A stretch of 64,000 nt of DNA, from NCBI GenBank assembly GCA_963816135.1, contig CAWFJD010000019.1, forward strand, positions 1,397 through 65,396, in the 5' to 3' direction. The notes under the pieces were generated by a model, which was given only the letters and a program-made list of their open reading frames with translations, did not search any database and was not told where the DNA came from. The translations under genes were made by a program, and so were the position numbers. Numbering within the stretch: the first letter of the stretch is position 1; each line of letters starts with the position of its first letter. Positions 1-64,000 of this stretch are shown in pieces. Source of the stretch: an uncultured Chloroflexia bacterium. Its GTDB lineage: Bacteria; Chloroflexota; Limnocylindria; Limnocylindrales; CSP1-4.

Positions 1-938
1 GCGTAGTGGTTGGCCGTCTTGGTGAAACGCATACCCGGAGTCATGCCCGGGCTGACGATCAGGGTCGCGATGTGGCCGCCGCCGTTGGCGTTGCTGTCGC
101 CTTCGTCGAAGGTGATGAACAGGACCGAGTCGGCGAAGGCCGCGCTGTCGACGATCGAGGGCACGAAGATCTTGAGGAACGCGTCCCCGGCGGCCACGGA
201 ACTGCTGTGCATGTCGTTGATCTGATTCGGAATGATGAGCTCGAGGTTTGCGGCAGCGGGATCGAAACCCTTGAGGCCCGTGATCGACGCGCATCGCGAG
301 GCGTTGCCGCTTATCGAGGTGTAGCTGATAGCGGGGTTGTGCTTGCGCACGTACTCGCCAACCGCGCCCGGGCCGTCGGCCACGGGGTTGGCGATGTAGG
401 TCTTGAAGCAGTTGCCCGGATACCCCTGAGCGAACACCCGCCAGGTTCGGCCGCTGGCCTCGACCTGGTCGAAGAGGTTCGGCGCGTTGAGGTTGTAGGT
501 GCCGTCACTGTTCGTGCCCTGGAGCCCGCCCGAGGTGAGGGCGATGTAGTTGGGTTCGGAAGGATGCGTCTCGCCGTAGAAGCTGGTCGCGCAGGCCGTA
601 GCGGGCGATGAGCGAGTTCATGTACGGCGCGGCGGCCGAGCCGACGATGCGGGTGTATTCCTTGTTCTCCAGAACGATGATGTAGACGTGGGCGAAGTCC
701 GGCAGACCGGATCCGGGAGTGGCTGCGGGCGCGCGAGGGGGTTGCCTGGGCAGCCGGCCCCGCAGGCGTCGAGGCAGTCGTGAGGGCCGAGGCGGTCGCT
801 GGCGGCGTAGCACTCGCCTCCGGCGTTCCGGTGGGAGATGGGCTCGCCGAACCCTGGCCGCATGCGGTCCCTATCACGGCGAGGCAGGCAACGATCAGCG
901 CCAATCGCCTGCCGGTTCCGCGAGGGTTGTCTTCGCAT
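1..938 (-). pseudogene. Lipoprotein phosphoesterase (acid phosphatase / phospholipase C family, PF04185-like). The 3' end runs off the window. Three apparent +1 frameshifts near 903, 725 and 592.
   Basis: Lipoprotein signal MRRQPSRNRQAI / ALIVACLAVIGTAC. Family motifs DFAHVYIIVLENKEYT..APYMNSLI, then FYGETHPSEPNYIALTSGG..ITFDEGDSNANGGGH. The pieces lie in ORF frames 618..1292, 311..904, 505..813 and an unlisted run-off frame, always stepping one frame in the same direction. Confidence 0.8.
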
Positions 939-1101
939 GCGGTGATTGTCGTTCAAGGCCGTCGTGTGTCGCACAGAGGCCCATTCCGGGGGCCGCGAGC
1001 CTCGCCGGCGTCCTCGCGAGTACTGTTTCACCAAGATAGATTGCCCTGGCAACGAACCGGCGCGGCCGGAGAGCATCTGGCGGCGCCACGAGGTGACTTT
1101 C

Positions 1102-1660
1102 ATGCGAGAGAACCTGACGCCGCCGACCGAACGCGTTCGGCCGCTCCTTCGCGTCCGCCAGATCCGCGACTTCACATCGGAGCCCGTGTCCCGGGCGGAG
1201 CTGGATGCCCTGACCGAGGTCGCGCGCTGGTCCGGGAGCAGCTCCAACGAGCAGCCCTGGCGCTTCATCGAAGTGACCCGGCCGGAGACCATCCACGGCC
1301 TGGCGGAGGCCTACATGCCTTCGAGTCGGGCCCTCCAGACAGCCGTCGCGGCCATCGCCATCGCCGTCCCCGACGACTCGGGAAAGGCGGCGATGCGGGC
1401 CTACGACGAAGGCCGGGCGGCCGAGCGGATCCTCATCGCGCGCCACGCAGCTGGAGCTCGGGGCGGCCATCAGCTGGGTCTGGGCCGACGCCCGGCCGAT
1501 CGTCAAGGGGCTGCTCGGTATCCCCGAAGGCTGGCTCGTCCGGACGATCATGGCCATCGGCCATCCCACTGACGCTGCCCGCCAGCCGAAGTCCGCTCCG
1601 GGCACGGCCCGCAAGCCGCGCGAGGAGACGGTCTTCCAGGAACGCTGGCCGGCTCGCTGA
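1102..1660 (+). pseudogene. Nitroreductase family protein, one apparent +1 frameshift near 1441
   Basis: MRENLTPPTERVRPLLRVRQIRDF..SSSNEQPWRFIEV in ORF 946..1572. The conserved C-terminus (..GIPEGWLVRTIMAIGHPTD..ETVFQERW) continues in the next frame. GAGGTG RBS lies upstream of the ATG at 1102. Confidence 0.8.
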
Positions 1661-1792
1661 CCGGGGCCCCCTGGCACGAGAAAGGCCGCCGAGTTGCCCC
1701 GGCGGCCTTCCCCTGTCTATATGTCGTCGAGTGGCCGCCTGCGTTGCGAGTGGCAGCCTGGCTTCGGCGTGGCTGCGGCCGACGGAACCTGG

Positions 1793-3449
1793 CTACTTGG
1801 CGGCTTCGGCCGTTTCCCCGACCGGGCGGCGCGGAGTCAGACCCGCGCGATCCGCCTGGTCCGCGTGGAAGTGCGCCCGGAGCGGCTTCTCCTTGAGCGC
1901 CAGGACGGCGACGAAGGATAGGCCTGCCGCCAGGACTCCCAGCCACACCGAGTTGGCGATGGCCAGGGAGAAGGCCTGGTAGAAGCCGGTCTGCACGGGT
2001 TCCCGAAGGGACGGCGGCAGCTGTGCGAACGACTTCGCCACGGAACCGCCGACGGAAGTCAGCTGGCTCGGATCGAAAGGCGGAAGCTGCGCAACGGCCG
2101 CTGGAGGAGCGCCGGCTCCGAGAATGGCTGTCTTGATGCGAGTCCGCCGTCAGGTTCTCGCGGAAGAGCGTGAAGGCCATCGTCAGGCCTACGGACGTGC
2201 CGATCTGGCGCATCAGCGTCAGGTCGCTCGTGGCCGTGCCGAGGCGCTCGAAGGGCACGTCGTTCTGGACGATGAGGGTGAAGATCGCCATCGTCGGGCC
2301 GACGCCCAGTCCGGCGATCAGCATCCACAGGGAGATGACGGGGTAGGAAGTATCGCCGCGGAGGTTCTCGAAGAGGAATACGCCCACCGCCATGCATAGC
2401 AGGCCAATGGCAAGGAGGACCTTGTAGCGACCCGTCCGGCTGACGATCTGGCCCGCGGCGATGGAGCTGAAGATCAGCCCGACCAGGAACGGGAAGAGGA
2501 GATAGCCGGATTCGGTCGTGGTGGCGCCCTGGACGATCTGGAACCAGAGCGGCAGGAAGATGATCAGGATCGAGAAGCCGAAGACCGCGAAGAAGGTCGC
2601 GATCACGGAGATCGTGAAAGTCCGGTTTCGGAAGAGGTCGAGAGGGATCATCGGATCCTTGGCCTTCATTTCGACGATGAGGAAGGCCACGAGGAAGGCG
2701 AAGCCGATGCCGAACCAGGTGAGAACCGAGGTATCCACCCAGCTGCTCGTTTCGGCGAGGGTGAGGGCGATCAGGACAGGCACAACCGCGCCGACGAAGG
2801 TCGCGACGCCCAGGATGTCGAGCGAGAGGTGAGCGTCCTTGGGGCGGACCATCGGAAGCAGACGCGAAATCAGGTACAGGGAGATGAGCCCGACCGGCAC
2901 GTTGACGAAGAAGATCCAGTGCCAGGAGATGTTGTCTGTCAGAACTCCGCCAAGGAAGGGGCCCACCAGAAAGGCGACCCCGAACACGCCACCGAAGAGG
3001 CCCTGGTACTTGCCTCGTTCCGCCGGCGTGAACAGATCGCCGATGACGGCCAGCGAGATGGGGAAGAGGGCGCCGGCGCCGAGGCCCTGGACTCCTCGGA
3101 AGAAGACCAGCTGCTCCATGGTCTGGCTGAGACCCGAGAGGACCGAGCCGATCAGGAACAGGGTGATGCCGATGAGCAGCATCGGCTTGCGGCCGAAGTA
3201 GTCCGAGAGCTTGCCGTAGACCGGAATAGCCGCCGTGCTCGTGACCAGATACGAGGTGACGACCCAGACGTACAGGCTCGAGCCGTTGAGCGCGGTCGAG
3301 ATCCTCGGCAGGACCGGACCGACGATGGTTTGATCGAGCGCGCCGAGGAACAGGGCAAGCATGATCGCGCCCAGAATCTCGAACCGCGCCCGAGAGTTGA
3401 CCTCGATTGCGGGATGGGCCGGTGCCCCCAGGGCGGTCTCAGCGGTCAT
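1793..3449 (-). pseudogene. MFS transporter, DHA2 (EmrB/QacA-like, 14-TMS) family, one apparent +1 frameshift near 2138
   Basis: N-terminal 437 aa of ORF 1548..3449 are typical DHA2 (LDQTIVGPVLP, GKLSDYFGRKP, WHWIFFVNVP). The true C-terminus (KSFAQLPPSLREPVQTGFYQAFSLAI..) is ORF 1793..2041 in another frame. Confidence 0.85.
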
Positions 3450-3698
3450 TCATGTCCCTTCCTTGCGCAGTCAGGTTGCTTGGTCCAGGCGAGGCCGGTG
3501 GCCTTCATCGATCAGCCTGCGACCAGGTTGTGTATTACTGGTGAACGGCCTCGGGAGAAGCTGTGCTCGGGGCCCATCCTCAGGGCGCCCCCGCCGCGCC
3601 TACTCCGGTTTGCGGCCTTAGGCGGACGGGTATGTATACAGGAAATCGCCGCCCCTCGCCATTTTCGGGGCCGGACGTCGCGGTTCCCGTAACTCCCT

Positions 3699-4361
3699 CT
3701 ATTGCGGGAACAGGTCCACTTTTCGCGCCACGAACTCGATCAGGTGGAAGTGATGCGGCTCGCCGAGCGCGGTCTTCGTGTCCTCTTCCGTGTCGCCCCA
3801 GTGCTCGATCTCGAAGCCCGAGAGCATCTCTCGGACACGCTCCGGCGGGAGGCAGGTCATGCCCGCGTCACCAGCGGAGTCGTCGTGATCCCCGAAGAGC
3901 ATCGCCGAGAACCGGCTGCCCGGCGGCAGGGCGGCGACGATACGGCTCCACATGGCTTCGAACTGCGCCGGCTCCACGAACGGCAGGCAGAGACTTGCGT
4001 TCACGAGATCGCAGGGCGGGACCTGGAAGGTTGCGAAGTCACCCACGACGGTTTGGAGCCCCGGCCCGAGCTCGGGGCCGGCGGCCTCCTGGAGCACAGA
4101 CAGCGCCACCGGTTCGCGGTCCATGGCCAATACCCGCCAGCCGGCTCGCAGTAGCGCCCGGGAGTCTCGACCGCCGCCACAGCCGAGGTCGACGGCGAAA
4201 CGAGCGCCCGGCACGGACGGCAGGGTCGACTCCGCCGCGAAGAGATCGATGGCCTTGCGGACCGTTCCCCAGGCGGGCCGTTCGACCGTCACGGCGTAGT
4301 AGCGCGCCCAGTATTCGGAGTCGACTTCCGGGGTGCTCTCCGGAGTCGCGCTATCGTTCAC
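3699..4361 (-). CDS. Class I SAM-dependent methyltransferase (TehB-like)
   Basis: ORF 3699..4514 contains the SAM-binding motif AVDLGCGGGRDS and a LAMD acidic loop. Start trimmed to the in-frame GTG (V52) so it does not overlap amrB; the start is uncertain. Confidence 0.8.
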   Translation of the reverse strand: MNDSATPESTPEVDSEYWARYYAVTVERPAWGTVRKAIDLFAAESTLPSVPGARFAVDLGCGGGRDSRALLRAGWRVLAMDREPVALSVLQEAAGPELGPGLQTVVGDFATFQVPPCDLVNASLCLPFVEPAQFEAMWSRIVAALPPGSRFSAMLFGDHDDSAGDAGMTCLPPERVREMLSGFEIEHWGDTEEDTKTALGEPHHFHLIEFVARKVDLFPQ

Positions 4362-4440
4362 GAACTCAGCGTACCAGCGCCGCGAGGGCCGTGGCGAGCG
4401 CGCCGGCAATGTGGCCCGATGGCCCGATGGCCCGATGGCC

Positions 4441-5310
4441 CTAGACGAACGCGACCGCCGCATAGCCGACCGTCCGGCCTGGATCGCCGCCCGCGTCGGC
4501 CGAGGTGGCGACACCGAGCAGGATGCCTCGAGCCGCCCCCATCTCGCGCAGCGCCGTCAGGCTGACTCGGACAGGGTCAATGCCGCACAGCCCGCAGACA
4601 AGGCCCGGCCGGTTCTCGGCCAGGACGCTTCCCTCGAGCTCATACAGAGCCTCCGCATCGAGCCTGAGAAGCGGATCCAGCAACTCCGAGTCGGTCGCCT
4701 CGCAGACACGCGAGCGCGGGTAATGCGCCATGTCCGAGCTGGCGACAAGGAGGATCCGCTCGCCCAGCGCCCGGCGCGCGGCAAGGAGGCGGCCGAGCAT
4801 CGCGCCGGCGTGCTCGTGGGATCGCAGCCGCGGACTAACGGCGAGAGGCACGATCTTCGCGTTCGGGCAGAGGCACGAGAGGAGCGGCAGCTGGACTTCG
4901 ATCGAATGCTCGCCCTCGTGAGCGTCGTCGTCTCTGACGAACGGTTCTCCAAGTCCGGCAATGGCCCGGGCGAGGTCGAGGTCGATGGCGACGTCTCCCA
5001 GAGGCGTGGACCAGGAACCGCCACACCAGACCCCAACGCCTGTGGCCCAGGCTTGATGGTCCGTGCCCGCGATCACGATCGTGTCCGGTTGGGCCCGGCC
5101 GGCAATGACCCAGCTCAAAGCGGCGATCGTCCCCGAGTAGACGAGGCCGGCGTGGGGAACCAGGAGACCGAGGACCGCAGAAGCATCCGGATGCTCCCGT
5201 CCCGAAAGCTGGGCATCGGCCGCGAGATCGGATACCAGGGCGCGCAGTCTGCCGGAGTCGGCGGGGTAGAACGTTCCCGCCACCGCGGGCCGCCTCAAAG
5301 AGCCGCTCAT
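4441..5310 (-). CDS. amrB: AmmeMemoRadiSam system protein B (Memo-like)
   Basis: MSGSLRRPAVAGTFYPAD..LLVPHAGLVYSG..IAGTDH..SSDMAHY within ORF 4441..6459. The ATG at 5310 overlaps the amrS stop by 4 nt (ATGA). Confidence 0.9.
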   Translation of the reverse strand: MSGSLRRPAVAGTFYPADSGRLRALVSDLAADAQLSGREHPDASAVLGLLVPHAGLVYSGTIAALSWVIAGRAQPDTIVIAGTDHQAWATGVGVWCGGSWSTPLGDVAIDLDLARAIAGLGEPFVRDDDAHEGEHSIEVQLPLLSCLCPNAKIVPLAVSPRLRSHEHAGAMLGRLLAARRALGERILLVASSDMAHYPRSRVCEATDSELLDPLLRLDAEALYELEGSVLAENRPGLVCGLCGIDPVRVSLTALREMGAARGILLGVATSADAGGDPGRTVGYAAVAFV

Positions 5311-6389
5311 CTGCTGCCTCCCTCCGCGAACTCGGTCACGCCCACTCCGGCCAGCTCGTGCCCGCAATGGCGGCACCGGCCCCCTGCCAGAGCGGGCCCC
5401 GGTGCCGCCGAGAACCCTCGCCGCCGAATCAGCGTCGCGCCACATTCGGCGCAGGTGGTGTCGTCGTCGCGGCCTCCCACGTTCCCCGAGTAGACGTGGC
5501 GCAGCCCCTCGCCCCGGCCGATCTCCACCGCGCACTCGATCGTGGCCAGGGGCGTGGGCGGCAGGTCCTCGAGCTGGTAATTGGGAAAGAAGCGGCTTAC
5601 GTGCCAGGGCGTCTCGGGGCCGAGCTCGGAGACGATCCAGCGGGCCAACGCGGCGATCCGGTCCGGGTCGTCGTTCAGGCCCGGGATGAGCAGCGTGGTG
5701 ACCTCGAGCCAGATGCCCCGAGCTCGCATGCCGACGAGGGTCTCGAGGACCGGGGCCAGCCGCGCTCCGCAGACTCGGCGGTAGAAGGTGTCGTCGAACG
5801 ACTTGAGATCCACGTTCGCGGCATCGATGACCGGTGCCAGAAGGTCGAGCGCTTCGGGCGATTGATAGCCGTTGGTAACGAGAACGTTCGCGATCCCGGC
5901 GGCGCGGGCCAGGCGGGCCGTGTCGAGGACCCACTCCAGGAAGACGGTCGGTTCCGTGTAGGTGTAGGCGACGGAGCGGGCGCCGTGTCTCCGAGCCGCC
6001 GCCACTACCTGGAACGGCGACAGCTCGAATGCCGGCAAGCGGACGCCTTCGCGGGGGGCCTGCGAGATGGCGAAGTTCTGGCAGTGGAGGCAGTGGAAGT
6101 TGCATCCCTGGGCGGCGACAGAGAAGGCCACGCTGCCGGGGTAGAAGTGGAAGAGCGGCTTCTTTTCGATAGGGTCCGCGTTGGCGGCCACGGCCTGGCC
6201 GTGGGTCAGGGTGACAAGCCGGCCGTTGCGGTTCTCCCGGACGTGGCAGATGCCCTCGCGGTCCGGGCGGATGAGGCAGCGATGCGCGCAGGCCACACAT
6301 CGAGTCGCGCCTGCTTCCTCCGCGATTGCCAGAACAGCGGGTCGGGCGTGTAGGGCGGCTGTGTTGGTTCCGAAGACGGTCGAGGGCAT
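5307..6389 (-). CDS. amrS: AmmeMemoRadiSam system radical SAM enzyme
   Basis: CX3CX2C motif (GCNFHCLHCQN), N-terminal Cys cluster CVACAHRC and C-terminal CAECG..CRHCG. Full-length intact ORF. Confidence 0.92.
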   Translation of the reverse strand: MPSTVFGTNTAALHARPAVLAIAEEAGATRCVACAHRCLIRPDREGICHVRENRNGRLVTLTHGQAVAANADPIEKKPLFHFYPGSVAFSVAAQGCNFHCLHCQNFAISQAPREGVRLPAFELSPFQVVAAARRHGARSVAYTYTEPTVFLEWVLDTARLARAAGIANVLVTNGYQSPEALDLLAPVIDAANVDLKSFDDTFYRRVCGARLAPVLETLVGMRARGIWLEVTTLLIPGLNDDPDRIAALARWIVSELGPETPWHVSRFFPNYQLEDLPPTPLATIECAVEIGRGEGLRHVYSGNVGGRDDDTTCAECGATLIRRRGFSAAPGPALAGGRCRHCGHELAGVGVTEFAEGGSR

Positions 6390-6588
6390 GCGAATCGCTC
6401 CTCGCCCATGCTCCGCCGCTCAATCCGCCGGCAAAAGGGCCGAAAGGCCCGAGGGCCAAACGCTCACCAACTCCAGGTGCGAAGTGGCCCTACGGACGCT
6501 TAGGTCTCCGACCTAAAATGAGGTTGAGGGCTGGGAGGGTTGGCCACAGCTCGGCGATCGATGTCGATCCGGATCTGAACTGAGGGCG

Positions 6589-9500
6589 GTGACAACTGTG
6601 GCGTTCGGGCGCTTCCTGCGGCGATCTCTTCTGCTCGGCACCATCGCTCTGCTGGTCGCGACCACGCAGCCGGCCCATGCGCTCGCCAAATCTCCAGAGC
6701 CGTCTGCCGCCGCCACCACGACGCCAACCGTAACTACGCCCCCGGTCGTAACGCCGTCCCCCGTAGCCTCGGCCACCATGGCGCCGAGGGCGCGCGTGCC
6801 CGGAGCCAAGCCGCAGTCGACCCCCGACCCCATCAAGGCCAAAATCGCGGCAAAAGCCGGTTCCCGCCTGCCCATCCTCGATCACGAGACCACCGTTCCT
6901 GCGCGATTGCCTGCGCGCCTTCGACCGGCCGGGGCGGCCGTCCCATCGTCACCCAACGTTGCCCTGCCGGCCGTGACGACCGGCGGTTGGCCTCAGTTCC
7001 AGTTCGATGCCGCGCACACCGGCTACAACCCTTCGGAGACCGCGATCTCGGCGGCCAACGTTTCCCAGCTGACCGTTGCCTGGCAAGCATCTGCGGCCGG
7101 GATGGGGCCCGTGGTGGCGGACGGACTCGTCTTCACGAGCGCCGGGAGCACACTCAACGCCTACCCCCTCGGCTGCGCCGCCAGCGGTTGGCCGTATTGC
7201 ACTCCACAGTGGACGGCCGACACCGGGAGCAACCCTTCGTCCACCCCGGTAGTCGCGGATGGCGTCGTCTACATCGGTTCTAACAGCGGCAAGTTGTCCG
7301 CGTACGCGGTCGCATGCGGGACCGGCGGCGGATCTTGCAGCCCGCTTTGGACCACTACTCTCGATCTCCCCATCGGTTCGCCGGTGGTGGCGAACGGCGT
7401 CGTGTATGTCACGACTTACGACGGCAGGGTGTACGCATTCCCTGTCGGATGCTCGGGTGCCGGCGGCTCATGCGCTCCCATTTGGACCGCAAACGTCGAC
7501 GGATCGGCCTCGTTGCCGGCCGTGTCAAACGGCGTCGTGTACGTGGGGAGCCGGAACGGCACCCTCTCTTCATTCGCCGTTGGGTGTAGCAGCGGTGGAG
7601 GATCGTGCAGCCCTCTGTGGACCGCGAAGCCCAGTTCGTCGGGCGCCTCCAACCTGTCGGCGCCTGTGGTAGCCGACGGCGTCGTTTACGTGAGCGCCTA
7701 CGACGGCCACCTCTATGCCTACGCCGTCGGCTGCAGCAGCGGGGGCCGTTCGTGCAGTCCGCTCTGGACGGCCACGACCGGAGGACACATCGACTCACCA
7801 CCCGCGGTCGCGAACGGGGTCGTCTACATAGGCGCCGAGGACAACAAGCTGTACGCCTACGCCGCGGGCTGCAACAGTGGCGGCCGCTCGTGCAGTCCGA
7901 TCTGGACGGCTACGACCGGCGGCTGGATATATGCATCGCCGAGCGTCGCCAACGGTGTCGTCTACGCCGGCTCGGACGACGACAAGATCTACGCGTTTGC
8001 CGTAGGTTGCGCAACCGGCGGCGGGAACTGTAATCCGCTATGGACGGTCGCTCTCGACAGCCGGATCGAAACGCCCGTAGCCATCGCCGACGGCACCCTC
8101 GTTGTCTGCGCCGGGAGACTGTACGTTCTGGCGCCGCCGCCCGACCACCTCGTGCTGAGCCCAGCGCGCGCCAACGTGGTCGCCGGCTTCAACCAGTACT
8201 ACTCGGCCGAGGGCTTCGTCGAGGGCACGGATATCGGCATTGTGACGGCACACGCTACGTTCGCCATCGGCGGGGGCGGCTCCTGCACATCGACGTCCTG
8301 GGCCGTCTGCACATCATCCGTGTCCGGCGACCATGTTGTTACCGGCACGTATGGGAGCGCGACAGGGACGGCCATTCTCCACGTCAACGTCGTCCTCTCC
8401 GGCGTCGTTACCGATGGCTCCGCTTTCAAGCCGAACGTCGAAGTCGTTGCCTTCGACCCGGTGGCCGGCAACATCTACGCGGACGTCTTCACCGACGGAA
8501 ACGGTCAGTGGTCGGTAGCCTTGCCTCCCGGTACCTATTCGCTCTACTTCTTCGTCGGCGACAGGAGCCGGGCCAGCGGCTACCTCGGCGCATCCGGCTT
8601 CACCTTTGACCCTGCCCGCGCGGAGGCGATCGTGGTCGCCAATGCCGATCTCTCCAATCTGAATGTCGTCCTGCCTCCGCCGCTGCATATTTCCGGCTCG
8701 GTGAAGGGACCGGGATCGAGCGTCTTGGGTGGTATCAAGGTATTTGCCTATGACGCAAACAGCTTCGAAGAGATGGGCGAAGCGACGACGGCCATGGACG
8801 GCACTTATTCGATGGCCATGGCCCCCGGCGACTACTACGTGCAGTTCGAGGATCCAGGCGACGCCTACGCCCCAGGCTATTGGAGCCAGGTCGGATTCAC
8901 TCAGGACCTCATGCTCGCAGATCCCGTCACCGTCGGTTACATAGATCGAATTGGGGTCGACATCCACATGCCGGTTGGCCTGCGCATCGGCGGAGTCGTA
9001 ACAGACACGGCGTCGAGGCCTTTGGGCGGCATCGAGGCCGACATCTTCAGCGATGCGGGCGGTCTGATCGCCATCGTGACTACGGATGGCACGGGCACCT
9101 ATTCGGCGCTGGTTACCGCCGGCAACTACTACATCGGCTTCATCGACCTCAGCGAGACGTACGCGTCCGGCTACTGGGACGGCAATGGCTTCACGCCCGA
9201 TTTCATGGCCATGGCCGCCGTGACGGTTGCCGGGGATACCGACGGACTGGACGTCCAGTTGCCCGAAGCACTTGGGAAGCCCACGAGTGTCCATGCCACT
9301 CGCGGCGATGCCTCCGCTACGGTGAGCTGGACCGCCCCCACGAGCACCGGCGGCGCGCCGATCACCGGATACACGGTGACGAGCTCGCCCGACGGCCGGA
9401 GTTGCTCCTGGGCCTCCGGGCCCCTGCAGTGCACGGTGTTATCACTGAGGAACGGGGTGGCCTACACCTTCGCCGTCGCGGCCACCAATGTCGGAGGCGA

Positions 9501-10971
9501 CGGTCCGGATTCGGACGCCTCCAACGCCGTGGTACCGGCTGGTGTGCCGGGCAAGCCGACTGGGGTCTCCGCCTGGCCGGGCGTCGCATCGGCGACTGTC
9601 AGCTGGACGGCGCCTGCGAACAATGGCGCCGCGATCACCGCCTACACCGTCTCGAGCGTGCCCGCCAGTTCCGGCTGCTCGACGAGCTCCAGCAACTGCA
9701 CCGTATCGGGCCTGACCAACGGGGTTTCCTATACGTTCCGGGTCAGCGCTACCAATTCGGTCGGCACAGGGCAGCTCAGCGATCCTTCGGTCGCGGTCAC
9801 GCCGGCGCCCGGCGCCGCTTCGACCTTCCACCCGATCGCGCCCGTCCGGGTACTCGACACGAGAAGCAAGAATGGCTGGGCGAACAAGCTCGTCGCGAAC
9901 AAGGCGATCACGTTCAGGGTCACGAATCGGAATGACACGAGTCCGCAGATCCCCGATGGAGCCAGCGCGGTCACAGGCAACGTCACAGTTGTCGGACCCA
10001 CTAACGGCTGGGCCGTCTACCTCGGGCCTGCGCCGATTGACAAGCCGACTACCTCGACGATCAACTTCGTCGCCGGAGCCGTGGCGGGCAACGGCCTGAC
10101 GGTGGCCCTGGGCTCGGCCGGGACTCTGAGCGCTACCTATATCTCGAGCGGTTCCAGCACGACCGACCTCGTCTTCGACGTGACCGGCTACTTCACCCCC
10201 GACACTACGGGGGCTACTTATCACCCGATCGATCCGGTCCGCGAACTCGATACCAGGGCCGGGAACGGCCTGTTGGGCAAGCTGCAAGCCAACCTTCCCT
10301 ACCGGTTCCAGGTCGCGGGCCGCAATGGCGTCCCCGGGAACGCCGTCGCCATCACGGGCAACGTCACCGTCGTCAACCCGACCAGTGGCTGGGCCATCTT
10401 CCTCGGGCCCAACGATTTCGGTGTGGCGCCGAGAACCTCGACGATCAACTTCTCGGCGGGTGTCGTCGCGGGTAACAACGTGACGGTCGTCCTCGGTGCA
10501 ACTGGCGCTCTGGGCGCCACGTACATCTCGTCCGGCGCCAATTCGACGGACCTTGTTTTCGACGTGACCGGTTACTACACGGCGGATCTGAGCGGGGCGA
10601 TGTTCGTCCCGATCAGTCCGGTCCGGATGGCCGATACCAGGTCAAGGCTCGGCATCGCGACGGGCAAGCTGACCGCCGGCGGACCGGCGGCATTCCCGGT
10701 GGCCGGTCTCGCGGGAATACCCGCCCAAGCCGCCAGCGTCACGGGCAACGTCACCGTCGTGAACCAGACTGCCGGCTGGGCCCTGTTCGTCGGTCCGAAT
10801 CCGGTATCCGCGCCGACCACGAGCACGATCAACTTCGCGCCAGGCGAAGTCAAAGGAAACGGCCTGACCGTAGCCCTGGGGTCAGACGGGAAGCTATACA
10901 CCACCTACATCAGTTCAGGCGGCAACAAGGCCGACGTCGTCTTCGACGTCACGGGTTACTTCACGAAGTAG
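6589..10971 (+). CDS. Secreted 1460-aa multidomain protein: Cys-loop PQQ/BamB-like beta-propeller, Ig-like and carboxypeptidase-regulatory-like repeats, 2x fibronectin type III, 3x uncharacterised ~125-aa C-terminal modules
   Basis: Signal peptide ..LLVATTQPAHA/LA. Seven blades with GVVY.. and GC-x6-C-xPxWT (aa ~133-515). GVVTD..TDGNGQWSV..PPGTYSLYF type repeats. Two ATVSWTAP..ITGYTV FN3 units. Three modules beginning (Y/F)(H/V)PIxPVRxxDTR. Intact 4.4-kb ORF. Confidence 0.9.
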   Translation: MTTVAFGRFLRRSLLLGTIALLVATTQPAHALAKSPEPSAAATTTPTVTTPPVVTPSPVASATMAPRARVPGAKPQSTPDPIKAKIAAKAGSRLPILDHETTVPARLPARLRPAGAAVPSSPNVALPAVTTGGWPQFQFDAAHTGYNPSETAISAANVSQLTVAWQASAAGMGPVVADGLVFTSAGSTLNAYPLGCAASGWPYCTPQWTADTGSNPSSTPVVADGVVYIGSNSGKLSAYAVACGTGGGSCSPLWTTTLDLPIGSPVVANGVVYVTTYDGRVYAFPVGCSGAGGSCAPIWTANVDGSASLPAVSNGVVYVGSRNGTLSSFAVGCSSGGGSCSPLWTAKPSSSGASNLSAPVVADGVVYVSAYDGHLYAYAVGCSSGGRSCSPLWTATTGGHIDSPPAVANGVVYIGAEDNKLYAYAAGCNSGGRSCSPIWTATTGGWIYASPSVANGVVYAGSDDDKIYAFAVGCATGGGNCNPLWTVALDSRIETPVAIADGTLVVCAGRLYVLAPPPDHLVLSPARANVVAGFNQYYSAEGFVEGTDIGIVTAHATFAIGGGGSCTSTSWAVCTSSVSGDHVVTGTYGSATGTAILHVNVVLSGVVTDGSAFKPNVEVVAFDPVAGNIYADVFTDGNGQWSVALPPGTYSLYFFVGDRSRASGYLGASGFTFDPARAEAIVVANADLSNLNVVLPPPLHISGSVKGPGSSVLGGIKVFAYDANSFEEMGEATTAMDGTYSMAMAPGDYYVQFEDPGDAYAPGYWSQVGFTQDLMLADPVTVGYIDRIGVDIHMPVGLRIGGVVTDTASRPLGGIEADIFSDAGGLIAIVTTDGTGTYSALVTAGNYYIGFIDLSETYASGYWDGNGFTPDFMAMAAVTVAGDTDGLDVQLPEALGKPTSVHATRGDASATVSWTAPTSTGGAPITGYTVTSSPDGRSCSWASGPLQCTVLSLRNGVAYTFAVAATNVGGDGPDSDASNAVVPAGVPGKPTGVSAWPGVASATVSWTAPANNGAAITAYTVSSVPASSGCSTSSSNCTVSGLTNGVSYTFRVSATNSVGTGQLSDPSVAVTPAPGAASTFHPIAPVRVLDTRSKNGWANKLVANKAITFRVTNRNDTSPQIPDGASAVTGNVTVVGPTNGWAVYLGPAPIDKPTTSTINFVAGAVAGNGLTVALGSAGTLSATYISSGSSTTDLVFDVTGYFTPDTTGATYHPIDPVRELDTRAGNGLLGKLQANLPYRFQVAGRNGVPGNAVAITGNVTVVNPTSGWAIFLGPNDFGVAPRTSTINFSAGVVAGNNVTVVLGATGALGATYISSGANSTDLVFDVTGYYTADLSGAMFVPISPVRMADTRSRLGIATGKLTAGGPAAFPVAGLAGIPAQAASVTGNVTVVNQTAGWALFVGPNPVSAPTTSTINFAPGEVKGNGLTVALGSDGKLYTTYISSGGNKADVVFDVTGYFTK

Positions 10972-11097
10972 TCTCGCGATGGCCGGCGCGACTCGTCGCG
11001 GCCGATCGCGGTCGGCCGCAAAAGGCGCCATTCGACTCTGGCGCCCGGCGGGCCGCCGGCTAGCCTCGAGAGGACAAGCCGGGCAGCGAGGCGTCGA

Positions 11098-11736
11098 GTG
11101 AAGCGGGTCGAACCGTCGGATCAGAAGAGCCTGATCGCGATCGCGAAACGGTCGATCGAGGATGCAGTCTGCGGTGATGGACGCGGACGGCGACGGGCGG
11201 CCGCGAATGACGCGGTCTCCGACGAGGCCGCGCTCGTGCTCTCCGCGGCCCTGCTCGAGCCGGCGGGCGCGTTCGTGACCCTCCGCGAGGACGGCGAACT
11301 GCGCGGTTGCATCGGCCTCCTGCGGTTCGACGTGCCTCTCTGGGAGAACGTCCGAGATGCGGCCGCGGGCGCCGCGCTGAACGATCCCCGCTTCCGACCT
11401 GTCGACCGGGGAGAGCTTCGCCGTCTGGATCTGGAGATCTCCGTCCTGGAGCCGCCGGTGGAGATTCGGGATCCGGCGCTCTTCGAGGCCGGCAGACACG
11501 GGATCGTCGTAGAGCGAGGCCTGCGGCGTGGCCTGTTGCTGCCCCAGGTGGCGCCCGAGATGGGTTGGGGAAACCTCGAGATGCTCGACGGTGTCTGCCG
11601 CAAGGCGGGCCTGCCACCGGATTCCTGGCGGGATCGCGCGACGCGCCTCTACGTGTTCGAGGCGACTTGCTTCGGCGAAACGACCGACGAGCAAGCGGAT
11701 GAGCAGTCTGGCGCGCACGCCCCGACGGCCGATTAG
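11098..11736 (+). CDS. amrA: AmmeMemoRadiSam system protein A (AMMECR1 domain)
   Basis: GAFVTLREDGELRGCIG..NDPRFRPV..LEISVL..HGIVVE..GLLLPQV, typical AMMECR1. GTG start. Confidence 0.9.
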   Translation: MKRVEPSDQKSLIAIAKRSIEDAVCGDGRGRRRAAANDAVSDEAALVLSAALLEPAGAFVTLREDGELRGCIGLLRFDVPLWENVRDAAAGAALNDPRFRPVDRGELRRLDLEISVLEPPVEIRDPALFEAGRHGIVVERGLRRGLLLPQVAPEMGWGNLEMLDGVCRKAGLPPDSWRDRATRLYVFEATCFGETTDEQADEQSGAHAPTAD

Positions 11737-11890
11737 CCTCCGCCCCGTAGGTGGCCGCGGACGCCCTGACCGCGCCGCGGGCGTGGCAGCCGCGTCTCTC
11801 GGAGACGTTCAGATTCAATTCAGCGAGCGGACCAAACATACCTACCAGTTGATGCCGCCGGGTCCCAGAGGGCGGCTCAAGGAGGTATCG

Positions 11891-13021
11891 ATGGTTTTCG
11901 AACAGCGACGGCTCTTCACTCGTCGCGCTGCAACCTCGGTGGCGTCGCTGGCTATCGTCGCCGTCCTTGCAGCCGCATGCTCCTCGGCAACCGGCGTGCT
12001 GTCGAGCAATTCGCCCGTGTCCAACGTCCAGGGCGCGACGCAGACTCCGGTCCCGAGCCAGACCACTTCCAACCAGCCGGTCTCGCTCGCCACGCCCGCC
12101 CCGACCCTCGGCGCCGCCGGCGGCCAGGCCATCGCTCTGCAGGAGCAGATGGTGGCGGTCATCAAGCAGGTCGGTCCCGCGGTGGTCGAGATCTCGACCG
12201 ACTCGGGGCTCGGCTCCGGCGTCATCTATGACAGCAAGGGCGACATCGTCACGAACGCCCACGTCGTCGGCACTTCGAAGACGTTCACCGTGACGCTCTC
12301 CAACGGCAAGTCCTACCCGGGCACCCTGGTCGGCACATTCCAACAGGACGACATCGCGGTCATCAGGATCACCGCCCCCGGCCTTCAGCCCGCGACGTTC
12401 GGCAACTCCGCCAACCTGTCCGTGGGCGACTTCGTCCTCGCGATGGGCAACCCGCTGGGCCTCCAGTCGAGCGTGACCGAAGGCATCGTCAGCGCTCTCT
12501 CGCGCCAGGTCAGCGAGCCCAACGGCAACGCTCTTCCCGACGTCATCCAGACCAGCGCAGCCATCAATCCAGGCAATAGCGGCGGCGCCCTCGTCGATCT
12601 CAACGGCCAGGTCGTCGGCATCCCGACCCTCGCCGCGACCGACCCGCAGCTCGGCGGAAGCGCCCCGGGCATCGGCTTCGCCATCTCCAGCAACCGAGCC
12701 AAGACCATCGCCGATCAGCTCATCGCCACCGGCAAGGTGACCGACACCGGCCGCGCCTACATGGGCGTCAATCTTCAGGATGCCGCGACTTCGGGCGCCG
12801 TGGTCGTCCGAGTCACGAGCGGCAGCCCGGCCGCCAAGGCCGGCCTGGTCGCCGGCGACACGATCACCGCGATCGACGGGACCCAGGTCCCGGACAGCTC
12901 CACGCTCATCGAAGCGGTCGCGGGCCACAAGCCCGGCGACGTGATCAAGCTGACGGTTCAGCATCAGGCCGGCGCGAGCACGACCATCACCCTGACGCTG
13001 GGCACGCTGCCGGCCCAGTAA
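11891..13021 (+). CDS. HtrA/DegP-family S1C serine protease with PDZ domain
   Basis: AAGGAGG RBS before the ATG (M122 of ORF 11528..13021). TM/signal anchor. Catalytic triad contexts TNAHVV, DDIAVI, GNSGGALV. PDZ GSPAAKAGLVAGDTITAIDG. Confidence 0.9.
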   Translation: MVFEQRRLFTRRAATSVASLAIVAVLAAACSSATGVLSSNSPVSNVQGATQTPVPSQTTSNQPVSLATPAPTLGAAGGQAIALQEQMVAVIKQVGPAVVEISTDSGLGSGVIYDSKGDIVTNAHVVGTSKTFTVTLSNGKSYPGTLVGTFQQDDIAVIRITAPGLQPATFGNSANLSVGDFVLAMGNPLGLQSSVTEGIVSALSRQVSEPNGNALPDVIQTSAAINPGNSGGALVDLNGQVVGIPTLAATDPQLGGSAPGIGFAISSNRAKTIADQLIATGKVTDTGRAYMGVNLQDAATSGAVVVRVTSGSPAAKAGLVAGDTITAIDGTQVPDSSTLIEAVAGHKPGDVIKLTVQHQAGASTTITLTLGTLPAQ

Positions 13022-13085
13022 AGGGTTCCTTCTTCGCCAACTGAAGAACAATCGAAGAACAACCGAACAACAGTCGAATAGCCGG

Positions 13086-13114
13086 CGCCGCCCCTCGGGG
13101 CGGCGTTTCGGTTT
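13086..13114. terminator. GC hairpin plus T-tract between the convergent htrA-like and kinase genes (possible bidirectional terminator)
   Basis: cgccgcccc-tcg-ggggcggcg followed by tttcggttt. It lies 65 nt after the protease stop and 40 nt after the kinase stop. Confidence 0.5.
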
Positions 13115-13154
13115 GGGCCGGTCAGGGCGCGGCGCGCCGGCCGACGGACCTCCG

Positions 13155-14325
13155 CTACGACTGGCTCGACTGACCCGAGATCGGGAGCGTGATCAGGATT
13201 TCGGTGCCGCCTTCGTCCGGGAGGCGTGCCGCGATCGTGCCTCCGTGCCCCTCGACGAGGCGACGCGCGATCGCGAGGCCGAGGCCGGATCCGCGGGATT
13301 CGTCCGACTTCGCGAAGCGCTCGAAGAGATGGGGCAGCAGCTCCGGGTCGATGCCCCGGCCGCGATCCGTCACCCGAATCTCGACCAGCGCCGCCCGCCA
13401 TCCGGGCCGAAATCGAGACTGCGCTGCCCGCCGGAGCGTAGCGGAGCGCGTTCGCCACGAGGTTGCCGATGACCTGCCGGATTCGGAGCGGGTCGAGGTC
13501 GATCAGCGGCAGGTCGCCGGCGATCGAGAGCTCGAGCCGAACCTGGCTCTGGGCCGCCAGGCTCTCGAATGAGGCCGCCACTTCGTGGCACAGGATCGAG
13601 AGGTCGGTTGGCTCGGGATGCATGGCCAGCGTGCCCGCTTCGGCGAGGGCCAGGGTCCGCAGATCCTCGACGAGCTTGGTGAGCATCTGGATCTGATCCA
13701 CGGCCGCGGCAAGATGCGCCTCGTCGATCGGATGCACGCCGTCGATCATCGCCTCGAGCTCGCCACGCAAGACCGCCAGCGGCGTCCGAAGCTCGTGGCT
13801 CACGTCGGCCAGGAGCGTTCGCCGCTGCTCTTCGTCGGTCTGGAGGCGGGCGGCCATCGAGTTGAAGGATTCGGTCAGGGCGCGGAGCTCTCGCCAGCTG
13901 CGCCGCGGCACCGCGACCCGGGCCGTGTAGTCGCCGGCTTCCACCTTGCCCGCCGCCTCGATGAGGTCGCCGAACGGGACGGCGAAACGCCGGGCGCCCC
14001 GGCCGAACGTGCCCATGGCGATGAACAGGCCGATGAGGAGGAGCGCGGCCAGGATCCCCGAGGCCGGCTCCCGCAGACCGGTTACGGAGAGGACCTGGGC
14101 CAGGACCAGGATGGGCCCGAGGACGACCAGGGTGATGACGAGCGCCACGCCGATGGCGACGCGGACGAAGAACAGGCGGCGCATCCTGCGCCACGGGAAC
14201 TGCCGCACCGGCGGCCAGGGCTCGTCGGCCGGCCACCAGTCGGGGCGCGGGTGGCTGCCGGGATAGTCCCAGCGGCCGCTCTGGACCGTAGCCTCGCCCG
14301 TGACGGTGGAAGGCTCGCCACGCAT
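13155..14325 (-). pseudogene. Sensor histidine kinase (HAMP-HisKA-HATPase_c), one apparent +1 frameshift near 13390
   Basis: ORF 12964..14325 has 2 TM, HAMP, H-box LLADVSHELRTPLA and N-box VIGNLVANALRYAP. The G1/G2 boxes (VTDRGRGIDPE, GSGLGLAIA) are in ORF 13155..13373 in the next frame. Confidence 0.85.
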
Positions 14326-14440
14326 CTCGCCGTCCGCCGAGGTCTCGGGGCCGTCGTCGGGGCGGCGCCAGTCCCGGCGTCGCCAGTCCGGGCGCGGCCA
14401 GTCCGGCGGAGGCGAGTCCGGGCGCGCGGCCGCTCCTCGC

Positions 14441-15128
14441 TCACTCCTGGTCCTCGGCGAAGCGATAGCCCACGCCGTAGACGGTGAGGACGTAGCGCGG
14501 CCGAGCCGGATCCGGCTCGAGCTTGTGGCGAAGGTTCTTCACGTGGGCGTCGATGGCCCGCTCGTACGTCTCGAAGGCCAGGCCGTGGATGGCGTCGAGG
14601 AGCTGGGCACGGGTGAAGATTCGGCCGGGCTGGCGGGCCAGCGTCAGGAGCAGCTGGAATTCGGTCGGCGTCAGCTCGACCGTTCGCCCGTCCGCCTCGA
14701 CGCGCATTCGGGCGACGTCGATCGCGACGCCGGCAGCCTCGATTTCGATCGCCCGGTTCGCCCTGGCGGTCGACGCGCCGCAGGATGGCGCGGATGCGGG
14801 CTACCAGCTCGCGCGGGCTGAACGGCTTGGTGACGTAGTCGTCCGCCCCGATCTCGAGGCCCAGGATCCTGTCGAGCTCGTCGTCGCGGGCGGTGAGCAT
14901 GACGATCGGGACGGTCGAATCGCGGCGCAGTTCCCGGGCCACGTCGAGGCCGTCCATGCCCGGCAGACCGAGGTCCAGCACCAGGACGTCCGGCTTTCGG
15001 GTGCGGGCCGCGCGCAACGCCGAGGGGCCGTCGGTGGCGGTCAGGACCGCGAATCCGGCGTGCTCGAGATAGTCGCGCGCCAGATCGACGATGCGCGGTT
15101 CGTCGTCGACGACGAGAACGGTCTTCAC
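14441..15128 (-). pseudogene. OmpR/PhoB-type response regulator, one apparent +1 frameshift near 14761
   Basis: Receiver domain VLVVDDE..VLVLDLGLPGMDG..TKPF in ORF 14082..15128. Winged-helix domain (LTPTEFQLL..YGVGYRF) is ORF 14441..14707 in the next frame. Confidence 0.85.
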
Positions 15129-15139
15129 GAGAGGTCATC

Positions 15140-15637
15140 CTAAGGTGCCGCGGCGGCCGAGGCGAGCGGAAAAGAGGAAGAGGAGGCGAGCTCGGTGCCC
15201 GCCTCCTCGGGTGAAGCCGTCAAGCCTGGGGGTGCCGGCCCGCTTTGAGGGTTCGGGCCCGTCGCGGGCGGGTTGCCCTCGTGGGCTCGTCGATGCCAGT
15301 CGTCGAACATTGCCTGGCGGGCCTCATGCCAGGGACCGCGCTGCCAGTCCGAAGGCTGGCCGCCATCCCAGCGGCCGCGATAGCCCCAGCCGCCGTGCCG
15401 GTGGCCGAACGCCCCGAAGGCGACGATCCGGACGATCAGCAGCAGAACGAGGATCGCGACGAAGAACCCGATCACGTGGCTGACCCCAAACGCGCCGCCG
15501 TAGACCCACGGCGAGACGTTGGTCGTCCCTGAAGCTGCGCCCGCCGAATAGCCGGCCGCGTAGGCACCCCCGGTGAGTGCGGCCACGAGCGCAATCAGCA
15601 CCAGGGCGGCAACCACGCGGAAACCGCCGTATCTCAT
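15140..15637 (-). CDS. Small membrane protein with His/Trp/Arg/Gly-rich tail, first gene of the two-component operon
   Basis: AGGAG RBS before the ATG (165-aa tail of ORF 15140..16114). Two predicted TM segments, then GHRHGGWGYRGRWDGG..WHRRAHEG. No family recognised. Confidence 0.6.
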   Translation of the reverse strand: MRYGGFRVVAALVLIALVAALTGGAYAAGYSAGAASGTTNVSPWVYGGAFGVSHVIGFFVAILVLLLIVRIVAFGAFGHRHGGWGYRGRWDGGQPSDWQRGPWHEARQAMFDDWHRRAHEGNPPATGPNPQSGPAPPGLTASPEEAGTELASSSSFPLASAAAAP

Positions 15638-15836
15638 GTCATGGTCTCCTGTCACGCCCGTGGTTTTTCGATGAGCGTCGGCTGGGCGTGACCGCCGACC
15701 TGAGACACAGGCTGACGGCGAGCTATGAAGGACTCGTGAACGCGCTCCGGAGGAGTGGTGGAGTCGCGACGGCCGGCGGGCTGCCCGGCCGCGATCGAGC
15801 GGCGAGGCGCGATGGCGTCTCGGATGGGCCGCCGGT

Positions 15837-17510
15837 TTAGCCCACGTCGCGGCGGCGCACGCCGGCGGCGCCGAGTGCCAATCCGCCGAAAGCGATGACC
15901 AGGCAGGCCGCGACGCCCGCCCAATCCCAGATGCCGACCATCGGCAAGCCCAGGTGGGAGGTGAGAGCCAGCTGGTTGAACCAGTCCGGCAGCTTGAGCG
16001 CGGGACCGAGGAAGTCGATGAGGAACGTCGCGATCGCGAACAGGGCCGCGATCTCGGCCGCCAGCGACGTCCGCCACAGACCGCCGACCGCCAGCCCGAC
16101 TCCGGCCACGGCACCGGCCCAGAGCGCCAGGGTGAGCGCTCCGACCGCGGGGGTCAGGACGTCCCCACCCGCCACGACGACGCCCACGGCGATGCCCGCG
16201 GCAGCCAGGGCGGTCATGACCAGGATCGAGCCGAAGATGCCGATGCCGCCCGTAACCGCCCACTTCACTCGAGTCATCGGCGTGGTGATGAGCATCTCGA
16301 GCTGCCGGTTGCGCTCCTCCGAGGCCCATCCGGCCACGAGAGTCGCAGCCCCGAGGCCGGCGATCACGTAGGCCAGGAAGGTGAACATAAGCTGGAGGAA
16401 GCCGCCCGGAGACGTAACGTCGAACCTGGGAAAGGCGGTCTTGAGGAGATTCTGGAAATCGCCCAAACCCTTGAGCTCACTCGAGAACGAGGCACTCGAA
16501 GCGGCAAGAATCCCGGCGAAGATCGCCAGGCCGATGCCCCATGCGAGCCCCAGCGGCAGGCGCTCGCCGAAAGCCCGGCGCGTCGGCCCGCTCGTCCCGA
16601 GCAGCGTCTCCGGCATGGCCGGTACGGGAATGGCGCTGGCCGTGCCCAGGTCGCGGCGCTGGAAGGCTTCGATGCCGATTGCGAACATGACGACGGCGAG
16701 GATGGCGACCGGGATGAGCGTCGGCCAATCCGAGTGGCCGGCGAGGGGGACCTCGTTGTAGGTCCAGTAGAACGGCGTCAGCAGCGCGATGGGCTGTAGC
16801 CCCGGCAGCACGGTCTGGTAGCCGCTGATGACATAGCCCGCGAGCAGGTAGCCGCCGGCGATGCCGGCTGCGCTCGAACGACCCACGAACGGCGCGAGCG
16901 CCCAGGCAACGGAACCGCAGGCGAGGCCGATCAGGCCGAGCCACAGCGCGAAGCCGATCGACTCCGAGACGGCCAGGTGGTCCTGCGGGGTGACCGAGAA
17001 GGCGGCCGAACTGAGAGAGGTGACTATCGCGAGGGCGATCATGATCGCGACCATGCCGGTGACATGGGCCGCGAGCTTCTCGATGGCGAGCCGCCGCTTG
17101 CCGAACGGCGATGCGGCCACGATGTCCAGGCTGCCCTTGCGGGCTTCGGCGGCGAGAGTCCCGGACAGCGCGAGGATCGACCACAGGCCCACGACCACGG
17201 CGAAGAAGGGCCCGTACTTCCAGGAGATGTAGCCGCCGATCCGGTCGATGTTGACCGGATTCCCGCCCATGCCCTTGAGGATCGGGGGCAGGTCCTCGAT
17301 CAGCTTGGCGGCCTGGCCCCTGTCCGGAAGAGCCAGAGGGATGGCGTACCAGCCGTAGACCATCAGGCCCAGAAGCAGGCCTCCGACGATCAGAAAGGCC
17401 AGTCGGGAATCCCGGAGCGTCTTGGCGTAGACGCTGCCAAAGCCGTAGAAGCGGCTCCAGAGAGAGACGTGACCGGGAGCGGCCAGCGGCGCCGCCTGCG
17501 TTGCCATCAC
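15837..17510 (-). CDS. ABC transporter permease (ABC-2 type, fused ~12 TM)
   Basis: 557-aa polytopic ORF whose start overlaps the upstream ATPase stop by 4 nt. Hydrophobic repeats are typical of ABC-2 exporters. Confidence 0.85.
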   Translation of the reverse strand: MMATQAAPLAAPGHVSLWSRFYGFGSVYAKTLRDSRLAFLIVGGLLLGLMVYGWYAIPLALPDRGQAAKLIEDLPPILKGMGGNPVNIDRIGGYISWKYGPFFAVVVGLWSILALSGTLAAEARKGSLDIVAASPFGKRRLAIEKLAAHVTGMVAIMIALAIVTSLSSAAFSVTPQDHLAVSESIGFALWLGLIGLACGSVAWALAPFVGRSSAAGIAGGYLLAGYVISGYQTVLPGLQPIALLTPFYWTYNEVPLAGHSDWPTLIPVAILAVVMFAIGIEAFQRRDLGTASAIPVPAMPETLLGTSGPTRRAFGERLPLGLAWGIGLAIFAGILAASSASFSSELKGLGDFQNLLKTAFPRFDVTSPGGFLQLMFTFLAYVIAGLGAATLVAGWASEERNRQLEMLITTPMTRVKWAVTGGIGIFGSILVMTALAAAGIAVGVVVAGGDVLTPAVGALTLALWAGAVAGVGLAVGGLWRTSLAAEIAALFAIATFLIDFLGPALKLPDWFNQLALTSHLGLPMVGIWDWAGVAACLVIAFGGLALGAAGVRRRDVG

Positions 17511-18436
17511 TTGACCTCCGCCGGGGTCGACGTCCCCGCGGCAACGGATTCGGCACGCCCGTACTGGGCCAGGAACGTCTCTTCGAGGCTGGGCTCGCGG
17601 CTCAGGAAATCGGTCACTCCGAGGCGTGCCGCGACCTGGACCACCGGGGTGATCGGGCCGAAGACTCGGAGGCGGATCGTATGGTCGGTGGCCTCAACGT
17701 CGCTGACGCCTTCGAGCTTCTGGAATTCTTCGATGGGGGCGTCTCCCGGGAACCGCATCTCGACCTGGTGATGGGCGAGATCCCGCAGCGCATCGACGCG
17801 ATCCACCTGGACCAGCCGGCCGTCTCGGATGATGGCCACCCGATCGCAGCTGCGCTCGACTTCACTGAGGATGTGGCTGGAGAGGAAGACCGTGGCGCCG
17901 TCCTTGACGTGCTCGCGGACGATGTTGAAGAACGTCTGCTGGACCAGCGGGTCGAGCCCCGACGTCGGCTCGTCGAGCATCAGCAGTTCGGGTTTGTGCT
18001 GCAGCGCCGCGACCAGGCCGATCTTCTGCTTGTTGCCCTTGGAGTACTCGCGGAAACGCCGCTTCGGGTCGATCTCGAAGCGCTCGATCAACTGGGCCTG
18101 GTAGGCCCGATCCACGCCGCCCCGCAGGTTGCCGAAATACTGGAGCGTCTGGCCGCCGGTCAATCGGTCGTAGAGGGTGAACTCGCCCGGCAGATAGCCG
18201 ACGCGCTTGTGGATGGCTGCCGGATCGGCCGACGATTCGATGTCGAACACGTAGGCCTTGCCGCTGGTCGGCCGGATGAGGTCAAGGAGCGTCCGAATCG
18301 TGGTCGTCTTGCCCGCGCCGTTCGGTCCGAGGAAGCCGAAAACCTCGCCCCGTTGGACCTCCAGGTCGACGTCGATGATCCCCCGGTGCGTGCCGTAGTT
18401 CTTTGTCAGCTTCTCGGTTCGAATGACCGACGTCAT
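17507..18436 (-). CDS. ABC transporter ATP-binding protein
   Basis: Walker A GPNGAGKTT, signature YSKGNKQK, Walker B LLMLDEPTSGLD, H-loop SSHIL. Confidence 0.93.
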   Translation of the reverse strand: MTSVIRTEKLTKNYGTHRGIIDVDLEVQRGEVFGFLGPNGAGKTTTIRTLLDLIRPTSGKAYVFDIESSADPAAIHKRVGYLPGEFTLYDRLTGGQTLQYFGNLRGGVDRAYQAQLIERFEIDPKRRFREYSKGNKQKIGLVAALQHKPELLMLDEPTSGLDPLVQQTFFNIVREHVKDGATVFLSSHILSEVERSCDRVAIIRDGRLVQVDRVDALRDLAHHQVEMRFPGDAPIEEFQKLEGVSDVEATDHTIRLRVFGPITPVVQVAARLGVTDFLSREPSLEETFLAQYGRAESVAAGTSTPAEVK

Positions 18437-18481
18437 CGCCGCTCCTTGCCCGTGTCGTGATTGAGTTTGGTTGCCGCTGGT

Positions 18482-19165
18482 TCAGCCGAACCAGAATTGG
18501 ATGGTTTCTTCGTCGATGTAGGACAGCGAGCCCCGCGGTGCCCCGAGTACGCGCTCGAGGGCCTGCTGGAAAGCATCTCCGAGCCGGCGCACCTCAGCGA
18601 CGGTGCCGCTGCCGCTCTGGCAGTTCAGGAAGAGGCGGCTGGCCGACTCGTTGGCCCAGGCGATCAGCCCCACGACGATGTCGGCCGTGCTGGCCGGGTC
18701 GTCCACGTCGAACAGGCCCTGGGACTTGCCCTCGGCGACGATCTGGGTCAGCAGCGGGCGGAGTTGTGGCGCCATCGAGCCGCGGAACTTCTCCCGCACC
18801 ACGATGTTGTCGTCCGACATCCAGACCTGCAGGATCGCGAGCATCAGCTCTTTGCGGGCGGTCTTCCAGCCTGAGATGCCGCTGAACATCCCAACCAGCT
18901 TCTCGACCGCCGTCTTGTCCGAGGCCAGCGTTATCGGCTCGACGGCCTCGAGCGCGGCGACCACGATGCGATCGATGATCGCTTCGAGGAGCGCCTCTTT
19001 CGAGTCGAAATAGTGGTAGAACGCCCCCTTCGACGCCCCCGTCTCGTCGAGCACGTCCTGGATGCTGAGGCTTTCGTAGCCCCTGCTCTGCATCAGCCGC
19101 GTCGCGGCATCCACGAACGTATCCCGCCGGACCGCGTGTGCCGTCGCATTGAGCGTTCGAGCCAT
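18482..19165 (-). CDS. TetR/AcrR family transcriptional regulator
   Basis: HTH SIQDVLDETGASKGAFYHYFDSKEALL. Start taken at M42 of ORF 18482..19288. Confidence 0.88.
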   Translation of the reverse strand: MARTLNATAHAVRRDTFVDAATRLMQSRGYESLSIQDVLDETGASKGAFYHYFDSKEALLEAIIDRIVVAALEAVEPITLASDKTAVEKLVGMFSGISGWKTARKELMLAILQVWMSDDNIVVREKFRGSMAPQLRPLLTQIVAEGKSQGLFDVDDPASTADIVVGLIAWANESASRLFLNCQSGSGTVAEVRRLGDAFQQALERVLGAPRGSLSYIDEETIQFWFG

Positions 19166-19186
19166 CGACTCCGTCCTGATTACCAT

Positions 19187-19199
19187 ACCGACCGTCGGT
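19187..19199. promoter_or_regulatory. Candidate TetR operator palindrome ACCGAC-C-GTCGGT
   Basis: Perfect 6-1-6 inverted repeat in an unusually AT-rich patch (..attaccatACCGACCGTCGGTctaataatagg..), about 22 nt upstream of the TetR start. Confidence 0.4.
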
Positions 19200-19614
19200 C
19201 TAATAATAGGACGGGATGTCAAATTGCGCAGGTGGTGGGGTAGGGTCGCCGTCGCAGAGGCTCGCGACGTCGCGGACTCAACCGCCACGGCTCGACCGAT
19301 CGCGGCTCACCGCTGCCGGGGCCGCGAACCATGAATCGTGGGACGGTCGTTGCGCGCGCCAATCCCTTTGGGCAGCCCTCTTCTGGGCAGGCTTCGCGTC
19401 CCGGAGAATGCGGGCGCGCCGGCCCATTGCGTCCCACCGGATCTACCGGTGATGGGCCGGCGTAATCGCGCCAACGATGCCGGCGATGCCAACGATGCCG
19501 GCGCGGAGTCTGCATCGTGCAACCCCGCAAGATCGCTGAGCCGGGCGGTCGGCCGGCGGCCCACAATCGTCGGGTCCAGATTGGCGCCGCCCGTTCGGGC
19601 AGGCTCATGGGGGA

Positions 19615-20907
19615 GTGTTCATGAACCCCGCGTCGACCGCCGGCAGGGATGCATCCGGAAAGGGAGGACACGCCGCCTCCCTCGAGTTCCGGGGCGTGTC
19701 GAAGCGCTATGGATCCGGTCCCGGGGCGCTCGCCGGCGCCGCACCCGATCCGCTCGGAGTCGACCCCGCGAATTCCACGGGTCTTCCGGTCCCGCCACCG
19801 ATGGCACCAAGCGGCCGAGGAGGTCGATTCGACCGCGACGGTCGGCGGAAGGCCTACACCCCGGCCGCCGTCGAGGACCTCTCGTTCACCGTCCCGTCCG
19901 GCTCCATCTGCGTCCTGGTCGGACCGTCGGGCTGCGGCAAGACCACGAGCCTCAAGATGGTCAACCGGCTCATCGAGCCGAGCGGCGGCCAGATCCTTCT
20001 CGACGGCGTGGACGTCACGACCCAGGACGTCACCCAGTTGCGCCGTCGGATCGGCTACGTGATCCAGCAGGTCGGCCTGTTCCCGCATCTCACCGTCGGC
20101 GAGAACGTGGCGGTGGTGCCAAGCCTCGAGGGTTGGCCCAAGGACCGAAAGGCGGCTCGAACCGAGGAGCTGCTTTCGCTCGTCGGCCTCGACCCGGCCG
20201 TCTACCGGTCCCGCTACCCTTCCCAGCTCTCCGGCGGCGAGCGCCAGAGGATCGGAGTGGCGCGAGCCCTGGCCGCGGATCCGCCGCTGATGCTCATGGA
20301 CGAGCCGTTCGCCGCAGTCGACCCGATCGCCCGGGAGCGCCTCCAGGACGAGTTCCTCCGACTCCAGCGCGAGCTCGCGAAGACGATCCTCTTCGTCACC
20401 CACGACATCGACGAAGCCGTGAAGATGGGCGATCTGATCGCCGTGATGAACCAGGGCCGCCTCGTCCAGTTCGGGCCGCCGGACCGGATCCTGGCCGAGC
20501 CCGCGTCGGATTTCGTGGCCGCACTCGTCGGCGCGGATCGCGGCCTCAAGCGGCTGTCTCTCCGAACCATCCGCGATCTCTCGCCCGAGCCCCTCGACGG
20601 CCGCACGGGCCTGCCCGAGTTCGGGCCCCGGACGAAGCTCCGCGATGCGCTTTCCGTTCTCCTGGCCGCGGACACTCGCGGAGGCGTGGCGCTCGACGAC
20701 GACGGCAAGCCCCGAGGGCTGGTCACGGTCGAGGCCATCGCCGCGGCCCTCAACGACGAGCTGGTAGCGGCGGACGACACGGCGATAGCCGTGACGCCGA
20801 GCAGCCACTCGAGAGGCCGAGGATATGAACGGCGAGCCGCTGATCCGCTGGGACTGGATCGGGTCCACGTCGGCGCCATCGGCGACCGGGTCGGCCAGCA
20901 CCTCTAG
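19615..20907 (+). CDS. Osmoprotectant (glycine betaine/proline-type) ABC transporter ATP-binding protein with C-terminal CBS region. Carries a ~45-aa N-terminal insertion. The 3' end is possibly also frame-disturbed.
   Basis: GPSGCGKTT, LSGGERQR, LMLMDEPF, VTHDIDEA. A TGA in another frame (20826-20828) forms an ATGA overlap with the permease start at 20825, suggesting the native stop was there. Confidence 0.85.
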   Translation: MFMNPASTAGRDASGKGGHAASLEFRGVSKRYGSGPGALAGAAPDPLGVDPANSTGLPVPPPMAPSGRGGRFDRDGRRKAYTPAAVEDLSFTVPSGSICVLVGPSGCGKTTSLKMVNRLIEPSGGQILLDGVDVTTQDVTQLRRRIGYVIQQVGLFPHLTVGENVAVVPSLEGWPKDRKAARTEELLSLVGLDPAVYRSRYPSQLSGGERQRIGVARALAADPPLMLMDEPFAAVDPIARERLQDEFLRLQRELAKTILFVTHDIDEAVKMGDLIAVMNQGRLVQFGPPDRILAEPASDFVAALVGADRGLKRLSLRTIRDLSPEPLDGRTGLPEFGPRTKLRDALSVLLAADTRGGVALDDDGKPRGLVTVEAIAAALNDELVAADDTAIAVTPSSHSRGRGYERRAADPLGLDRVHVGAIGDRVGQHL

Positions 20908-21495
20908 CTGGCCGCGATCGCGATCGTCGTCGGCTTCGCCATCTCGTTCGCGCTCGCCACGCTCGTCGATCCGGCAGCGCCGGCTCTACCCAGTCGATCG
21001 CCGTCAGCGCCACGGTCGCCTACACGATCCCGAGCTTCGCCATGTTCGCCGCGCTGGTCGCCATCACCGGCCTGACGACCTTGACCGCCGAGGTTCCGCT
21101 CGTCCTCTACACCTTCGTCTTGCTGGTGCCCAACATCGTCGCGGGCTTCGACTCCGTCCCGCCGGACGTGCTCGACGCCGCGGACGGCATGGGCTTCTCG
21201 CGCGGCCAGCGCTGGCGCAGGGTGGAGCTGCCCCTGGCGGTGCCGTTGATCGTGGCCGGCCTCCGTCTCGCGACCGTCTCGACCATCGGGCTCGTGACCG
21301 TCTCGGCGATCATCGGCAACAGCTTCGGTGGCCTGGGCTACTACATCCTCGACGGCTACAACCGCACGTTCTCGACCGAGATCCTCGTCGGCGGGCTGCT
21401 CTCGATCGCCCTGGCAGTGGCCGCGGACCTCGGCTTCGTGTTTGCTGCAGCGTCTGCTCACGCCCTGGGCCGCGGCCCGGGCCTCGGTGCGCTAG
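20825..21495 (+). pseudogene. Osmoprotectant ABC permease 1, at least four frame changes plus an in-frame TAG (20905-20907)
   Basis: The conserved sequence is spread over frames: MNGEPLIRWDWIGS / HVGAIGDRVGQHL*LAAIAIVVGFAISFALATLV / IRQRRLYPV / IAVSATVAYTIPSFAMFAALV..GLLSIALAVAADLGFV / LLQRLLTPWAAARASVR*. Confidence 0.8.
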
Positions 21496-21500
21496 GAGTG

Positions 21501-22205
21501 ATGGACATCGTCAATGCGGCAGCGATCCAGTGGCTCGCGGACCCGGCGAACTGGCAGGGGCCCAACGGCATTCCGGCCAGGCTCGAGGAGCACGTCGCCC
21601 TGAGCGCGGCTCGCTGCTGCTGGCCGCGCGTCGTCGCTCTGCCGCTCGGGCTCGTACATCGGCCACTACCGGCCGGTTCTCGTGGCTGATCGTCTCGTCC
21701 GCGAATGCCTGGCGGGCATTGCCGTCGTTCGCCGTCATCGGCGCTGCTCGTTCCGTTCACCACGGCGATCGACCCGGATCTCGGCTTCAAGCTCTACCCA
21801 ACGTTGATCGCCATGGTCGTGCTGGCCGGCCCGCCGCTTCTGGTCAACTGCCTATCAGGGCGTGGCGTCGGTGGACCGCGACCTCATCGAGGCCGCTCGC
21901 GGGATGGGCATGAAGGAGCGTCAGATCCTGACGAATCTGGAGATCCCAATCGCGCTGCCCGTGATCGCCACGGGCATCCGCTCGGCCGCGGTCCAGGTCA
22001 TCGCCACCGCGACGCTCGGCATCGATCTTCGGCTTCGGCGGCCTGGGCCGCTACATCATCCTGGGCGAGGCCAACCACGACAACGGCGAGCTGTTCGGCG
22101 GCGTCGTGCTCGTTGCGGCGCTGGCGCTGGTCACGTTCGCGGCTTTTCACGCTCGTCGAGCACCGGCTGGTGTCGCCGGGACTGACCGCCCGTACCGCTA
22201 ACTGA
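21501..22205 (+). pseudogene. Osmoprotectant ABC permease 2, about six successive +1 frameshifts
   Basis: AGGAG RBS then ATG at 21501. Segments: MDIVNAAAIQWL..VVALPLGL / YIGH / TGRFSWLIVSSANAWRALPSFAVIGA / LLVPFTTAIDPDLGFKLYPTLIAMVVLAGPPLLVNC / YQGVASVDRDLIEAARGMGMKERQILTNLEIPIALPVI.. / IFGFGGLGRYIILG.. / TLVEHRLVSPG.. The frames rotate 0,1,2,0,1,2,0. Confidence 0.8.
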
Positions 22206-22348
22206 GTCCAGGGCCGGCCCGACGCGTATTCCGCGGTGCGCCTGACGGGAATCCTGTCAGAGATTGACACTCCTCAACCTATGCTCGGCTCAGCGCCGTG
22301 CGCGGGCCAGCTTATGGATCGCGCGGTGGGAATAGGGAGGTGGACCCA

Positions 22349-23293
22349 ATGCGGATAACCCGCATGCTGGCTCTCGGGGCGGCGGTCATGGTGCTCGTGG
22401 GCGCCTGTTCGTCGGGTGGGAGCGGAAGCTCGAGCAGCCAGACGGTGGCGGGCGCGACGGGCGCCGCCAACGTCACCATCAAACTCGGGTCCGACGGCTT
22501 CTACGAGTCGCAAATCATGGCCGAGATCTACGCCCAGGCGCTCGAGGCCAAGGGCTACAAGATCGACCGGACCGGGCTCGGCCTCGGCACCCGCAAAGTC
22601 ACGGCGGCGGCCCTCGAGAGCGGCAAGATCGACCTCAAGCCCGAGTACATCGGCAGCGGCCTGGCCTTCTACCAGGGCAAGGCCACGGGCGATCCGGCGG
22701 CGAACGAAACCGCGCTCCAGACGATCCTGACCGGCAAGGGCGGTGGCATCACCGTTCTCAACTTCTCGCCGGCGGCGGACCAGAACGCCTTCGTGGTCAC
22801 CAAGGCGACGTCGACCAAGGACAACCTGACGACACTCGACCAGGTCGCGGCCATCACCCCGGCGCTCAAGTTCGGCGTGGCGACCGACTGCTCCACCAAC
22901 CCGGTGTGCGCGGCGGCGCTCAAGAGCGCTTACGGGATCGACGTCTCGAACGCTCTGCCGCTCTCGGCCTGCGACCAGCCGATGGTCGACGCCATCAAGG
23001 CCGGCACGATCGACGTCGGCGAGCTCTGCTCCACTCAGCCCGACATCGCCCAGAACGGTTGGGTGATCCTGGCTGACGACAAGCACACCCAGCCCGCCGA
23101 CAACATCGCCCCGCTCGTCCGCAACGACCTGCTGGCCAAGGTGGACAAGGCGAGCTTCGAGGCGATCCTCAACAACATCTCGGCCAAGATGACCACCGAC
23201 GAGCTGACCAAGCTCAACGCCGAGTACGTCTTCGACAAGAAGGACGTCCCGACGATCGCCAAGGAGTGGCTGACGCAGAACAGCCTGCCGTAG
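22349..23293 (+). CDS. Glycine betaine/osmoprotectant ABC transporter substrate-binding lipoprotein
   Basis: GGGAGG RBS. Lipobox LVGAC. OpuAC-type sequence (ESQIMAEIYAQALEAKGY, LKPEYIGS, WVILADDK..QPADNIAPLVRND). Intact. Confidence 0.9.
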   Translation: MRITRMLALGAAVMVLVGACSSGGSGSSSSQTVAGATGAANVTIKLGSDGFYESQIMAEIYAQALEAKGYKIDRTGLGLGTRKVTAAALESGKIDLKPEYIGSGLAFYQGKATGDPAANETALQTILTGKGGGITVLNFSPAADQNAFVVTKATSTKDNLTTLDQVAAITPALKFGVATDCSTNPVCAAALKSAYGIDVSNALPLSACDQPMVDAIKAGTIDVGELCSTQPDIAQNGWVILADDKHTQPADNIAPLVRNDLLAKVDKASFEAILNNISAKMTTDELTKLNAEYVFDKKDVPTIAKEWLTQNSLP

Positions 23294-23346
23294 GCTCGAA
23301 CGTGCGGGCCGACGCGGCCCGGGCCATTCTCCCCCGTTCACTTTGG

Positions 23347-23377
23347 AAGCGGCCGAGGCAACCAGCTTCGGCCGCTT
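23347..23377. terminator. 10-bp GC hairpin between the convergent SBP and MFS genes (weak terminator candidate)
   Basis: aagcggccga-(11 nt loop)-tcggccgctt followed by cttcgtg. There is no strong T-tract. Confidence 0.35.
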
Positions 23378-23437
23378 CTTCGTGATGGGCCGGCGTGGAG
23401 TCAGGCCGTCTCGCGGCTGAGGTCGTGGCGAAGGTCG

Positions 23438-25151
23438 TCAGGCGGCCGCGTGGCCCTCGTCCCGCTCGCTTTCGGCGTCGGGCGACTGCTGCCCGGAGCC
23501 GCGACGGGTCAACTCGTCCTGGATGCCGATGCCGTTGACCACCGCGCCCACGGCCAGCAGCCCCGCGGAGATCGCCATGGCGAGGTGGAACGAATCGGTC
23601 GACGACTGGTACGCGGCCGCGACTACGTCCGGTGAGACCGATGCGTCCGGCCGGTTGAGAGGCGGAACCTGGAGCCGGACCTGCTGCGAGCTCGTATCGA
23701 GGCCGGGCACCCGGTTCGACAGGTCGGCGTAGAAAGCGCCCGTGACGGCGACGAAGACGAGCGCTCCGGCAAGCTGCGGGCCAACCCTGGAGATCGCGTT
23801 GTTGATCGCGGAGCCCAGGCCCGCCCGGGCCTCGGGAAGAGACGTCATGAGCGCGGTCGTCAAGCGGCGCGACCGTGATCGCGAGGCCGAGCCCGAACAG
23901 GATCGAGGACGGCAGGAAGTCGACCAGGTAGCCGCTCGACGGGATCCAGCTGGCCGGATTGCCCGGCTGCAGGTTCCAGGGCGCGCTGTCGGCGGGCAGT
24001 CGGGTCAGCCAGAGGATGCCGGCGGCCATCACGATTGGACCGATGGTCATGAAGCGCCGCGGCCCGAACCGCGCCCCGAGAGAGCCCATCCGCGACGAAA
24101 GGAAGATCAGGAACAAGGCGCCGGGGGTCGAGATGAAGCCCGCGGCGACGGGGCTGTAGCCGAGCGTCCCCTGGCTGAAGATGGCCTGCTGGTAGCCGAT
24201 CACGTACAGCGCGCCGTAAATCAGCAGCGTGGACAGGTTCGTCACCGAGAAGTTCCGCGAGCGGAACAGCCCCAGGGGCACCAGCGGATGCGTGCCCCGG
24301 GCCATGAGGACGACGAATGCGACCGCCGCGGCCAGTCCGATGACGATCGCTACCGGCCCCACGGGGCCCTGCCAGTCATGTTGCTGGCCGTAAATGGCGC
24401 CGAAGGAAAGGCCGCCGACCGCCAGGGCCACGACCGCGGCACCAAGCCAGTCGAAGCGCCGGGCGGCGTCCGGGTTGCTGCTCTCCTGGACGTACCGCCG
24501 CAAGGCCCACAGGGCGACGAGGATGATCGGGATGTTGATGAAGAAGACCGCCCGCCAGGTCAGCGTCTGCACGAGGACGCCGCCGACGATCGGTCCGAGG
24601 ATGGAGGTGGCGCTGGCCGCCGCCGCCCAGAGGCCGAAGGCCCGCCCGCGTGCCGGACCTTCGAATGTGCTGGTGAGAAGGGCCAGCGAACCGGGCACGA
24701 GCAGGGCCCCGGCGGCGCCCTGGGCGATGCGCAGGACGATGAGGCTCTCCATGTTCGGGGCCAGGCCGCACAGCATGGAGATGCCGCCGAAGCCGATCAG
24801 CCCGATCCTGAAGAAGCGGCGACGGCCGTAGGCGTCGGCCAGCGCTCCGGCGAGGATGAGGAGCGCGCTCAGGCTCAGCAGATAGGCGTTGTAGACGTAG
24901 GACTCGCCCTCGAGGACGCCGAAGAAGCTGCTCGGCAGGTCTTGCCCGATCCTCTGGAGGGCCACGTTGACCACGGTCGAGTCGAGGAACACGACTCCGG
25001 TTCCCAGGATCGCGGCGAACAACGTGCCGGTCTTGCGGTTCAAATGCGCGCCCGAATCTGCGACTTGCCCACGAATCGTCTCCCTCGACCCCGTTTGGGC
25101 TGCCGCGAGATGCTGGCGCGGCCCGACTCGGCCTGGCAACGTCCGTCGCAT
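23438..25151 (-). pseudogene. MFS transporter, DHA2 family, one apparent +1 frameshift near 23864
   Basis: ORF 23214..25289 is a typical DHA2 up to ..LGLAITVAPL. The C-terminus (TTALMTSLPEARAGLGSAINNAISRVG..) is ORF 23438..23863 in the next frame. The start (M47) is uncertain. Confidence 0.85.
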
Positions 25152-25244
25152 CAGGCGGCGAGAGCCGGGGGCAGCGGCCGGCTGGCCGCCTGGCCTTGCC
25201 GTCTCGGCTTGCCGGACGCGGCACGTCGCCGGGAGAATGCCCGC

Positions 25245-26050
25245 ATGCGCTTTCGGGATCATCGTCAACGCGGGCGATCCGGCCGTCATGGCAGGCCTGG
25301 CACACGAGGCCGAGGAGGCAGGCTGGGACGGCGTCTTCTACTTCGACGGCGTAGCCGTCGGCGACGGTGAGATCTACGACCCGTGGGTGGTCATGGCGGC
25401 GATGGCCGTCAAGACGACCCGCGTCAGACTGGGCGCGATCGTGACTCCGCCGTCGCGCCGCCGGCCCTGGAAGCTGGCGCGCGAAACCATGACGCTCGAT
25501 CGCCTGTCGAACGGCCGGCTCGTGGTACCCGTGGGTCTCGGCGCGCTCGACGACGCCGCTTTCGCCAACGTCGGCGAGCCGGTGGACATCGTGACCAGGG
25601 CGCAACTTCTCGACGAGTCGCTCGCGATCCTCGACGGCCTGTGGAGCGGGCGACCGTTCGGGTTCGAAGGCCGTCATTACCGATTCGGCCCGATGACCTT
25701 CAAGCCCACGCCCGTACAACAGCCGCGGATCCCGATCTGGGTCGTGGGAGCCTGGCCGCACGAGCGATCGATCCGGCGGGCACTACGTTGGGACGGCGTC
25801 GTGGCCCAGGTGGCCGACGCGGCCGAAACGCGTGCTCTCGTCGAGTTCTGCGAGCGCGAGCGGCCCGCCGAGCTGGCCGGCCGGCCGTTCGAGGTCGTCG
25901 TCAGCGGGCAGGCCGGCGCGCGTGGGCAGCGAACCCGTGGCGCGCTACGCGGAGGCCGGGGCCACGTGGTGGATCGAGGCGAACTGGCTGACTCCGTCCG
26001 TCGACTCGATTCGTCGCAGGATCGCCGGCGGTCCACCGCAACTCGGCTGA
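25245..26050 (+). pseudogene. LLM-class (luciferase-like) F420/flavin-dependent oxidoreductase, apparent +1 frameshifts near 25254 and ~25925
   Basis: GGGAGA-N8-ATG(25245) gives MRF, then GIIVNAGDP.. continues in ORF 24967..26178. The conserved tail PVARYAEAGATWWIE.. is ORF 25832..26050 in the next frame. Confidence 0.8.
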
Positions 26051-26325
26051 GGGCCAGGCTCGCGCGGCCCGGGCCCGCGGCCGGAGGCCGGCGGGCGGCC
26101 GGCGGGCCGCGCGGGAGGTCGGACGTCGTCTCCAGGCAAGAGGGCACTTTCGCGAAGTCGCGTCTTGTCTCGCTGTGAGAACGGGTCGATGCGGGCAGGG
26201 GAACTGTTCGCAATCGTATGCGAGCTTGCCCGATCATCAGGTTCAGCGGAACTCGCTCGCCCGGCTGGCCGAGCGTCGACACACCGCCAGCCCCACCCCT
26301 CCGGTCAACAAGCGCGAGGTTACGG

Positions 26326-27294
26326 ATGAGTTTGTCCCGGCTCGACGGCATCGCCCCCGGTCGTTTCGGCGTCTTCGCCGGGCCGCTCAACGCTCAGCCC
26401 TCGTCGATCCAACGCGGTTTTGCCCGCCAGATGGAGCAGCTCGGCTACGGAACCCTGTGGGTCGGGGAGGGGCTCGCGCAGGAGGCGTTCGGCCGGGCGG
26501 CGATCCTGCTGTCCGCGACGGAGAGGCTCGTGGTCGCGACCGGGATCGCCAACATCTGGGCTCGCGACGCGGCCGCCATGGCCAACGGCGGCCGGACCCT
26601 CGCCGAAGCGTTCCCGCACCGCTTTCTGTTGGGCATCGGCGTCAGCCATGCGCCCATCGTCCGGGCCCGTGGCCACGACTACAGCCGCCCGTATTCGGCC
26701 ATGCGCGACTACCTGACCGCCATGACCGAGGTGACCTGGCGCGGCCCCGAAGCGGAGATGCCGCCGATCGTGCTTGCCGCACTGGGACCGAAGATGTCGG
26801 CGCTCGCGGCGGAGCGGACCGCCGGCGCTTACCCGTACTTCACCACGTGTGAGCATGTCCGCGAAGTCAGGTCCATCCTGGGCCCCGAGCCCTTCCTGGC
26901 AGCCGATCTGCCGGTCGTGCTCGCGGACAACCTGCGGGCCGCCCGAACGATCGGCGATCGCCATCTGGCCAACTACCTTCGGGCCGAGAACTATCGCAAC
27001 AACCTGGCGCGCCTGGGATGGTCGGATGCGGACCTGGACCTGCCGGGTTCGACCAGGCTCTTCGATGAGATCGTCGCCTGGGGCACTCCCGAGCAGATCT
27101 CCGAGAAGGTCGCCGAGAGGTTCGAGGCGGGAGCCGACCAGGTCGTCTTCAATCTGATCGCCTCGGACTCGTCCGTGCCGCCGCTCACCGAGCTCGAGCG
27201 TCTCGCCCCGATCGTCTGCTTCCAGGACTCCGGCCCCGTCTCGGTAGGTGACCTGGCGGGGCCGCCACGAAGTCCTTGCCCGAAGCGCGGCTAG
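26326..27294 (+). CDS. LLM-class F420-dependent oxidoreductase
   Basis: M37 of ORF 26218..27294. GYGTLWVGE, LLGIGVSH, LAALGPKM, AGAYPYF, typical of the family. Intact. Confidence 0.85.
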   Translation: MSLSRLDGIAPGRFGVFAGPLNAQPSSIQRGFARQMEQLGYGTLWVGEGLAQEAFGRAAILLSATERLVVATGIANIWARDAAAMANGGRTLAEAFPHRFLLGIGVSHAPIVRARGHDYSRPYSAMRDYLTAMTEVTWRGPEAEMPPIVLAALGPKMSALAAERTAGAYPYFTTCEHVREVRSILGPEPFLAADLPVVLADNLRAARTIGDRHLANYLRAENYRNNLARLGWSDADLDLPGSTRLFDEIVAWGTPEQISEKVAERFEAGADQVVFNLIASDSSVPPLTELERLAPIVCFQDSGPVSVGDLAGPPRSPCPKRG

Positions 27295-27305
27295 CATGGT
27301 TGACC

Positions 27306-27710
27306 ATGCAACAGTCCACTTCTTCAGCCTCGAATCAAATCGACGCCGCCACTCGCCAGGCCCTGAGCCACGGCGGACTCGTCGACATCACTACCACGGG
27401 TCGCGTGAGCGGCGAGGCGCGTCGCATCGAGATCGCGTTCCACGTCATCGACGGACGCATCTACATCAGCGGCCAGCCGAACCCGGCCCGGCGTCGCAGC
27501 TGGCTGGCCAACCTCGAGGCCAGGCCCGAATTTACCTTCCATGTGAAGAACGGCGCCCGGGCCGATCTTCCGGCGACGGCCCGCATCATCGACGACCCCG
27601 CCGAACGCCGAACGATCCTCGCCCACGTGGCGCGGGCCTGGCAGCGGACGGACCTCGAAGCGATGATCGAGCACAGCCCCCTGATCGAGGTCACGATCGC
27701 CGGACTCTAG
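27306..27710 (+). CDS. Deazaflavin (F420H2)-dependent nitroreductase/quinone reductase family protein (DDN-like)
   Basis: ITTTGRVSGEARRIEIAFHVIDGRIYISGQPNP..WLANLEARPEFTFHV.. Confidence 0.85.
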   Translation: MQQSTSSASNQIDAATRQALSHGGLVDITTTGRVSGEARRIEIAFHVIDGRIYISGQPNPARRRSWLANLEARPEFTFHVKNGARADLPATARIIDDPAERRTILAHVARAWQRTDLEAMIEHSPLIEVTIAGL

Positions 27711-27752
27711 GAAGTCGTCGGGGCGGGCAGCCGTCGCGACGAGGCGGCCCGC

Positions 27753-27836
27753 GGCCACGGCCCGGCGCGCGACCCGGCCGGCGGCCACGGCCCGGCCGGC
27801 GGCCACGGCCCGGCCGGCGGCCACGGCCCGGCCGCG
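27753..27836. repeat. 18-bp GC-rich tandem repeat (unit ~GGCCACGGCCCGGCCGGC, ~4.5 copies)
   Basis: Seen directly between the convergent stops at 27710 and 27842. Confidence 0.7.
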
Positions 27837-27841
27837 CGGCG

Positions 27842-29113
27842 CTAGACCCAGGCCACCCGCCAGATCCGCCAGAGTGCCGTCGGGTCCGATAGCGGGTCCC
27901 CGTGGACCAGCGCGAAGTCGGCAGGTCCGCCCTCGCGGATCACGCCGGCGTCGGCCTCTCCGAGAAGCTCGCCGCCACGCCAGGTCGCCGCGGCGAGTGC
28001 CTCCCAGGGTTCCAGACCGGCGGCGACGAGCGATTCCACTTCCCACGCCAGCTGGTTGGCGCGGGTCGAGCCGCCGCCGAAATCCGTTCCGCAGGCAATG
28101 GCCACGCCCGCCGCGTGCGCCAGACGCACGCTCTCCTGGGCTCGCTCCTCCCGCGCCGCCACGCGCGCCCGTCCCTCGGGCGAGACGAAGCGTTCCACCC
28201 GCGTCGTGGCCCCGAACGTCTTCCATGATCGAAAGACCGAAAGCGTGCTGACGAGAACGGTCCCTCGCCGGGCCATCTCGGCGGCGACCTCCGCGTCCAG
28301 CTCCATCCCGTGCTCGATCGAATCCACGCCCGCGGCCACTCCGACGCGCGCCCCGGCGAGGAACCCGGAGTGGGCCGTCACCTTGACGCCGCGCGAATGG
28401 GCCTCCTCCACGACCGGCTCGAGTTCGGTGCGAGTCCAGGGAGCCACTCCCGGCTCGGGGCCGTCGAGATACAGCTTGAGCAGGTCCGCTCCATCGTCGA
28501 GCTGGCGCCGCGCCGCGGCGAGAAGCTCGTCCGCGTTCGACGCCTGGCTCGATGGCCGGCCGATCCGCGTCCCTTCCTTGTCGAGCCACGTCCCGGCGGC
28601 CCGAACGTACGGAAAGCCCGCCCGGCCGCGCCAGCGGTCGCGGACTCCCAGATTGAGTGCCCGCTCCCGCCCGTCGACCGGGTCGATCCCGATCGACGCG
28701 CCAACGTCGCGGGCCCACCGGACGCCGGCCGAGGTCATGAGCCGGCCGTTGTGTTCGGCGACAGCGACCAGGGTCGCGGGCGAGTCCGCCACGCGGTCGA
28801 TCCAGTGCGCGCCGCCCGGAAGCGTCAGGTGCGAATGGCAATCCACCATGCCGGGCACGAACGTGCAGCCGCTGGCGTCGACGACTTCGATCGAACCTTC
28901 GGCCCGGCGCCCGCCTTCGGCCGCCTGCGCGCCCGGGCTTTCGGAGGCCGGCCGGCGTTCGGAATCGGCCTCGCCGTCGTCAGGCAGCGGTCCTTCGTCG
29001 TCGCTCGGCCGAATCCAGGCGATCCTGCCATCCACGACGAGGATGCTGACGCCGATACGAAGCCGGTCCGACCGTCCGTCCGCGAACGCCGCGTCCCGGT
29101 ACAGGGTGGCCAT
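27842..29113 (-). CDS. Amidohydrolase family metal-dependent hydrolase
   Basis: PGMVDCHSHL metal motif, VTAHS, SIEHG, CGTDF. Intact 423-aa ORF. Confidence 0.88.
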   Translation of the reverse strand: MATLYRDAAFADGRSDRLRIGVSILVVDGRIAWIRPSDDEGPLPDDGEADSERRPASESPGAQAAEGGRRAEGSIEVVDASGCTFVPGMVDCHSHLTLPGGAHWIDRVADSPATLVAVAEHNGRLMTSAGVRWARDVGASIGIDPVDGRERALNLGVRDRWRGRAGFPYVRAAGTWLDKEGTRIGRPSSQASNADELLAAARRQLDDGADLLKLYLDGPEPGVAPWTRTELEPVVEEAHSRGVKVTAHSGFLAGARVGVAAGVDSIEHGMELDAEVAAEMARRGTVLVSTLSVFRSWKTFGATTRVERFVSPEGRARVAAREERAQESVRLAHAAGVAIACGTDFGGGSTRANQLAWEVESLVAAGLEPWEALAAATWRGGELLGEADAGVIREGGPADFALVHGDPLSDPTALWRIWRVAWV

Positions 29114-29164
29114 CGTGGCTCCTCCAGCTGCTGAGCCACGCGGCCACCGAGCCGTGACCGCGCG

Positions 29165-31630
29165 CTACCTCACGAATTGGACGAAATAGCCGGTCATGTC
29201 CAGGACCAGATCGGTGGTGTTGCCCGAGCTCGAAATATAGGTCGCCGAAAGGCTGCCGTTCGATCCCAGTTCCACCGTCAGGCCGTTGCCTTTGACCTCG
29301 CCCGCACTGAAGTTGAGCGTCGAGGTGCCGGGACTCGCCGCCGGCGTGGGACCGATGAAGGCGGCCCACCCCGCGGACTGGTTGACGACCGTCAGGTTGC
29401 CGGTGACGGCCAACGCGTCGGTCGCGAAGCCGCCGAGGGACGCGGCCGCAAACGTTCGAGGCACGCCCGCCGAAAGCTTGCCCGTCAAACCGGTCCCGAC
29501 GCGCGTGTCGAGGAGCCGTGTCGGCGGGACCGGCACGAATACCGCACCCGTCAGGTCAGCCGTGTAGTACCCGGTCACGTCGAGGACGAGATCGGTGGTG
29601 TTGCCCGGCGTGGACATGTACGTGGCCGACAGGCTGCCGTCAGTCGCGAGGCCCACGGTCAAGTTGTTGCCGCTCACCTGATTGGCCGTGAAGTTGACCG
29701 ATGACGTGGCAGGGGTCGCCGACGCCGTGGGGCCAACGAAGACGCCCCAGCCATTGGACGGAGCCACGACTGTCAGGTTTCCGGTGATCGCGACGACGCC
29801 GGCCGGAATGCCGCCCTTGCCACTCACCTGGAAAGTCCGTGGCGTACCGGCGCTCAGTCTGGTCGAGAGACCGGTTGAGGTTCGGGTATCGAGTATTCGT
29901 GTCGGGGCGATCGGGTGATAGGTTGAGCCGGTGTTGTCGGGCGTGAAGTAGCCGGTGACGTCGAAGACGAGATCCGTCGTCTGGCCGGCCGTGGACATGA
30001 AGGTCGCGGACAGGGTTCCGCCGGTCCCAAGCACGACCGTCACTCCGTTGCCGGTCGTCTGTCCCGCCGCGAAGTTGATGGTCGAAGTGGTCGGATTTGC
30101 GACGGCCTGTGGACCCAGGAATACGGCCCACGAATGGCTCGGACTCACGACCGTGACGTTGCCCGTGACGGCGCTGGCGCCGGCCGGCACGCCGCCGCGG
30201 CCGGTCACCTGGAAGGTTCGCGGTGTGTTCGCGACGAGCTTGCCCGACAGGCCGTTGCCCGTTCTCGTGTCGAGGAGTCGCGCGGGAGGCAGGGGATGAT
30301 AAGTCGAGGTGGCCATGCCGACGGAGGTGATGCCCGACATGGTCCCGACCAGGACCTGGTTCTGCCAGAGCGTGGGCGAGACGAAATGGGGCACCGGTCC
30401 GACGGCAATGGAGCCGAGCGTCGCGCCCGTGGACTGGTCGAGGGCGAACAGACGGCCGGTGCTCGTGTTGACACTCCAAACGGCGCCGCCACCGACGACC
30501 GGTGACGATCCCGCGGCGGTGCTGGTCCAGCCCGTCGTCAGGGCGCCGGTTCCGGCGTCGACGGTTACTTCACGGATCGAGCCGGTGCACGGCACGTAGA
30601 TCGTGTTGCCGCTCTGGGCCATCCCGCCAAAGCCCGCGCAAACCGGCGCCGAGGCCACCTGGCCGCCGATCCCACCGAGTGCGCCGGCCTTGAGGACATA
30701 GCCCGTGCCGCTCTTGCCGGAGATGAATACCCAGCCGCCGGGCACCAGGGCAGGGCTGATCGACCCGAGGTCCAGGTCGCTCGCGTTGTCGGCTGCCCAC
30801 GAGGACGGGGCGAATAGGCTCAGCTGCGCCAGGGTGGGCGACAGCTCGATCACCGAGTCGCTGCCGTCGTAGGTCGTGGTCGAGGCGCCGTTGCCGACGG
30901 AGACGTACAGATTGCCGGAGCCGTCGATGACGGGGCCGCCCGTGGCCCAGATGGCGCCCTCGCGAGTGGTCGGGACGCGATACGAGATCGTCGCGCCCGT
31001 GCCTGTGGCGGGAACGCCGATCACTTCGCCGACGTACTGGCCGCAGTCGCCGGCCAGACCGCCGAGGCCGACGTAGACGAAACCGTTCGCCACGGCGAGG
31101 GCCGGCCGCTGCTGATGCGTCTTAGGGTCGTCGCCCGCGAGGTCGATGTTGCGCGACCAGCGGATCGCCCCCGTCGCCGGATCGAGGGCGAAGAGGATGT
31201 GCTGAGGCCCGGTGACCTCCGCGACCGCGAAGATCGAGTCCGTCACGGGGTCGAAGGCCGGCGTGCCCGTGATGCCCAGCGGATCGATGCCCCCGCATGG
31301 CAATGTGGAGAGGGGGACCGGGGTGCCCAGGTTCTTCCGCCATTGGACCGCGCCGTTTGCGGGGTTTATGGCGTAGACGCTATCGCCCTCCGTGGCCGCG
31401 ATCACCGAACCGTTGACGACCAGAGGTTCGGCGTAGACGGCTCCGTCGAGGACCGCCGACCAGCCGGTCGAGAGCGTGCCGTTGACAGTCGGGAAAGCCG
31501 CGTCCAGGCCGGTCCTGCCCGGGTTCTGGTGATACACGGGCCACTCCGCGATTGCCGCTCCGGCGTTCGCACGCGGCGTGGAGACGACCACGGAGCCTAG
31601 GGCAAGGAACCCGGCGATGACGAAAGCCAT
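29165..31630 (-). CDS. Secreted PQQ-like beta-propeller protein with the same 3x ~125-aa C-terminal module cassette as 6589..10971
   Basis: Start at M120 of ORF 29165..31987 (MAFVIAGFLALGSVVVSTPRANA signal). PQQ-type repeats (AVYAEPLVVNGSVI, GAVQWR, GAIRWS). Three modules STYHPLPPARLLDTR.., STYHPIAPTRILDTR.., AVFVPVPPTRLLDTR.. Confidence 0.88.
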   Translation of the reverse strand: MAFVIAGFLALGSVVVSTPRANAGAAIAEWPVYHQNPGRTGLDAAFPTVNGTLSTGWSAVLDGAVYAEPLVVNGSVIAATEGDSVYAINPANGAVQWRKNLGTPVPLSTLPCGGIDPLGITGTPAFDPVTDSIFAVAEVTGPQHILFALDPATGAIRWSRNIDLAGDDPKTHQQRPALAVANGFVYVGLGGLAGDCGQYVGEVIGVPATGTGATISYRVPTTREGAIWATGGPVIDGSGNLYVSVGNGASTTTYDGSDSVIELSPTLAQLSLFAPSSWAADNASDLDLGSISPALVPGGWVFISGKSGTGYVLKAGALGGIGGQVASAPVCAGFGGMAQSGNTIYVPCTGSIREVTVDAGTGALTTGWTSTAAGSSPVVGGGAVWSVNTSTGRLFALDQSTGATLGSIAVGPVPHFVSPTLWQNQVLVGTMSGITSVGMATSTYHPLPPARLLDTRTGNGLSGKLVANTPRTFQVTGRGGVPAGASAVTGNVTVVSPSHSWAVFLGPQAVANPTTSTINFAAGQTTGNGVTVVLGTGGTLSATFMSTAGQTTDLVFDVTGYFTPDNTGSTYHPIAPTRILDTRTSTGLSTRLSAGTPRTFQVSGKGGIPAGVVAITGNLTVVAPSNGWGVFVGPTASATPATSSVNFTANQVSGNNLTVGLATDGSLSATYMSTPGNTTDLVLDVTGYYTADLTGAVFVPVPPTRLLDTRVGTGLTGKLSAGVPRTFAAASLGGFATDALAVTGNLTVVNQSAGWAAFIGPTPAASPGTSTLNFSAGEVKGNGLTVELGSNGSLSATYISSSGNTTDLVLDMTGYFVQFVR

Positions 31631-31821
31631 CGGCCTGGCGAGGGGTGGCCGGTTGCGTGCGGACCTCCCTGATGCAGATAGATAGGGCCACGTCACACCG
31701 TCCTTCCCGTCTTCCCGCGAGGGTCGACCTGCGTCCGGGGGCATGCTACGGGCGCGCTGGAAGACCGCTGCGTTCCGCTGCCCGGGTCCCGGATGGTGGA
31801 CCAGGCGGTCGAAGGCAGGAT

Positions 31822-32763
31822 CTAGCGGATCGCCTGGAGCCTGGCGAGGAGCGCCGCGCCCGATGTCGTGTCGTCGGTTCTGACTCGAGGCGTTTCCAGG
31901 CGCGTGCGCCAGCTCTCGGTTGGGCCGGCGAACGTGGTGACGGCGATCTGGATGCCCGCACACTGGCCCGCCGCGGCGACTACCCACGGCTCGACGCCCG
32001 ACTTGGGGTACGAGAGCGAGACCGGCCGGTGGCCGATGATTCGGGCGAGCGCCGTGGAGGCTCCGTCTATCTCGGCTGCGGCATGGTCGAAGTCGAGGGT
32101 CGTCAACTTGACATGGGTCATCGTGTGGTTGCCGATCTCGTTGCCCGCGGCCTGGAGGGCGAGCAGCTGGCGTTTGGAGAGGAAGTCGCCCACGCCGATC
32201 CGGCTCGTGATCACGAAGAAGGTGGCGTTGTAGCCGTAGTCGCGCATCATCGGGAAGGCATGCGTGTAACCGTCGTTCCAGCCATCGTCGATCGTGATGG
32301 CGAAGGTCCGCGGCGGCACCGGCGCGCCTGATCGCATCGCCCTCGCGAGCTGCTCGAGGGTGATCGTCCGCCAGCCGGCTCCATGGAGCTCGCGAAGTTG
32401 TGCCCGGAAGAGATCCGGGGCCGTGACCATCGACGGCAGGGAATCGCCAGCCTCAGCTGGAGGGACGATGCGGTGATACATCAGGATCGGGACGTGGTAG
32501 GCGACGTCCGGAACGGCCGAAGGAACGGGCGCAGCCGGGGCGACAACCACCGCGGGCGCGAGGATTGCCGGCGTCGCGGCGGCCGCGGCCAACCGGGCGG
32601 TCGGATGCGGCCGGGCCGTCCCGGGAAGCGTCGCCTCTGAATGCGCCACTCCCAGATTCGTGGCCAACCCTGAATGCTGGGTAGTCGTCGCGCCGAGTGT
32701 CGCGGCTGCCAGCGCCAGCGCGCACACGCAGACACCCAGCAACGCGACAGGGCTCCCTCTCAT
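31822..32763 (-). CDS. Polysaccharide deacetylase (NodB homology) family protein, secreted
   Basis: Signal peptide. PILMYHRI, TIDDGWNDGY, GNHTMTH motifs. Confidence 0.88.
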   Translation of the reverse strand: MRGSPVALLGVCVCALALAAATLGATTTQHSGLATNLGVAHSEATLPGTARPHPTARLAAAAATPAILAPAVVVAPAAPVPSAVPDVAYHVPILMYHRIVPPAEAGDSLPSMVTAPDLFRAQLRELHGAGWRTITLEQLARAMRSGAPVPPRTFAITIDDGWNDGYTHAFPMMRDYGYNATFFVITSRIGVGDFLSKRQLLALQAAGNEIGNHTMTHVKLTTLDFDHAAAEIDGASTALARIIGHRPVSLSYPKSGVEPWVVAAAGQCAGIQIAVTTFAGPTESWRTRLETPRVRTDDTTSGAALLARLQAIR

Positions 32764-32821
32764 TACCCTCGTGCTCCATCTCTGCGGTCGGAAGGCGGTG
32801 ACGGCCGCCTTCGCGACGTGT

Positions 32822-33900
32822 CTAGTTCGACTTGTCGAGCTTTACCACGGAACCTGTTGCCGATGAACGCCGGGCCGCCTCGAGGACGTCGAGGGCGAGC
32901 ACCGAATCATTAGGGTCTACGGGCATCGGAGCGCCATCCCTCAGAGCGGCCCCCAGACCGGAGTAGAAGTCCTGGTATCGACCTCGCTCCGTGCGTACCG
33001 GATGCGTGTCGCCTTCCGGGCCGAGCAATCCCCAGTGGTCCGGATCGTCCTCGCCCCAGCCTTCCGCGTCGGGGCGGCCACCGGCCGCCAGGGCATCCTC
33101 CTGGATGTCCAGCCCGTACTTCGTGTAGCCGGCTTTGTCGCCCAGGACCCGCATTCGGGGGCCGAGCTGGGCCGCGGTCGCGCTCATGAAAAGATGCGAG
33201 CGCGTGCCGGAGGCGTGGGTCAGGGCCACGAACGAGTCGTCGTCCACCTGCGCTTCCGCCCGGCGAGTGTCGATTTCGCCGTACACGTGCGTCGCCGGCC
33301 CGAACAGCTGCAGCGCCTGGTCCACGAGATGAGCGCCGAGGTCGAAGAGTTGGCCGCCGGCGTCTTCGGGCGACGGGTGCTCCCGCCACCCCGGATTGAT
33401 CTCCGGCCGCCAGCGCTCGAAACGGGACTCGAAGCGCAGCACGCGGCCCAGCGCGCCTTCTGCCATGAGCTTCTTGACGGTCAGGTAGTCGCCGTCCCAG
33501 CGGCGATTCTGGAAGACGGTCAAAGCCACGCCCTGGCGGGCGGCCTCCTCGATGAGGTTCCGTCCTTCCGCTGCCGTCGGCGCGAGCGGCTTGTCCACGA
33601 CCGATGGCCAGGTGGTGCTGGATCGCGGCCAGGGCCATGGGCAGGTGGAAGCGATTTGGCGTGGCCACCACGACGACGTCCAGGTTCGCCGCGTCTTCGA
33701 AGAACCGCTCGGGGCTGTCGAACAGACGCGCCCCCGGATGTTCCCGACGTGCGATCGCCTGCCGCTCGGGATTGGCCGTCAGGATGGCCGCCAGTTCGAG
33801 TCCGGGAACCGCCTTCGATCAACGGTCCGTGGAAGACGTGTCCGGCCAAACCGTAGCCGAGCAGGCCCACTCGTACCGGCGACGTCGAGCTCACTGTCAC
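32822..33900 (-). pseudogene. Gfo/Idh/MocA family oxidoreductase, two apparent +1 frameshifts near 33813 and 33601
   Basis: Rossmann N-terminus VRVGLLGYGLAGHVFHGPLIE (ORF 33520..33969). The middle segment AVPGLELAAILTANPERQ..VVVATPNRFHLPMALAAIQ is in the 32910..33671 frame. The C-terminal 258 aa are ORF 32822..33598. Confidence 0.85.
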
Positions 33901-34034
33901 TCCAAAATCGCGGCTGGATTGCGTCGTGGGGAGCATAGCCCGCCGACCGCGGCTTCTTCTCGAATACACTCACGCCGATGCGCATGGCGCACGGACAAAC
34001 GAGTCGCGCGGACCTTCGCCGGCCAGGAGGGTAG

Positions 34035-35329
34035 ATGTTCCGCTTCAGCAACCATCCCGCCGCCATAACCGTGACCGAAGGCGTCCGAGATGCCTGGGCG
34101 TACATGCACGCCACCTGGCGGCGCTGGCTGCCAGTACTCCTCGTCGTCGTCGTGATAGACGCAGCCGCCGCGACCTATCTCGCCACGAACCTTGACGAGA
34201 TCGTTCACGTGAACCAGTACAACGGCCGTGTCATCTGGGGGTCCAATGCCGGCAGCGCCGCGGTGGCACTCATCGTCCTGTCGATACTCGAGATCGTCGT
34301 CACCTTCGTGGCCAGTTGCTACTTCTGGGGCCTCGCGATCGTGGGCCTCCGGCGGACGCCCCTCACGCTGGATTGGCTCGTTGCCCGCGGCGTTCTGGTT
34401 CTGGCATCGGCGCTTGCTTTTGGGGTTTGTCGTCGCTCGCGGCCTTCCTGGCTTTCGTCGTCCTGGTGGTGGCCTCGCCTCCGATCGGCATCATCCTGTT
34501 CATTGCGGCCGTGATCGTCGCCGTGTACGCGGCCATGCGCCTCAGCTTCGGCAGCCTGGCGATCTTCGACGGCGCGGGGCCGATCGAGGGCCTCCGACGG
34601 AGCTGGTCGATCAGCCAGGGGGCGGTCCTGCGGATCTTCGGCTGGTACCTGATGGCATCTCTGATCAGCCTGGGGATTGCGCTCGTGAGCAGCATCGTTT
34701 CCCTGCCGTTCGCCGCCGGCCGATTCACGTTTGGGGCGCAGCTGATCTCCTCGCTCGGATCCGGGCTGGCGACGGTGCTGCTGGCCTTCATGGTCGCGGT
34801 GCTCTACGAGAGCCAGCGCGCGCGGAAGATACCCGGCCTCTATCCGGTCGATCCCAGGTGGCTCGCCGCGCAGGGCTATGGGCCCGGCCCTGGAGCGATG
34901 GGGTCCTCCTCCTGGCTGGGCGAGCACCCGGTGCGTATCCTCCCCCGGCGTGGGGGCCGCCTCCTGCTTGGGGACCGCCTCCGTTGGGGACCGCCGCCCG
35001 GCGCGTATCCACCCGGTGCGTACCCGCCTGGTTCGTACCCGCCCGGCCCCCCGGCTGGGCCGGCCGGCTACCCACCGACGGCCTTCCCTCCCGGCCCATA
35101 TCCACCGGGACCTGGTGCGTTTCCGCCCGGAGCGCCCGCTCCCTACCCGCCGGCCTATCCGCCTTCGGCCTATCCGCCTTCGGCATTTCCGCCCGCCTCG
35201 TACCCGCCTGGCCCGGCACAGGAGAACCCACCGGCCGGGCCGGAAGTGGGTTTCCCGCCGACCGACGCCTCCGGTTCGAGCGGATCCGGGGACGCTCCGC
35301 AAGACCCTGACACGACGCCGGAACGCTAG
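34035..35329 (+). pseudogene. Integral membrane protein with Pro/Gly/Tyr-rich C-terminal tail. One apparent -1 frameshift (near 34425) and three apparent +1 (about 34895, 34915, 34990).
   Basis: ORF 34035..34514 (TM helices) joins ORF 34316..35329 (..SLAAFLAFVVLVV..RLSFGSLAIFDG..). Tail pieces WGPPPGWA / APGAYPPPAWGPPPAWGPPPLG / PPPGAYPPGAYPPGSYPPG lie in three rotating frames. No family recognised. Confidence 0.65.
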
Positions 35330-35428
35330 GGAGGCTCGGGCTCGGGAACGGGTCGCGGTCATCCGAGCCTCGATGCGCGCCGGGCTCGACAATTCGGCTG
35401 CCCAGTACCGCGACGAGGGTCAGCGCCG

Positions 35429-35707
35429 ATGTGCCGATCGATCCACACACTCCACAACTTCGCGCCGCCCACCACCGCGGACGAGATCGAAGCGGCCTCG
35501 CTCCAGTACGTCCGCAAGATCAGCGGCATGACTCGGCCCTCCACGGCAAACCAGGCCGCGTTCGACCGGGCCGTGGAATCGGTGTCGGCGGCGACGCGCC
35601 AGTTGCTGGCCGGCCTGGTTTCGACGTCCCCGCCGCACGATAGGGAAGTGGAACGGGTTCGCGCCCGAGCTCGGTTGGAGCGTCGCCAGGCGACTGCCGT
35701 CCGCTGA
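35429..35707 (+). CDS. DUF2277 domain-containing protein
   Basis: MCRSIHTLHNFAPPTTADEIEAASLQYVRKISG.. matches my recollection of the DUF2277 N-terminus. Confidence 0.8.
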   Translation: MCRSIHTLHNFAPPTTADEIEAASLQYVRKISGMTRPSTANQAAFDRAVESVSAATRQLLAGLVSTSPPHDREVERVRARARLERRQATAVR

Positions 35708-35744
35708 CCCTTCGTTCCCTCGACCGGATCAGGCCGACGCCTGA

Positions 35745-35758
35745 TGCAACAAGTTGCA
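35745..35758. promoter_or_regulatory. Palindrome TGCAAC-AA-GTTGCA upstream of the Ni/Co permease (possible Fur/Nur-type or other metalloregulator site)
   Basis: Perfect 6-2-6 inverted repeat about 100 nt upstream of the ATG at 35856. It resembles the TTGCAA-containing Nur-box half-sites, but with different spacing. Confidence 0.3.
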
Positions 35759-35855
35759 ATTAGGCGGGGCGAATCGGGATTTTGGGGCATCATTGCGACT
35801 CGTCCCAGAGCCCTCGGCGCATCGAGCGCCTGATCCGTTTCGGTACGAGGTAGCA

Positions 35856-36926
35856 ATGCTTTCAACCGCCCGGAGACTCTTCGGCACCTCGCCCGAGCTC
35901 CGACGCAGAATCGTCCGTCTCTACGCGTTCCTGGTCGCGTTCAACGTGGTCGCCTGGGGCCTCGTACTCGTGGCGTCGATTTCGTACCCGATTCTGCTTC
36001 CGACGGCCCTGCTGGCCTACAGCTTCGGCCTGCGCCACGCGGTCGACGCCGACCACATCGCCGCCATCGACAACTCGACGCGCAAGCTGATGCAGGACGG
36101 CAAGCGGCCGGTGGCCGTGGGGCTGTTCTTCTCGCTCGGGCATTCGACCATCGTCGTCGCGCTCTCGGTCCTGATCGCCGCTTCGGCCGCCTTCATCAGC
36201 GACGTCCAGAACGGCACCTTGAGGTCGATCGGCGGAATCGTCGGGACGATCGGTTTCGGCGTCGTTCCTGCTCCTGATCGGCTTGATCAATCTGGTCGTG
36301 CTGTTCGACATCTACCGGATGTTCCGAAAGGTCTCCGCGGGCGGCACGTACGACGAGGAGTCGCTCGAGGACTACCTGTCGAGCCGCGGCCTGCTGGCCC
36401 GACTTTCCGCCCGGCGCTCAAGTCGATCCGCGAGAGCTGGCACATGTACCCGCTCGGCGTCCTGTTCGGGCTCGGTTTCGACACGGCCTCGGAGGTCGCG
36501 CTGCTCGGCCTGGCCGCTACGTCCGGCGCGTCGCATCTGCCGATCTGGCTGATCGTCCTGCTGCCGGCCGTCTTCGCCGCGGGCATGTCTCTCGTCGACG
36601 CCACCGACGGGGTTCTGATGCTCGGGGCATACGGCTGGGCCTACATCAAGCCGATCCGGAAGCTCTACTACAACCTGAACATCACGCTCGTGTCGGTGCT
36701 GATCGCGTTCCTCGTCGGCGGGCTCGAGGCGCTCAGCGTCATCGGCTCCGAGCTGGGACTGAGCGGCGGCATCTGGGCGCTGGCCGGCGGCTTGGACATG
36801 GGCATGATCGGCGTCGCGATCGTCGCTCTTCTCGTCGGCAGCTGGCTCATCTCCACGCTGATCTACCGCTGGAAGCGCTACGACGAGCGCGGCCCCTCCA
36901 CCCCGAACAAGGTGCCGACGGCGTAA
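35856..36926 (+). pseudogene. NiCoT (HoxN/HupN/NixA) family nickel/cobalt permease. Compensating +1 (near 36251) and -1 (near 36407) frameshifts.
   Basis: Signature RHAVDADHIAAIDN and LGFDTASE in ORF 35754..36926. The intervening conserved segment (SASFLLLIGLINLVVLFDIYRMFRKV..) is ORF 36283..36552 in another frame. Confidence 0.88.
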
Positions 36927-37096
36927 CACCCGAGGGCGGCCGCGGCCCGACCGCCGGCAGTCGTCGCCGTCCTTCCGCGCCGATCCTTCCGCACCTATCC
37001 TGCCAGACGGCAACCACCGCGACGCTATCCGGGCCGGCGGCCTGGCATCCTGACAAGGGTCAGTGAGGACGACACTCGGCTCGATCTGGCGCTACT

Positions 37097-37935
37097 TCAG
37101 TGGCCCAAAGGTTTAGGCCGCGCTCCGTCACCCGGTCTTGCCTCCGATCTCGACCCTGTGACGGCCCCGCCGGGCCCTTGCGGGCGTTTGGGCGATCGGA
37201 CCCGTGTCATGTTGCGACTGGCTTCTCGCTTAGTGTCGCTGTGATTGGCATCTGACCAGAAAGCCATGCCAGAGGTGGCGACTCGAGGGTTCCGGAGGAA
37301 CGAGTCCAGCGATCGGCCGTCGAGCGCGAAGCGCGCTCGGAGCAGTGCTGCGTGTTCTGCCGCGTGGCGACGATTCGTCCGGGTGTCCGTGACTACCAGC
37401 CAAACGCTCAACAGTTCGGGCGCCCAGCCGCGCTCGACCGCGATCTTTCGGGCAAGTCGTGTCTTTCGGTCCAGCGTTCCGAGCATTTCATTGAAATCGG
37501 CGAACTCGGTCTTGAGTTCCACGAGGAGCAAGTGACGCGTGGCGGCGTGCCAGCCCAGCTGATCGATGAAGCCGCGCTCGCCAAAGATTGAGAACGAGAC
37601 CTCGGGCTCGACCACCCAGCCGCCGCGACCGGACACGAAAGCGGCGAAGCTGTCGGCCAGGAGCGAGTGTCGACGATTCAGCAGGCGCTCCCCATCGCCG
37701 CCCCGCCATCTCCCGAGCAGGCCCACCTGGATGTCAGCCGCGGCGCCGATCGCCCGGATCGTCTCCATCGAGAGGTGGGCGAAGTGTCCGTTCTCCACCA
37801 GCGAAACGGTGGATCGGGCGACGCCGGACGCTACGGCAAGATCTTCCTGGCGAAGTCCGCGGCGCAGCCTGACGGCGCGGATCAGCGCACCGAACTCCGA
37901 TCGTCCATCACCTGAGTCTGGCCCGGGGCACTCAC
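37097..37935 (-). pseudogene. XRE-type HTH protein with C-terminal PD-(D/E)xK-like domain, apparent -1 frameshift near 37893 just after the start
   Basis: ORF 37097..37798 extends upstream without a start through the HTH (LRRGLRQEDLAVASGVARSTVSLVENGH). GTG..ATG (VSAPGQTQVMDDRS) lies in the neighbouring frame. C-terminal motif GERGFIDQL..LLLVELKT. Paralog of 57972..58655. Confidence 0.7.
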
Positions 37936-38147
37936 CCGCGACTTATCGTGGCCCGCCGTCGCCGCCCCGCAGGCCAACGAGGTTGCGCGTAATCGAGCCG
38001 AAAGGAAGCAACGCTCAGGCTCGGCGAGTTCTCAGGTCGGTGGAACCGGCGGTCTCCTCCTGGTGCGTGGCCTCGTCTGGCAGGACGGGGCCACGCGATT
38101 TCCGCGGCCACGGCGCCGCCTGGGGGGACGCCCCTACGCTGGGCCCG

Positions 38148-39056
38148 ATGCGACGCCACGACATCGACGCCATGCGAGTGGTTGGCTCGGTCATGGTGGT
38201 GACGATCCATGCGACCGCGCCGTTCGTCGTCGCCGGTTCCGCGATCGGTGCGAGCTACTGGGTCGCGCTCGTGGGCAACGAGCTTTCGCGCGGCGCAGTG
38301 CCGATCTTCCTCGCCATCTCCGGCTGGACCCTGCTGACGAGGACGATCGACCTCCGCGCTCGGCTCACTCGCCTGGTGGTGCCACTTGCGGCTTGGACCG
38401 TCATCTACGTGGTGGAGGCCACGGTGCGCGGATCGGAGGACCGCAACTGGGTCGCGATGGCCCTCTTCGGCCCCGGCGTTCGCGAGCACCTGTGGTTCTT
38501 CTACTTCCTCATCCCGATCGTCGTCGTGGTCTGGCTCGTGCGTCAGCCCCAGGCGTCATGGGTCTACGGGGCGGTGGGCGGCCTGGTCGTGGTAGTTCGG
38601 GCGATCGCGGGCGTCGCCAAGGCCCAGGCGTTCTGGCTCGGCTACGCGTGGGGCGTCGGGTACGTGGGCATCGGCTACGCCGCGCTGGAAGGCCGGGCTC
38701 CGGATCGACGCCTGGCCTTGCTGCTCTACGCCGGCGCCACGCTCGCCCTGATCGTGGGAGTCCGCCTTTACGGCCCGGACACCTGGCCCGTGAGCTACGC
38801 CAGTCCGCTCGTCGTCGCGGCCGCGATCGCGGCCATGTGGGCGCTTCGGGCCGTGGCTCGCGAGATGCCACTTGCGTCCCTGACGCTGGGCGTCTACCTC
38901 GTCCACCCGCTCGTCCTGGACGTCGTGCAGCAACTCACCTCGGTGCTCGGTCCGGAGGCGCGTCTGCTGCTGACCTGGGGTCTGGCCATCCCCTCTTCCT
39001 TCGGCCTGGTCTGGGCGTGGCATCGCTCGACCCGCCTCGCGGCCATCCTGGGCTAG
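38148..39056 (+). CDS. Acyltransferase family 3 (membrane O-acyltransferase) protein
   Basis: 302-aa tail of ORF 37566..39056. MRRHDIDAMRVVGSVMVV..HATAPF, ~9 TM, typical Acyl_transf_3. Confidence 0.8.
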   Translation: MRRHDIDAMRVVGSVMVVTIHATAPFVVAGSAIGASYWVALVGNELSRGAVPIFLAISGWTLLTRTIDLRARLTRLVVPLAAWTVIYVVEATVRGSEDRNWVAMALFGPGVREHLWFFYFLIPIVVVVWLVRQPQASWVYGAVGGLVVVVRAIAGVAKAQAFWLGYAWGVGYVGIGYAALEGRAPDRRLALLLYAGATLALIVGVRLYGPDTWPVSYASPLVVAAAIAAMWALRAVAREMPLASLTLGVYLVHPLVLDVVQQLTSVLGPEARLLLTWGLAIPSSFGLVWAWHRSTRLAAILG

Positions 39057-39081
39057 ATTGCACGCCGGCTTCGGGCCTGGT

Positions 39082-40180
39082 CTACGGCCCCGGCCGCCAG
39101 GCGCGGCTGAGGAGGAGGGACCCGGCGGCGAGGAGCCCGCCGATGGCCACGAACACGACGCTGACTTCCTCGACCTGATGCTTGACGATCAGGTTGAGCG
39201 GCAGGCTGGCGAAGACGCTGCTGAGATCGCCCGCGCTTTCGGCCGGGTAATACTTGCCGCCCGTCATGTCCGCGATCTGCTGGAGAGTGGCTTCGTCGAT
39301 GCCGCGCCGGAAATTGCCCACGCCGGCGTCCGCCACCACCGAACCGCCGCCGCCGCCGAACCCACCACCGAATCCGCCGCCGATCCCGGGCTCGCGGCCG
39401 AGGAACTGGGAGGCGCAGGTCGGGTCGAGTGAGCCGCCTTCGGCGGTCCCGAAGCCGATCGTGTAGACCCGGATGCCGCGATCGACCGCCTGCTGCGCGG
39501 CCGTGACCGGATCGATCCCGGCGTTGCTCGCGCCGTCGGTGAGGAGGACGACGATGTCGGGCGCGTAGTCGCCTTTCGGAACCGGGGCCGCCGCCGGCCC
39601 GGCTGCCGTGGTGTCCGTCGTGGTCTTGGCCACGCTCGGATCCACTTGCGAGATCGCGTCGATCGAGGCCAGCAGTCCCTCGCCGATTGCGGTCCGGCGG
39701 CCGACGGCCAGGCTGCCGACGGCCGAGAGGAGCTGATTGGTGTCGGTGGTCGGTGGCTGCACGACGGCGGCGAAGCTGCTGAACGCGACCAGGCCGATCT
39801 GGGCCGAAGCCGCTTTGCCATTGACGAAGTTCGACGGCGGCGGATTCGGCCGCGCCGAGCCGTGTGGGCGCGATATCCGTCGAGCACATGCTGCCGGAGA
39901 CGTCGATCGTGAGGATGATCGTGGTCTGGTCGGTCGGCACCGGCACGATGGCGACCGGCCGGGCCGCGGCCATGATGAGCGCCCCGAGCGCGGTCAGGAA
40001 CAGCACGAATGGCAGATGCCGGCGCAGCCGCGACGAGCCCGGCGCCGCGACCCGGATCAGCTCCAGGCTCGAGTAGCGGACGGCCGTCGGGCGGCGCCGG
40101 CGCAGGCTCCAGGCATAGACGAGCACGGCGATCGGCAGCAGTACCAGGAGCACGAGGAAGCTCGACCACAGGAAGTTCAT
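39082..40180 (-). pseudogene. VWA domain-containing protein (BatB-like), one apparent +1 frameshift near 39837
   Basis: MNFLWSSFLVLLVLLP..ILTIDVSGSMCSTD (MIDAS DxSxS) in ORF 39053..40573. Continuation FVNGKAASAQIGLVAFSSF..LLTDGASNAG..C-terminal TM is in ORF 39082..39762. Confidence 0.8.
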
Positions 40181-40239
40181 CGGGCGCTCACCTTCGGGAG
40201 GCGGCTCGGGGCGACACGGCGAGCGTCCACGTAGCTCGT

Positions 40240-41299
40240 TCATGGCATTCGCCCCAGCCAGAGCATCGAACCCATGCCCCCGGCGAGGAGCAGCAGGACG
40301 CTCAGACCCGCGAAGACGGCCGTGAGCTCGGTCAGCTCCGGCGTGGACGACGAGCTGGGTGTTGAGGTTGTCGTACACCGACCGGAGCTGCTGGGCATCG
40401 GTTGCCGAGTAGTACGTCCCGCCGGTCAGCTGCGAGATCTGCTGGAGCTGGCCGGCGTCGAGCGTGGTGTGGACGTGGACGCCGTTGACGTCGAGGTCGG
40501 TGCCGTTGGCGCTGCCGATCCCGACGGTGAAGATGCGGACGCCTTGTTTCGCGGCCGCCTGCGCGGCGACCATCGGATCCGGGTTCTCGTTGTTCTCGCC
40601 GTCGCTCAGAAGGACGATGACCGCCGGAGCGTGATAGCCCTGCGGGACGGGCGTCGGCGCCGGCGTCGGGGCCGCCGACGAGAGGGAGTAGTAGTTGTTC
40701 GCGTAGGGGCCGCGATTGGCGGCCGCGATCGCGTCGAGCGAGGCGGTGATTCCCGAGGCGAGGGAAGTGCCCTTCTGGGGAGCCAGCCGGTCGATGGCGT
40801 TGGCGATGGTCGCGGGATCCGTCGAGGGAGCCTGGACCGACGATGCCGGAATCGGAGAACGCCACGACGCCGATCGAGATCCCCGAAGGCTGATTGGCCA
40901 CGAAGTCCTTGGCCGCGGTCCGGGCGGCCGCGATTCGGGTCGGCGAGATATCCGTGGCGGCCATGCTGCCCGAGACGTCGAAGGCGAGGATGACGGTGCC
41001 CTGCTCGCGCGGCAGCGCGACGACGGCCTGGGGCCGGGCCAGCGCCACGGCCATCATGATCATGCCGCCGACGACGAGGGCGCCGGCGATCGCTCTGGCA
41101 GGGGTCGTTCGGCCGGCGCCGCTGCCGGTCTGGGCGCCGCTTGCGCCGCCGGTCGCGGCGCCGCTGCGGGCCAGAGCCGCGGAACCGTAAGCCCGGGCCA
41201 AGGGCGCGCCGCCGCCGGCGGTCCATGACCCGGAACAGCCACATGCCGATCGGCACGAGGAGGAGTCGAGAGCAGCATGGGAGGCCAGATGAACGACAC
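40240..41299 (-). pseudogene. VWA domain-containing protein (BatA-like), four apparent +1 frameshifts near 41268, 41203, 40839 and 40341
   Basis: AGGAGG-N5-GTG start. Pieces VSFIWPPMLL / LLLVPIGMWLFRVMDRRRRRA / ..ILAFDVSGSMAATD..GVVAFSDSGIV / VQAPSTDPATIANAIDRL..VLLSDGENN..TVGIGS.. / PELTELTAVFAGLSVLLLLAGG..* lie in ORF frames 41060, 40606, 40332, 39053 and one more. Confidence 0.8.
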
Positions 41300-41301
41300 C
41301 G

Positions 41302-42127
41302 CTACCTCCTGCCGCGCCGGCTGCGAAGGCTGGCCATCCGGACGATGGACCGGACGAGGTCGTCGTCGGTGGACATCGAGACGGCTTCTACGCCGGCCCG
41401 CCTGAACGACGTGGCCACGGCAGCTTCGCGCGCCGCCGCGGCTTCGGCGAACCGCCTGCGGAAGCCACGGTCGTGCGTGTCCACGTAGATCTGCTCGCCC
41501 GTTTCTGCATCTTCGAGGATCAGCGGGCCCGCGTCCGGCAGCTCGATCTCGCGCGGATCGAGAAGTCGAACCGCCACTACCTCGTGGCGGCGGTTGAGCA
41601 TGCTCAGCGGCCTGTCCCAACCCGGCACGGAGATGAAGTCCGAGATGACGAACACGAGAGAGCGCCGCTTGATCGTGCTCTCACCGGCGGCGAGCAGCGG
41701 CGCGAGGTCGGTCAGACCGCCCCGGTTCACCCGTGGCTGGCGGAGCAGCGAATCGATCAGATGGAGCACCTGGTCGCGGCCGCCTCGCGCCGGCACCGGC
41801 GCGATCCCCTCGCCAAAGAAGATCGCGCCTACGCGATTCCCGCGCCGGGTCAGCAGCCGCGCGAGCGTGGCCACGAAGTCGATGAGGACGGTTCGCTTGA
41901 CCCGCTCCGTCTCGAGCGTCCCGAAGTCCACCGAAGGGCTGAGGTCGAGCAGGAACCAGGCCGTGATCTCGCGGTCTTCGTTGTATTCGCGGACGTAGGC
42001 GTCGTCCATCCGGGCGGTGACGTTCCAGTCGATGTACCGCACGTCGTCGCCGGGCTGGTACTCGCGCAAGCCCGGCCAGGTCCACACCGTTGCCCCGGAA
42101 GAGGCTCCGGTAGTCGCCCTGGAGCAT
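41302..42127 (-). pseudogene. DUF58 domain-containing protein, one apparent +1 frameshift near 42066. The true start is probably further upstream (up to 42376).
   Basis: MLQGDYRSLFRGNGVDLAGL (ORF 41681..42127) joins REYQPGDDVRYIDWNVTARMDD.. (ORF 41302..42087). The upstream frame stays open to the MoxR stop with no ATG/GTG/TTG. Confidence 0.8.
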
Positions 42128-42372
42128 GCCGTCGAGGCGGCGGATGACCGCCCAGTCGAGCCGCTGGAGGATTCGTTCGGGCGTCGTGATCGTCCCGCCG
42201 GACGACGCGCTCGATCTGTCGGCCTCTGCCTGCTTCTGCCCGGGCGACCTCGGCGGAGCCGCGGGAATCCGAACCGTGGGCGTCGGGCGCGGCGAGGAGG
42301 CCGGCCGCGCGGCCCCGGGTCGGCCTCGGAACCTCGAGCGTTCGGCGGCGGTAAGTGGACGACCCCGCTCGC

Positions 42373-43398
42373 TCAGGCGCCGGCGCGGACGTGGCTCGCC
42401 TCCCGCATTGGCACCGCCGGCGCGGGGATTCGCTTCATGATCGTGGTCAGGATGTCGTCCGGGGAGACGTTGTCGCTCAGGGCCTCGAACGAGAGCACGA
42501 GCCTGTGGCGCATCACGTCGCGGGCCATGTCCACCACGTCCTGGGGAAGGGTGTAGTCGCGGCCGCGGATGAAGGCCAGGGCTCGGGCCGTGAGGATCAG
42601 GTTGATCGAGGCTCGCGGGCTCGCGCCGTAGGTGATGTAGTGCTCGAGCTCGGGCATGCCGTGGCGTCCGGGCACGCGCGTGGCCGTGGTCAATCGGACG
42701 GCGTATTCCATCAGCGCCGGATCGACGTAGACCTTGTCCGCTTCGGCCTGCAGCTCGAGGAGCCGGTCGGTCGTGAGGACCTGCGCGACCGCGTCGAGAT
42801 GGCCGGTCATGCGCTCGACGATGACGAACTCCTCGGTCGGGCTTGGATAGCCGACGAGGACCTTGAGCATGAAGCGGTCGACCTGCGCCTCCGGCAGCGC
42901 GTACGTGCCTTCGGTCTCGATCGGGTTCTGCGTGGCCATGACCAGGAACGGGTTTGGCACCTTGAACGTTTCGCGGCCGATGGTGACCTGCCGCTCCTGC
43001 ATGACCTCGAGCAGCGCGCTCTGGACCTTGGCCGGGGCGCGGTTGATCTCGTCGGCGAGGAGCAGGTTCGTGAAGACGGGCCCCAGCGAGGTGTTGAACT
43101 CGGCTGTCTTCTGGTTGTAGATGCGCGTGCCGATCAGGTCCGCCGGAACCAGGTCCGGAGTGAACTGGATGCGCTTGAACTCGCCGCCGGTGGCTTCGGC
43201 GAGGGTCTTGATGGCCATGGTCTTGGCCAGGCCCGGCACGCCCTCGACGAGGAGGTGGCCACGGGCCAGGAGCGCCACCGCCATTCGCTCGAGGAGGTGG
43301 TCCTGGCCCACGATGACCTTCTTGACCTCGTAGAGCACCCGCTCCATCGGCATCATCCGATTGAGGTCGAGCCGGCTCAGGTCCGTCGTATCGGTCAT
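42373..43398 (-). CDS. MoxR-family AAA+ ATPase
   Basis: Walker A GVPGLAKT, Walker B LLADEINRAPAK, ATQNPIE. Intact 341 aa. Confidence 0.95.
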   Translation of the reverse strand: MTDTTDLSRLDLNRMMPMERVLYEVKKVIVGQDHLLERMAVALLARGHLLVEGVPGLAKTMAIKTLAEATGGEFKRIQFTPDLVPADLIGTRIYNQKTAEFNTSLGPVFTNLLLADEINRAPAKVQSALLEVMQERQVTIGRETFKVPNPFLVMATQNPIETEGTYALPEAQVDRFMLKVLVGYPSPTEEFVIVERMTGHLDAVAQVLTTDRLLELQAEADKVYVDPALMEYAVRLTTATRVPGRHGMPELEHYITYGASPRASINLILTARALAFIRGRDYTLPQDVVDMARDVMRHRLVLSFEALSDNVSPDDILTTIMKRIPAPAVPMREASHVRAGA

Positions 43399-43458
43399 TC
43401 GATCACCTCCGGTTCGGTCGGGCAGCGGTCAGGCATTCGCATCCGCCGCGCGATCGCG

Positions 43459-44508
43459 TCAGTACTGGGGCAGCTGGCCGGGTCCGCCGCTCGTGGCGAC
43501 GTCGATCGGCACGGCCAGCCCGATGCCGATGAACACGTTCTGTTCCGTGGGGTTGATGAGCGCGGTCACGATGCCCACGACCTCGCCGTTGCGATTGACG
43601 AGCGGGCCGCCCGAGTTGCCCGGGTTCACGGCCGCATCCACCTGGATCAAGCCGGTCAGGTTCGGACCGCCGTTCGGCATCTGGAAGGACCGGCCGAGGC
43701 CCGATACCACGCCGGCGCTGAGCGAACCGTCGAGCCCGAAGGGGTTGCCGAGGACGAACGCCTCGCTGCCGACCTGCATGCTCCGCGGACTGCCGAGCAC
43801 GGCCGGGACGATGGTCGAGGGCGGCTGTGTCGCCTGCAGAACGGCGATGTCGTTCGCGACTTCCTGGCTCGCGATCTGGGCCGGCGACGTGGTTCCGTCG
43901 GCGAACGTGACCTGGATCGCGGTTGCGTTGGCGACGACGTGGAGGGCGGTCAGGATGTCGCCGGCGTCGTCGACGATCACGCCGCTGCCGACGCTCGAGC
44001 CGGTCAGGCCGAACGCGGTGGGCTTGCCGGACGAGGGGGCCGGAGTCGGAAGCGGTTCGGTGCCCGGCGCGGGCGATGTCCCCGGTGCATTCGAACCTCC
44101 GGGCGCGGCCGAGGCGCCCGGTGAGGCTGGGGCGCCCGTCTGAGCCTCCTGGACCTGGATGAAGACGAGCGAAGGCGCGACCGCCTCGTAGACCTGCTGC
44201 GAGTAGGCTGGTGGAGGCGTAACCGACGCGAGAGCGCTCGCGATGCTTCGGTTCACGTCCGTCTGGTCGAGGGCGTGCGGCTTGGGCTGCACCGCGACAT
44301 AGGTGCCGACGATCGCGAGGGTCGCCAGGACGGTGACGCCAAAGGGAGCCGACCGGCGAATCGCCCGACCCGTGCGAGCCGCGCCGCGCCGGGTGCTCCG
44401 ACCCGCGCGTCGGAGTCGAGCCCGCGATCGCCACAGGACAACGTTCATGACCCGGCGGGGCCGCGACCTCGTGGCGGAATTGAACTGGTCGTCGGGCGCG
44501 TCTGACAT
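43459..44508 (-). CDS. Trypsin-like (S1C) serine protease, membrane-anchored, no PDZ
   Basis: TM anchor, Pro/Ala-rich linker, catalytic contexts LTALHVV, NDIAVL, GNSGGPLV. Start at M12 of ORF 43459..44541 (uncertain). Confidence 0.85.
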   Translation of the reverse strand: MSDAPDDQFNSATRSRPRRVMNVVLWRSRARLRRAGRSTRRGAARTGRAIRRSAPFGVTVLATLAIVGTYVAVQPKPHALDQTDVNRSIASALASVTPPPAYSQQVYEAVAPSLVFIQVQEAQTGAPASPGASAAPGGSNAPGTSPAPGTEPLPTPAPSSGKPTAFGLTGSSVGSGVIVDDAGDILTALHVVANATAIQVTFADGTTSPAQIASQEVANDIAVLQATQPPSTIVPAVLGSPRSMQVGSEAFVLGNPFGLDGSLSAGVVSGLGRSFQMPNGGPNLTGLIQVDAAVNPGNSGGPLVNRNGEVVGIVTALINPTEQNVFIGIGLAVPIDVATSGGPGQLPQY

Positions 44509-44796
44509 GAAGCAGCCGGCTGCGGGTCTTGCCGATCGCACGCAAAGTGCGACAGGGCCGCAACGATGGCCGCGGCTCCTGAACGTTGCATGAAAGCCGC
44601 CGGCGAGGAGTTCGCGGGCCCAGACCCGGACCGCTGCGCGGATCGGGGGCGAAGGCTCAGGCCGGCAGCCTCACCGTCAGCACCGGGCACGGAGCGTGAT
44701 CGGAGACGTGACGGGCCACATGGCCGACGCTCCGGCGATCCCGAGCGCGGTACCGAGGCCAGCGCCCAACGTTCGGTCGATCCGAGAGGCTCACCG

Positions 44797-45783
44797 TTAC
44801 GTCCACGCCAGGGCGGCGCGCGTGGACCAGTAGTCGTCCGGGCGTTCGGTCATCGTCGCCAGCTCCGCGCGTTCATCGGGCGAGAGAAGCAAGCCTGCCG
44901 CCTCGACATTGCTCTCGATCTGTGCCGTCGTGACCGCGCCAGAGAGCGCGACGTCCACCCAGTCGTTGGCGAGGACCGCGGCGAGGGCGACGACGTCGGG
45001 GGTCGCGGCGTGGACGTTGGCGATCCGGGCCAGCCGCTCGGCCGCCTGCCCGGATCCGCCGGCCAGGCGGCCGTTCGCCAGGGCTTCTTTGACGATTACG
45101 CCCAGACCGGCCTCCTTCGCTTCGGCCAGCGCCGCGCCGGCGGAGGACTCGAGGAGATTCCACGTGGCCTGGACCGTGGCGAAGAGCGGTTGCCCGTCAA
45201 CCCGGACCGCGATGGCCTGCCGGATCGTGTCCGCCTGACGCGGTCCGCTGACCGTCAACCCGATCGCCAGACCCGCGTCGGCCCGGCGTCGCAGTTCCTC
45301 CAGCACGGCGTGGTTCTCCAGCACGCCGCTCTCCTTCGTAGCCGAGTGAATCTGATAGAGCCGCAGCCGCTCGCCGAGGAGTGCCCGGCTCTCGGCCAGC
45401 TGACGCCGGAGGTTCTCCACGGAGTGGTCCTTGATCTCGTTGACCTCCGCGCCCACCTGCCAGTCCGCGGTGTAGCGGTAACCCCATTTCGAGCCGACCG
45501 TCACCTCGGCCGGACCGAAGCCCCGCTCATCGAGCCACGAGCCCAGGAACTCCTCGGCGCGGCCATAGGAACGGGCCGCGTCCACGTACCGAATGCCCGC
45601 TTCGTACGCCGCGTCGAGCAGATCGTGAGCGCGCCGGCGCATCGTCTCGACGTCACGGTCTCTTCCCAGGTCGCGGTCGCGGCCAAGCGTGATGTAGCCC
45701 GGCCGGCCGATGGCCGCGAGTCCAAGACCGATCCCGCTGACCGGCAATCCCGTGCGGCCCAGGACTCTAGCGAGCACCGCCAT
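44797..45783 (-). CDS. Aldo/keto reductase
   Basis: LGRTGLPVSGIGLG..YVDAARSYG..SKWGY..LYQIHS, typical AKR. Intact. Confidence 0.9.
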   Translation of the reverse strand: MAVLARVLGRTGLPVSGIGLGLAAIGRPGYITLGRDRDLGRDRDVETMRRRAHDLLDAAYEAGIRYVDAARSYGRAEEFLGSWLDERGFGPAEVTVGSKWGYRYTADWQVGAEVNEIKDHSVENLRRQLAESRALLGERLRLYQIHSATKESGVLENHAVLEELRRRADAGLAIGLTVSGPRQADTIRQAIAVRVDGQPLFATVQATWNLLESSAGAALAEAKEAGLGVIVKEALANGRLAGGSGQAAERLARIANVHAATPDVVALAAVLANDWVDVALSGAVTTAQIESNVEAAGLLLSPDERAELATMTERPDDYWSTRAALAWT

Positions 45784-46348
45784 AGGATCGCGGTTGGGCG
45801 GCCAGAAGTCGACCGCGATGCGTCCTAAGCCGATAGGCGAGCATCAGATTGGACAGCCCGAACGCGATCGCCCAGACGCCCACGAGCCAGACGAGCGAGA
45901 GGAGGCCGGCACCCGGAAAGGCGATCAGGAACAGTCCAAAGAGGACGCTGATCGCACCGCCAAGGCCGAGCCAGAGCTCGCCCTGGATCTCCCGTCGCAG
46001 CCGGATCGCCGCGAGCAACGCCATCGTTCCAGTCGTGATCGCCCAGAACGCCGCGACGTACAGGAGCGCCAGGGCCGTGATGCCGGGCAGCACCAGGGCG
46101 GCGACGCCCGCGGCGATACCCAGGGCACCGATGATGGCGACCTCCCAAACGTGATGCCGCGCCTCCGGCCGGCCGATCAGCAAGGCGCCCAGGAGGACGA
46201 AGCCGTCCACGATCGCGTACGCGCCGAACAGAAGGACGAGCGCGCCGAGCGCCAGGCCCGGCAGCGCCAGGGCGAGGATCCCGAAACCGATCGCCGCGAG
46301 TCCGCGCACGGCAAATGCCAGCCAGTTGCCTGAATAGACGACGAGCGT
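45767..46348 (-). CDS. HdeD/DUF308 family membrane protein (start codon unclear)
   Basis: WLAFAVRGLAAIGFGILALALPG..GAYAIVDG repeats in the last ~190 aa of ORF 45767..46714. AAGGAG RBS at ~46357, but no canonical start follows it. The 3' end overlaps the AKR start by 17 nt. Confidence 0.65.
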   Translation of the reverse strand, partial: TLVVYSGNWLAFAVRGLAAIGFGILALALPGLALGALVLLFGAYAIVDGFVLLGALLIGRPEARHHVWEVAIIGALGIAAGVAALVLPGITALALLYVAAFWAITTGTMALLAAIRLRREIQGELWLGLGGAISVLFGLFLIAFPGAGLLSLVWLVGVWAIAFGLSNLMLAYRLRTHRGRLLAAQPRSYGGAR

Positions 46349-46664
46349 GTCGGTCTCCTTTCGACTTCCGATCGGACGCCCGGCCTCGGGGCCGGGCCCT
46401 GGGACAGGAACGTACCCGGGTCTCAAGGGGCGCGGATCCACGGTCCGAATCCGGCACGGCTGGCGGGACGTGATTGCCAGATTCGGGACGACGACCCGAG
46501 GACGAGAGGTGCGGTCAACTCTCCCGCTGACGGCCGGAATTGCGCATCCGAATCCAGGGAGGCGACTGATAGAATCCGGACGGACGCGGGTTCCGTCACG
46601 CCCGTCAGCGAGCAACCCGGTCCTGGAGCACGGCGCGGCCATTCCGAGCCGGGGGAGATCGTCC

Positions 46665-48119
46665 ATGGCGGTCGGATTCGGGTTCTGCTCCACCTGTGGA
46701 GCGCCCCTGACCAAAGCCCAGCAGAAGTTCTGCGCTGTCTGTGGCGCCGTTCTTCAAGCGGCGCCGGCCCCCTCGGACGAGGCGCCGCAGGCCCAGTCCT
46801 TCACGCCACCGCCTCCGCCGCCGGCGCAATGGGCCCCGCAGCCGCCGGCCGCGGTTCCACCGCCCTGGGCCACGACCGCAGCCACCCCGCCGGCCGCGGT
46901 CCCCGCCGCGCCGCAGCCGCCGGCACCTGTCCCGGCCGAAGCCCCGGCGCCCTTGCCGGCCGAAGTCCCGGCCACCGTCCCGGCTCCGATTACGCCTCCT
47001 GCCGCGGTCCTCGCCGCTGCGCAGCCGCCGGCCGCGATTCCACCGCCCTGGGCCACGACCGCAGCCACCCCGCCGCCGGCGCCACCCGCCGGACCGCCAC
47101 CATGGGCCTCTCCAAACACGCCGCCGCCGCCGTTCGCCCAGTCCGCCGGCGCGTTCCCGGGCGCGGCGTCCGCGGGGCAGCAGCCGCCCCAGATGCCCCA
47201 GCCTCCGGTTCCGTGGGGCGTGCCCGCCGCCGTGCCGCCTGCCAGAGCCAGGACTCCGATCAACCCGCTCATGGCCATCGTCGGAGTGGTGGTCATCGTG
47301 GCCGTCCTTGCCGGCGTCGCGTATGCCATGACAGGCAACAAGCCAGGGCCTCTCGGGCCTGCTCAGACACCCAACGCCACGAGCCCGGCAAACCACACGC
47401 CAAGCCCGGTTGCCACGGCCACGAAGGCGGCCGCGGTTGCCTCGATATTGGTGAGTCCGGCCACCTTCGGCTGCGCCGACAGCGGCGATGCCAGGCTCGC
47501 CATCCTCCTGCCCGCTTCGGTCGGCGAGGACATGGTCGTCACGCTCGAGATTGACGGGGAATCGATCGGAGACATGGCCCTGACGGACAAGTTCGTCCAG
47601 AAGGCAGACGGCTCCTGGTCTTACTCGGACACGCAATCGATGGCTTCCCTGTGCGAGCAGGTCGGATCGGGGCGGCACGTGCTCCACGTCCTCGATGACT
47701 CTAGTCAGACCCTTGCCCAGGGCATCTTCACCATCACGGGAACCGCGCCGACGCCCGCGCCGACGCCCAAGCCGACGCCCGCGCCGACGCCAACGCCCGC
47801 GGCGGCCGGAGGCGGAGCCATCCTGGTCACGCCCGCCCTGTTCGCATGTTCGTCCACCACGACGCCGGTCCAGATCACGATCGTCCTTGGGCCGTCAGTT
47901 CCGGCGACCGCAGCCGTGGCGATGACCATCGACACCCAAACCCTGGGCACGGACACCGTCGGAACCGGTTTCGAGAAGCAAAGCGACGGCACGTGGCTCG
48001 CCAGCGACGGCGTCGACGCGAGCAGCCTGTGCAAGTACGGCGACGGCCCGCACACGATCAAGGTCATCGATTCGACCAAGACCATCCTCGCTCAGGGCGT
48101 CTTCACTACCGAGCCTTAG
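46665..48119 (+). CDS. Zinc-ribbon / proline-rich / single-TM protein with two repeated extracytoplasmic domains
   Basis: M107 of ORF 46347..48119 with a GGGGGAG RBS. CSTCGAPL..FCAVCG zinc ribbon. PPAAVPPPWATTAATPP occurs twice. TM IVGVVVIVAVLAGVAY. Two similar ~95-aa domains (ILVSPATFGC.. / ILVTPALFAC..). Confidence 0.75.
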   Translation: MAVGFGFCSTCGAPLTKAQQKFCAVCGAVLQAAPAPSDEAPQAQSFTPPPPPPAQWAPQPPAAVPPPWATTAATPPAAVPAAPQPPAPVPAEAPAPLPAEVPATVPAPITPPAAVLAAAQPPAAIPPPWATTAATPPPAPPAGPPPWASPNTPPPPFAQSAGAFPGAASAGQQPPQMPQPPVPWGVPAAVPPARARTPINPLMAIVGVVVIVAVLAGVAYAMTGNKPGPLGPAQTPNATSPANHTPSPVATATKAAAVASILVSPATFGCADSGDARLAILLPASVGEDMVVTLEIDGESIGDMALTDKFVQKADGSWSYSDTQSMASLCEQVGSGRHVLHVLDDSSQTLAQGIFTITGTAPTPAPTPKPTPAPTPTPAAAGGGAILVTPALFACSSTTTPVQITIVLGPSVPATAAVAMTIDTQTLGTDTVGTGFEKQSDGTWLASDGVDASSLCKYGDGPHTIKVIDSTKTILAQGVFTTEP

Positions 48120-48217
48120 CCGAAGCGCGCGACGGCGCGCGACCGAACGATGGCCGCCCGGTGTCCGCGCGATCGGAATCTCGCTCCTGAAAGGACTCGC
48201 CCTTGTCGGCGAGAGGC

Positions 48218-49584
48218 TCAGTGTTCCTGGCCGTGCTCCGAGCCGGCGTGAGTCGAAATGGGCAGGAAGACCCGGAACGTGCTGCCGCGGCCCCGCTCCG
48301 TCCTGACCTCCATGGCGCCGTCGTTGGCCCGCACGAGGCCCAGGGCCACGGGCAGGCCCAGGCCGCGGCCGAGGAACTTGGTCGTGAAGAACGGATCGAA
48401 GGCGTTGTGCAGCGTCTCCGGATCCATTCCTTCGCCGCGGTCGGTGACCTCCAGGCAGGCATAGGGGCCCGACGCGGGAGTCCAACCCGGCGACAGGAAG
48501 GCGGACGGCCGGACGGCCCCGGCCGGGAGTTCGAAAACCGACACGCCCAACTCGCCCTCGCAGTTGGTCATCGCTTCGGCGGCGTTGGCGACCAGATTCG
48601 TGAGGATCTGGTCTATGTCGATGGAATTGGCCCGGACCAGGAGAGGGTGATCCGGCCAATCCGACCCGGACCCGGACGTTCGCCGGCAGGTTGTGAGCCA
48701 GGCCGGAGAGCGCCTCTCGGCAGACCCGCACCAGGTCCAGCCGCCGCTTGGTCCGGAGGCTCTGGCCCAGGTAGGCGAGCATCAGCTGGCCGACGCTGGA
48801 AGCCTGCTCGGCCGCTTCCCTGGCGTGCTCGATGTCGCTCCGGGGATTGCCGCCGCCTTTGAGCTCTTCGAGGGCGATGTCGAGATAGCCGGTCACGGCC
48901 GTGAGCTTGTTGTTGAAGTGATGGGCGACGGCCGCGGCCATCCTGGCGAGGCTTTCCGACTTCTCGGCCTGCCGGAGCTTGGCCTCCAGCCGCAGGCGCT
49001 CTTCCTCAGCGTTGGCTCGCTCGAGTACGAGCCCGATCCGATGAGCCATGGCCATCAGCAGGTCGCCGTCGGACCGCGAAAAAGGGGTCATCTGGCAGCG
49101 GGCGAGAAGCAGGACGCCGAGGACCTTCTGCGGGCCGTTGATCGGCAGCCAGGCGGCACTACGGACGCCGAGTTCCTCGAGCTGAGGGTCGAATTCGGCA
49201 GCCGTCGGTGGAGCCCTCGCACAGGACGGCCGATTTGCTTCCGATGGCTTGGAAGGCGCAGCTGCCTTCTGTGCTCGAGAACGAACTGATCATCTGCTCG
49301 TCCGGGAGGCCGATCGCGCCCATCGGGCTCAGCGTCGAGGCAGTCTCGCTCTCCAGAAGGGCGACGACGTCCGCAGCGAAGAGGGCCGAGAGGGCCAGAA
49401 GCACCCGATCGACCACGACGGCGATCGGCGCCGGTTCGCTGAGGATGGCGAACAGCTGATTGAGCCGGGTCGTGTCCCTGATGGCGATCTGATACTCGGC
49501 GAGGGGCGCGTCGGATCGAAGCTCCGCGATACCTGCCGCGGCGCCTGCCGTCTCGTCATCTTCATCGCGAACCGGATTGACCAC
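48218..49584 (-). pseudogene. GAF-domain sensor histidine kinase, two apparent +1 frameshifts near 49205 and 48662
   Basis: The GAF-like N-terminus is ORF 49159..49584. The H-box (AAAVAHHFNNKLTAV) is ORF 47895..49091. The HATPase_c (ILTNLVANAAEA, VTDRGEGMD, GRGLGL) is ORF 48218..48571. The frames step one way. Confidence 0.8.
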
Positions 49585-49652
49585 TCGCTACCCCGACCCC
49601 GAGCGGGTCGTGCGCCATCGAAGGACCACGGCCATTGCCGCGGCGTCACTCA

Positions 49653-50822
49653 TCACAGCGCCACGGCCGTAAGGGTGGCGTTGTGGGTGCCCAGGACGCC
49701 CGCCGTGCGAGCGAATTCGGCACAGCAGTAGAAGCCGAAGGTGGGTAGATCGCCGGCGGCGGCCTGGAGGCGCTGAGCTTCCTCGGGCGCCCGATCCTTG
49801 AAGATCATCGCCCGGGCAGCGCAGCTGAAGGTCAGCAGGACGGCGGGCTCCGGGCCGGCGCCGATCGCCTCGGCCACCACGTTCTCGGTCACGTTGAGGA
49901 GATCGTCCACGGTTCCGCCCATGACCTGAACGGCGCTGCCAACCGGCGGAACGCAGCCCTGGATCGTGAGCGTGCCCTGCGGATTCATCGATCGCGCCAC
50001 GCGAATGACGTGGGTGCCGTCGGGCTGCATCAGCCCGAAAGGATGGACGATCGAGGTTCCCCAGAACGTCTCGGGCGTGAGCTCCGCGGGCAGGCCGAGC
50101 TCTTCTTCATATGCCGCGGCCGCGGGCCGCCCCCCGAGCTCCGCGATGTGGGTCCCTTCGGCGCTCGTGACGAGGAGCGGCGCACCGATCGGTTCCCAGC
50201 CGTGGCGGGTGACGACGCGCAGCGGATGATCGCTCGCGATCCACAACACCAGGGCCGCTTTGTTGAGTACGTCGCCGTCGTGGAACACCGAGGACTTGAC
50301 GAACCGCTGTTCGTCGCCCGCGGCCCCGCCCACGATGGCCACCTTGGGCCCGCACACTCGATACACGCCCTGGACGAACTGCTGGAGATCGCCGAGCAGG
50401 GAATCGGTGATCAGAAGCGCGGCCGCGTATGGAGATGCGCCCAGCTGCCCTCGAGCGTCGCGGGCGAGTGTCTGGCCGATGCCGTCGAGATCGCCTTCGA
50501 TGTCCGATGCCGATGCGACCGCGAAGCGATACGTACCGGCCGTCATGGCCATGACGCCGACGCCTCCGCCGAAGCCCAGGTACTGGCCTCCGACGATCTC
50601 ACCCGAACCGGTCGAGCCCACCAGGAGCGCCGAGCCCGTGATCGACCGGACGCCTTCGAGCAAGGCCGGCAGGTCATAGCGCGGCGTCGCGAAGACGAGC
50701 ACCAGGGCTGGGCTCTCCTGCTCGAGTGGCGCCACGGCCGTTTCGGCTGCCTCCCGCCCGGCTTCGTACGCTTCCATCCGCGTGCAGACGCCTATGCCTA
50801 CACGAACCCTCTGTTCTGCCAT
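49653..50822 (-). CDS. FIST-domain signal transduction protein
   Basis: 389 aa. FIST_N/FIST_C-like layout (..LVLVFATPRYD.., ..GFYCCAEFA..). Intact. Confidence 0.8.
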   Translation of the reverse strand: MAEQRVRVGIGVCTRMEAYEAGREAAETAVAPLEQESPALVLVFATPRYDLPALLEGVRSITGSALLVGSTGSGEIVGGQYLGFGGGVGVMAMTAGTYRFAVASASDIEGDLDGIGQTLARDARGQLGASPYAAALLITDSLLGDLQQFVQGVYRVCGPKVAIVGGAAGDEQRFVKSSVFHDGDVLNKAALVLWIASDHPLRVVTRHGWEPIGAPLLVTSAEGTHIAELGGRPAAAAYEEELGLPAELTPETFWGTSIVHPFGLMQPDGTHVIRVARSMNPQGTLTIQGCVPPVGSAVQVMGGTVDDLLNVTENVVAEAIGAGPEPAVLLTFSCAARAMIFKDRAPEEAQRLQAAAGDLPTFGFYCCAEFARTAGVLGTHNATLTAVAL

Positions 50823-51047
50823 CCCTGGTCCACCCGCTCTTCGGCCAGAATCCGCCTGGCGGAAACGACCCCCGGGGCAGTATAGAAAGCGCGTCTCGAA
50901 ATTCCGTCACACGGATTCGGGAGTGCGGGGACCCTAAGGTCACCGATTCGCATGCGCAAGAGGAACTACTCGCCCGGAAAGAAATGCCGGTCCAGCGCTC
51001 GGGAGCGGGCTCGCCGGAGCCGGCCCCGAGGGCCGAGGGGCGATGAC

Positions 51048-51467
51048 CTAGATCGCTCGCATCCGGTTGTTCTTCGGGTTGTGTTCGACTTCGGCGAGGC
51101 CGAGGGCTTCCAGAAGCGGTGGGACGTACATGCCGAATCGGCCGCGCAGTCCTTTCTTGAGGCCGTACCAGCCACCGACCGGATTCTCGGATGAGCGGCC
51201 CCATGCCTCGACCGTCCCGGGCGCGGGTTCCTTCTGCTCGTCCGCGCTGCCCAGCTCCATCCAATCGCCGCGCCGCTTCAGCATCTCGTGCAGGTCGTCT
51301 ATGCAGCGGAGCTGGTAGCGGAGAGTCGTGGTGCCGACCACGCAGACGAGCGCGGGCGGATCGGCTGCCTCGTCTCGATACATCTGATACTCGGCATTGC
51401 CGCTCGGGGTCTTGAGCTGCCAGGGCCTTTCCTTGGTGCCCAGACCGCTCGTATCCAGTGCCGCCAT
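51048..51467 (-). CDS. Small conserved hypothetical protein (139 aa)
   Basis: AGGAGG-N7-ATG. The sequence ..YQMYRDEAADPPALVCVVG..GGWYGLKKGLRGRFGMYVPPLLEALGLAEVEHNPKNNRMRA resembles a widespread uncharacterised family. I cannot confidently recall the family name. Confidence 0.7.
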   Translation of the reverse strand: MAALDTSGLGTKERPWQLKTPSGNAEYQMYRDEAADPPALVCVVGTTTLRYQLRCIDDLHEMLKRRGDWMELGSADEQKEPAPGTVEAWGRSSENPVGGWYGLKKGLRGRFGMYVPPLLEALGLAEVEHNPKNNRMRAI

Positions 51468-51586
51468 CTCGTTTCCTCCTGCAAACCCACATTGGGTTGC
51501 CCGGCAGCGTATGGCCAGGCGGTCGCGAAAAGCTCGGCGCCGCGCTTTCGTTGGCTCGAATGTCGGCTGGCGCGACGGGGCTTTGC

Positions 51587-53827
51587 CTAGGTCGGAGAAG
51601 GGGCAGCGACGGCCGGCGGCGGCGTGGGCGTGGGCGCCGGAGTCGGCGCCGGTGTAGGAGGCGCGGGAGTAGCGGCCGGAGTGGGTCTGACAACCGGCGC
51701 CGGAGTGGCGGTCCGGCCGGCCACGGCGGAGGTGGGTCGTGCCGATGCGGACGCGGCGGCGGAAGCGCCGGCCGAGGCGGCCGGGCCCGAAGGAGTGGGA
51801 GCTGCGCTCGGTCCGACTGGTATGCCCAGGAACGGACCCTGGACCGGGCCTGCGGGCACGGCCTTGAAGGGAAGGTCCGCGATGGGTGCGCGACCACTCT
51901 CGGCGACGACGCCGGCGGCGAAGGCGAGTGCCAGCAGTCCGGCGGCCACGATGCCAAGGCGGCCCGGGCCCGTGTTGATCACGCTTCCCACGCTCGGGCT
52001 CAGTTCCAGGCCCATCTTCTGTCGGAGGACGGCCTCGATGGGCGCACGGTTCGGATCGCCGAGCGCATAGACCGTGGCCGATCCGTAGATGAGCATCGCC
52101 CAGGCGAGCAGGCCCACGAGAACCAGGCCGAGCGGCGCGAGACCCAGCCGGGCGAGGACGAGCACGAGCAGCACCGCCGAGACGACGGCCACGAGCGTTT
52201 CGAGCCAGACCATTCGAATCTCGCGGACCGAGGCAGCGCCGGCGAACTTGGGGGTGCGCAGGAAGACGCCCTTCTTCTCGATCATGCCGCGCAAACAGGC
52301 CAGGGCTATGACCCAGCTCAACGAGAAGTTGACCCGAAGCGCGGCCATCGCCAGCGCCGGCCCGGAGCCCGTGGTCACGCGCAGAGCCCACAGATAGCGG
52401 ACCAGGGCGAGCACGATGTAGACCGTCGGCAGGATGATGCCGATGCCCGTCAGCCGCTGGATCACGAACGGCCGGCCGAGGACCGCACCCACGGCGGTGG
52501 CCAGGACGAAGGCCGTGAAGCCAAGCGTCAGGAAGTCGTTGAACCACCAGAGGGAGCCCATGAGGTGGGCGTAGCGCTGGCCGATGCTCAGGCGTGTCCG
52601 AGGATCGATGAGCGTCCGCCAGTGGCGGCGCAGGATCTGCACTCCGCCGAACGCCCAGCGGAAGCGCTGCTTCCGGAGGCCTTCGTAGGTCAGCGGCATG
52701 ATGCCCCGCCCGAAGGCCCGGGGAATGTAGACCGATCGATAGCCTCGAGCGAGGACCCGAAGGCTCACCTCGGCGTCCTCGGTGATGATGTCCTCGTCCC
52801 AGCCGCCCACCTCGTCGAGAGCCGATCGCCGGATCAGGCCCATCGTTCCGGCGAAGATGATCGCGTTCCAGTGAGCCCGGCTCACCATGCCCACCTTGAA
52901 GAAGTAGGCCAGGCCCACGTAGCAGGCGCGGTAGAAGGCCGAGTCTTCCCAGGCTCGATAGTCCTGCGGCGTCTGGACGAACGCGACTGCCGGATCGTTG
53001 AAGTAGGGGATCAGCGAAGTCAGCCAGTTCGGCTTGACGATGTAGTCGGCATCGATGATGCCCACGACCTCGACGTCGGGTGCCAGGTGGTCGCGGGCCC
53101 AGTTCAGGGCGCCGGCCTTGAAGCCCGGCCACTTGGGGAGATGGATGAACTCCACCTGGTGGCCCGCCGTGGCGAGCCTCGTGCACTCCTCCATCAGCGG
53201 TTGCCACAGCTCGGAATCCGGGGTGTTGTTGTCGATCACCTGGATCCGAAGCGAGGGGTAGTCGAGGGCGACGAGCGAGCGCACGGTCTCGATGACGAGC
53301 TCCGGCGGTTCGTTGTAGGTCGGAACCTGCAGGCAGACGACGGGCCATCGCGCCGGAGCGGGCGGCAACGGCGGCTCTCGCTCCGGCGAGCAGATCGCAT
53401 CCACCATCTCGAAGGCCGTGCCGAGAATCAGGAGCAGGGCTCCCGCCTCGAGGACGATGAGCGTGGCGCCCAGCAGGACCGATGCGGGGTCATGGGCAAG
53501 CAGGATCGCGGCTCGCGCCAGGTACGAGATGTAGAGCACGGTCCCGACGAGGAGGCTGGCGAAGCAGATCGTCCCGATCGCGTACCAGCGCCGGGGGCAG
53601 ATGAGCGAAACGAGCCCAATGAGAAGCCCCGCCTGGATGGGCTCCGTGGAATGGGTCACGAATGCCAGGAATCCGACCCCGAGCGCGATGGCCACGAGCG
53701 CCTGAAACCGCCAGCTCCAGCCGGGCAGCGGTTCCTCTCCGTCGGCCAGGAGGAACAACGTGGCCACGGCGAGGATGGCGAAGGCTGTGAGCAGAGTCAG
53801 ATCTGGCATGGCATCGCGGGCCACCAT
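51587..53827 (-). CDS. Processive family-2 glycosyltransferase (cellulose/chitin/PNAG-synthase-like), polytopic, with Pro/Ala/Thr-rich tail
   Basis: VPTYNEP, VIDNNT, IIDADY (DxD), IITEDAE (TED), QRFRW (QxxRW). ~4 N-terminal and ~6 C-terminal TM. Intact 746 aa. Confidence 0.9.
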   Translation of the reverse strand: MVARDAMPDLTLLTAFAILAVATLFLLADGEEPLPGWSWRFQALVAIALGVGFLAFVTHSTEPIQAGLLIGLVSLICPRRWYAIGTICFASLLVGTVLYISYLARAAILLAHDPASVLLGATLIVLEAGALLLILGTAFEMVDAICSPEREPPLPPAPARWPVVCLQVPTYNEPPELVIETVRSLVALDYPSLRIQVIDNNTPDSELWQPLMEECTRLATAGHQVEFIHLPKWPGFKAGALNWARDHLAPDVEVVGIIDADYIVKPNWLTSLIPYFNDPAVAFVQTPQDYRAWEDSAFYRACYVGLAYFFKVGMVSRAHWNAIIFAGTMGLIRRSALDEVGGWDEDIITEDAEVSLRVLARGYRSVYIPRAFGRGIMPLTYEGLRKQRFRWAFGGVQILRRHWRTLIDPRTRLSIGQRYAHLMGSLWWFNDFLTLGFTAFVLATAVGAVLGRPFVIQRLTGIGIILPTVYIVLALVRYLWALRVTTGSGPALAMAALRVNFSLSWVIALACLRGMIEKKGVFLRTPKFAGAASVREIRMVWLETLVAVVSAVLLVLVLARLGLAPLGLVLVGLLAWAMLIYGSATVYALGDPNRAPIEAVLRQKMGLELSPSVGSVINTGPGRLGIVAAGLLALAFAAGVVAESGRAPIADLPFKAVPAGPVQGPFLGIPVGPSAAPTPSGPAASAGASAAASASARPTSAVAGRTATPAPVVRPTPAATPAPPTPAPTPAPTPTPPPAVAAPSPT

Positions 53828-53930
53828 GCCAGTTTGGGGGATGTGGACAGCGTTGCCGGCCGGTGCGACGCGGTAACAGTCTCATTGCATCCTGAGCGCC
53901 TACCGGGCCTGGGGCGCCCGACGCGTAGGT

Positions 53931-54662
53931 TCAGGTGCTGACGATCTCGACGCCGTAACGGGCGGTCTCGAGCGTGCCCGCCCCGGCGAAGACCTCCGTG
54001 CCCGCCTCGATGCCCACGAGGTAGGCCGCGTCGCTCAGGCCGTCGGACATCAGGTATTCGAAGAACTGTCCCAGATCCAGCGACACTGAGTCCGTGTTCG
54101 CGCTCCGGACGAACGAATGGACCGTCCAGCTGCCCTGAGGATGCGGCCCCTGCCACAGCTCCCAGGCCACGCCTCCGATCGTCACAGCCGCCTGCCTCGT
54201 CCCGATCGGGGTCGCGTCGCCGTCGCGGTGCAGCCAGATCATCAGTTCGTCTGTGAGGTCCTCCGGCTTCGGGTCCGGCGCCCGGGCGAGCCATATGTCG
54301 TACGAGATGTTCTGGGGACCCGGCGCTGACCTCTCGAGGTGGTAATCCCAGAGAGAATGGGCGCTCTCGATCTCGGACAGGCGGATCGGCAGGCCGGTGT
54401 CCGGAACCGGCCAGCCCCAATGCCAGCCGAGAACCGCCGCGACGTAGGACTTGACCGAGTTCGCGGGGCCGGTCCACTCCCACTTCGTGCCCCAGGCGAG
54501 CTGTTCGTCATCCGCGCCGGAGGTTCCGGGATCGGCCGCGGCGGCCTGGGTGGGCGCCCACAGGCACTGCGATCCCGACCCGGCCGCGGCTCCCCACAGG
54601 TTGTTGAAGAGCAAGTACCGGCCACGAACGAGAGACTCACCGTTGGCGCATATGCGGTCCAC
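53931..54662 (-). CDS. Glycoside hydrolase family 12-like protein without a signal peptide
   Basis: GGAGGTGG RBS then GTG (V58 of ORF 53931..54833). RYLLFNNLWG, VKSY, ISYDIWL, ELMIWL (nucleophile Glu context), IEAGTEVF (acid/base Glu context). These resemble Streptomyces CelB2-type GH12. Confidence 0.78.
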   Translation of the reverse strand: MDRICANGESLVRGRYLLFNNLWGAAAGSGSQCLWAPTQAAAADPGTSGADDEQLAWGTKWEWTGPANSVKSYVAAVLGWHWGWPVPDTGLPIRLSEIESAHSLWDYHLERSAPGPQNISYDIWLARAPDPKPEDLTDELMIWLHRDGDATPIGTRQAAVTIGGVAWELWQGPHPQGSWTVHSFVRSANTDSVSLDLGQFFEYLMSDGLSDAAYLVGIEAGTEVFAGAGTLETARYGVEIVST

Positions 54663-54747
54663 GCCCCACCTCCATGCGGATCTTACGAGCACGTTGAATT
54701 TCGGGCACTCGGCCCCGGCGATCGGCCCCGGCGCCTCCGGTTCTCGC

Positions 54748-55665
54748 TCAGGCCGCGGGGACTCTGGCCAGCACCGGCTCGACGATGTTCTCCGCGACCC
54801 AGTGGACCGGCGACTCCGAGGCTCCGACCACACCCAGGATGAAGTGGCTCGCTCCCGCGTCCACGAACTCGAGGACGTTGTCGAGGGCTCGGCCCGGGTC
54901 CGCCTGATCTTCGGGTCGCAGTATCAGCTGGACCGCTCGGGCGATCTCGGCCGGGTTCCGGCCGATCTCCGCACAGTGGCTATCGAGGACCGCGCTCTTC
55001 TGGCGCAACTCCGCGGCGTCGCGAGCGGGGCAGACCCACATGTCGGCGTTCTCCGCCACGATCCGTAGCGAGACGCGCTCGCCGGCCGCGGCGATCAGCA
55101 TCGGCGGATGGGGCCGCTGGACGGGCTTGGGCACGCAGATCGCGCCCTTGAGGGTGTAGTAGGCGCCATTGAAGTCGAACGGCTCGTCCTCGGTCCACAT
55201 CCGGCGGAAGATCGTGCAGGCTTCGCCAAGCGCTCCGACGGCCTCCGCGGGAGAGACGACGTCGATGCCGTAGGCGTCCAACTCCCGGTGGACGAGACTG
55301 AGGCCGGCCGGATCGGTGACCGCGAACCCGCCCGCGCCGATGCCGAAGATCAGCCGGCCCGCACTGATCTGATCGACGGTCGCGGCCATCTTGGCCAGGA
55401 CGGCCGGCGGCCGGAGGCGGTTGCTGGTCACGACGACGCCGAGGCGGAGTCTCCTCGTCTGAGCGGCCAGCGCGGCCAGGAGCGTCCACGCTTCCAGGGC
55501 GGGGCCGGTCACGTCGCCACGAAGCGGCACGAGGTGATCCCAGAGCCAGGCGTGCTCGAATACCGGGTTCTCGTCGGCCTCTCGCCAGATGTCGAGGACT
55601 CGTTCGTATGTCGTGTTTGCCTGGCTGGTCTTGATCCCGAAGCTCAATCGATGTCCGTCATCCAT
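54748..55665 (-). CDS. LLM-class F420-dependent oxidoreductase
   Basis: 305-aa tail of ORF 54748..55914: MDDGHRLSFGIKT..HAWLWDHL..GRLIFGIGAG.. Confidence 0.88.
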   Translation of the reverse strand: MDDGHRLSFGIKTSQANTTYERVLDIWREADENPVFEHAWLWDHLVPLRGDVTGPALEAWTLLAALAAQTRRLRLGVVVTSNRLRPPAVLAKMAATVDQISAGRLIFGIGAGGFAVTDPAGLSLVHRELDAYGIDVVSPAEAVGALGEACTIFRRMWTEDEPFDFNGAYYTLKGAICVPKPVQRPHPPMLIAAAGERVSLRIVAENADMWVCPARDAAELRQKSAVLDSHCAEIGRNPAEIARAVQLILRPEDQADPGRALDNVLEFVDAGASHFILGVVGASESPVHWVAENIVEPVLARVPAA

Positions 55666-55972
55666 GAGCACATCTTCGCCAGGCCTCTCGATCTGGGGGC
55701 CGCTTCGGTCCGGTGCGGCCCAGCCCATCCCACCAGACGACACAGCCGAGCCGACGGCGAGCCCGGACCAACCCGAGGCCTCGGCTCGCCGGCCGTTGCG
55801 TCTGACGCGTGGCCATCTCCGGAACGTCGCCGCTCTTGGACGCTTGTGTCGGAATCCGCAACGGCACGGCTCGGACGCGTTTCGAGCCCGTGACCGATGT
55901 CGAATTCGATGCATCTCGTTCGTCGTCGGGGTAGGTGGCGGGCGGCCGCCACGGCAACGGAGGCCAATCCCA

Positions 55973-56444
55973 ATGCGCTACATGCTTCTCATCTACAGCG
56001 ACGAAGAACAGCAGGCCGCCGCAGCCGGCAGCCGCCGGGTCCGCCGCCGCGGGGGGCGGGCGCGTGGCCGGGTCCGGTGGGACCGCGCCGGCTGAGGTTT
56101 CCCCCGCCTGGCTCGAGTACACGAACTGGCTCGATCGACGCGGGATCAACCTCGGTGGGGAGCGACTGGCGTCGTCGGCAACGGCGACGACGGTCCGGCT
56201 CCGGGACGGCAATCGCCTCATCACGGACGGGCCTTTTGCCGAAACCAAGGAAGTCCTGGGCGGCTACTACATCCTCGAGTGCCGCGATCTCGACGACGCC
56301 CTCGAGGCGGCCGCGCGCTGCCCGGCCGCGGCCTCCGGCTCCGTGGAGGTCAGGCCCCTCGTGCAGATGGCGGGCATGTCCGGTCCCGACACCGGCAAGT
56401 CGAGCGCCGTGGGTGCCGGCGGCGCCGCTTCGGGCCGCAAGTGA
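55973..56444 (+). pseudogene. YciI family protein, one apparent +1 frameshift near 56031
   Basis: MRYMLLIYSDEEQQAAAAGS is the end of ORF 55589..56095. It continues ..AWLEYTNWL..LITDGPFAETKEVLGGYYILEC..GSVEVRPL in ORF 55935..56444. Confidence 0.8.
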
Positions 56445-56479
56445 CGGGGTGGTAGCCGATCGTCCGGTCAGCTGAGCCA

Positions 56480-57758
56480 GTGGGCCCGCAGGCATCGCCA
56501 TCCGGCACGAGCACGGACGCGGCTATCGAGAACGCCTATCGCGAAGCCTACGGAAGCGTGCTCGCGACCCTCATCCGGTTCCTGGGCGGCGACTTCGATG
56601 CCGCGGAAGAGGCGCTCGCCGAGGCCTTCGCAACCGCGTTGGAGACGTGGCCACGCGACGGCGTCCCATCCAATCCCGCGGCCTGGCTGACTACCGCCGG
56701 CCGGAATCGGGCACTGGATCGGATCCGGCGCGAACGCCGGCAGGCGGAGAAGCTCGAGCAGCTGGGGCGTGACGCCGGCTCGGAGGTGGATAGCATGCAG
56801 TTCGGGGCTGAGGACGGCCTGGAGGACGATCGCCTCCGGCTCATCTTCACCTGCTGTCACCCAGCCTTGCCGCTCGACGCGCGCGTTGCCCTGACACTCC
56901 GGACCCTGGGCGGCTTGACGACACCGGAGATCGCCAGGGCATTTCTCGTGCCCGAAGTAACGCTCGCCCAGCGCCTGGTTCGGGCGAAACGGAAGATCCG
57001 CGAGGCCGGCATTCCCTATCGCGTTCCTTCCGGAGACGAGCTGCCGCGGCGACTCGATGGCGTGCTGGCGACCCTCTACCTGGTGTTCAACGAGGGCTAC
57101 CTCGCGACATCTGGCGAGGAAGCGGTCCGGCGCGAGCTGTGCGCGGAGGCGATCAGGCTGGCCTCGATCCTCGCCGAGCTCATGCCGAAGCATTCCGAGA
57201 CCCACGGCCTGCTGGCCCTCTTCCTTCTTCAGGACTCGCGACGCGAGGCTCGATTGGCGGCCGACGGTTCAATCGTGCTCCTCGAAGAGCAGGATCGACG
57301 CCGCTGGGACGTGGCCGAAATCGCGCGAGGCATGGAGGCGCTCGACCGTGGCTTCGCCGCAGCAGCAGGCTCTCCCGGCCGGCCGCTACCTGCTTCAAGC
57401 TTCGATCGCGGCCGAGCATGTCCGCACCATCGACGGACGGCCGACCGATTGGCGGACGATCGCGACGCTGTATTCGGCACTCGAGCGCATCGATCCCAGT
57501 CCCATCGTTTCGCTCAATCGAGCCGTGGCCATAGCTCAAGCCGACGGGCCGGGCGCGGGCCTCTCGCTCCTGGACGATTTGGTTGTTCGGGGCAGGCTCT
57601 CCGGCTACCACCTGCTGCCCGCGGCCCGGGCCGACATGCTCCGCCGCCTCGAGCGACGGACGGAAGCCGCGGCCGAATACGAGCGAGCGCTCGCCCTCGC
57701 CGACAACGACGCCGAACGCCGCTTCCTGCGCCGCCGCATCGCCGAAATGGAGGCTTGA
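56480..57758 (+). pseudogene. ECF-type sigma-70 factor with long C-terminal extension (the type usually paired with YciI), one apparent +1 frameshift near 57352
   Basis: Region 2 AWLTTAGRNRALDRIRRE and region 4 TTPEIARAFLVPEVTLAQRLVRAKRKI in ORF 56480..58411. C-terminal domain (GRYLLQASIAAEHV..SLNRAVAIA..GYHLLPAARADML) is in ORF 57057..57758. Confidence 0.82.
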
Positions 57759-57776
57759 GGACCGGCTCCGGCCGCC

Positions 57777-57950
57777 GCCGGCGCCACTTTCCGGCCGCCT
57801 GGGCGGCGCGAGTCTCCGGCCGCCCGGGCGGCGCGAGTTTCCGGCCCCGGCCGCCCGCCGGCGCACTTTCCGGCCCCGGCCGCCCGCCGGCGCACTTTCC
57901 GGCCGCCCGGCGGCGCACTTTCCGGCCGCTCGGCGGCTGCGTCCGGCGGC
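57777..57950. repeat. Imperfect GC-rich tandem repeat, 6-7 units of 22-31 bp with core GGCGC(A/G)nTTTCCGGCC
   Basis: Seen directly between the convergent stops of the sigma factor (57758) and the HTH gene (57972). Confidence 0.7.
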
Positions 57951-57971
57951 CCGGTTCATGGCGGAGCCCTG

Positions 57972-58655
57972 CTAGATCGTCAGTATTCCATCGGCGCGCG
58001 GGACCCAGCCCGCCGAAAGCGCCGCAACGAGCGCGGCCTGATCCAGCGGCATCTCGGGCCGCATGGCGTCGCCGTGGACCCGAAGCACGTCCCGATTGTG
58101 TCTGGTGTCACCCACGAGCAGGATTACCGCCCCGATCGAGGGATCGTCCCGCTTCTTCAGTGCCAGCCGACGCTGGAACGCTTGAATGTCACCGAGGCGG
58201 GTTTCGGCCTCGATCGCGACTCGACCTGCCGGCAGGTCGATCACGGCGTCCCAGGCACGCGCGTCGCCTACAAGCGGCAGCGGGACTTCGAATCGCCACG
58301 CAACCCCGCCAGGTAACGTCAGCCGGCCGCGCTCCAGCAGCGCGCGATGGGCGGCGTCGCGGATCGGATTTCCACCCGGGTAGGCGCGCACGGCAAGGTC
58401 CAATCCCGTGACCGCCGCCAACCGGGATGCCTGCAGGATCGACAGGCCGGGGGCATCTCCACGTTCGATGCGACTGACCTGGCTTGCCGACAGGCCTGCG
58501 GCTCGGCCGACCAGCGTCTGGCTCAGCCCGTGTTCGAGCCGAGCGCCCCGTAGCGCTTCTCCGAAGGCACGAGACGATGCGATTCCTCGTCTCGAACCTC
58601 GATCGACCGGCCTTTCGCTTGCTGCCATCGCGCGAGTCTCGCAGAGCCCGCTCAC
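57972..58655 (-). CDS. XRE-type HTH protein with C-terminal PD-(D/E)xK-like domain (paralog of 37097..37935)
   Basis: HTH LEHGLSQTLVGRAAGLSASQVSRIERGD. C-terminal ..ARAWDAVIDLPAGRVAIEAETRL..VILLVGDTRHNR. Intact, GTG start. Confidence 0.75.
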   Translation of the reverse strand: MSGLCETRAMAASERPVDRGSRRGIASSRAFGEALRGARLEHGLSQTLVGRAAGLSASQVSRIERGDAPGLSILQASRLAAVTGLDLAVRAYPGGNPIRDAAHRALLERGRLTLPGGVAWRFEVPLPLVGDARAWDAVIDLPAGRVAIEAETRLGDIQAFQRRLALKKRDDPSIGAVILLVGDTRHNRDVLRVHGDAMRPEMPLDQAALVAALSAGWVPRADGILTI

Positions 58656-58715
58656 CTGGCGCTTATCAGCCTCCGGTCGTGGCTTGGTTTGGGCGCTCGT
58701 CCCTCACCCCTGCCC

Positions 58716-58770
58716 GTTCCTGCCTGGCGCCTGCTCGTTCCTGCCTGGCGCCTGCTCCCTCCTGCCTCAG
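58716..58770. repeat. 21-bp tandem repeat (GTTCCTGCCTGGCGCCTGCTC, 2.6 copies)
   Basis: Seen directly 60-115 nt upstream of the HTH gene start. Confidence 0.6.
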
Positions 58771-58790
58771 GCCCCGCCGACTGCACTTGT

Positions 58791-58962
58791 TTGCGCCTGG
58801 CGGCAACGATTGGCAAGCACGCGCCCCTCCGACCAGCTCTTGCCGTCGGGCGGCAAATCCCAGCCAGAAACCGGCAGCTGCTTGCCAAGGCCTGGCAAAA
58901 CGCAGTTGAAAGCGCCGAATAGGAGGGCAGTTGCCGAGCCAGGGCAAAGGATGGCCCTTGCC
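58791..58962. promoter_or_regulatory. Array of TTGCCR-N5-YGGCAA palindromes and extra TTGCC/GGCAA half-sites (candidate operator or iteron-like array)
   Basis: TTGCCG-tcggg-CGGCAA (58840-58856). TTGCCA-aggcc-TGGCAA (58882-58898). TTGCCG-agcca-GGGCAA (58931-58947). Also TTGCGC-ctgg-CGGCAA (58791-58806) and GGCAA-N10-TTGCC (58943-58962). Confidence 0.45.
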
Positions 58963-59150
58963 ACGGTCGTTATGCCCGCCCCATGCAAATGGTGTGGGTG
59001 GCCTCGCGCCGGCCGAGCTCCCCACCGCTGGCCGAGCTCCCGCCCGTGGCCACGCGGCTTCGGCGAGCGGCCCCAACTCAGGCTCCAGGAATTGAAAAGG
59101 GCGGACCCGCGACTTCGTGCCGCGGATCCGCCCGAGTTCGGTGTCGAGGC

Positions 59151-59424
59151 GCCGCCGGAACCAGCCCCGCCGGAACTAGCCCCGCCGGGAACCAGCCCCG
59201 CCGGAACCAGCCCCGCCGCCAGCCCCGCCGGAACCAGCGCCGCCGGAACCAGCCCCGCCGGAACCACGCCGCCGGAACTAGCCCCGCCGGAACCAGCCCC
59301 GCCGGAACCAGCCCGCCGGAACCAGCCCCGCCGGAACCAGCCCCGCCGGAACCAGCCCCGCCGGAACCAGCCCCGCCGGAACCGGCGCCGCCGGAACCAG
59401 CCCCGCCGGAAGTGCCGCCGCCGG
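59151..59424. repeat. 15-bp tandem repeat array, ~18 copies of CCGGAACCAGCCCCG with a few variant or indel units
   Basis: Seen directly. It ends 2 nt before the stop codon of the VOC gene at 59427. Unit lengths are 15, with single units of 16, 12, 14 and 14. Confidence 0.9.
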
Positions 59425-59426
59425 AA

Positions 59427-59765
59427 TTACATGAGCCCGACGATGTGGCCTTCGGGATCGGCGAAGAGCGCGATCCTCGTTTCCGGTGCGACCTCGGTCA
59501 GCGGCATGATCACTTTGCCGCCGAGCTTCTCGATGTTGCGGAGCGTTCCCTCGGGGTCGTCGGCATGGACGTAGAAGGTCACCCGACCCTGGCCGCCGTC
59601 CGGGGCCTTGCCGATGCCGGCGGTCAGGCCGCCGTCTTCACGGTGCATCCCGTAGCCGTCGGGATTGTTGGTGTCCATGCCCCAGCCAAAGGCTTCCGAG
59701 TAGAACTTCTGGAGCTTCTGGCCATCCTTGCCAACGACCTCGACGTGGATCACATGAGTTGCCAT
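59427..59765 (-). CDS. VOC (glyoxalase/bleomycin-resistance/dioxygenase) family protein
   Basis: 112-aa tail of ORF 59427..60290: MATHVIHVEVVGKDGQKLQKFYSEAFGW..RIALFADPEGHIVGLM. Confidence 0.88.
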   Translation of the reverse strand: MATHVIHVEVVGKDGQKLQKFYSEAFGWGMDTNNPDGYGMHREDGGLTAGIGKAPDGGQGRVTFYVHADDPEGTLRNIEKLGGKVIMPLTEVAPETRIALFADPEGHIVGLM

Positions 59766-59898
59766 TTGATCGATCTCCTCACTCGCGTTGTTGGGCGGCT
59801 TGCCGTCCGCGACGATCGATCCTTCGACCGTCCACTCAGCCGACGACGCAAGGAGGCTCGAATCGACACGGCGACGCCGCCGGTGCGAGAAATCGACC

Positions 59899-60360
59899 TC
59901 AGGTTCGCGGAGGCTCAGTCCGTGAGACAGCCGGGCTCGCGCCTCCGGCCGCCCGCTCGACCGCTCGGCCGTAGGGGTGGAACCCCGGCTCCTCGAGGCC
60001 CCAGCTGACGATCCAGCGCGGTCGGATCCGGATGTACTGAGGCACGAAGTTGGGGAACCGCGGATTGATCTTGTCGCCGCCGGTCGAGTGCAGCTCGGCG
60101 TCGCCGCGGATCTCGATCGCCCGCGCGCCGTCCGGATTGGCGTCGTCGACGAGGACCGTGACCTTGCGGTTCTTCTGCATGTCGCGCCACTTCTTGCTCG
60201 CCGCGAAGTCCACGCCGCCGACGTCGATGGCGTCCTTGGCCGGGTTGTAGCGGAACGTGACAGGTACCACGTGAGGTTGCCCGTCGGCACCGACCGTGGC
60301 GAGGCGGCACATGGTCACGCGCTGGAGATACTCGAGTTCGGCGGCGGTGAAGGCGCTCAC
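59899..60360 (-). CDS. PPOX-class (pyridoxamine 5'-phosphate oxidase-like) probable F420-dependent enzyme
   Basis: ELEYLQRVTMCRLATVGADGQPHVVPVTFRY..VTVLVDD..AIEIRGDAE. Confidence 0.85.
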   Translation of the reverse strand: MSAFTAAELEYLQRVTMCRLATVGADGQPHVVPVTFRYNPAKDAIDVGGVDFAASKKWRDMQKNRKVTVLVDDANPDGARAIEIRGDAELHSTGGDKINPRFPNFVPQYIRIRPRWIVSWGLEEPGFHPYGRAVERAAGGASPAVSRTEPPRT

Positions 60361-60378
60361 CTGCTGATGCCCATGCGG

Positions 60379-60778
60379 TTACGCCTTCGATCCGCGAGGC
60401 TGTTCGACGATGACCAGGCGATTGCCGTCCTGGTCCCGGAAGGCGAACATCGGGACTGGGAGCCGCAGGATCTCGGGATCGGTCTCCACGCCGCGAGCCC
60501 GCAGGTCGGCGTGGATCGCCGCCGCGTCGTCGGTCGTGAGTCTGATCCGCGTGTCGATGCCGGCTCCTCCCTCCGGGACGGCGACGAGCGCGATCGAGGT
60601 ATTGGCGCCCGGAGCGGCGACCTCCACCCAGCGCTGCCCCTGGCCAAAAGTCGCGTCGAGACGCTTCTCGAAGCCGAGCTTGTCCAGATAGAACGTGAGC
60701 GCCCGATCCTGATCGGACACGGGGATGCCCACGGTCCTGACGTCGTTGATGCGGGTCTTGGTAGCTCGGGCCGGCCAT
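60379..60778 (-). pseudogene. VOC family protein. Probable +1 frameshift a few codons after the ATG. The alternative is an intact shorter CDS from the GTG at 60732.
   Basis: GGAGGAGCTG-ATG (M92 of ORF 59915..61051) gives MAG. ..ATKTRINDVRTVGIPVSDQDRALTFYLDKLGFE continues in the ORF 60379..60732 frame, which has a TGA just upstream. Confidence 0.75.
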
Positions 60779-61032
60779 CAGCTCCTCCGTCCACGGCCTG
60801 GCCGCACCCGATCCGCGCGGGCGATTCGGCGAGGCTTCGAGGAAGGCAGTCTCGACCAGAAACAAATCGTCGGGCGAGCATTCAAGCCTGGGTCTCGCAC
60901 CTCGGGCTGTCCGGCGGCGCCCCGCGCTGCGCGTACCGGCTCTCAGGACGAGATGGTGCGGCTCGCGCCTGAGGTTGACGCGGTGCGACCGAGCGCCATG
61001 ATCGGGACGTCGAAACGACTGGGAGACTCGAC

Positions 61033-61455
61033 TTGGCCGAGCGCTTCGCACCTCAGCGCCTGGGGTTTCGGTGGCCCATAGCCGTCGTCTCGGCGGCCGC
61101 CTTGACGGTGGGCCTGGGGATGGGCGCGGGGGCGCAGTTCGGTGTCGTTTACGCTCTCGGCGCCCTCGTCATGGCGGTGCCTTGCGCCCTTCTCTTCCTG
61201 GCGATCTCCGAGGCCAGGCCCCAGGTGGCGGCGCTCGGCCTCGTCGGCCTGGCCGCCGGGTCCATCGCCCTTGTCGCGGCCGCGGCGCGCCTCACCCCGA
61301 TCGATGCGGGCTCCGCCACGTTCGGGAGCGTGATCGGCATCGGCGTGGTCGCGGTGGCGAGCCATCGCGTCGCGCCGCTCGACGTCCTGGTCGGGGCCTA
61401 CGCCGGCTGGCTGGGCCTGACGATCCTCTTCGAAGGGCCGCTCATCCTCCGCTGA
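61033..61455 (+). CDS. Hypothetical membrane protein (4 predicted TM)
   Basis: Only hydrophobicity pattern and an ORF in otherwise empty space. No family recognised. Confidence 0.45.
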   Translation: MAERFAPQRLGFRWPIAVVSAAALTVGLGMGAGAQFGVVYALGALVMAVPCALLFLAISEARPQVAALGLVGLAAGSIALVAAAARLTPIDAGSATFGSVIGIGVVAVASHRVAPLDVLVGAYAGWLGLTILFEGPLILR

Positions 61456-61459
61456 TCGC

Positions 61460-61533
61460 CCGCGGCGATCCCGCCGCGCGCCCGCGGCGATGCCGCGGCC
61501 ATCCCGCGGCACCGCGGCCTCAGCGCGCCGCGG
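61460..61533. repeat. Cluster of six CCGCGG palindromes in ~75 bp (short ~12-14 bp tandem units CCCGCGGCGATSC)
   Basis: Seen directly between the convergent stops at 61455 and 61542. Confidence 0.6.
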
Positions 61534-61541
61534 GACCGCGC

Positions 61542-61922
61542 CTAAGCCTGGATCACGGCCAGGATGTTGCCGACCGGATCCCTGAACCAGGCGATCGGCG
61601 GCCCAGATTCGGGACGGTCGGGCCGGACAATGCCGCGCTCGTCATGAGGTACGCCCGGATAGCGTTCGAGCTGGACCCCGGCGGCCGTCAGCTGGTCGAC
61701 GGCCTTGTTGATGTCCTCCACCGGAAAGTTGAGGACCGTATACGGGGCCGGTATGTGGTCCGGCTTGGGATAGATGAGCACGCTGCCGCCGTCGCGGAGA
61801 TGGAGCGTGAGCATCCCGTTCGCCTGCGTAACGTCGAGACCGAGCTTGCCCGCGTAGAAATCGAGGCAGGCCGGAATGTCACTCGAGGAGAACCCGGAGA
61901 AGGCATGGCTCTCTTTGAACAT
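61542..61922 (-). CDS. VOC (glyoxalase-like) family protein
   Basis: MFKESHAFSGFSSSDIPACLDFYAGKLGL..WFRDPVGNILAVIQ. Confidence 0.85.
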   Translation of the reverse strand: MFKESHAFSGFSSSDIPACLDFYAGKLGLDVTQANGMLTLHLRDGGSVLIYPKPDHIPAPYTVLNFPVEDINKAVDQLTAAGVQLERYPGVPHDERGIVRPDRPESGPPIAWFRDPVGNILAVIQA

Positions 61923-62229
61923 CGTCGACTCCTAAGACGACACCATCGATGCGGTTAGCCGCCTGTCTAGTGTGAAGTCCGGCGGCCACCGGCGTTCAGC
62001 GTCCCGCGACACACAGGCGCGAGTTCCGAACCGGACCGCATCGTGAACCCGGACTTCCAGCGAGCACCTCGATTGGGCATCATGCCCGTCCCAATGGCGA
62101 GGGTGTTCGCCCGGCTCATGCCAAGCCGGACCGTCTGTCCAGCCACCACCTGAACCTTCCCGGCCTCCGTCGATCGGACCCCTCTGTCGATCGCGCCCGC
62201 CGCCAACCCGCTTGCATCGAGGAGCTGGC

Positions 62230-64000
62230 ATGACCAACGCTTCCACCGACTTCGCTGCCGCCGGTTCCGAAGCCAAAGAGACGACCTTCGATCTCAGCCC
62301 CAGGGCGCGACTGGAGATTCTGGGCGCCATTCTCCTCGCCCTGTTCCTGTTCGCGCTGGACCAGACCGTGGTCGGCACGTCCCTGCCCCGGATCGTCACC
62401 GATCTCCACGGCGACAACCTCTACACCTGGGTCGTGACGGTGTATCTGCTGACCGCGACGATCAGCGGGCCCGTGTACGGCAAGCTCTCGGATCTCTTCG
62501 GCCGGCGGCCCATCGTCATCTGGGCCGTCAGCCTGTTCCTCGTGAGTTCCGTGCTCTCCGGGCTCAGCCAGGAGATGTGGCAGCTGATCCTGTTCCGGGG
62601 ACTCCAGGGGCTCGGCGGCGGCGCCATCTTCCCGGTCGCGCTCGCCGTCGTGGCGGACTTGTATACGCCGGCGGAACGCGGCAAGTATCTGGGCCTGTTC
62701 GGCGCGGTCTTCGGTTTGTCGTCGCTGCTCGGTCCCGGCATCGGCGGGTTCATCACCGACAACTTCAGCTGGCACTGGATCTTCTTCGTCAACGTGCCGC
62801 TCGGGCTCATTTCGCTCGTGATCATGTTCCGGCTGCTGCCGGCTATTCGGCGACCCGACGCGGCCCGCAACATCGACTACTTCGGCGCGGTCGCGTTCGC
62901 CGCGGCCATCGGGCCCTTCCTGGTCGGCCTGACCAACAAGCAGACCGGCAACTGGTCCGATCCCGCGGTCGGCGGCCTTATCCTGCTCGGCCTGGCCTTC
63001 GGGGTCGTCTTCGTCTGGATCGAGTCGCGCGCCGCCGAGCCGATCGTGCCGCTGGGCTTGTTCCGCATCCGTTCCTTCACGATCTCGGTCACGGGCATGT
63101 TCATGGCCGCCTTCGGATTCTTCGGCGCGGTGATCTTCCTGCCTCGCTGGTTCCAGTCCGTGGCGGGCGCCAGCGCGACCGAGTCCGGCTACAACCTGCT
63201 GCCGCTCCTGGCGGCCCTGATCTTCAGCGCGATCGCCTCCGGCCAGATCGTGGCTCGAACCGGCCGCTACAAGCTGCTCATGTTCGCCTCGATGCTGGTC
63301 CTCGCCGTGGGGCTGGTCCTCCTGACGAACCTCAGGGCCGATACGCCCCGGACGACGTTGTGGGCCTGGATGGTCGTGACCGGGCTGGGCATCGGTCCAT
63401 CGTTCGCCGTATTCACGCTCATCGTCCAGAACGCGGTGGACACGGGCTGCGTCGGCGTGGCAACGGCCAGCCTCACGTTCTTCCAGCAGATCGGCGGCAC
63501 AGTTGGCCTGACGATCGCCGGGACGTTGTTCGCGAGCCGCATGGCCACCGAAGTCCCGGCCCAGCTCTCCAACGCGGGCGTGCCGCCCCAGCTCGTCTCG
63601 CAGTTCGCGGCCGGCGGTTCGAGCGGAGCGGTCGACGTCACCGGAACCGGAAATCTGGGTCAGCTGGTCCTCGCCAGTGTCCCGGAGTCGGCCCGAGCGA
63701 CGGTCGCCCCGTTGATCCCGAACATCGTCGACGGCATCCACCAGGCGTTCTCGATCGCCCTTGCGTCGACCTTCCTGGTCGGTATCATCGGCGCGCTGGT
63801 GGGCGCGGCGGCCATCGTCTTCCTCCAGGAAGTTCCGATGCGGGCGACATTCGCCATGGGCGAAGCGGTGCCTTCGAACGACGGAGAGGCCCGCGGCCCG
63901 GGTGAGGCCCGTGAGCCGGGCGAGGCTCAGGACCCGCGGTCGGACCGACGCGCGCTCCCGGAGCGCTGCTCCCGGGGCGACGGAGCCCGCTCTCGCAAGA
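62230..64000 (+). CDS. MFS transporter, DHA2 (EmrB/QacA-like) family. The 3' end runs off the window.
   Basis: GAGGAG RBS then ATG at 62230. Open to the window end, so absent from the ORF track. LDQTVVGTSLPRI, GKLSDLFGRRP, WHWIFFVNVP, FRIRSFT. The frame is fixed relative to the shadow ORF 62577..63905. Apparently intact. Confidence 0.88.
   Translation, partial: MTNASTDFAAAGSEAKETTFDLSPRARLEILGAILLALFLFALDQTVVGTSLPRIVTDLHGDNLYTWVVTVYLLTATISGPVYGKLSDLFGRRPIVIWAVSLFLVSSVLSGLSQEMWQLILFRGLQGLGGGAIFPVALAVVADLYTPAERGKYLGLFGAVFGLSSLLGPGIGGFITDNFSWHWIFFVNVPLGLISLVIMFRLLPAIRRPDAARNIDYFGAVAFAAAIGPFLVGLTNKQTGNWSDPAVGGLILLGLAFGVVFVWIESRAAEPIVPLGLFRIRSFTISVTGMFMAAFGFFGAVIFLPRWFQSVAGASATESGYNLLPLLAALIFSAIASGQIVARTGRYKLLMFASMLVLAVGLVLLTNLRADTPRTTLWAWMVVTGLGIGPSFAVFTLIVQNAVDTGCVGVATASLTFFQQIGGTVGLTIAGTLFASRMATEVPAQLSNAGVPPQLVSQFAAGGSSGAVDVTGTGNLGQLVLASVPESARATVAPLIPNIVDGIHQAFSIALASTFLVGIIGALVGAAAIVFLQEVPMRATFAMGEAVPSNDGEARGPGEAREPGEAQDPRSDRRALPERCSRGDGARSRK

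Follow-up and report, generated by a model that had tools for sequence, protein, structure and literature searches.

What does a tail of three repeated modules do at the end of two secreted proteins that otherwise have little in common, and is it peculiar to them? The question is raised by a contig of an uncultured Limnocylindria bacterium (Chloroflexota), of which a continuous stretch of 64,000 nucleotides, here called the window, was analyzed. By analogy with known wall anchors, the cassette formed by the three modules may be a single-chain pseudo-trimeric binding unit that retains exoproteins on a polymer of the cell envelope, as 3xSLH and 3xCWB2 do in Bacillota, with an unrelated fold; we favor this reading tentatively and hold it with somewhat less than even confidence.

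Two secreted proteins with a common tail

Gene A (6589..10971, plus strand), delimited by the ORF listing and its Pfam matches, encodes a secreted multidomain protein of 1460 aa. Its N-terminus, MTTVAFGRFLRRSLLLGTIALLVATTQPAHALA, was read as a signal peptide and is followed, in the order given by Pfam, by a PQQ-like beta-propeller with Cys-pair loops, three CarboxypepD_reg/SdrD_B-like Ig domains, two fn3 domains, and the triple-module cassette. Gene B (29165..31696, minus strand; ORF listing, start-codon and ribosome-binding-site inspection, Pfam PQQ_2) encodes a secreted PQQ-like beta-propeller protein that ends in a cassette of the same kind. Its stop codon lies at 29165–29167, and a start at the ATG at 31630 would give a protein of 821 aa, one at the GTG at 31696 a protein of 843 aa; the GTG is the likelier start, because it comes with a GGAAGGA ribosome-binding site and a full signal peptide. 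Residues of protein B are numbered here according to the 821-aa form.

Cassette A (9820..10968, plus strand; 383 aa) was defined by BLASTP against cassette B and by AlphaFold2, which predicts three jelly-roll modules forming a single folding unit. Motif positions, a six-module alignment and profile domains place its module 1 at aa 1080–1202 (9826..10194), module 2 at aa 1211–1330 (10219..10578), and module 3 at aa 1339–1460 (10603..10968), all on the plus strand. The motif (Y/F)(H/V)P.xPxRxxDTR is found at residues 1080, 1211, and 1339 of protein A and the motif D(V/M)TGY(F/Y) ends at 1202, 1330, and 1458, the last of these, in module 3, being two residues before the stop codon. Cassette B (29168..30307, minus strand; 380 aa) was delimited by BLASTP against cassette A, motif positions, alignment, and profile domains. 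Motif positions and alignment divide it into module 1 (aa 444–562; 29945..30301), module 2 (aa 571–689; 29564..29920), and module 3 (aa 698–821; 29168..29539), all on the minus strand, with the first motif at residues 444, 571, and 698 and the second ending at 562, 689, and 816.

The two cassettes align from end to end in BLASTP with 60% identity and 74% positives (E 2e-157), and their motifs stand at matching places, which upholds the claim of the sequence-only reading that both proteins carry a common cassette of three modules of ~125 aa. An alignment of all six modules, each of about this length, has 39 invariant columns (among the invariant residues, in module numbering, are P6, R8, D11, T12, R13, N52, N80, N89, D118, and Y122), and a profile built from them found no further modules in the 64-kb window outside cassettes A and B. 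The same reading had held that the modules correspond one by one between the proteins. This is correct for the linkers and for the motifs of module 3, but finds weak support in the module cores: identities across the proteins are 65% for A1–B1, 57% for A2–B2, and 60% for A3–B3, modules within one protein are 59–63% identical, and A2 is nearer to B1 (61%) than to B2. That the three-module unit moves as a block, as had also been proposed, is well supported, given 60% identity of the cassettes against N-terminal halves that are almost unrelated and resemble each other only at the level of propeller blades, at best over a segment of 32 aa (E 1e-4). The pattern extends more widely: when modules were compared across 98 further proteins, the closest relative in another protein held the same position in 80–90% of cases. 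The description of the two propellers as being of different types is not borne out at the level of Pfam, where A and B both match PQQ_2 and Beta-prop_ACSF4.

A very large family outside named domain families

The cassette is not special to proteins A and B: it belongs to a huge family across two phyla. An exhaustive profile search returned 32,212 protein clusters (at 50% identity), the named members of which come from Candidatus Limnocylindria (Chloroflexota), and tblastn located the cassette on plasmids of the actinobacterial genera Streptomyces, Curtobacterium, Arthrobacter, Paenarthrobacter, and Aeromicrobium; one such cassette is that at residues 950–1320 of the Streptomyces protein WP_331720616.1. 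The hosts of the members are peat, fen, and soil organisms. Paralogues are common, with several per genome and more than one module-bearing ORF at 22 of 79 loci.

As the sequence-only reading had suspected, the module falls into no named family. Searches of Pfam (E up to 0.1), NCBIfam (E up to 1), and PHROGs produced no meaningful match to the modules, no CBM family was matched by sequence in Pfam, and PDB sequences had no match to either a single-sequence query or a profile of 35 modules. For the wall-binding family CWB2 (PF04122), whose profile includes a conserved P[ILV][ILV][LV] motif, Pfam scans of the two window proteins, 130 relatives, and two actinobacterial proteins gave no match; for SLH (PF00395), scans of the window proteins and the relatives gave none either. 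Three leads were set aside. The NCBIfam model "bluetail" (NF041519) reached at best 19.6 bits, on a stretch of 20 residues (TDLVFDVTGYF...), against a curated cutoff of 21 bits; it matches 17 of 73 members, in every case under the cutoff, and a literature search found no paper mentioning it. "Crystallin" (PF00525) matched 14 of 73 relatives at ~1e-6 and was taken as spurious, the alpha-crystallin N-termini being unrelated eukaryotic sequences; the similarity probably arises from the PxRLLDTR stretch. The JGI names "ecotin," "YoaK," and "SecG" given to some relatives look like misannotations. Module-bearing proteins are at present annotated as "hypothetical" or by their other domains only, and literature searches found no published description of the module or domain. 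The tail belongs to a very large family without a name and without a solved structure.

The number of modules follows a simple rule. Among the best 142 representatives of the exhaustive search, 133 have three modules, six have six, one has nine, and two have five; 4, 7, or 8 modules do not occur among these 142, though extra modules would lift a protein's score and rank. A scan of 92 complete ORFs from species-representative genomes gave 76 with three modules, 11 with one, three with two, and two with none. On reinspection, the ORFs scored as having two contained a third module that was partial, split, or cut off; those scored as having one were mostly real singles, with at least one carrying a cut-off second module. 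The Actinomycetota proteins examined have exactly three modules in four of four cases. Intact proteins thus carry one module or a multiple of three (3, 6, 9), with no convincing case of 2, 4, 7, or 8. Position-specific profiles for modules 1, 2, and 3, made from close relatives, fail to classify the modules of distant six- and nine-module proteins; positional identity is therefore limited to the close subfamily.

The placement of the cassette is similarly regular. It lies 0–4 residues from the C-terminus in ~110 of 120 matches and in 129 of the 142 representatives, where GYF(V/T)P forms a conserved end right before the stop codon, and the exceptions are mostly located straight after the signal peptide. 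Signal peptides are present in the sampled members. The domains that accompany the cassette vary greatly, and most of them are not glycosidases: they include fn3, PQQ and RCC1 propellers, S8 subtilase, SpoIID, GH18, and purple acid phosphatase, as well as GSDH, BNR, FAD oxidoreductase, cutinase, and RHS toxins. This range of partners, the presence of signal peptides, and the terminal placement would fit the role at the surface or in glycan binding that the sequence-only reading had guessed at.

An extreme C-terminal position in most members, directly before the stop, together with the restriction to certain lineages and the attachment to many unrelated cargo proteins, could also be expected of a domain for sorting, secretion, or folding, that is, of a C-terminal export signal comparable to the T9SS CTD or an intramolecular chaperone cut off after export. 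We consider this very improbable. With its 380 residues the cassette greatly exceeds known sorting signals in size, proteins with six and nine modules exist, and the cassette is N-terminal in the Paenarthrobacter RHS toxin and N-terminal or internal in the Curtobacterium cutinase, P0127, and P0133, whereas domains of the T9SS CTD type are strictly C-terminal, are ~80–100 aa long, and occur in organisms equipped with the corresponding secretion machinery. The hosts also differ, being Chloroflexota and Actinomycetota; both phyla are regarded as monoderm (PMC10608941), so that no outer-membrane step is needed, which further counts against a sorting domain.

Predicted fold and its neighbors

The module had been guessed to be beta-rich, and the AlphaFold2 models, for the single module as for the cassette, are indeed all-beta, the single module being a jelly-roll. 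The model of the whole cassette A, based on an alignment of 73 sequences, has a pLDDT of 95.5 and a pTM of 0.92. Because a pTM this high is expected only with confidently fixed relative positions of the modules, the three are predicted to pack into one rigid unit. The pTM and the count of one or 3n modules suggest that this unit may be a closed pseudo-trimer rather than a rigid rod. Foldseek retrieved no similar PDB structure for the three-domain arrangement (TMq 0.23 or less) and no significant match for the single module, for which all E-values were 0.01 or higher and TM scores 0.5 or lower.

The weak neighbors of the module and cassette are CBM35 (single module: E 0.04–0.12, TM 0.22–0.35), a porphyran-binding CBM, CBM22 tandems, Vip3 and Cry domains, and the discoidin domains b1b2 of neuropilin. 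Such neighbors, and the jelly-roll itself, bring up the main rival to envelope anchoring, the binding of environmental glycans: the cassette would be a substrate-targeting unit, similar to a lectin or CBM, that binds a polysaccharide or surface in the environment (e.g., plant, fungal, or microbial debris in peat and soil) and concentrates the enzyme there, not on the wall of its own cell. The predicted fold is of the same general class as that of jelly-roll CBMs (e.g., CBM35, CBM6) and of the CBM-like Vip3 domains IV/V, beta-jelly-rolls of ~120–130 aa appended to secreted enzymes. GH18, cutinase, and BNR occur among the partners, the members stem from peat, fen, and soil organisms, and both phyla conserve a set of polar residues (R, D, R, N, N, D, and Y), as expected of a site for sugar or Ca2+. 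However, most partners do not degrade polysaccharides (proteases, PQQ and RCC1 propellers, phosphatases, oxidoreductases, SpoIID, RHS toxins), and no CBM family is matched by sequence, with the Foldseek E-values of the single module as weak as given above. CBMs are not obligatorily triple, being usually single and variable in number, whereas a strict triple unit in terminal position is more typical of wall anchors, and the three-domain layout of the cassette is without counterpart in the PDB. Overall, we judge this alternative to be unlikely, though it deserves serious consideration.

A second group of neighbors consists of jelly-rolls that work as trimers. The top Foldseek matches of the single module are to the tip domain of the Bdellovibrio fiber protein Bd2133 (8ok3; probability 0.98–1.0, TM 0.50, E 0.015). 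In a library of viral structures, the best match of the whole cassette (TMq 0.45) is a protein of the giant Bodo saltans virus with a BclA C-terminal domain, of the BclA-CTD/TNF-C1q-like type; in the PDB, 4ind, the STIV A223 protein with three jelly-rolls in one chain, is also among its neighbors. Accordingly, the cassette could be an adhesin or receptor-binding tip, a pseudo-trimer that mediates adhesion or toxin delivery by recognizing other cells or surfaces, in the manner of phage fibers, Bdellovibrio fibers, or BclA, and the Paenarthrobacter RHS toxin with its N-terminal cassette would suit such a role. Against this, the E-values are weak and the TM values at or below 0.5, too low to argue for homology, and the proteins matched are parts of fibers or capsids, not tails of exoenzymes. 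In addition, tblastn of 50,697 phage genomes gave no match to the module, and phosphatase, protease, and SpoIID partners need no receptor on a target cell. We therefore regard a receptor-binding tip as improbable.

A candidate anchor on the cell envelope

The organization of the cassette, rather than its fold, has close parallels among wall anchors. SLH motifs are helical and ~55 aa long, whereas the modules of the cassette are 125-aa beta-sandwiches in all-beta models and have no Pfam match to that family; the likeness lies in the three repeats, which in the cassette are predicted to form one unit from the pTM and the count of one or 3n. SLH domains consist of three tandem repeats that fold as a pseudo-trimer, bind noncovalently to a secondary polymer linked to the wall, and anchor both S-layer proteins and exoenzymes (PMC6081394, PMC4973711). 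The CWB2 domain of Clostridioides difficile consists of three tandem repeats that are non-identical and not interchangeable and act as one unit in which the order matters; it occupies one end of ~29 paralogous secreted proteins, the other end of which varies among proteases, wall hydrolases, and adhesins (PMC4973711). The cassette is likewise triple, position-specific, and terminal, and occurs in many paralogues with diverse partners. The similarity is restricted to this organization: the ~125-aa jelly-rolls do not have the CWB2 fold, no sequence match to PF04122 exists, and the hosts are Chloroflexota and Actinomycetota as opposed to Bacillota for CWB2, whose ligand is PSII, an anionic wall polymer, and whose anchoring is lost on deletion of any one repeat.

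We favor anchoring on account of the high pTM of the cassette model, the count of one or 3n modules, the terminal place, the signal peptides, the diverse partners, the paralogues, the positional specificity, and the precedent of CWB2. The three jelly-roll modules would pack into a rigid, probably pseudo-threefold body, equivalent to a trimer in one chain. The body would be noncatalytic; it sits at one end, usually the C-terminal one, of many unrelated secreted proteins of Limnocylindria and Actinomycetota. After Sec export it would bind noncovalently to a repeating envelope polymer of the producer itself (e.g., peptidoglycan or a secondary wall glycopolymer) and so retain at the cell surface whatever protein it is attached to, be it a propeller, protease, wall hydrolase, or phosphatase. 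That the cassette binds a ligand, and that this ligand is the envelope, are inferences. Some observations weigh against anchoring: the jelly-roll fold and its weak Foldseek neighbors are equally typical of substrate-targeting carbohydrate-binding modules, and the cutinase, GH18, and RHS toxin partners would also make sense with binding to foreign surfaces.

The gene neighborhood in the window offers no operon-level clue except for a secreted polysaccharide deacetylase gene, which adjoins gene B directly upstream on the same strand and was counted in favor of anchoring. No wall-polymer biosynthesis genes flank genes A and B in the window, which was counted against it.

One conserved terminal unit in many paralogues could also serve self-assembly, with lateral contacts building an S-layer-like or sheath lattice that bears different functional heads, and the proteins with a single module could then homotrimerize. 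Conservation is concentrated in the few polar residues and not on broad surfaces, however, and such a lattice would for the most part agree with anchoring and be difficult to tell apart from it; we accord it the least weight of all the alternatives considered.

Limnocylindria are abundant and largely uncultured bacteria of soil, peat, and freshwater, and the construction of their cell surface has, to our knowledge, hardly been described. If the cassette is a general exoprotein anchor, the surface proteome of the Limnocylindria would be definable straight from sequence, and the cassette would point to a wall polymer as its ligand. It might then represent a third, structurally unrelated wall anchor in which three repeats make one pseudo-trimer, after SLH and CWB2, displaying exoenzymes, propellers, and toxins across Limnocylindria and Actinomycetota, a broader proposition about which we are more doubtful still. 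Because the cassette is also present in Streptomyces and Curtobacterium, the idea of anchoring is testable in organisms that can be grown in culture. The module merits a family model of its own even if no function is assigned to it; with anchoring confirmed, more than 30,000 protein clusters (at 50% identity) would gain, as a family, both a name and a testable function.

A common C-terminal tail in two proteins of the window

The 1460-aa product of gene A (6589..10971, forward strand) and the product of gene B (reverse strand, stop at 29165-29167) both have signal-peptide-like N-termini and end in a cassette of three modules of about 125 aa (383 aa in protein A, nt 9820-10968; 380 aa in protein B, nt 29168-30307). 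The reading frame of gene B gives 821 aa from an ATG at 31630 or 843 aa from a GTG at 31696; the 843-aa product seems more likely, because GGAAGGA lies ahead of the GTG and the extra residues put a positive charge in front of the hydrophobic segment. Pfam assigns a PQQ_2/BamB-like beta-propeller, three CarboxypepD_reg/SdrD_B-like Ig domains and two fn3 domains to protein A and a PQQ_2-like propeller to protein B, with no match in the last ~380 residues of either. The sequence-only reading had taken the propellers to be of different types, which is not the case at the Pfam level, given that both proteins match the same families. The propeller of protein A (residues ~190-500, window ~6976-8388, forward strand) carries a conserved Cys pair per blade in loops of the form GC...GG.C.P.WT, in about seven repeats, which may be disulfide-stapled blade loops; the propeller of protein B is without this pattern.

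The two cassettes align end to end with 60% identity (E = 2e-157), and the start and end motifs proposed for the modules occur three times in each protein with the spacing described, confirming a triple-module tail common to both. The N-terminal parts have only 32-aa propeller-blade matches in common (E = 1e-4); conservation is thus much stronger in the cassette than elsewhere in the two sequences. An alignment of the six modules has 39 invariant columns, and the six-module profile matches the window, in all six reading frames, at those six places only. The suggested position-by-position correspondence can be seen clearly in the linkers and the module 3 motifs, but is modest in the cores: identities are 65% (A1-B1), 57% (A2-B2) and 60% (A3-B3), compared with 59-63% between modules within one protein. 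With 98 other three-module proteins taken in, the closest counterpart of each module was sought among the modules of other proteins; it occupied the same position in 87 of 100 cases for module 1, 80 for module 2 and 90 for module 3. As closest counterparts mostly keep their position, the comparison supports the view that the cassette is inherited as one block. The sequence-only reading was essentially right, including its proposal that the three-module unit was duplicated as a whole.

The window looks like ordinary chromosome; no tRNA genes or Rfam matches were found in it. [quoted passage not shown] The reading frame that follows the radical-SAM gene on its downstream side (end at 4441) encodes a product that resembles a Memo-type protein (MSGSLRRPAVAGTFYPADS...), and the three would form the AmmeMemoRadiSam trio, interrupted by cassette gene A. 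An HtrA-like protease, a histidine kinase, two luciferase-like monooxygenases and an amidohydrolase are encoded in or adjoining the stretch between the cassette genes. A 557-aa ORF at 15837-17510 (reverse strand) has a coding-like GC3 (0.88) and matches none of the Pfam families at a threshold of E = 1e-5. The only wall-related neighbor, on the strand of gene B and directly upstream of it, encodes a secreted polysaccharide deacetylase with its own signal peptide (31822-32763, reverse strand; Polysacc_deac_1, E = 7e-23); this gene stops ~125 nt before the likely GTG of gene B, and the two may be cotranscribed.

An unnamed domain family in two phyla

The modules gave no match in Pfam (E up to 0.1), PHROGs or PDB sequences, and a 35-module profile retrieved only noise from PDB sequences. 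The sole match in NCBIfam was "bluetail" (NF041519), over a 20-residue stretch, with 17 of 73 members matching, every one under the cutoff. Among 130 further members and two actinobacterial proteins, Pfam detected many partner domains and never a model for the module; RefSeq labels module proteins "hypothetical protein" or names them by other domains, and no description of the domain turned up in the literature searched. This agrees with the earlier statement that the module could not be assigned to a named family.

Word-indexed searches returned 952, 1,689 and 2,426 matches, nearly all metagenomic, and the taxon names among the matches listed were all Candidatus Limnocylindria, Limnocylindrales or "Chloroflexi". 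When the 35-module profile was run exhaustively as an HMM against 1.84 billion cluster representatives, 32,212 proteins reached E = 1e-3 or better, 8,802 of them 1e-30 or better. Scanning one genome per species gave 79 loci, nearly all in Limnocylindria-type MAGs (peat, fen, palsa, soil), which often had several loci each; 22 of the 79 loci contain more than one module-bearing ORF. A "Micrococcales" bin (L001, PKWT01000030.1) and a "Pleomorphomonadaceae" bin (L035, DATKBC010000068.1) each contain a locus, at 51-67% identity to the module of the window; both contigs are rather short (3.6 and 22 kb), and these cases are probably binning errors, not transfers. Among plasmids, tblastn matches to the cassette at 27-37% identity came from Streptomyces (19 records), Curtobacterium, Arthrobacter, Paenarthrobacter and Aeromicrobium, and in 22 of 27 records they span 80% or more of the three-module query; phage genomes gave no cassette match. 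Both phyla largely share the core signature P-x-R-x-x-D-[TS]-[RK] ... N-x-T ... N-[FY] ... N ... D-x-x-G-[YW]-[FY]. The module is a very large unnamed domain family without a solved structure, found in two phyla and not peculiar to proteins A and B.

Module number and predicted structure

Exactly three full modules are present in 107 of the best 120 matches to the cassette. Among the best 142 representatives of the exhaustive search, 133 have three modules, six have six, one has nine and two have five (one appears truncated; in the other a module is probably degraded or was missed), and none has four, seven or eight, though extra modules would raise a protein's rank. The genome loci were selected with a single-module motif, and thus without bias toward three; the scan of their 92 complete ORFs scored three modules in 76, one in 11, two in three and none in two. 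On re-inspection, the ORFs scored as two have a partial, split or cut-off third module. Those scored as one are mostly true singles, and at least one of these 11 ORFs has a cut-off second module. All four actinobacterial proteins examined have three. Module number is one or a multiple of three, a rule that is new here and that a trimeric working unit would lead one to expect, whether built from one three-module chain or from three one-module chains.

Natural single-module proteins (L065, 641-4384; L035, 2948-5041; L075, 2789-4387; and other loci) carry the module at the extreme C-terminus behind fn3 domains or an enzyme domain, always of the "TGNLTVT.QT..GYL" subtype, and may be homotrimerizing ancestors or counterparts of the fused cassette. 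In the six- or nine-module library proteins (P0241, 1799 aa; P0242, P0244, P0246, P0247, P0248 and P0258) the modules form contiguous runs, or triplets with 350-400-residue inserts between them, which suggests two or three cassettes per chain.

A beta-rich module had been guessed, and the structure predicted from the six-sequence alignment agrees, with eight strands in an all-beta domain (pLDDT 83, pTM 0.76). Foldseek searches of the PDB with the single module returned generic jelly-rolls (the Bd2133 fiber tip, viral capsid proteins, CBM35, subtilase/furin P-domains), none with E <0.01 or TM >0.5. For the whole 383-aa cassette, a 73-sequence alignment gave pLDDT 95.5 and pTM 0.92, so that the mutual placing of the three domains is confidently predicted. 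The cassette is predicted to be one body and not beads on a string; this single-chain body of three jelly-rolls, in which we infer a threefold axis, is a modeling result new here. No similar three-domain arrangement was found in the PDB (TMq 0.23 or lower), where the matches were multi-CBM proteins, neuropilin b1b2 and the STIV A223 triple jelly-roll; the best match in the viral library was a giant-virus BclA-C-terminal-domain protein (TMq 0.45).

Partner domains and putative anchoring

The cassette is C-terminal in 129 of the best 142 representatives and ends 0-4 residues from the C-terminus in ~110 of the best 120 matches; where it is not C-terminal, it mostly stands straight after the signal peptide (a Curtobacterium cutinase, a Paenarthrobacter RHS toxin, and library relatives P0127 and P0133). 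The N-termini sampled are signal peptides. Its partners include fn3, PKD and Ig spacers, PQQ and RCC1 propellers, S8 subtilase, SpoIID, GH18, purple acid phosphatase, GSDH, BNR, FAD oxidoreductase, cutinase, LamG and RHS, and P0142, judged by its sequence, also looks like a GH25-type lysozyme. An N-terminal domain of ~280 aa, without a Pfam model, recurs in P0131, P0137, P0144, P0146, P0147, P0155, P0160 and P0169 (conserved stretches KVVIVVGA...YSPNATW...YLGHG.GYPNPY...LNHLCYASG) and is among the commonest partners in proteins of 650-663 aa.

The cassette is conserved, non-catalytic and terminal and works in threes; within one lineage, it is attached to many exoproteins unrelated to each other. 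This organization is the signature of non-covalent wall anchors, for which reason we favor, tentatively and at somewhat less than an even chance, anchoring, in which the cassette would bind a polymer of the producer's own envelope. The fold neighbors, and partners such as cutinase and GH18, would suit equally well a CBM- or lectin-like unit aimed at environmental glycans, the main rival, which we consider less likely; weaker candidates are a receptor-binding tip that recognizes other cells, a domain for sorting or folding, and a module for self-assembly. For anchoring, the closest parallels are the 3xSLH pseudo-trimer (PMC6081394) and the 3xCWB2 cassette, whose three non-identical repeats are all needed, in an order that matters, and which occurs in 29 paralogues bearing proteases, wall hydrolases or adhesins (PMC4973711). 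Chloroflexota have been placed with the monoderm Terrabacteria (PMC10608941), making retention on a wall polymer a plausible need. We rate the cassette as a probable further case of triple-repeat terminal binding or anchoring cassettes; the family is large, its structure prediction is clean, and the anchoring idea is testable in cultivable Streptomyces.

Follow-up and report, generated by a model that had tools for sequence, protein, structure and literature searches.

Two genes on the minus strand of a Limnocylindria contig encode helix-turn-helix proteins outside any named family and carry the same short blocks of DNA at their 5' ends, raising the question of what the proteins do and what the blocks are for. 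Limnocylindria are abundant, uncultured Chloroflexota of soil and freshwater, and we know of no work on gene regulation in this class. Both genes lie in the stretch of 64,000 nucleotides analyzed here (the window), gene 1 at 37097..37908 (ATG at 37908-37906, stop codon at 37099-37097) and gene 2 at 57972..58628 (ATG at 58628-58626, stop codon at 57974-57972; 218 aa). A preliminary description of the window had placed both open reading frames on this strand, as they are found. Both genes are monocistronic.

The two proteins were homologous over approximately 200 aa in BLASTP (26% identity, E 2e-8), and alignment of the profiles of their respective families with hhalign gave a probability of 99.1% (E 1e-18). 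On these comparisons, gene 1 and gene 2 are taken to be true, diverged paralogs, representing family 1 and family 2. The common architecture with an XRE-type helix-turn-helix (HTH), as proposed in the preliminary description, was borne out by Pfam HTH_3 at 37742..37882 (minus strand) in gene 1 (E 9e-9, 35.6 bits) and at 58395..58553 (minus strand) in gene 2 (E 1e-8, 35.4 bits), with a cut-off of 23 bits, and HTH_31 also scored above its threshold of 27 bits (35.4 and 35.3 bits, respectively). In Foldseek, the HTH superposed on C.BclI, ClgR, HipB and SinR with a probability of 1.0 and an rmsd of 0.8–1.5 Å over about 60 residues, and its best matches in both structure and sequence were the restriction-modification (R-M) controller proteins C.BclI and C.AhdI. 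The N-terminal HTH is followed by a short flexible linker and a C-terminal domain of about 135 aa. This latter domain had no match in Pfam, NCBIfam, PADLOC, PHROGs or the PDB sequences, and literature searches returned nothing on an XRE-nuclease-fold family or a GATAAGC motif, in agreement with the earlier remark that no named family could be recognized. A profile of the C-terminal domain matched 2277 clusters at 50% identity, which are now labelled only as "XRE regulator"; the analysis defines a large, hitherto unannotated protein family (~2300 such clusters). Those matches that carried an organism name came from Limnocylindrales MAGs and one Dormibacterota MAG, and the family, with several copies per genome, is almost confined to the class Limnocylindria.

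Models of the C-terminal domains had a pLDDT of 90.4 for gene 1 (AlphaFold; 37241..37711, minus strand) and 90.6 for gene 2 (57975..58382, minus strand), where homology to the gene 1 domain also supports the assignment. The gene 1 model displays an alpha-beta-beta-beta-alpha-beta core (H6-27, E32-42, E45-55, E60-67, H73-93, E100-108), and in Foldseek the top nine PDB matches, like the majority of those with high probability, were PD-(D/E)xK or restriction-endonuclease-like proteins, with R2 RLE (restriction-like endonuclease), Bax1, LACV endonuclease, AF1548, Card1/Can2, Cas4, SfsA, MunI and BstEII represented and cap-snatching endonucleases among the best. The R2 RLE match had an E of 6e-4 and a TMq of 0.53, within the modest TM-scores of the PD-(D/E)xK matches (0.3–0.53), and ranks 35–46 included low-probability metallo-beta-lactamases. 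Judged by these models, the C-terminal domain is a PD-(D/E)xK restriction-endonuclease fold, as the preliminary description had suspected from the motifs GERGFIDQL...LLLVELKT in gene 1 and ARAWDAVIDL...VAIEAET in gene 2. Both motifs were located, as was the DTRxNR tail shared by the two proteins. The putative catalytic residues are D (37564-37562), E (37519-37517) and K (37513-37511) in gene 1, the E-x-K spanning 37519-37511, and D (58250-58248), E (58211-58209) and E (58205-58203) in gene 2, the E-x-E spanning 58211-58203. In family 1, as in R2 RLE, Bax1, Cas4 and Card1/Can2, the aspartate is found on beta2 and ExK on beta3. D113, E128 and K130 vary little or not at all among 24 homologs from family 1, and D127, E140 and E142 are invariant among 24 from family 2, in which the canonical lysine is replaced by glutamate. 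The earlier suggestion that D..ExE signals altered catalysis is not compelling, given that the triad is invariant in the family 2 sample and that BamHI uses D..ExE. The invariance of catalytic-type residues suggests that the proteins are enzymes and more than mere scaffolds. Similarly to FokI, a separate DNA-recognition module is joined to a small nuclease-fold module. In contrast to the minimal PD-(D/E)xK nucleases, to which there is no detectable sequence similarity (TM-scores 0.4–0.53), the putative nucleases described here occur in the context of a chromosomal regulator, and the phrase "nuclease-derived regulator" used previously seems a fair description.

The blocks at the 5' ends were examined in the same way. 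An ungapped match to GATAAG-N5-GGTGAG-N10-SAGACTC was found at only two sites in the window even when three mismatches were allowed (chance expectation 0.02), and these are the regions upstream of the two genes, which indeed align without gaps as previously observed. With the A of each ATG placed at +1, the predicted gene 1 promoter (37914..37947, minus strand; PWM score 25.3) comprises GATAAG at 37947-37942 (-39), GGTGAG at 37936-37931 (-28) and a -10-like CAGACT at 37920-37915 (-12 to -7), and the predicted gene 2 promoter (58634..58667, minus strand; PWM score 26.1) comprises GATAAG at 58667-58662, GGTGAG at 58656-58651 and a -10-like GAGACT at 58640-58635. The same arrangement was found across 111 homologous loci, with phased 11-bp direct-repeat units reading GATAAGCnnnn at -39 and GnnAAG at -28. 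The units follow a head-to-tail consensus of aGATAAGCsss, normally two in number with sometimes a third at -50, and six bases 3' of the last unit stands a -10-like cAnnnT at -12 to -7, with the start codon a further six bases downstream. In start-anchored profiles, TAAG was retained at -37 to -34 and AAG at -25 to -23, A(-11) was present in 35/46 family 1 and 49/66 family 2 loci, and T(-7) in 36/46 and 48/66, respectively. The motif was present in the own promoter of every paralogous copy examined, including the Dormibacterota copy. Covariation between the unit sequence and the recognition helix of the HTH was looked for by eye, and nothing convincing was found.

The preliminary description had called this region a conserved 5' leader and N-terminus. 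Its conservation as DNA beyond coding constraint is upheld by the 111 loci, which show fixed blocks devoid of codon periodicity, while its assignment as coding sequence is not. Homologous proteins of both families begin at the downstream ATG/GTG and not at -27; of the family 1 and family 2 loci, no more than 7/45 and 14/66, respectively, had a start codon at -27, and 16/45 and 19/66 had an in-frame stop codon between this position and the true ATG/GTG, which together imply that the conserved block is upstream non-coding DNA. On this evidence the block is best described as a promoter, being neither leader nor coding sequence. As the start codon falls exactly at +1 by its spacing from the -10, the geometry alone implies a leaderless mRNA transcribed from the A/G of the start codon; SD-like 4-mers were scarce (2/45 family 1 and 9/66 family 2 loci). 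Searches for a sigma-70 -35/-10 pair gave no match, no -35 hexamer was seen in the promoter, and neither a canonical sigma-70 promoter nor a terminator was found near gene 1. The possibility that GATAAG represents the -35 of an alternative sigma factor was rejected, as it lies 21 nt and the proximal unit 10 nt from the -10, compared to 16–19 nt for the sigma-70 family; this misfit, and arrays reaching 10 units, argue that the units are not a -35 element. An RNA leader or riboswitch was likewise rejected, the blocks lying upstream of the predicted transcription start and Rfam giving no match in either upstream region. Hairpins between both blocks were visible by eye in several loci, in the region 5' of that start. 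Just 5' of the gene 2 promoter, a 21-bp tandem repeat of 2.8 copies was detected by TRF (58709..58767, minus strand), which by eye looks as if the two-unit module had been duplicated and had then decayed (GCGCCAGGCAGGAACG compared to GCGCCAGGTGAGCGGG). Together, these features describe a conserved promoter type that is predicted to be leaderless, has phased 11-bp repeats and has no -35.

The promoter type was not restricted to the two families. In a survey of ~0.97 Mb of related DNA, which was biased to the neighborhoods of family genes so that the list of regulon members is partial, arrays of 2–10 units preceded comEA in all 14 loci from related Limnocylindria genomes in which comEA was seen (its identity confirmed by SLBB and HHH_3 domains), as well as recJ in 9/9 contigs, seven of which had been retrieved by protein homology alone. 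In all nine, the recJ start codon was at or within 1–2 nt of the predicted +1, and the geometry of unit, N6 and -10 is common to family 1, family 2, comEA and recJ. Weaker PWM matches (at 11698 on the minus strand of the window, in L108, L058 and L010, and others) lacked a start codon or gene where one would be expected and were taken as chance. A site of irregular geometry was also seen 5' of a vapBC-like pair in L128-L130. Regarding genomic context, family 1 genes adjoin leuS in 22/38 loci and comEA in 11/38, and family 2 genes adjoin an rpoD-type sigma factor in 10/22 loci and dnaG in 7/22. The window copies lie outside these canonical leuS or rpoD contexts, and comEA and leuS are absent from the window. 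A promoter shared with the genes for a DNA-uptake receptor (ComEA) and a single-stranded DNA exonuclease (RecJ) suggests that the family genes belong to a DNA-processing circuit, which their products probably control.

Autoregulated factors usually reveal themselves by a binding motif in front of their own genes, and autoregulation is proposed here because no other DNA-binding protein is consistently associated with the motif, which every family gene has in its promoter. In our favored model, to which we would give an even chance, the proteins are autoregulated transcription factors that govern a DNA-uptake/recombination regulon, using the nuclease fold as sensor, oligomerizer or nuclease. Family 1 and/or family 2 proteins would bind the phased units through their HTH, oligomerize via the nuclease-fold domain, and both regulate their own genes and control the regulon, most likely as activators substituting for the absent -35 contact, while oligomerization would come from the nuclease-fold domain, and possibly also a DNA-derived input signal or cleavage activity. 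A close parallel is PafBC, the HTH-WYL activator of the RecA-independent DNA-damage regulon of mycobacteria. Its site is located directly 5' of a -10-only promoter and replaces the -35, it acts on DNA-metabolism genes, many of which give leaderless mRNAs, and an HTH is combined with an effector domain that could sense DNA. The proteins investigated here differ in having neither a WYL domain nor a winged HTH, with a PD-(D/E)xK fold as effector; their site consists of phased GATAAGC direct repeats and not the PafBC motif, and they belong to another phylum. A more far-reaching version, which we consider rather unlikely, has the PD-(D/E)xK domain acting as a sensor or nuclease for DNA ends, single-stranded, incoming or damaged DNA that switches the XRE protein to an activator on GATAAGC units, the pair serving as master switch for natural competence or for a DNA-damage response in Limnocylindria. 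A nuclease fold would then carry out a logic like that of PafBC, and the paralogs might read GATAAGC and GGTGAGC as a hetero-oligomer. The family, its fold, the promoter type and the link to comEA and recJ together offer a testable candidate for control of DNA-uptake and recombination genes in this lineage and, if true, a transcription factor that employs a nuclease fold in a rarely described way.

What speaks against the favored model is the site itself, since XRE dimers normally read inverted repeats, while phased head-to-tail 11-bp repeats abutting a -10 are typical of the winged-helix activators of the OmpR/PhoB and SARP types. Also counting against it are the enzyme-like invariant residues, the want of clear covariation between units and recognition helix, the non-canonical contexts of the window copies and the broken frame of gene 1. 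It is possible, albeit doubtful, that a third-party regulator of this kind binds the units and that the XRE-nuclease proteins are members of its regulon, serving as HTH-guided nucleases, as DNA-processing factors that handle incoming or damaged DNA alongside ComEA and RecJ, or as second-tier regulators in a cascade. Direct repeats with an 11-bp period, up to 10 in number and ending 6 bp from the -10, are classic for OmpR/PhoB and SARP proteins, whose sites likewise take the place of the -35 and stop at a short, constant spacing from the -10. The invariant D..ExK and D..ExE in the sampled homologs, as in active enzymes, and the co-regulation with comEA and recJ fit this alternative as well. However, the DNA-binding domains of those activators are winged helices, whereas the candidate binder here has an XRE-type HTH; none of the four gene classes has a gene for such an activator consistently nearby; XRE HTHs above the Pfam threshold are overwhelmingly sequence-specific transcription factors; and the motif travels with every paralogous copy examined, the Dormibacterota one among them.

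The proteins might instead bind the units as repressors of their own genes and of comEA and recJ, in the manner of DdrO or LexA, and be inactivated upon a signal such as damage or competence, possibly via a YgjP-like metallopeptidase. This we regard as distinctly improbable, despite the facts that most characterized XRE regulators repress and that high-GC Gram-positive promoters often have no recognizable -35, and that the proximal unit (-28 to -18) overlaps a region which RNA polymerase must occupy. A gene for the YgjP-like metallopeptidase (PF01863) stands beside family 1 in divergent orientation in 13/38 loci, about a third, which together with an XRE-family regulator over DNA-repair or DNA-related genes recalls DdrO/IrrE from Deinococcus and ImmR/ImmA. 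Here the peptidase is not of the COG2856/ImmA-IrrE type, and it is missing beside both window genes, which have no peptidase neighbor, and beside the closest relatives of gene 1. DdrO moreover has a palindromic operator and its C-terminal domain has no nuclease fold. The -10 and the start site are themselves free of units, and the fixed N6 spacing between unit and -10 in four unrelated gene classes resembles the geometry of a contact between a bound protein and the polymerase.

The preliminary description had raised the idea of a defense, addiction or mobile-element remnant, for instance an endonuclease joined to its own R-M controller (C) protein, or a fused toxin-antitoxin. The best structural HTH matches, the restriction-enzyme fold of the C-terminal domain and the several copies per genome agree with such an origin, and C genes commonly give leaderless transcripts and are autoregulated through sites immediately 5' of them. 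Nevertheless, this is very hard to reconcile with the remaining data. C proteins such as C.BclI and C.AhdI are stand-alone HTH dimers of ~80 aa that bind palindromic C-boxes and are encoded beside R and M genes, whereas the proteins studied here have a nuclease-fold domain joined to their HTH, their upstream sites are direct repeats, and neither restriction nor methylase genes were found around the window genes or in the 130+ homologous loci. The absence of a methylase, toxin or integrase partner noted previously was confirmed for the window genes and extended to the homologs, beside none of which a methyltransferase, toxin, integrase or transposase was found. The genes are conserved chromosomal genes of Limnocylindria with conserved housekeeping neighborhoods, and the promoter motif is common to comEA and recJ. 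PADLOC gave only matches to HTH-only models (HTH_VI, control protein, CapH and the RmrA N-terminus; residues ~2-68 and ~19-78, respectively), PHROGs matched both proteins via the HTH only, and, for type II antitoxins (HipB/Y4mF, HigA, MqsA), the NCBIfam model TIGR03070 scored 39.1 and 25.7 bits, far below its cut-off of 71.65.

Hardly credible is the earlier reading that translation starts at the GTG within GGTGAG (37935 and 58655), the blocks encoding an N-terminal peptide V-S-x-x-x-(Q/E)-T-x-x-M after a short leader: the GTG is in frame 27 nt 5' of the ATG in both window copies and one homolog (P0026) has been called with a similar 9-aa extension, but in total only 21/111 loci have a start codon at -27, 35/111 have in-frame stops, the same aperiodic blocks stand 5' of unrelated genes, and Rfam recognized no leader. 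The true starts are ATG 37908, matching family 1 homologs that open with MD(D/E/N)xQ(F/L)G, and ATG 58628, equivalent to the Met at which most family 2 homologs, likewise of 218 aa, begin. As assembled, the frame of gene 1 is broken after codon 4, and translation from the ATG ends at TGA 37884-37882. DNA alignment with homologs placed a 1-nt gap at 37895..37899 (minus strand; CGG|AG) in codons 4–5, where the window reads CGG|AG TTC and the homologs encode M-D-D/N-R-Q-F/L-G, which corroborates the 1-nt deletion previously reported just after the start. The deletion is real in the assembly, reflecting a frameshift or else an indel introduced on assembly, and it may be an assembly error since other genes in the window are also split across frames, with candidate frameshifts at 33600-33820, ~14.75 kb and ~48.63 kb. 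A frameshift in the NicO gene of the window was suggested by GC3 phase, for which Pfam gave no proof. The source annotation calls truncated open reading frames for both gene 1 and gene 2, and both gene models are corrected here.

Two open reading frames were found on the minus strand of the window (gene 1, 37097–37908; gene 2, 57972–58628), each encoding an XRE helix-turn-helix (37742–37882 and 58395–58553, respectively) that scored 35.6 and 35.4 bits against Pfam HTH_3 (threshold 23). The proteins are paralogs, with 26% identity over ~200 aligned residues (E 2e-8), and the alignments of their respective homologs, here family 1 and family 2, matched in profile-profile comparison with 99.1% probability (E 1e-18). 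The motifs quoted in the preliminary description (GERGFIDQL..LLLVELKT in gene 1, ARAWDAVIDL..VAIEAET in gene 2 and a DTRxNR tail in both) were all present and map to columns invariant in both families: E, D, E, followed by D, K, R and N-R. Family 1 was sampled as 47 loci from species-representative genomes, nearly all of them from MAGs of Limnocylindria or of other Chloroflexota and a single one from Dormibacterota, with several copies per genome in some cases; family 2 was sampled as 80 metagenome loci.

The C-terminal domains (37241–37711 and 57975–58382) fall outside named families, as had been suspected: Pfam, NCBIfam, PADLOC and PHROGs matched the HTH only, and a profile search of PDB sequences with this domain returned no match. 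AlphaFold models of full-length gene 2 (pLDDT 90.6) and of the isolated gene 1 domain (pLDDT 90.4, pTM 0.85) gave an alpha-beta-beta-beta-alpha-beta topology, and PD-(D/E)xK proteins occupied the top ranks and most matches when the gene 1 domain was compared to the PDB using Foldseek, recovering the fold anticipated from the motifs. The best match was the restriction-like endonuclease of the R2 retrotransposon (E 6e-4, TMq 0.53), followed by Bax1, bunyavirus cap-snatching endonucleases, AF1548, VC1899, Card1/Can2, Cas4, SfsA, MunI and BstEII; TM-scores were modest (0.3–0.53), and a group of metallo-beta-lactamases appeared lower in the list with low probability. The proteins are XRE HTH family members and, by fold, members of the PD-(D/E)xK superfamily. 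The canonical residues of family 1, D113 (beta2) and E128-x-K130 (beta3), are fully or almost fully conserved, and the family 2 equivalents D127, E140 and E142 are invariant. The D..ExE arrangement of family 2 had been read as a possibly altered catalytic site; since BamHI has the same arrangement, it need not signal loss of activity. When the domain was used for an exhaustive profile search, 2277 clusters (clustered at 50% identity) were retrieved with E≤1e-3, 1304 of them with E≤1e-10; in most of the 150 matches listed the domain lies at approximately residues 83–216, after an HTH-sized N-terminus.

The ungapped block GATAAG-N5-GGTGAG-N10-SAGACTC was confirmed upstream of both genes and, with three mismatches permitted, nowhere else in the 64-kb window (0.02 matches expected by chance). 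The translation starts proposed earlier, GTG at 37935 and 58655, correspond to position −27, where only 21/111 loci have a start codon, and 35/111 carry an in-frame stop before the true start; the N-terminal peptide shared by the two window copies is therefore coincidental. Translation begins instead at ATG 37908 in gene 1 and at ATG 58628 in gene 2, which yields a gene 2 product of 218 aa, the modal family 2 length; the source annotation has truncated products for both genes (223 and 139 aa). When the upstream DNA of 46 family 1 and 66 family 2 loci was aligned on the homologous start codon, the same pattern emerged in both families: a distal block G-a-T-A-A-G-C at −39 to −33, a proximal block G-n-n-A-A-G at −28 to −23, a weaker gTTGATC around −50, a −10-like hexamer c-A-n-n-n-T at −12 to −7, and the start codon's A or G at +1. 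The three upstream blocks are spaced 11 bp apart and hence represent head-to-tail repeats of one unit, aGATAAGCsss. A(−11) was present in 35/46 family 1 and 49/66 family 2 loci and T(−7) in 36/46 and 48/66, which is the exact −10 position if the A or G at +1 is also where transcription initiates. Shine-Dalgarno-like 4-mers were nearly missing (2/45 and 9/66 loci), and together with the placement of the hexamer this suggests that the mRNAs of both families are leaderless. Neither an Rfam match in the upstream regions of the two genes nor a sigma-70 −35/−10 match was found.

A PWM of the −40 to −6 region, run over all fetched DNA (~0.9 Mb), recovered the starts of both families and, in many loci, a second site 3.6–6 kb downstream of family 1, preceding comEA (SLBB and HHH_3 domains). 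At each of the 14 loci with an observed comEA, 2–10 tandem 11-bp units were followed after 6 bases by a TAnnnT-type hexamer (TAGCGT, TAGGGT or similar) and then by a ~30-nt leader carrying a GGAG Shine-Dalgarno sequence. Two further matches lay upstream of recJ. As an unbiased test, seven more Limnocylindria recJ genes were gathered by protein homology, and each of the seven showed the units and a cAnnnT hexamer, with the start codon no more than 1–2 nt from the predicted +1, bringing recJ with this architecture to 9/9 contigs. One promoter design is thus common to family 1, family 2, comEA(-comEC) and recJ. In four of the seven, the geometry corrects the called start: the public calls (L131, L134, L135 and L136) begin 8–46 codons too far upstream, and the geometry and a conserved (M/V)LEPR(F/H)RW N-terminus indicate a leaderless start further downstream. 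On long contigs, many recJ genes are called as two ORFs, DHH followed by DHHA1/RecJ_OB. The unit arrays grow by tandem duplication (L008:9662–9771; L005:5890–5992; L029:10381–10446), with ten units in a 33-bp super-period upstream of comEA in L008 and the entire family 1 promoter duplicated 51 bp apart in L005. Irregularly spaced GATAAGC-like units also occur at L128:2369–2408 and in L129 and L130. They precede by ~30 nt two small genes that, judged by eye, encode a VapB-like antitoxin and a PIN-domain (VapC-like) protein, neither with a recorded Pfam match; a family 1 paralog lies ~5.5 kb away, and the arrangement may be chance.

The phased units would be occupied by a protein that stands in for the −35 contact, and the most economical candidate is the XRE-nuclease-fold family itself, to which we give an even chance: its HTH is of a sequence-specific type, all examined copies have sites in their own promoters, and near the four gene classes no other regulator gene recurs consistently. 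The main rival, which we consider less likely, is a winged-helix OmpR/SARP-like activator, leaving the XRE proteins as co-regulated HTH-guided nucleases or second-tier regulators; phased direct repeats of 11 bp are classical targets of such activators. A version in which the family binds the units as a repressor is possible; covariation between unit and recognition helix did not discriminate between the three. We judge that the system would work most nearly as PafBC does, with its site directly next to a promoter that has only a −10 element, targets that are leaderless and belong to DNA metabolism, and an HTH joined to an effector domain. The promoters of family 1, family 2, comEA and recJ look OmpR/SARP-type; the proteins belong to neither group. 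Literature searches found no description of the family, the domain combination or the motif, and all three appear undescribed; the genes themselves, which would encode XRE regulators whose effector domain has a novel nuclease fold, are of modest novelty. Because the conserved promoter is shared with comEA and recJ, a possible circuit regulating DNA uptake and recombination can be tested directly in an uncultured, abundant lineage.

The suggestion of a defence, addiction or mobile-element remnant found little support, as no methylase, toxin, integrase or transposase occurs near the window genes or the homologs examined, in line with the absence of a partner gene noted previously, and both families have conserved housekeeping neighbourhoods. 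The HTH most resembles restriction-modification controller proteins, so an ancient controller-endonuclease fusion is conceivable as the origin. The typical family 1 order is cysE-cysK-cmk-(YgjP-like peptidase, divergent)-family 1-leuS-x-comEA-comEC, with leuS in 22/38, the peptidase in 13/38 and comEA in 11/38 loci; family 2 neighbours an rpoD-type sigma factor (10/22), a rhodanese gene (8/22) or dnaG (7/22). The divergent YgjP-like metallopeptidase (PF01863), 250–400 bp upstream of family 1 (L011:4630–5574 (−), L014:4680–5744 (−) and 11 other loci) and not present in the window, recalls the XRE-protease pairs ImmR/ImmA and DdrO/IrrE, although the peptidase family differs. The contexts of the window copies and of the closest relatives of gene 1 differ from the typical ones. 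Both genes are monocistronic. Gene 1 is flanked by a NicO nickel transporter gene in convergent orientation and an Acyl_transf_3 gene in divergent orientation; gene 2 has a convergent ECF sigma factor (with DUF6596) on one side and, on the other, a repeat-rich spacer, beyond which lie PNPOx-like and glyoxalase genes. Tandem repeats lie just downstream of gene 2 (57766–57937, period 23–29 bp), just upstream of its promoter (58709–58767, period 21 bp, 2.8 copies) and further upstream (59152–59426, period 15 bp, 17.6 copies), the last reading as PEPAP/AGTSP-type repeats in several frames.

The 1-nt deletion reported for gene 1 was verified as a single-base gap at codons 4–5 in the DNA alignment with homologs. 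Translation from the ATG gives MDDRSSVR*, and the frame that encodes the HTH lacks a start codon; homologs read MD(D/N)RQ(F/L)GALIR; in a leaderless mRNA the deletion would cut gene 1 short after 8 codons. Other window genes are frame-split as well: a GFO/IDH/MocA oxidoreductase (32825–33891 (−)) matches a single homolog (joint E 3e-138) across three reading frames that change near 33816 and 33605, and two more genes (~14459–15119 (−) and ~48260–49103 (−)) give HSPs in two different frames. Such splits point to frequent assembly indels or to local gene decay; an assembly indel error is therefore a likely cause of the deletion, and the organism may have an intact gene 1. In the NicO gene (35754–36926 (+)), a GC3 phase switch at ~36240–36420, with Pfam matches in two stretches, possibly reflects a double frameshift or merely a variable loop. 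At 39061–42300, the GC3 codon-phase signal shifts many times within ~3 kb, which could represent several short genes or more frameshifts.
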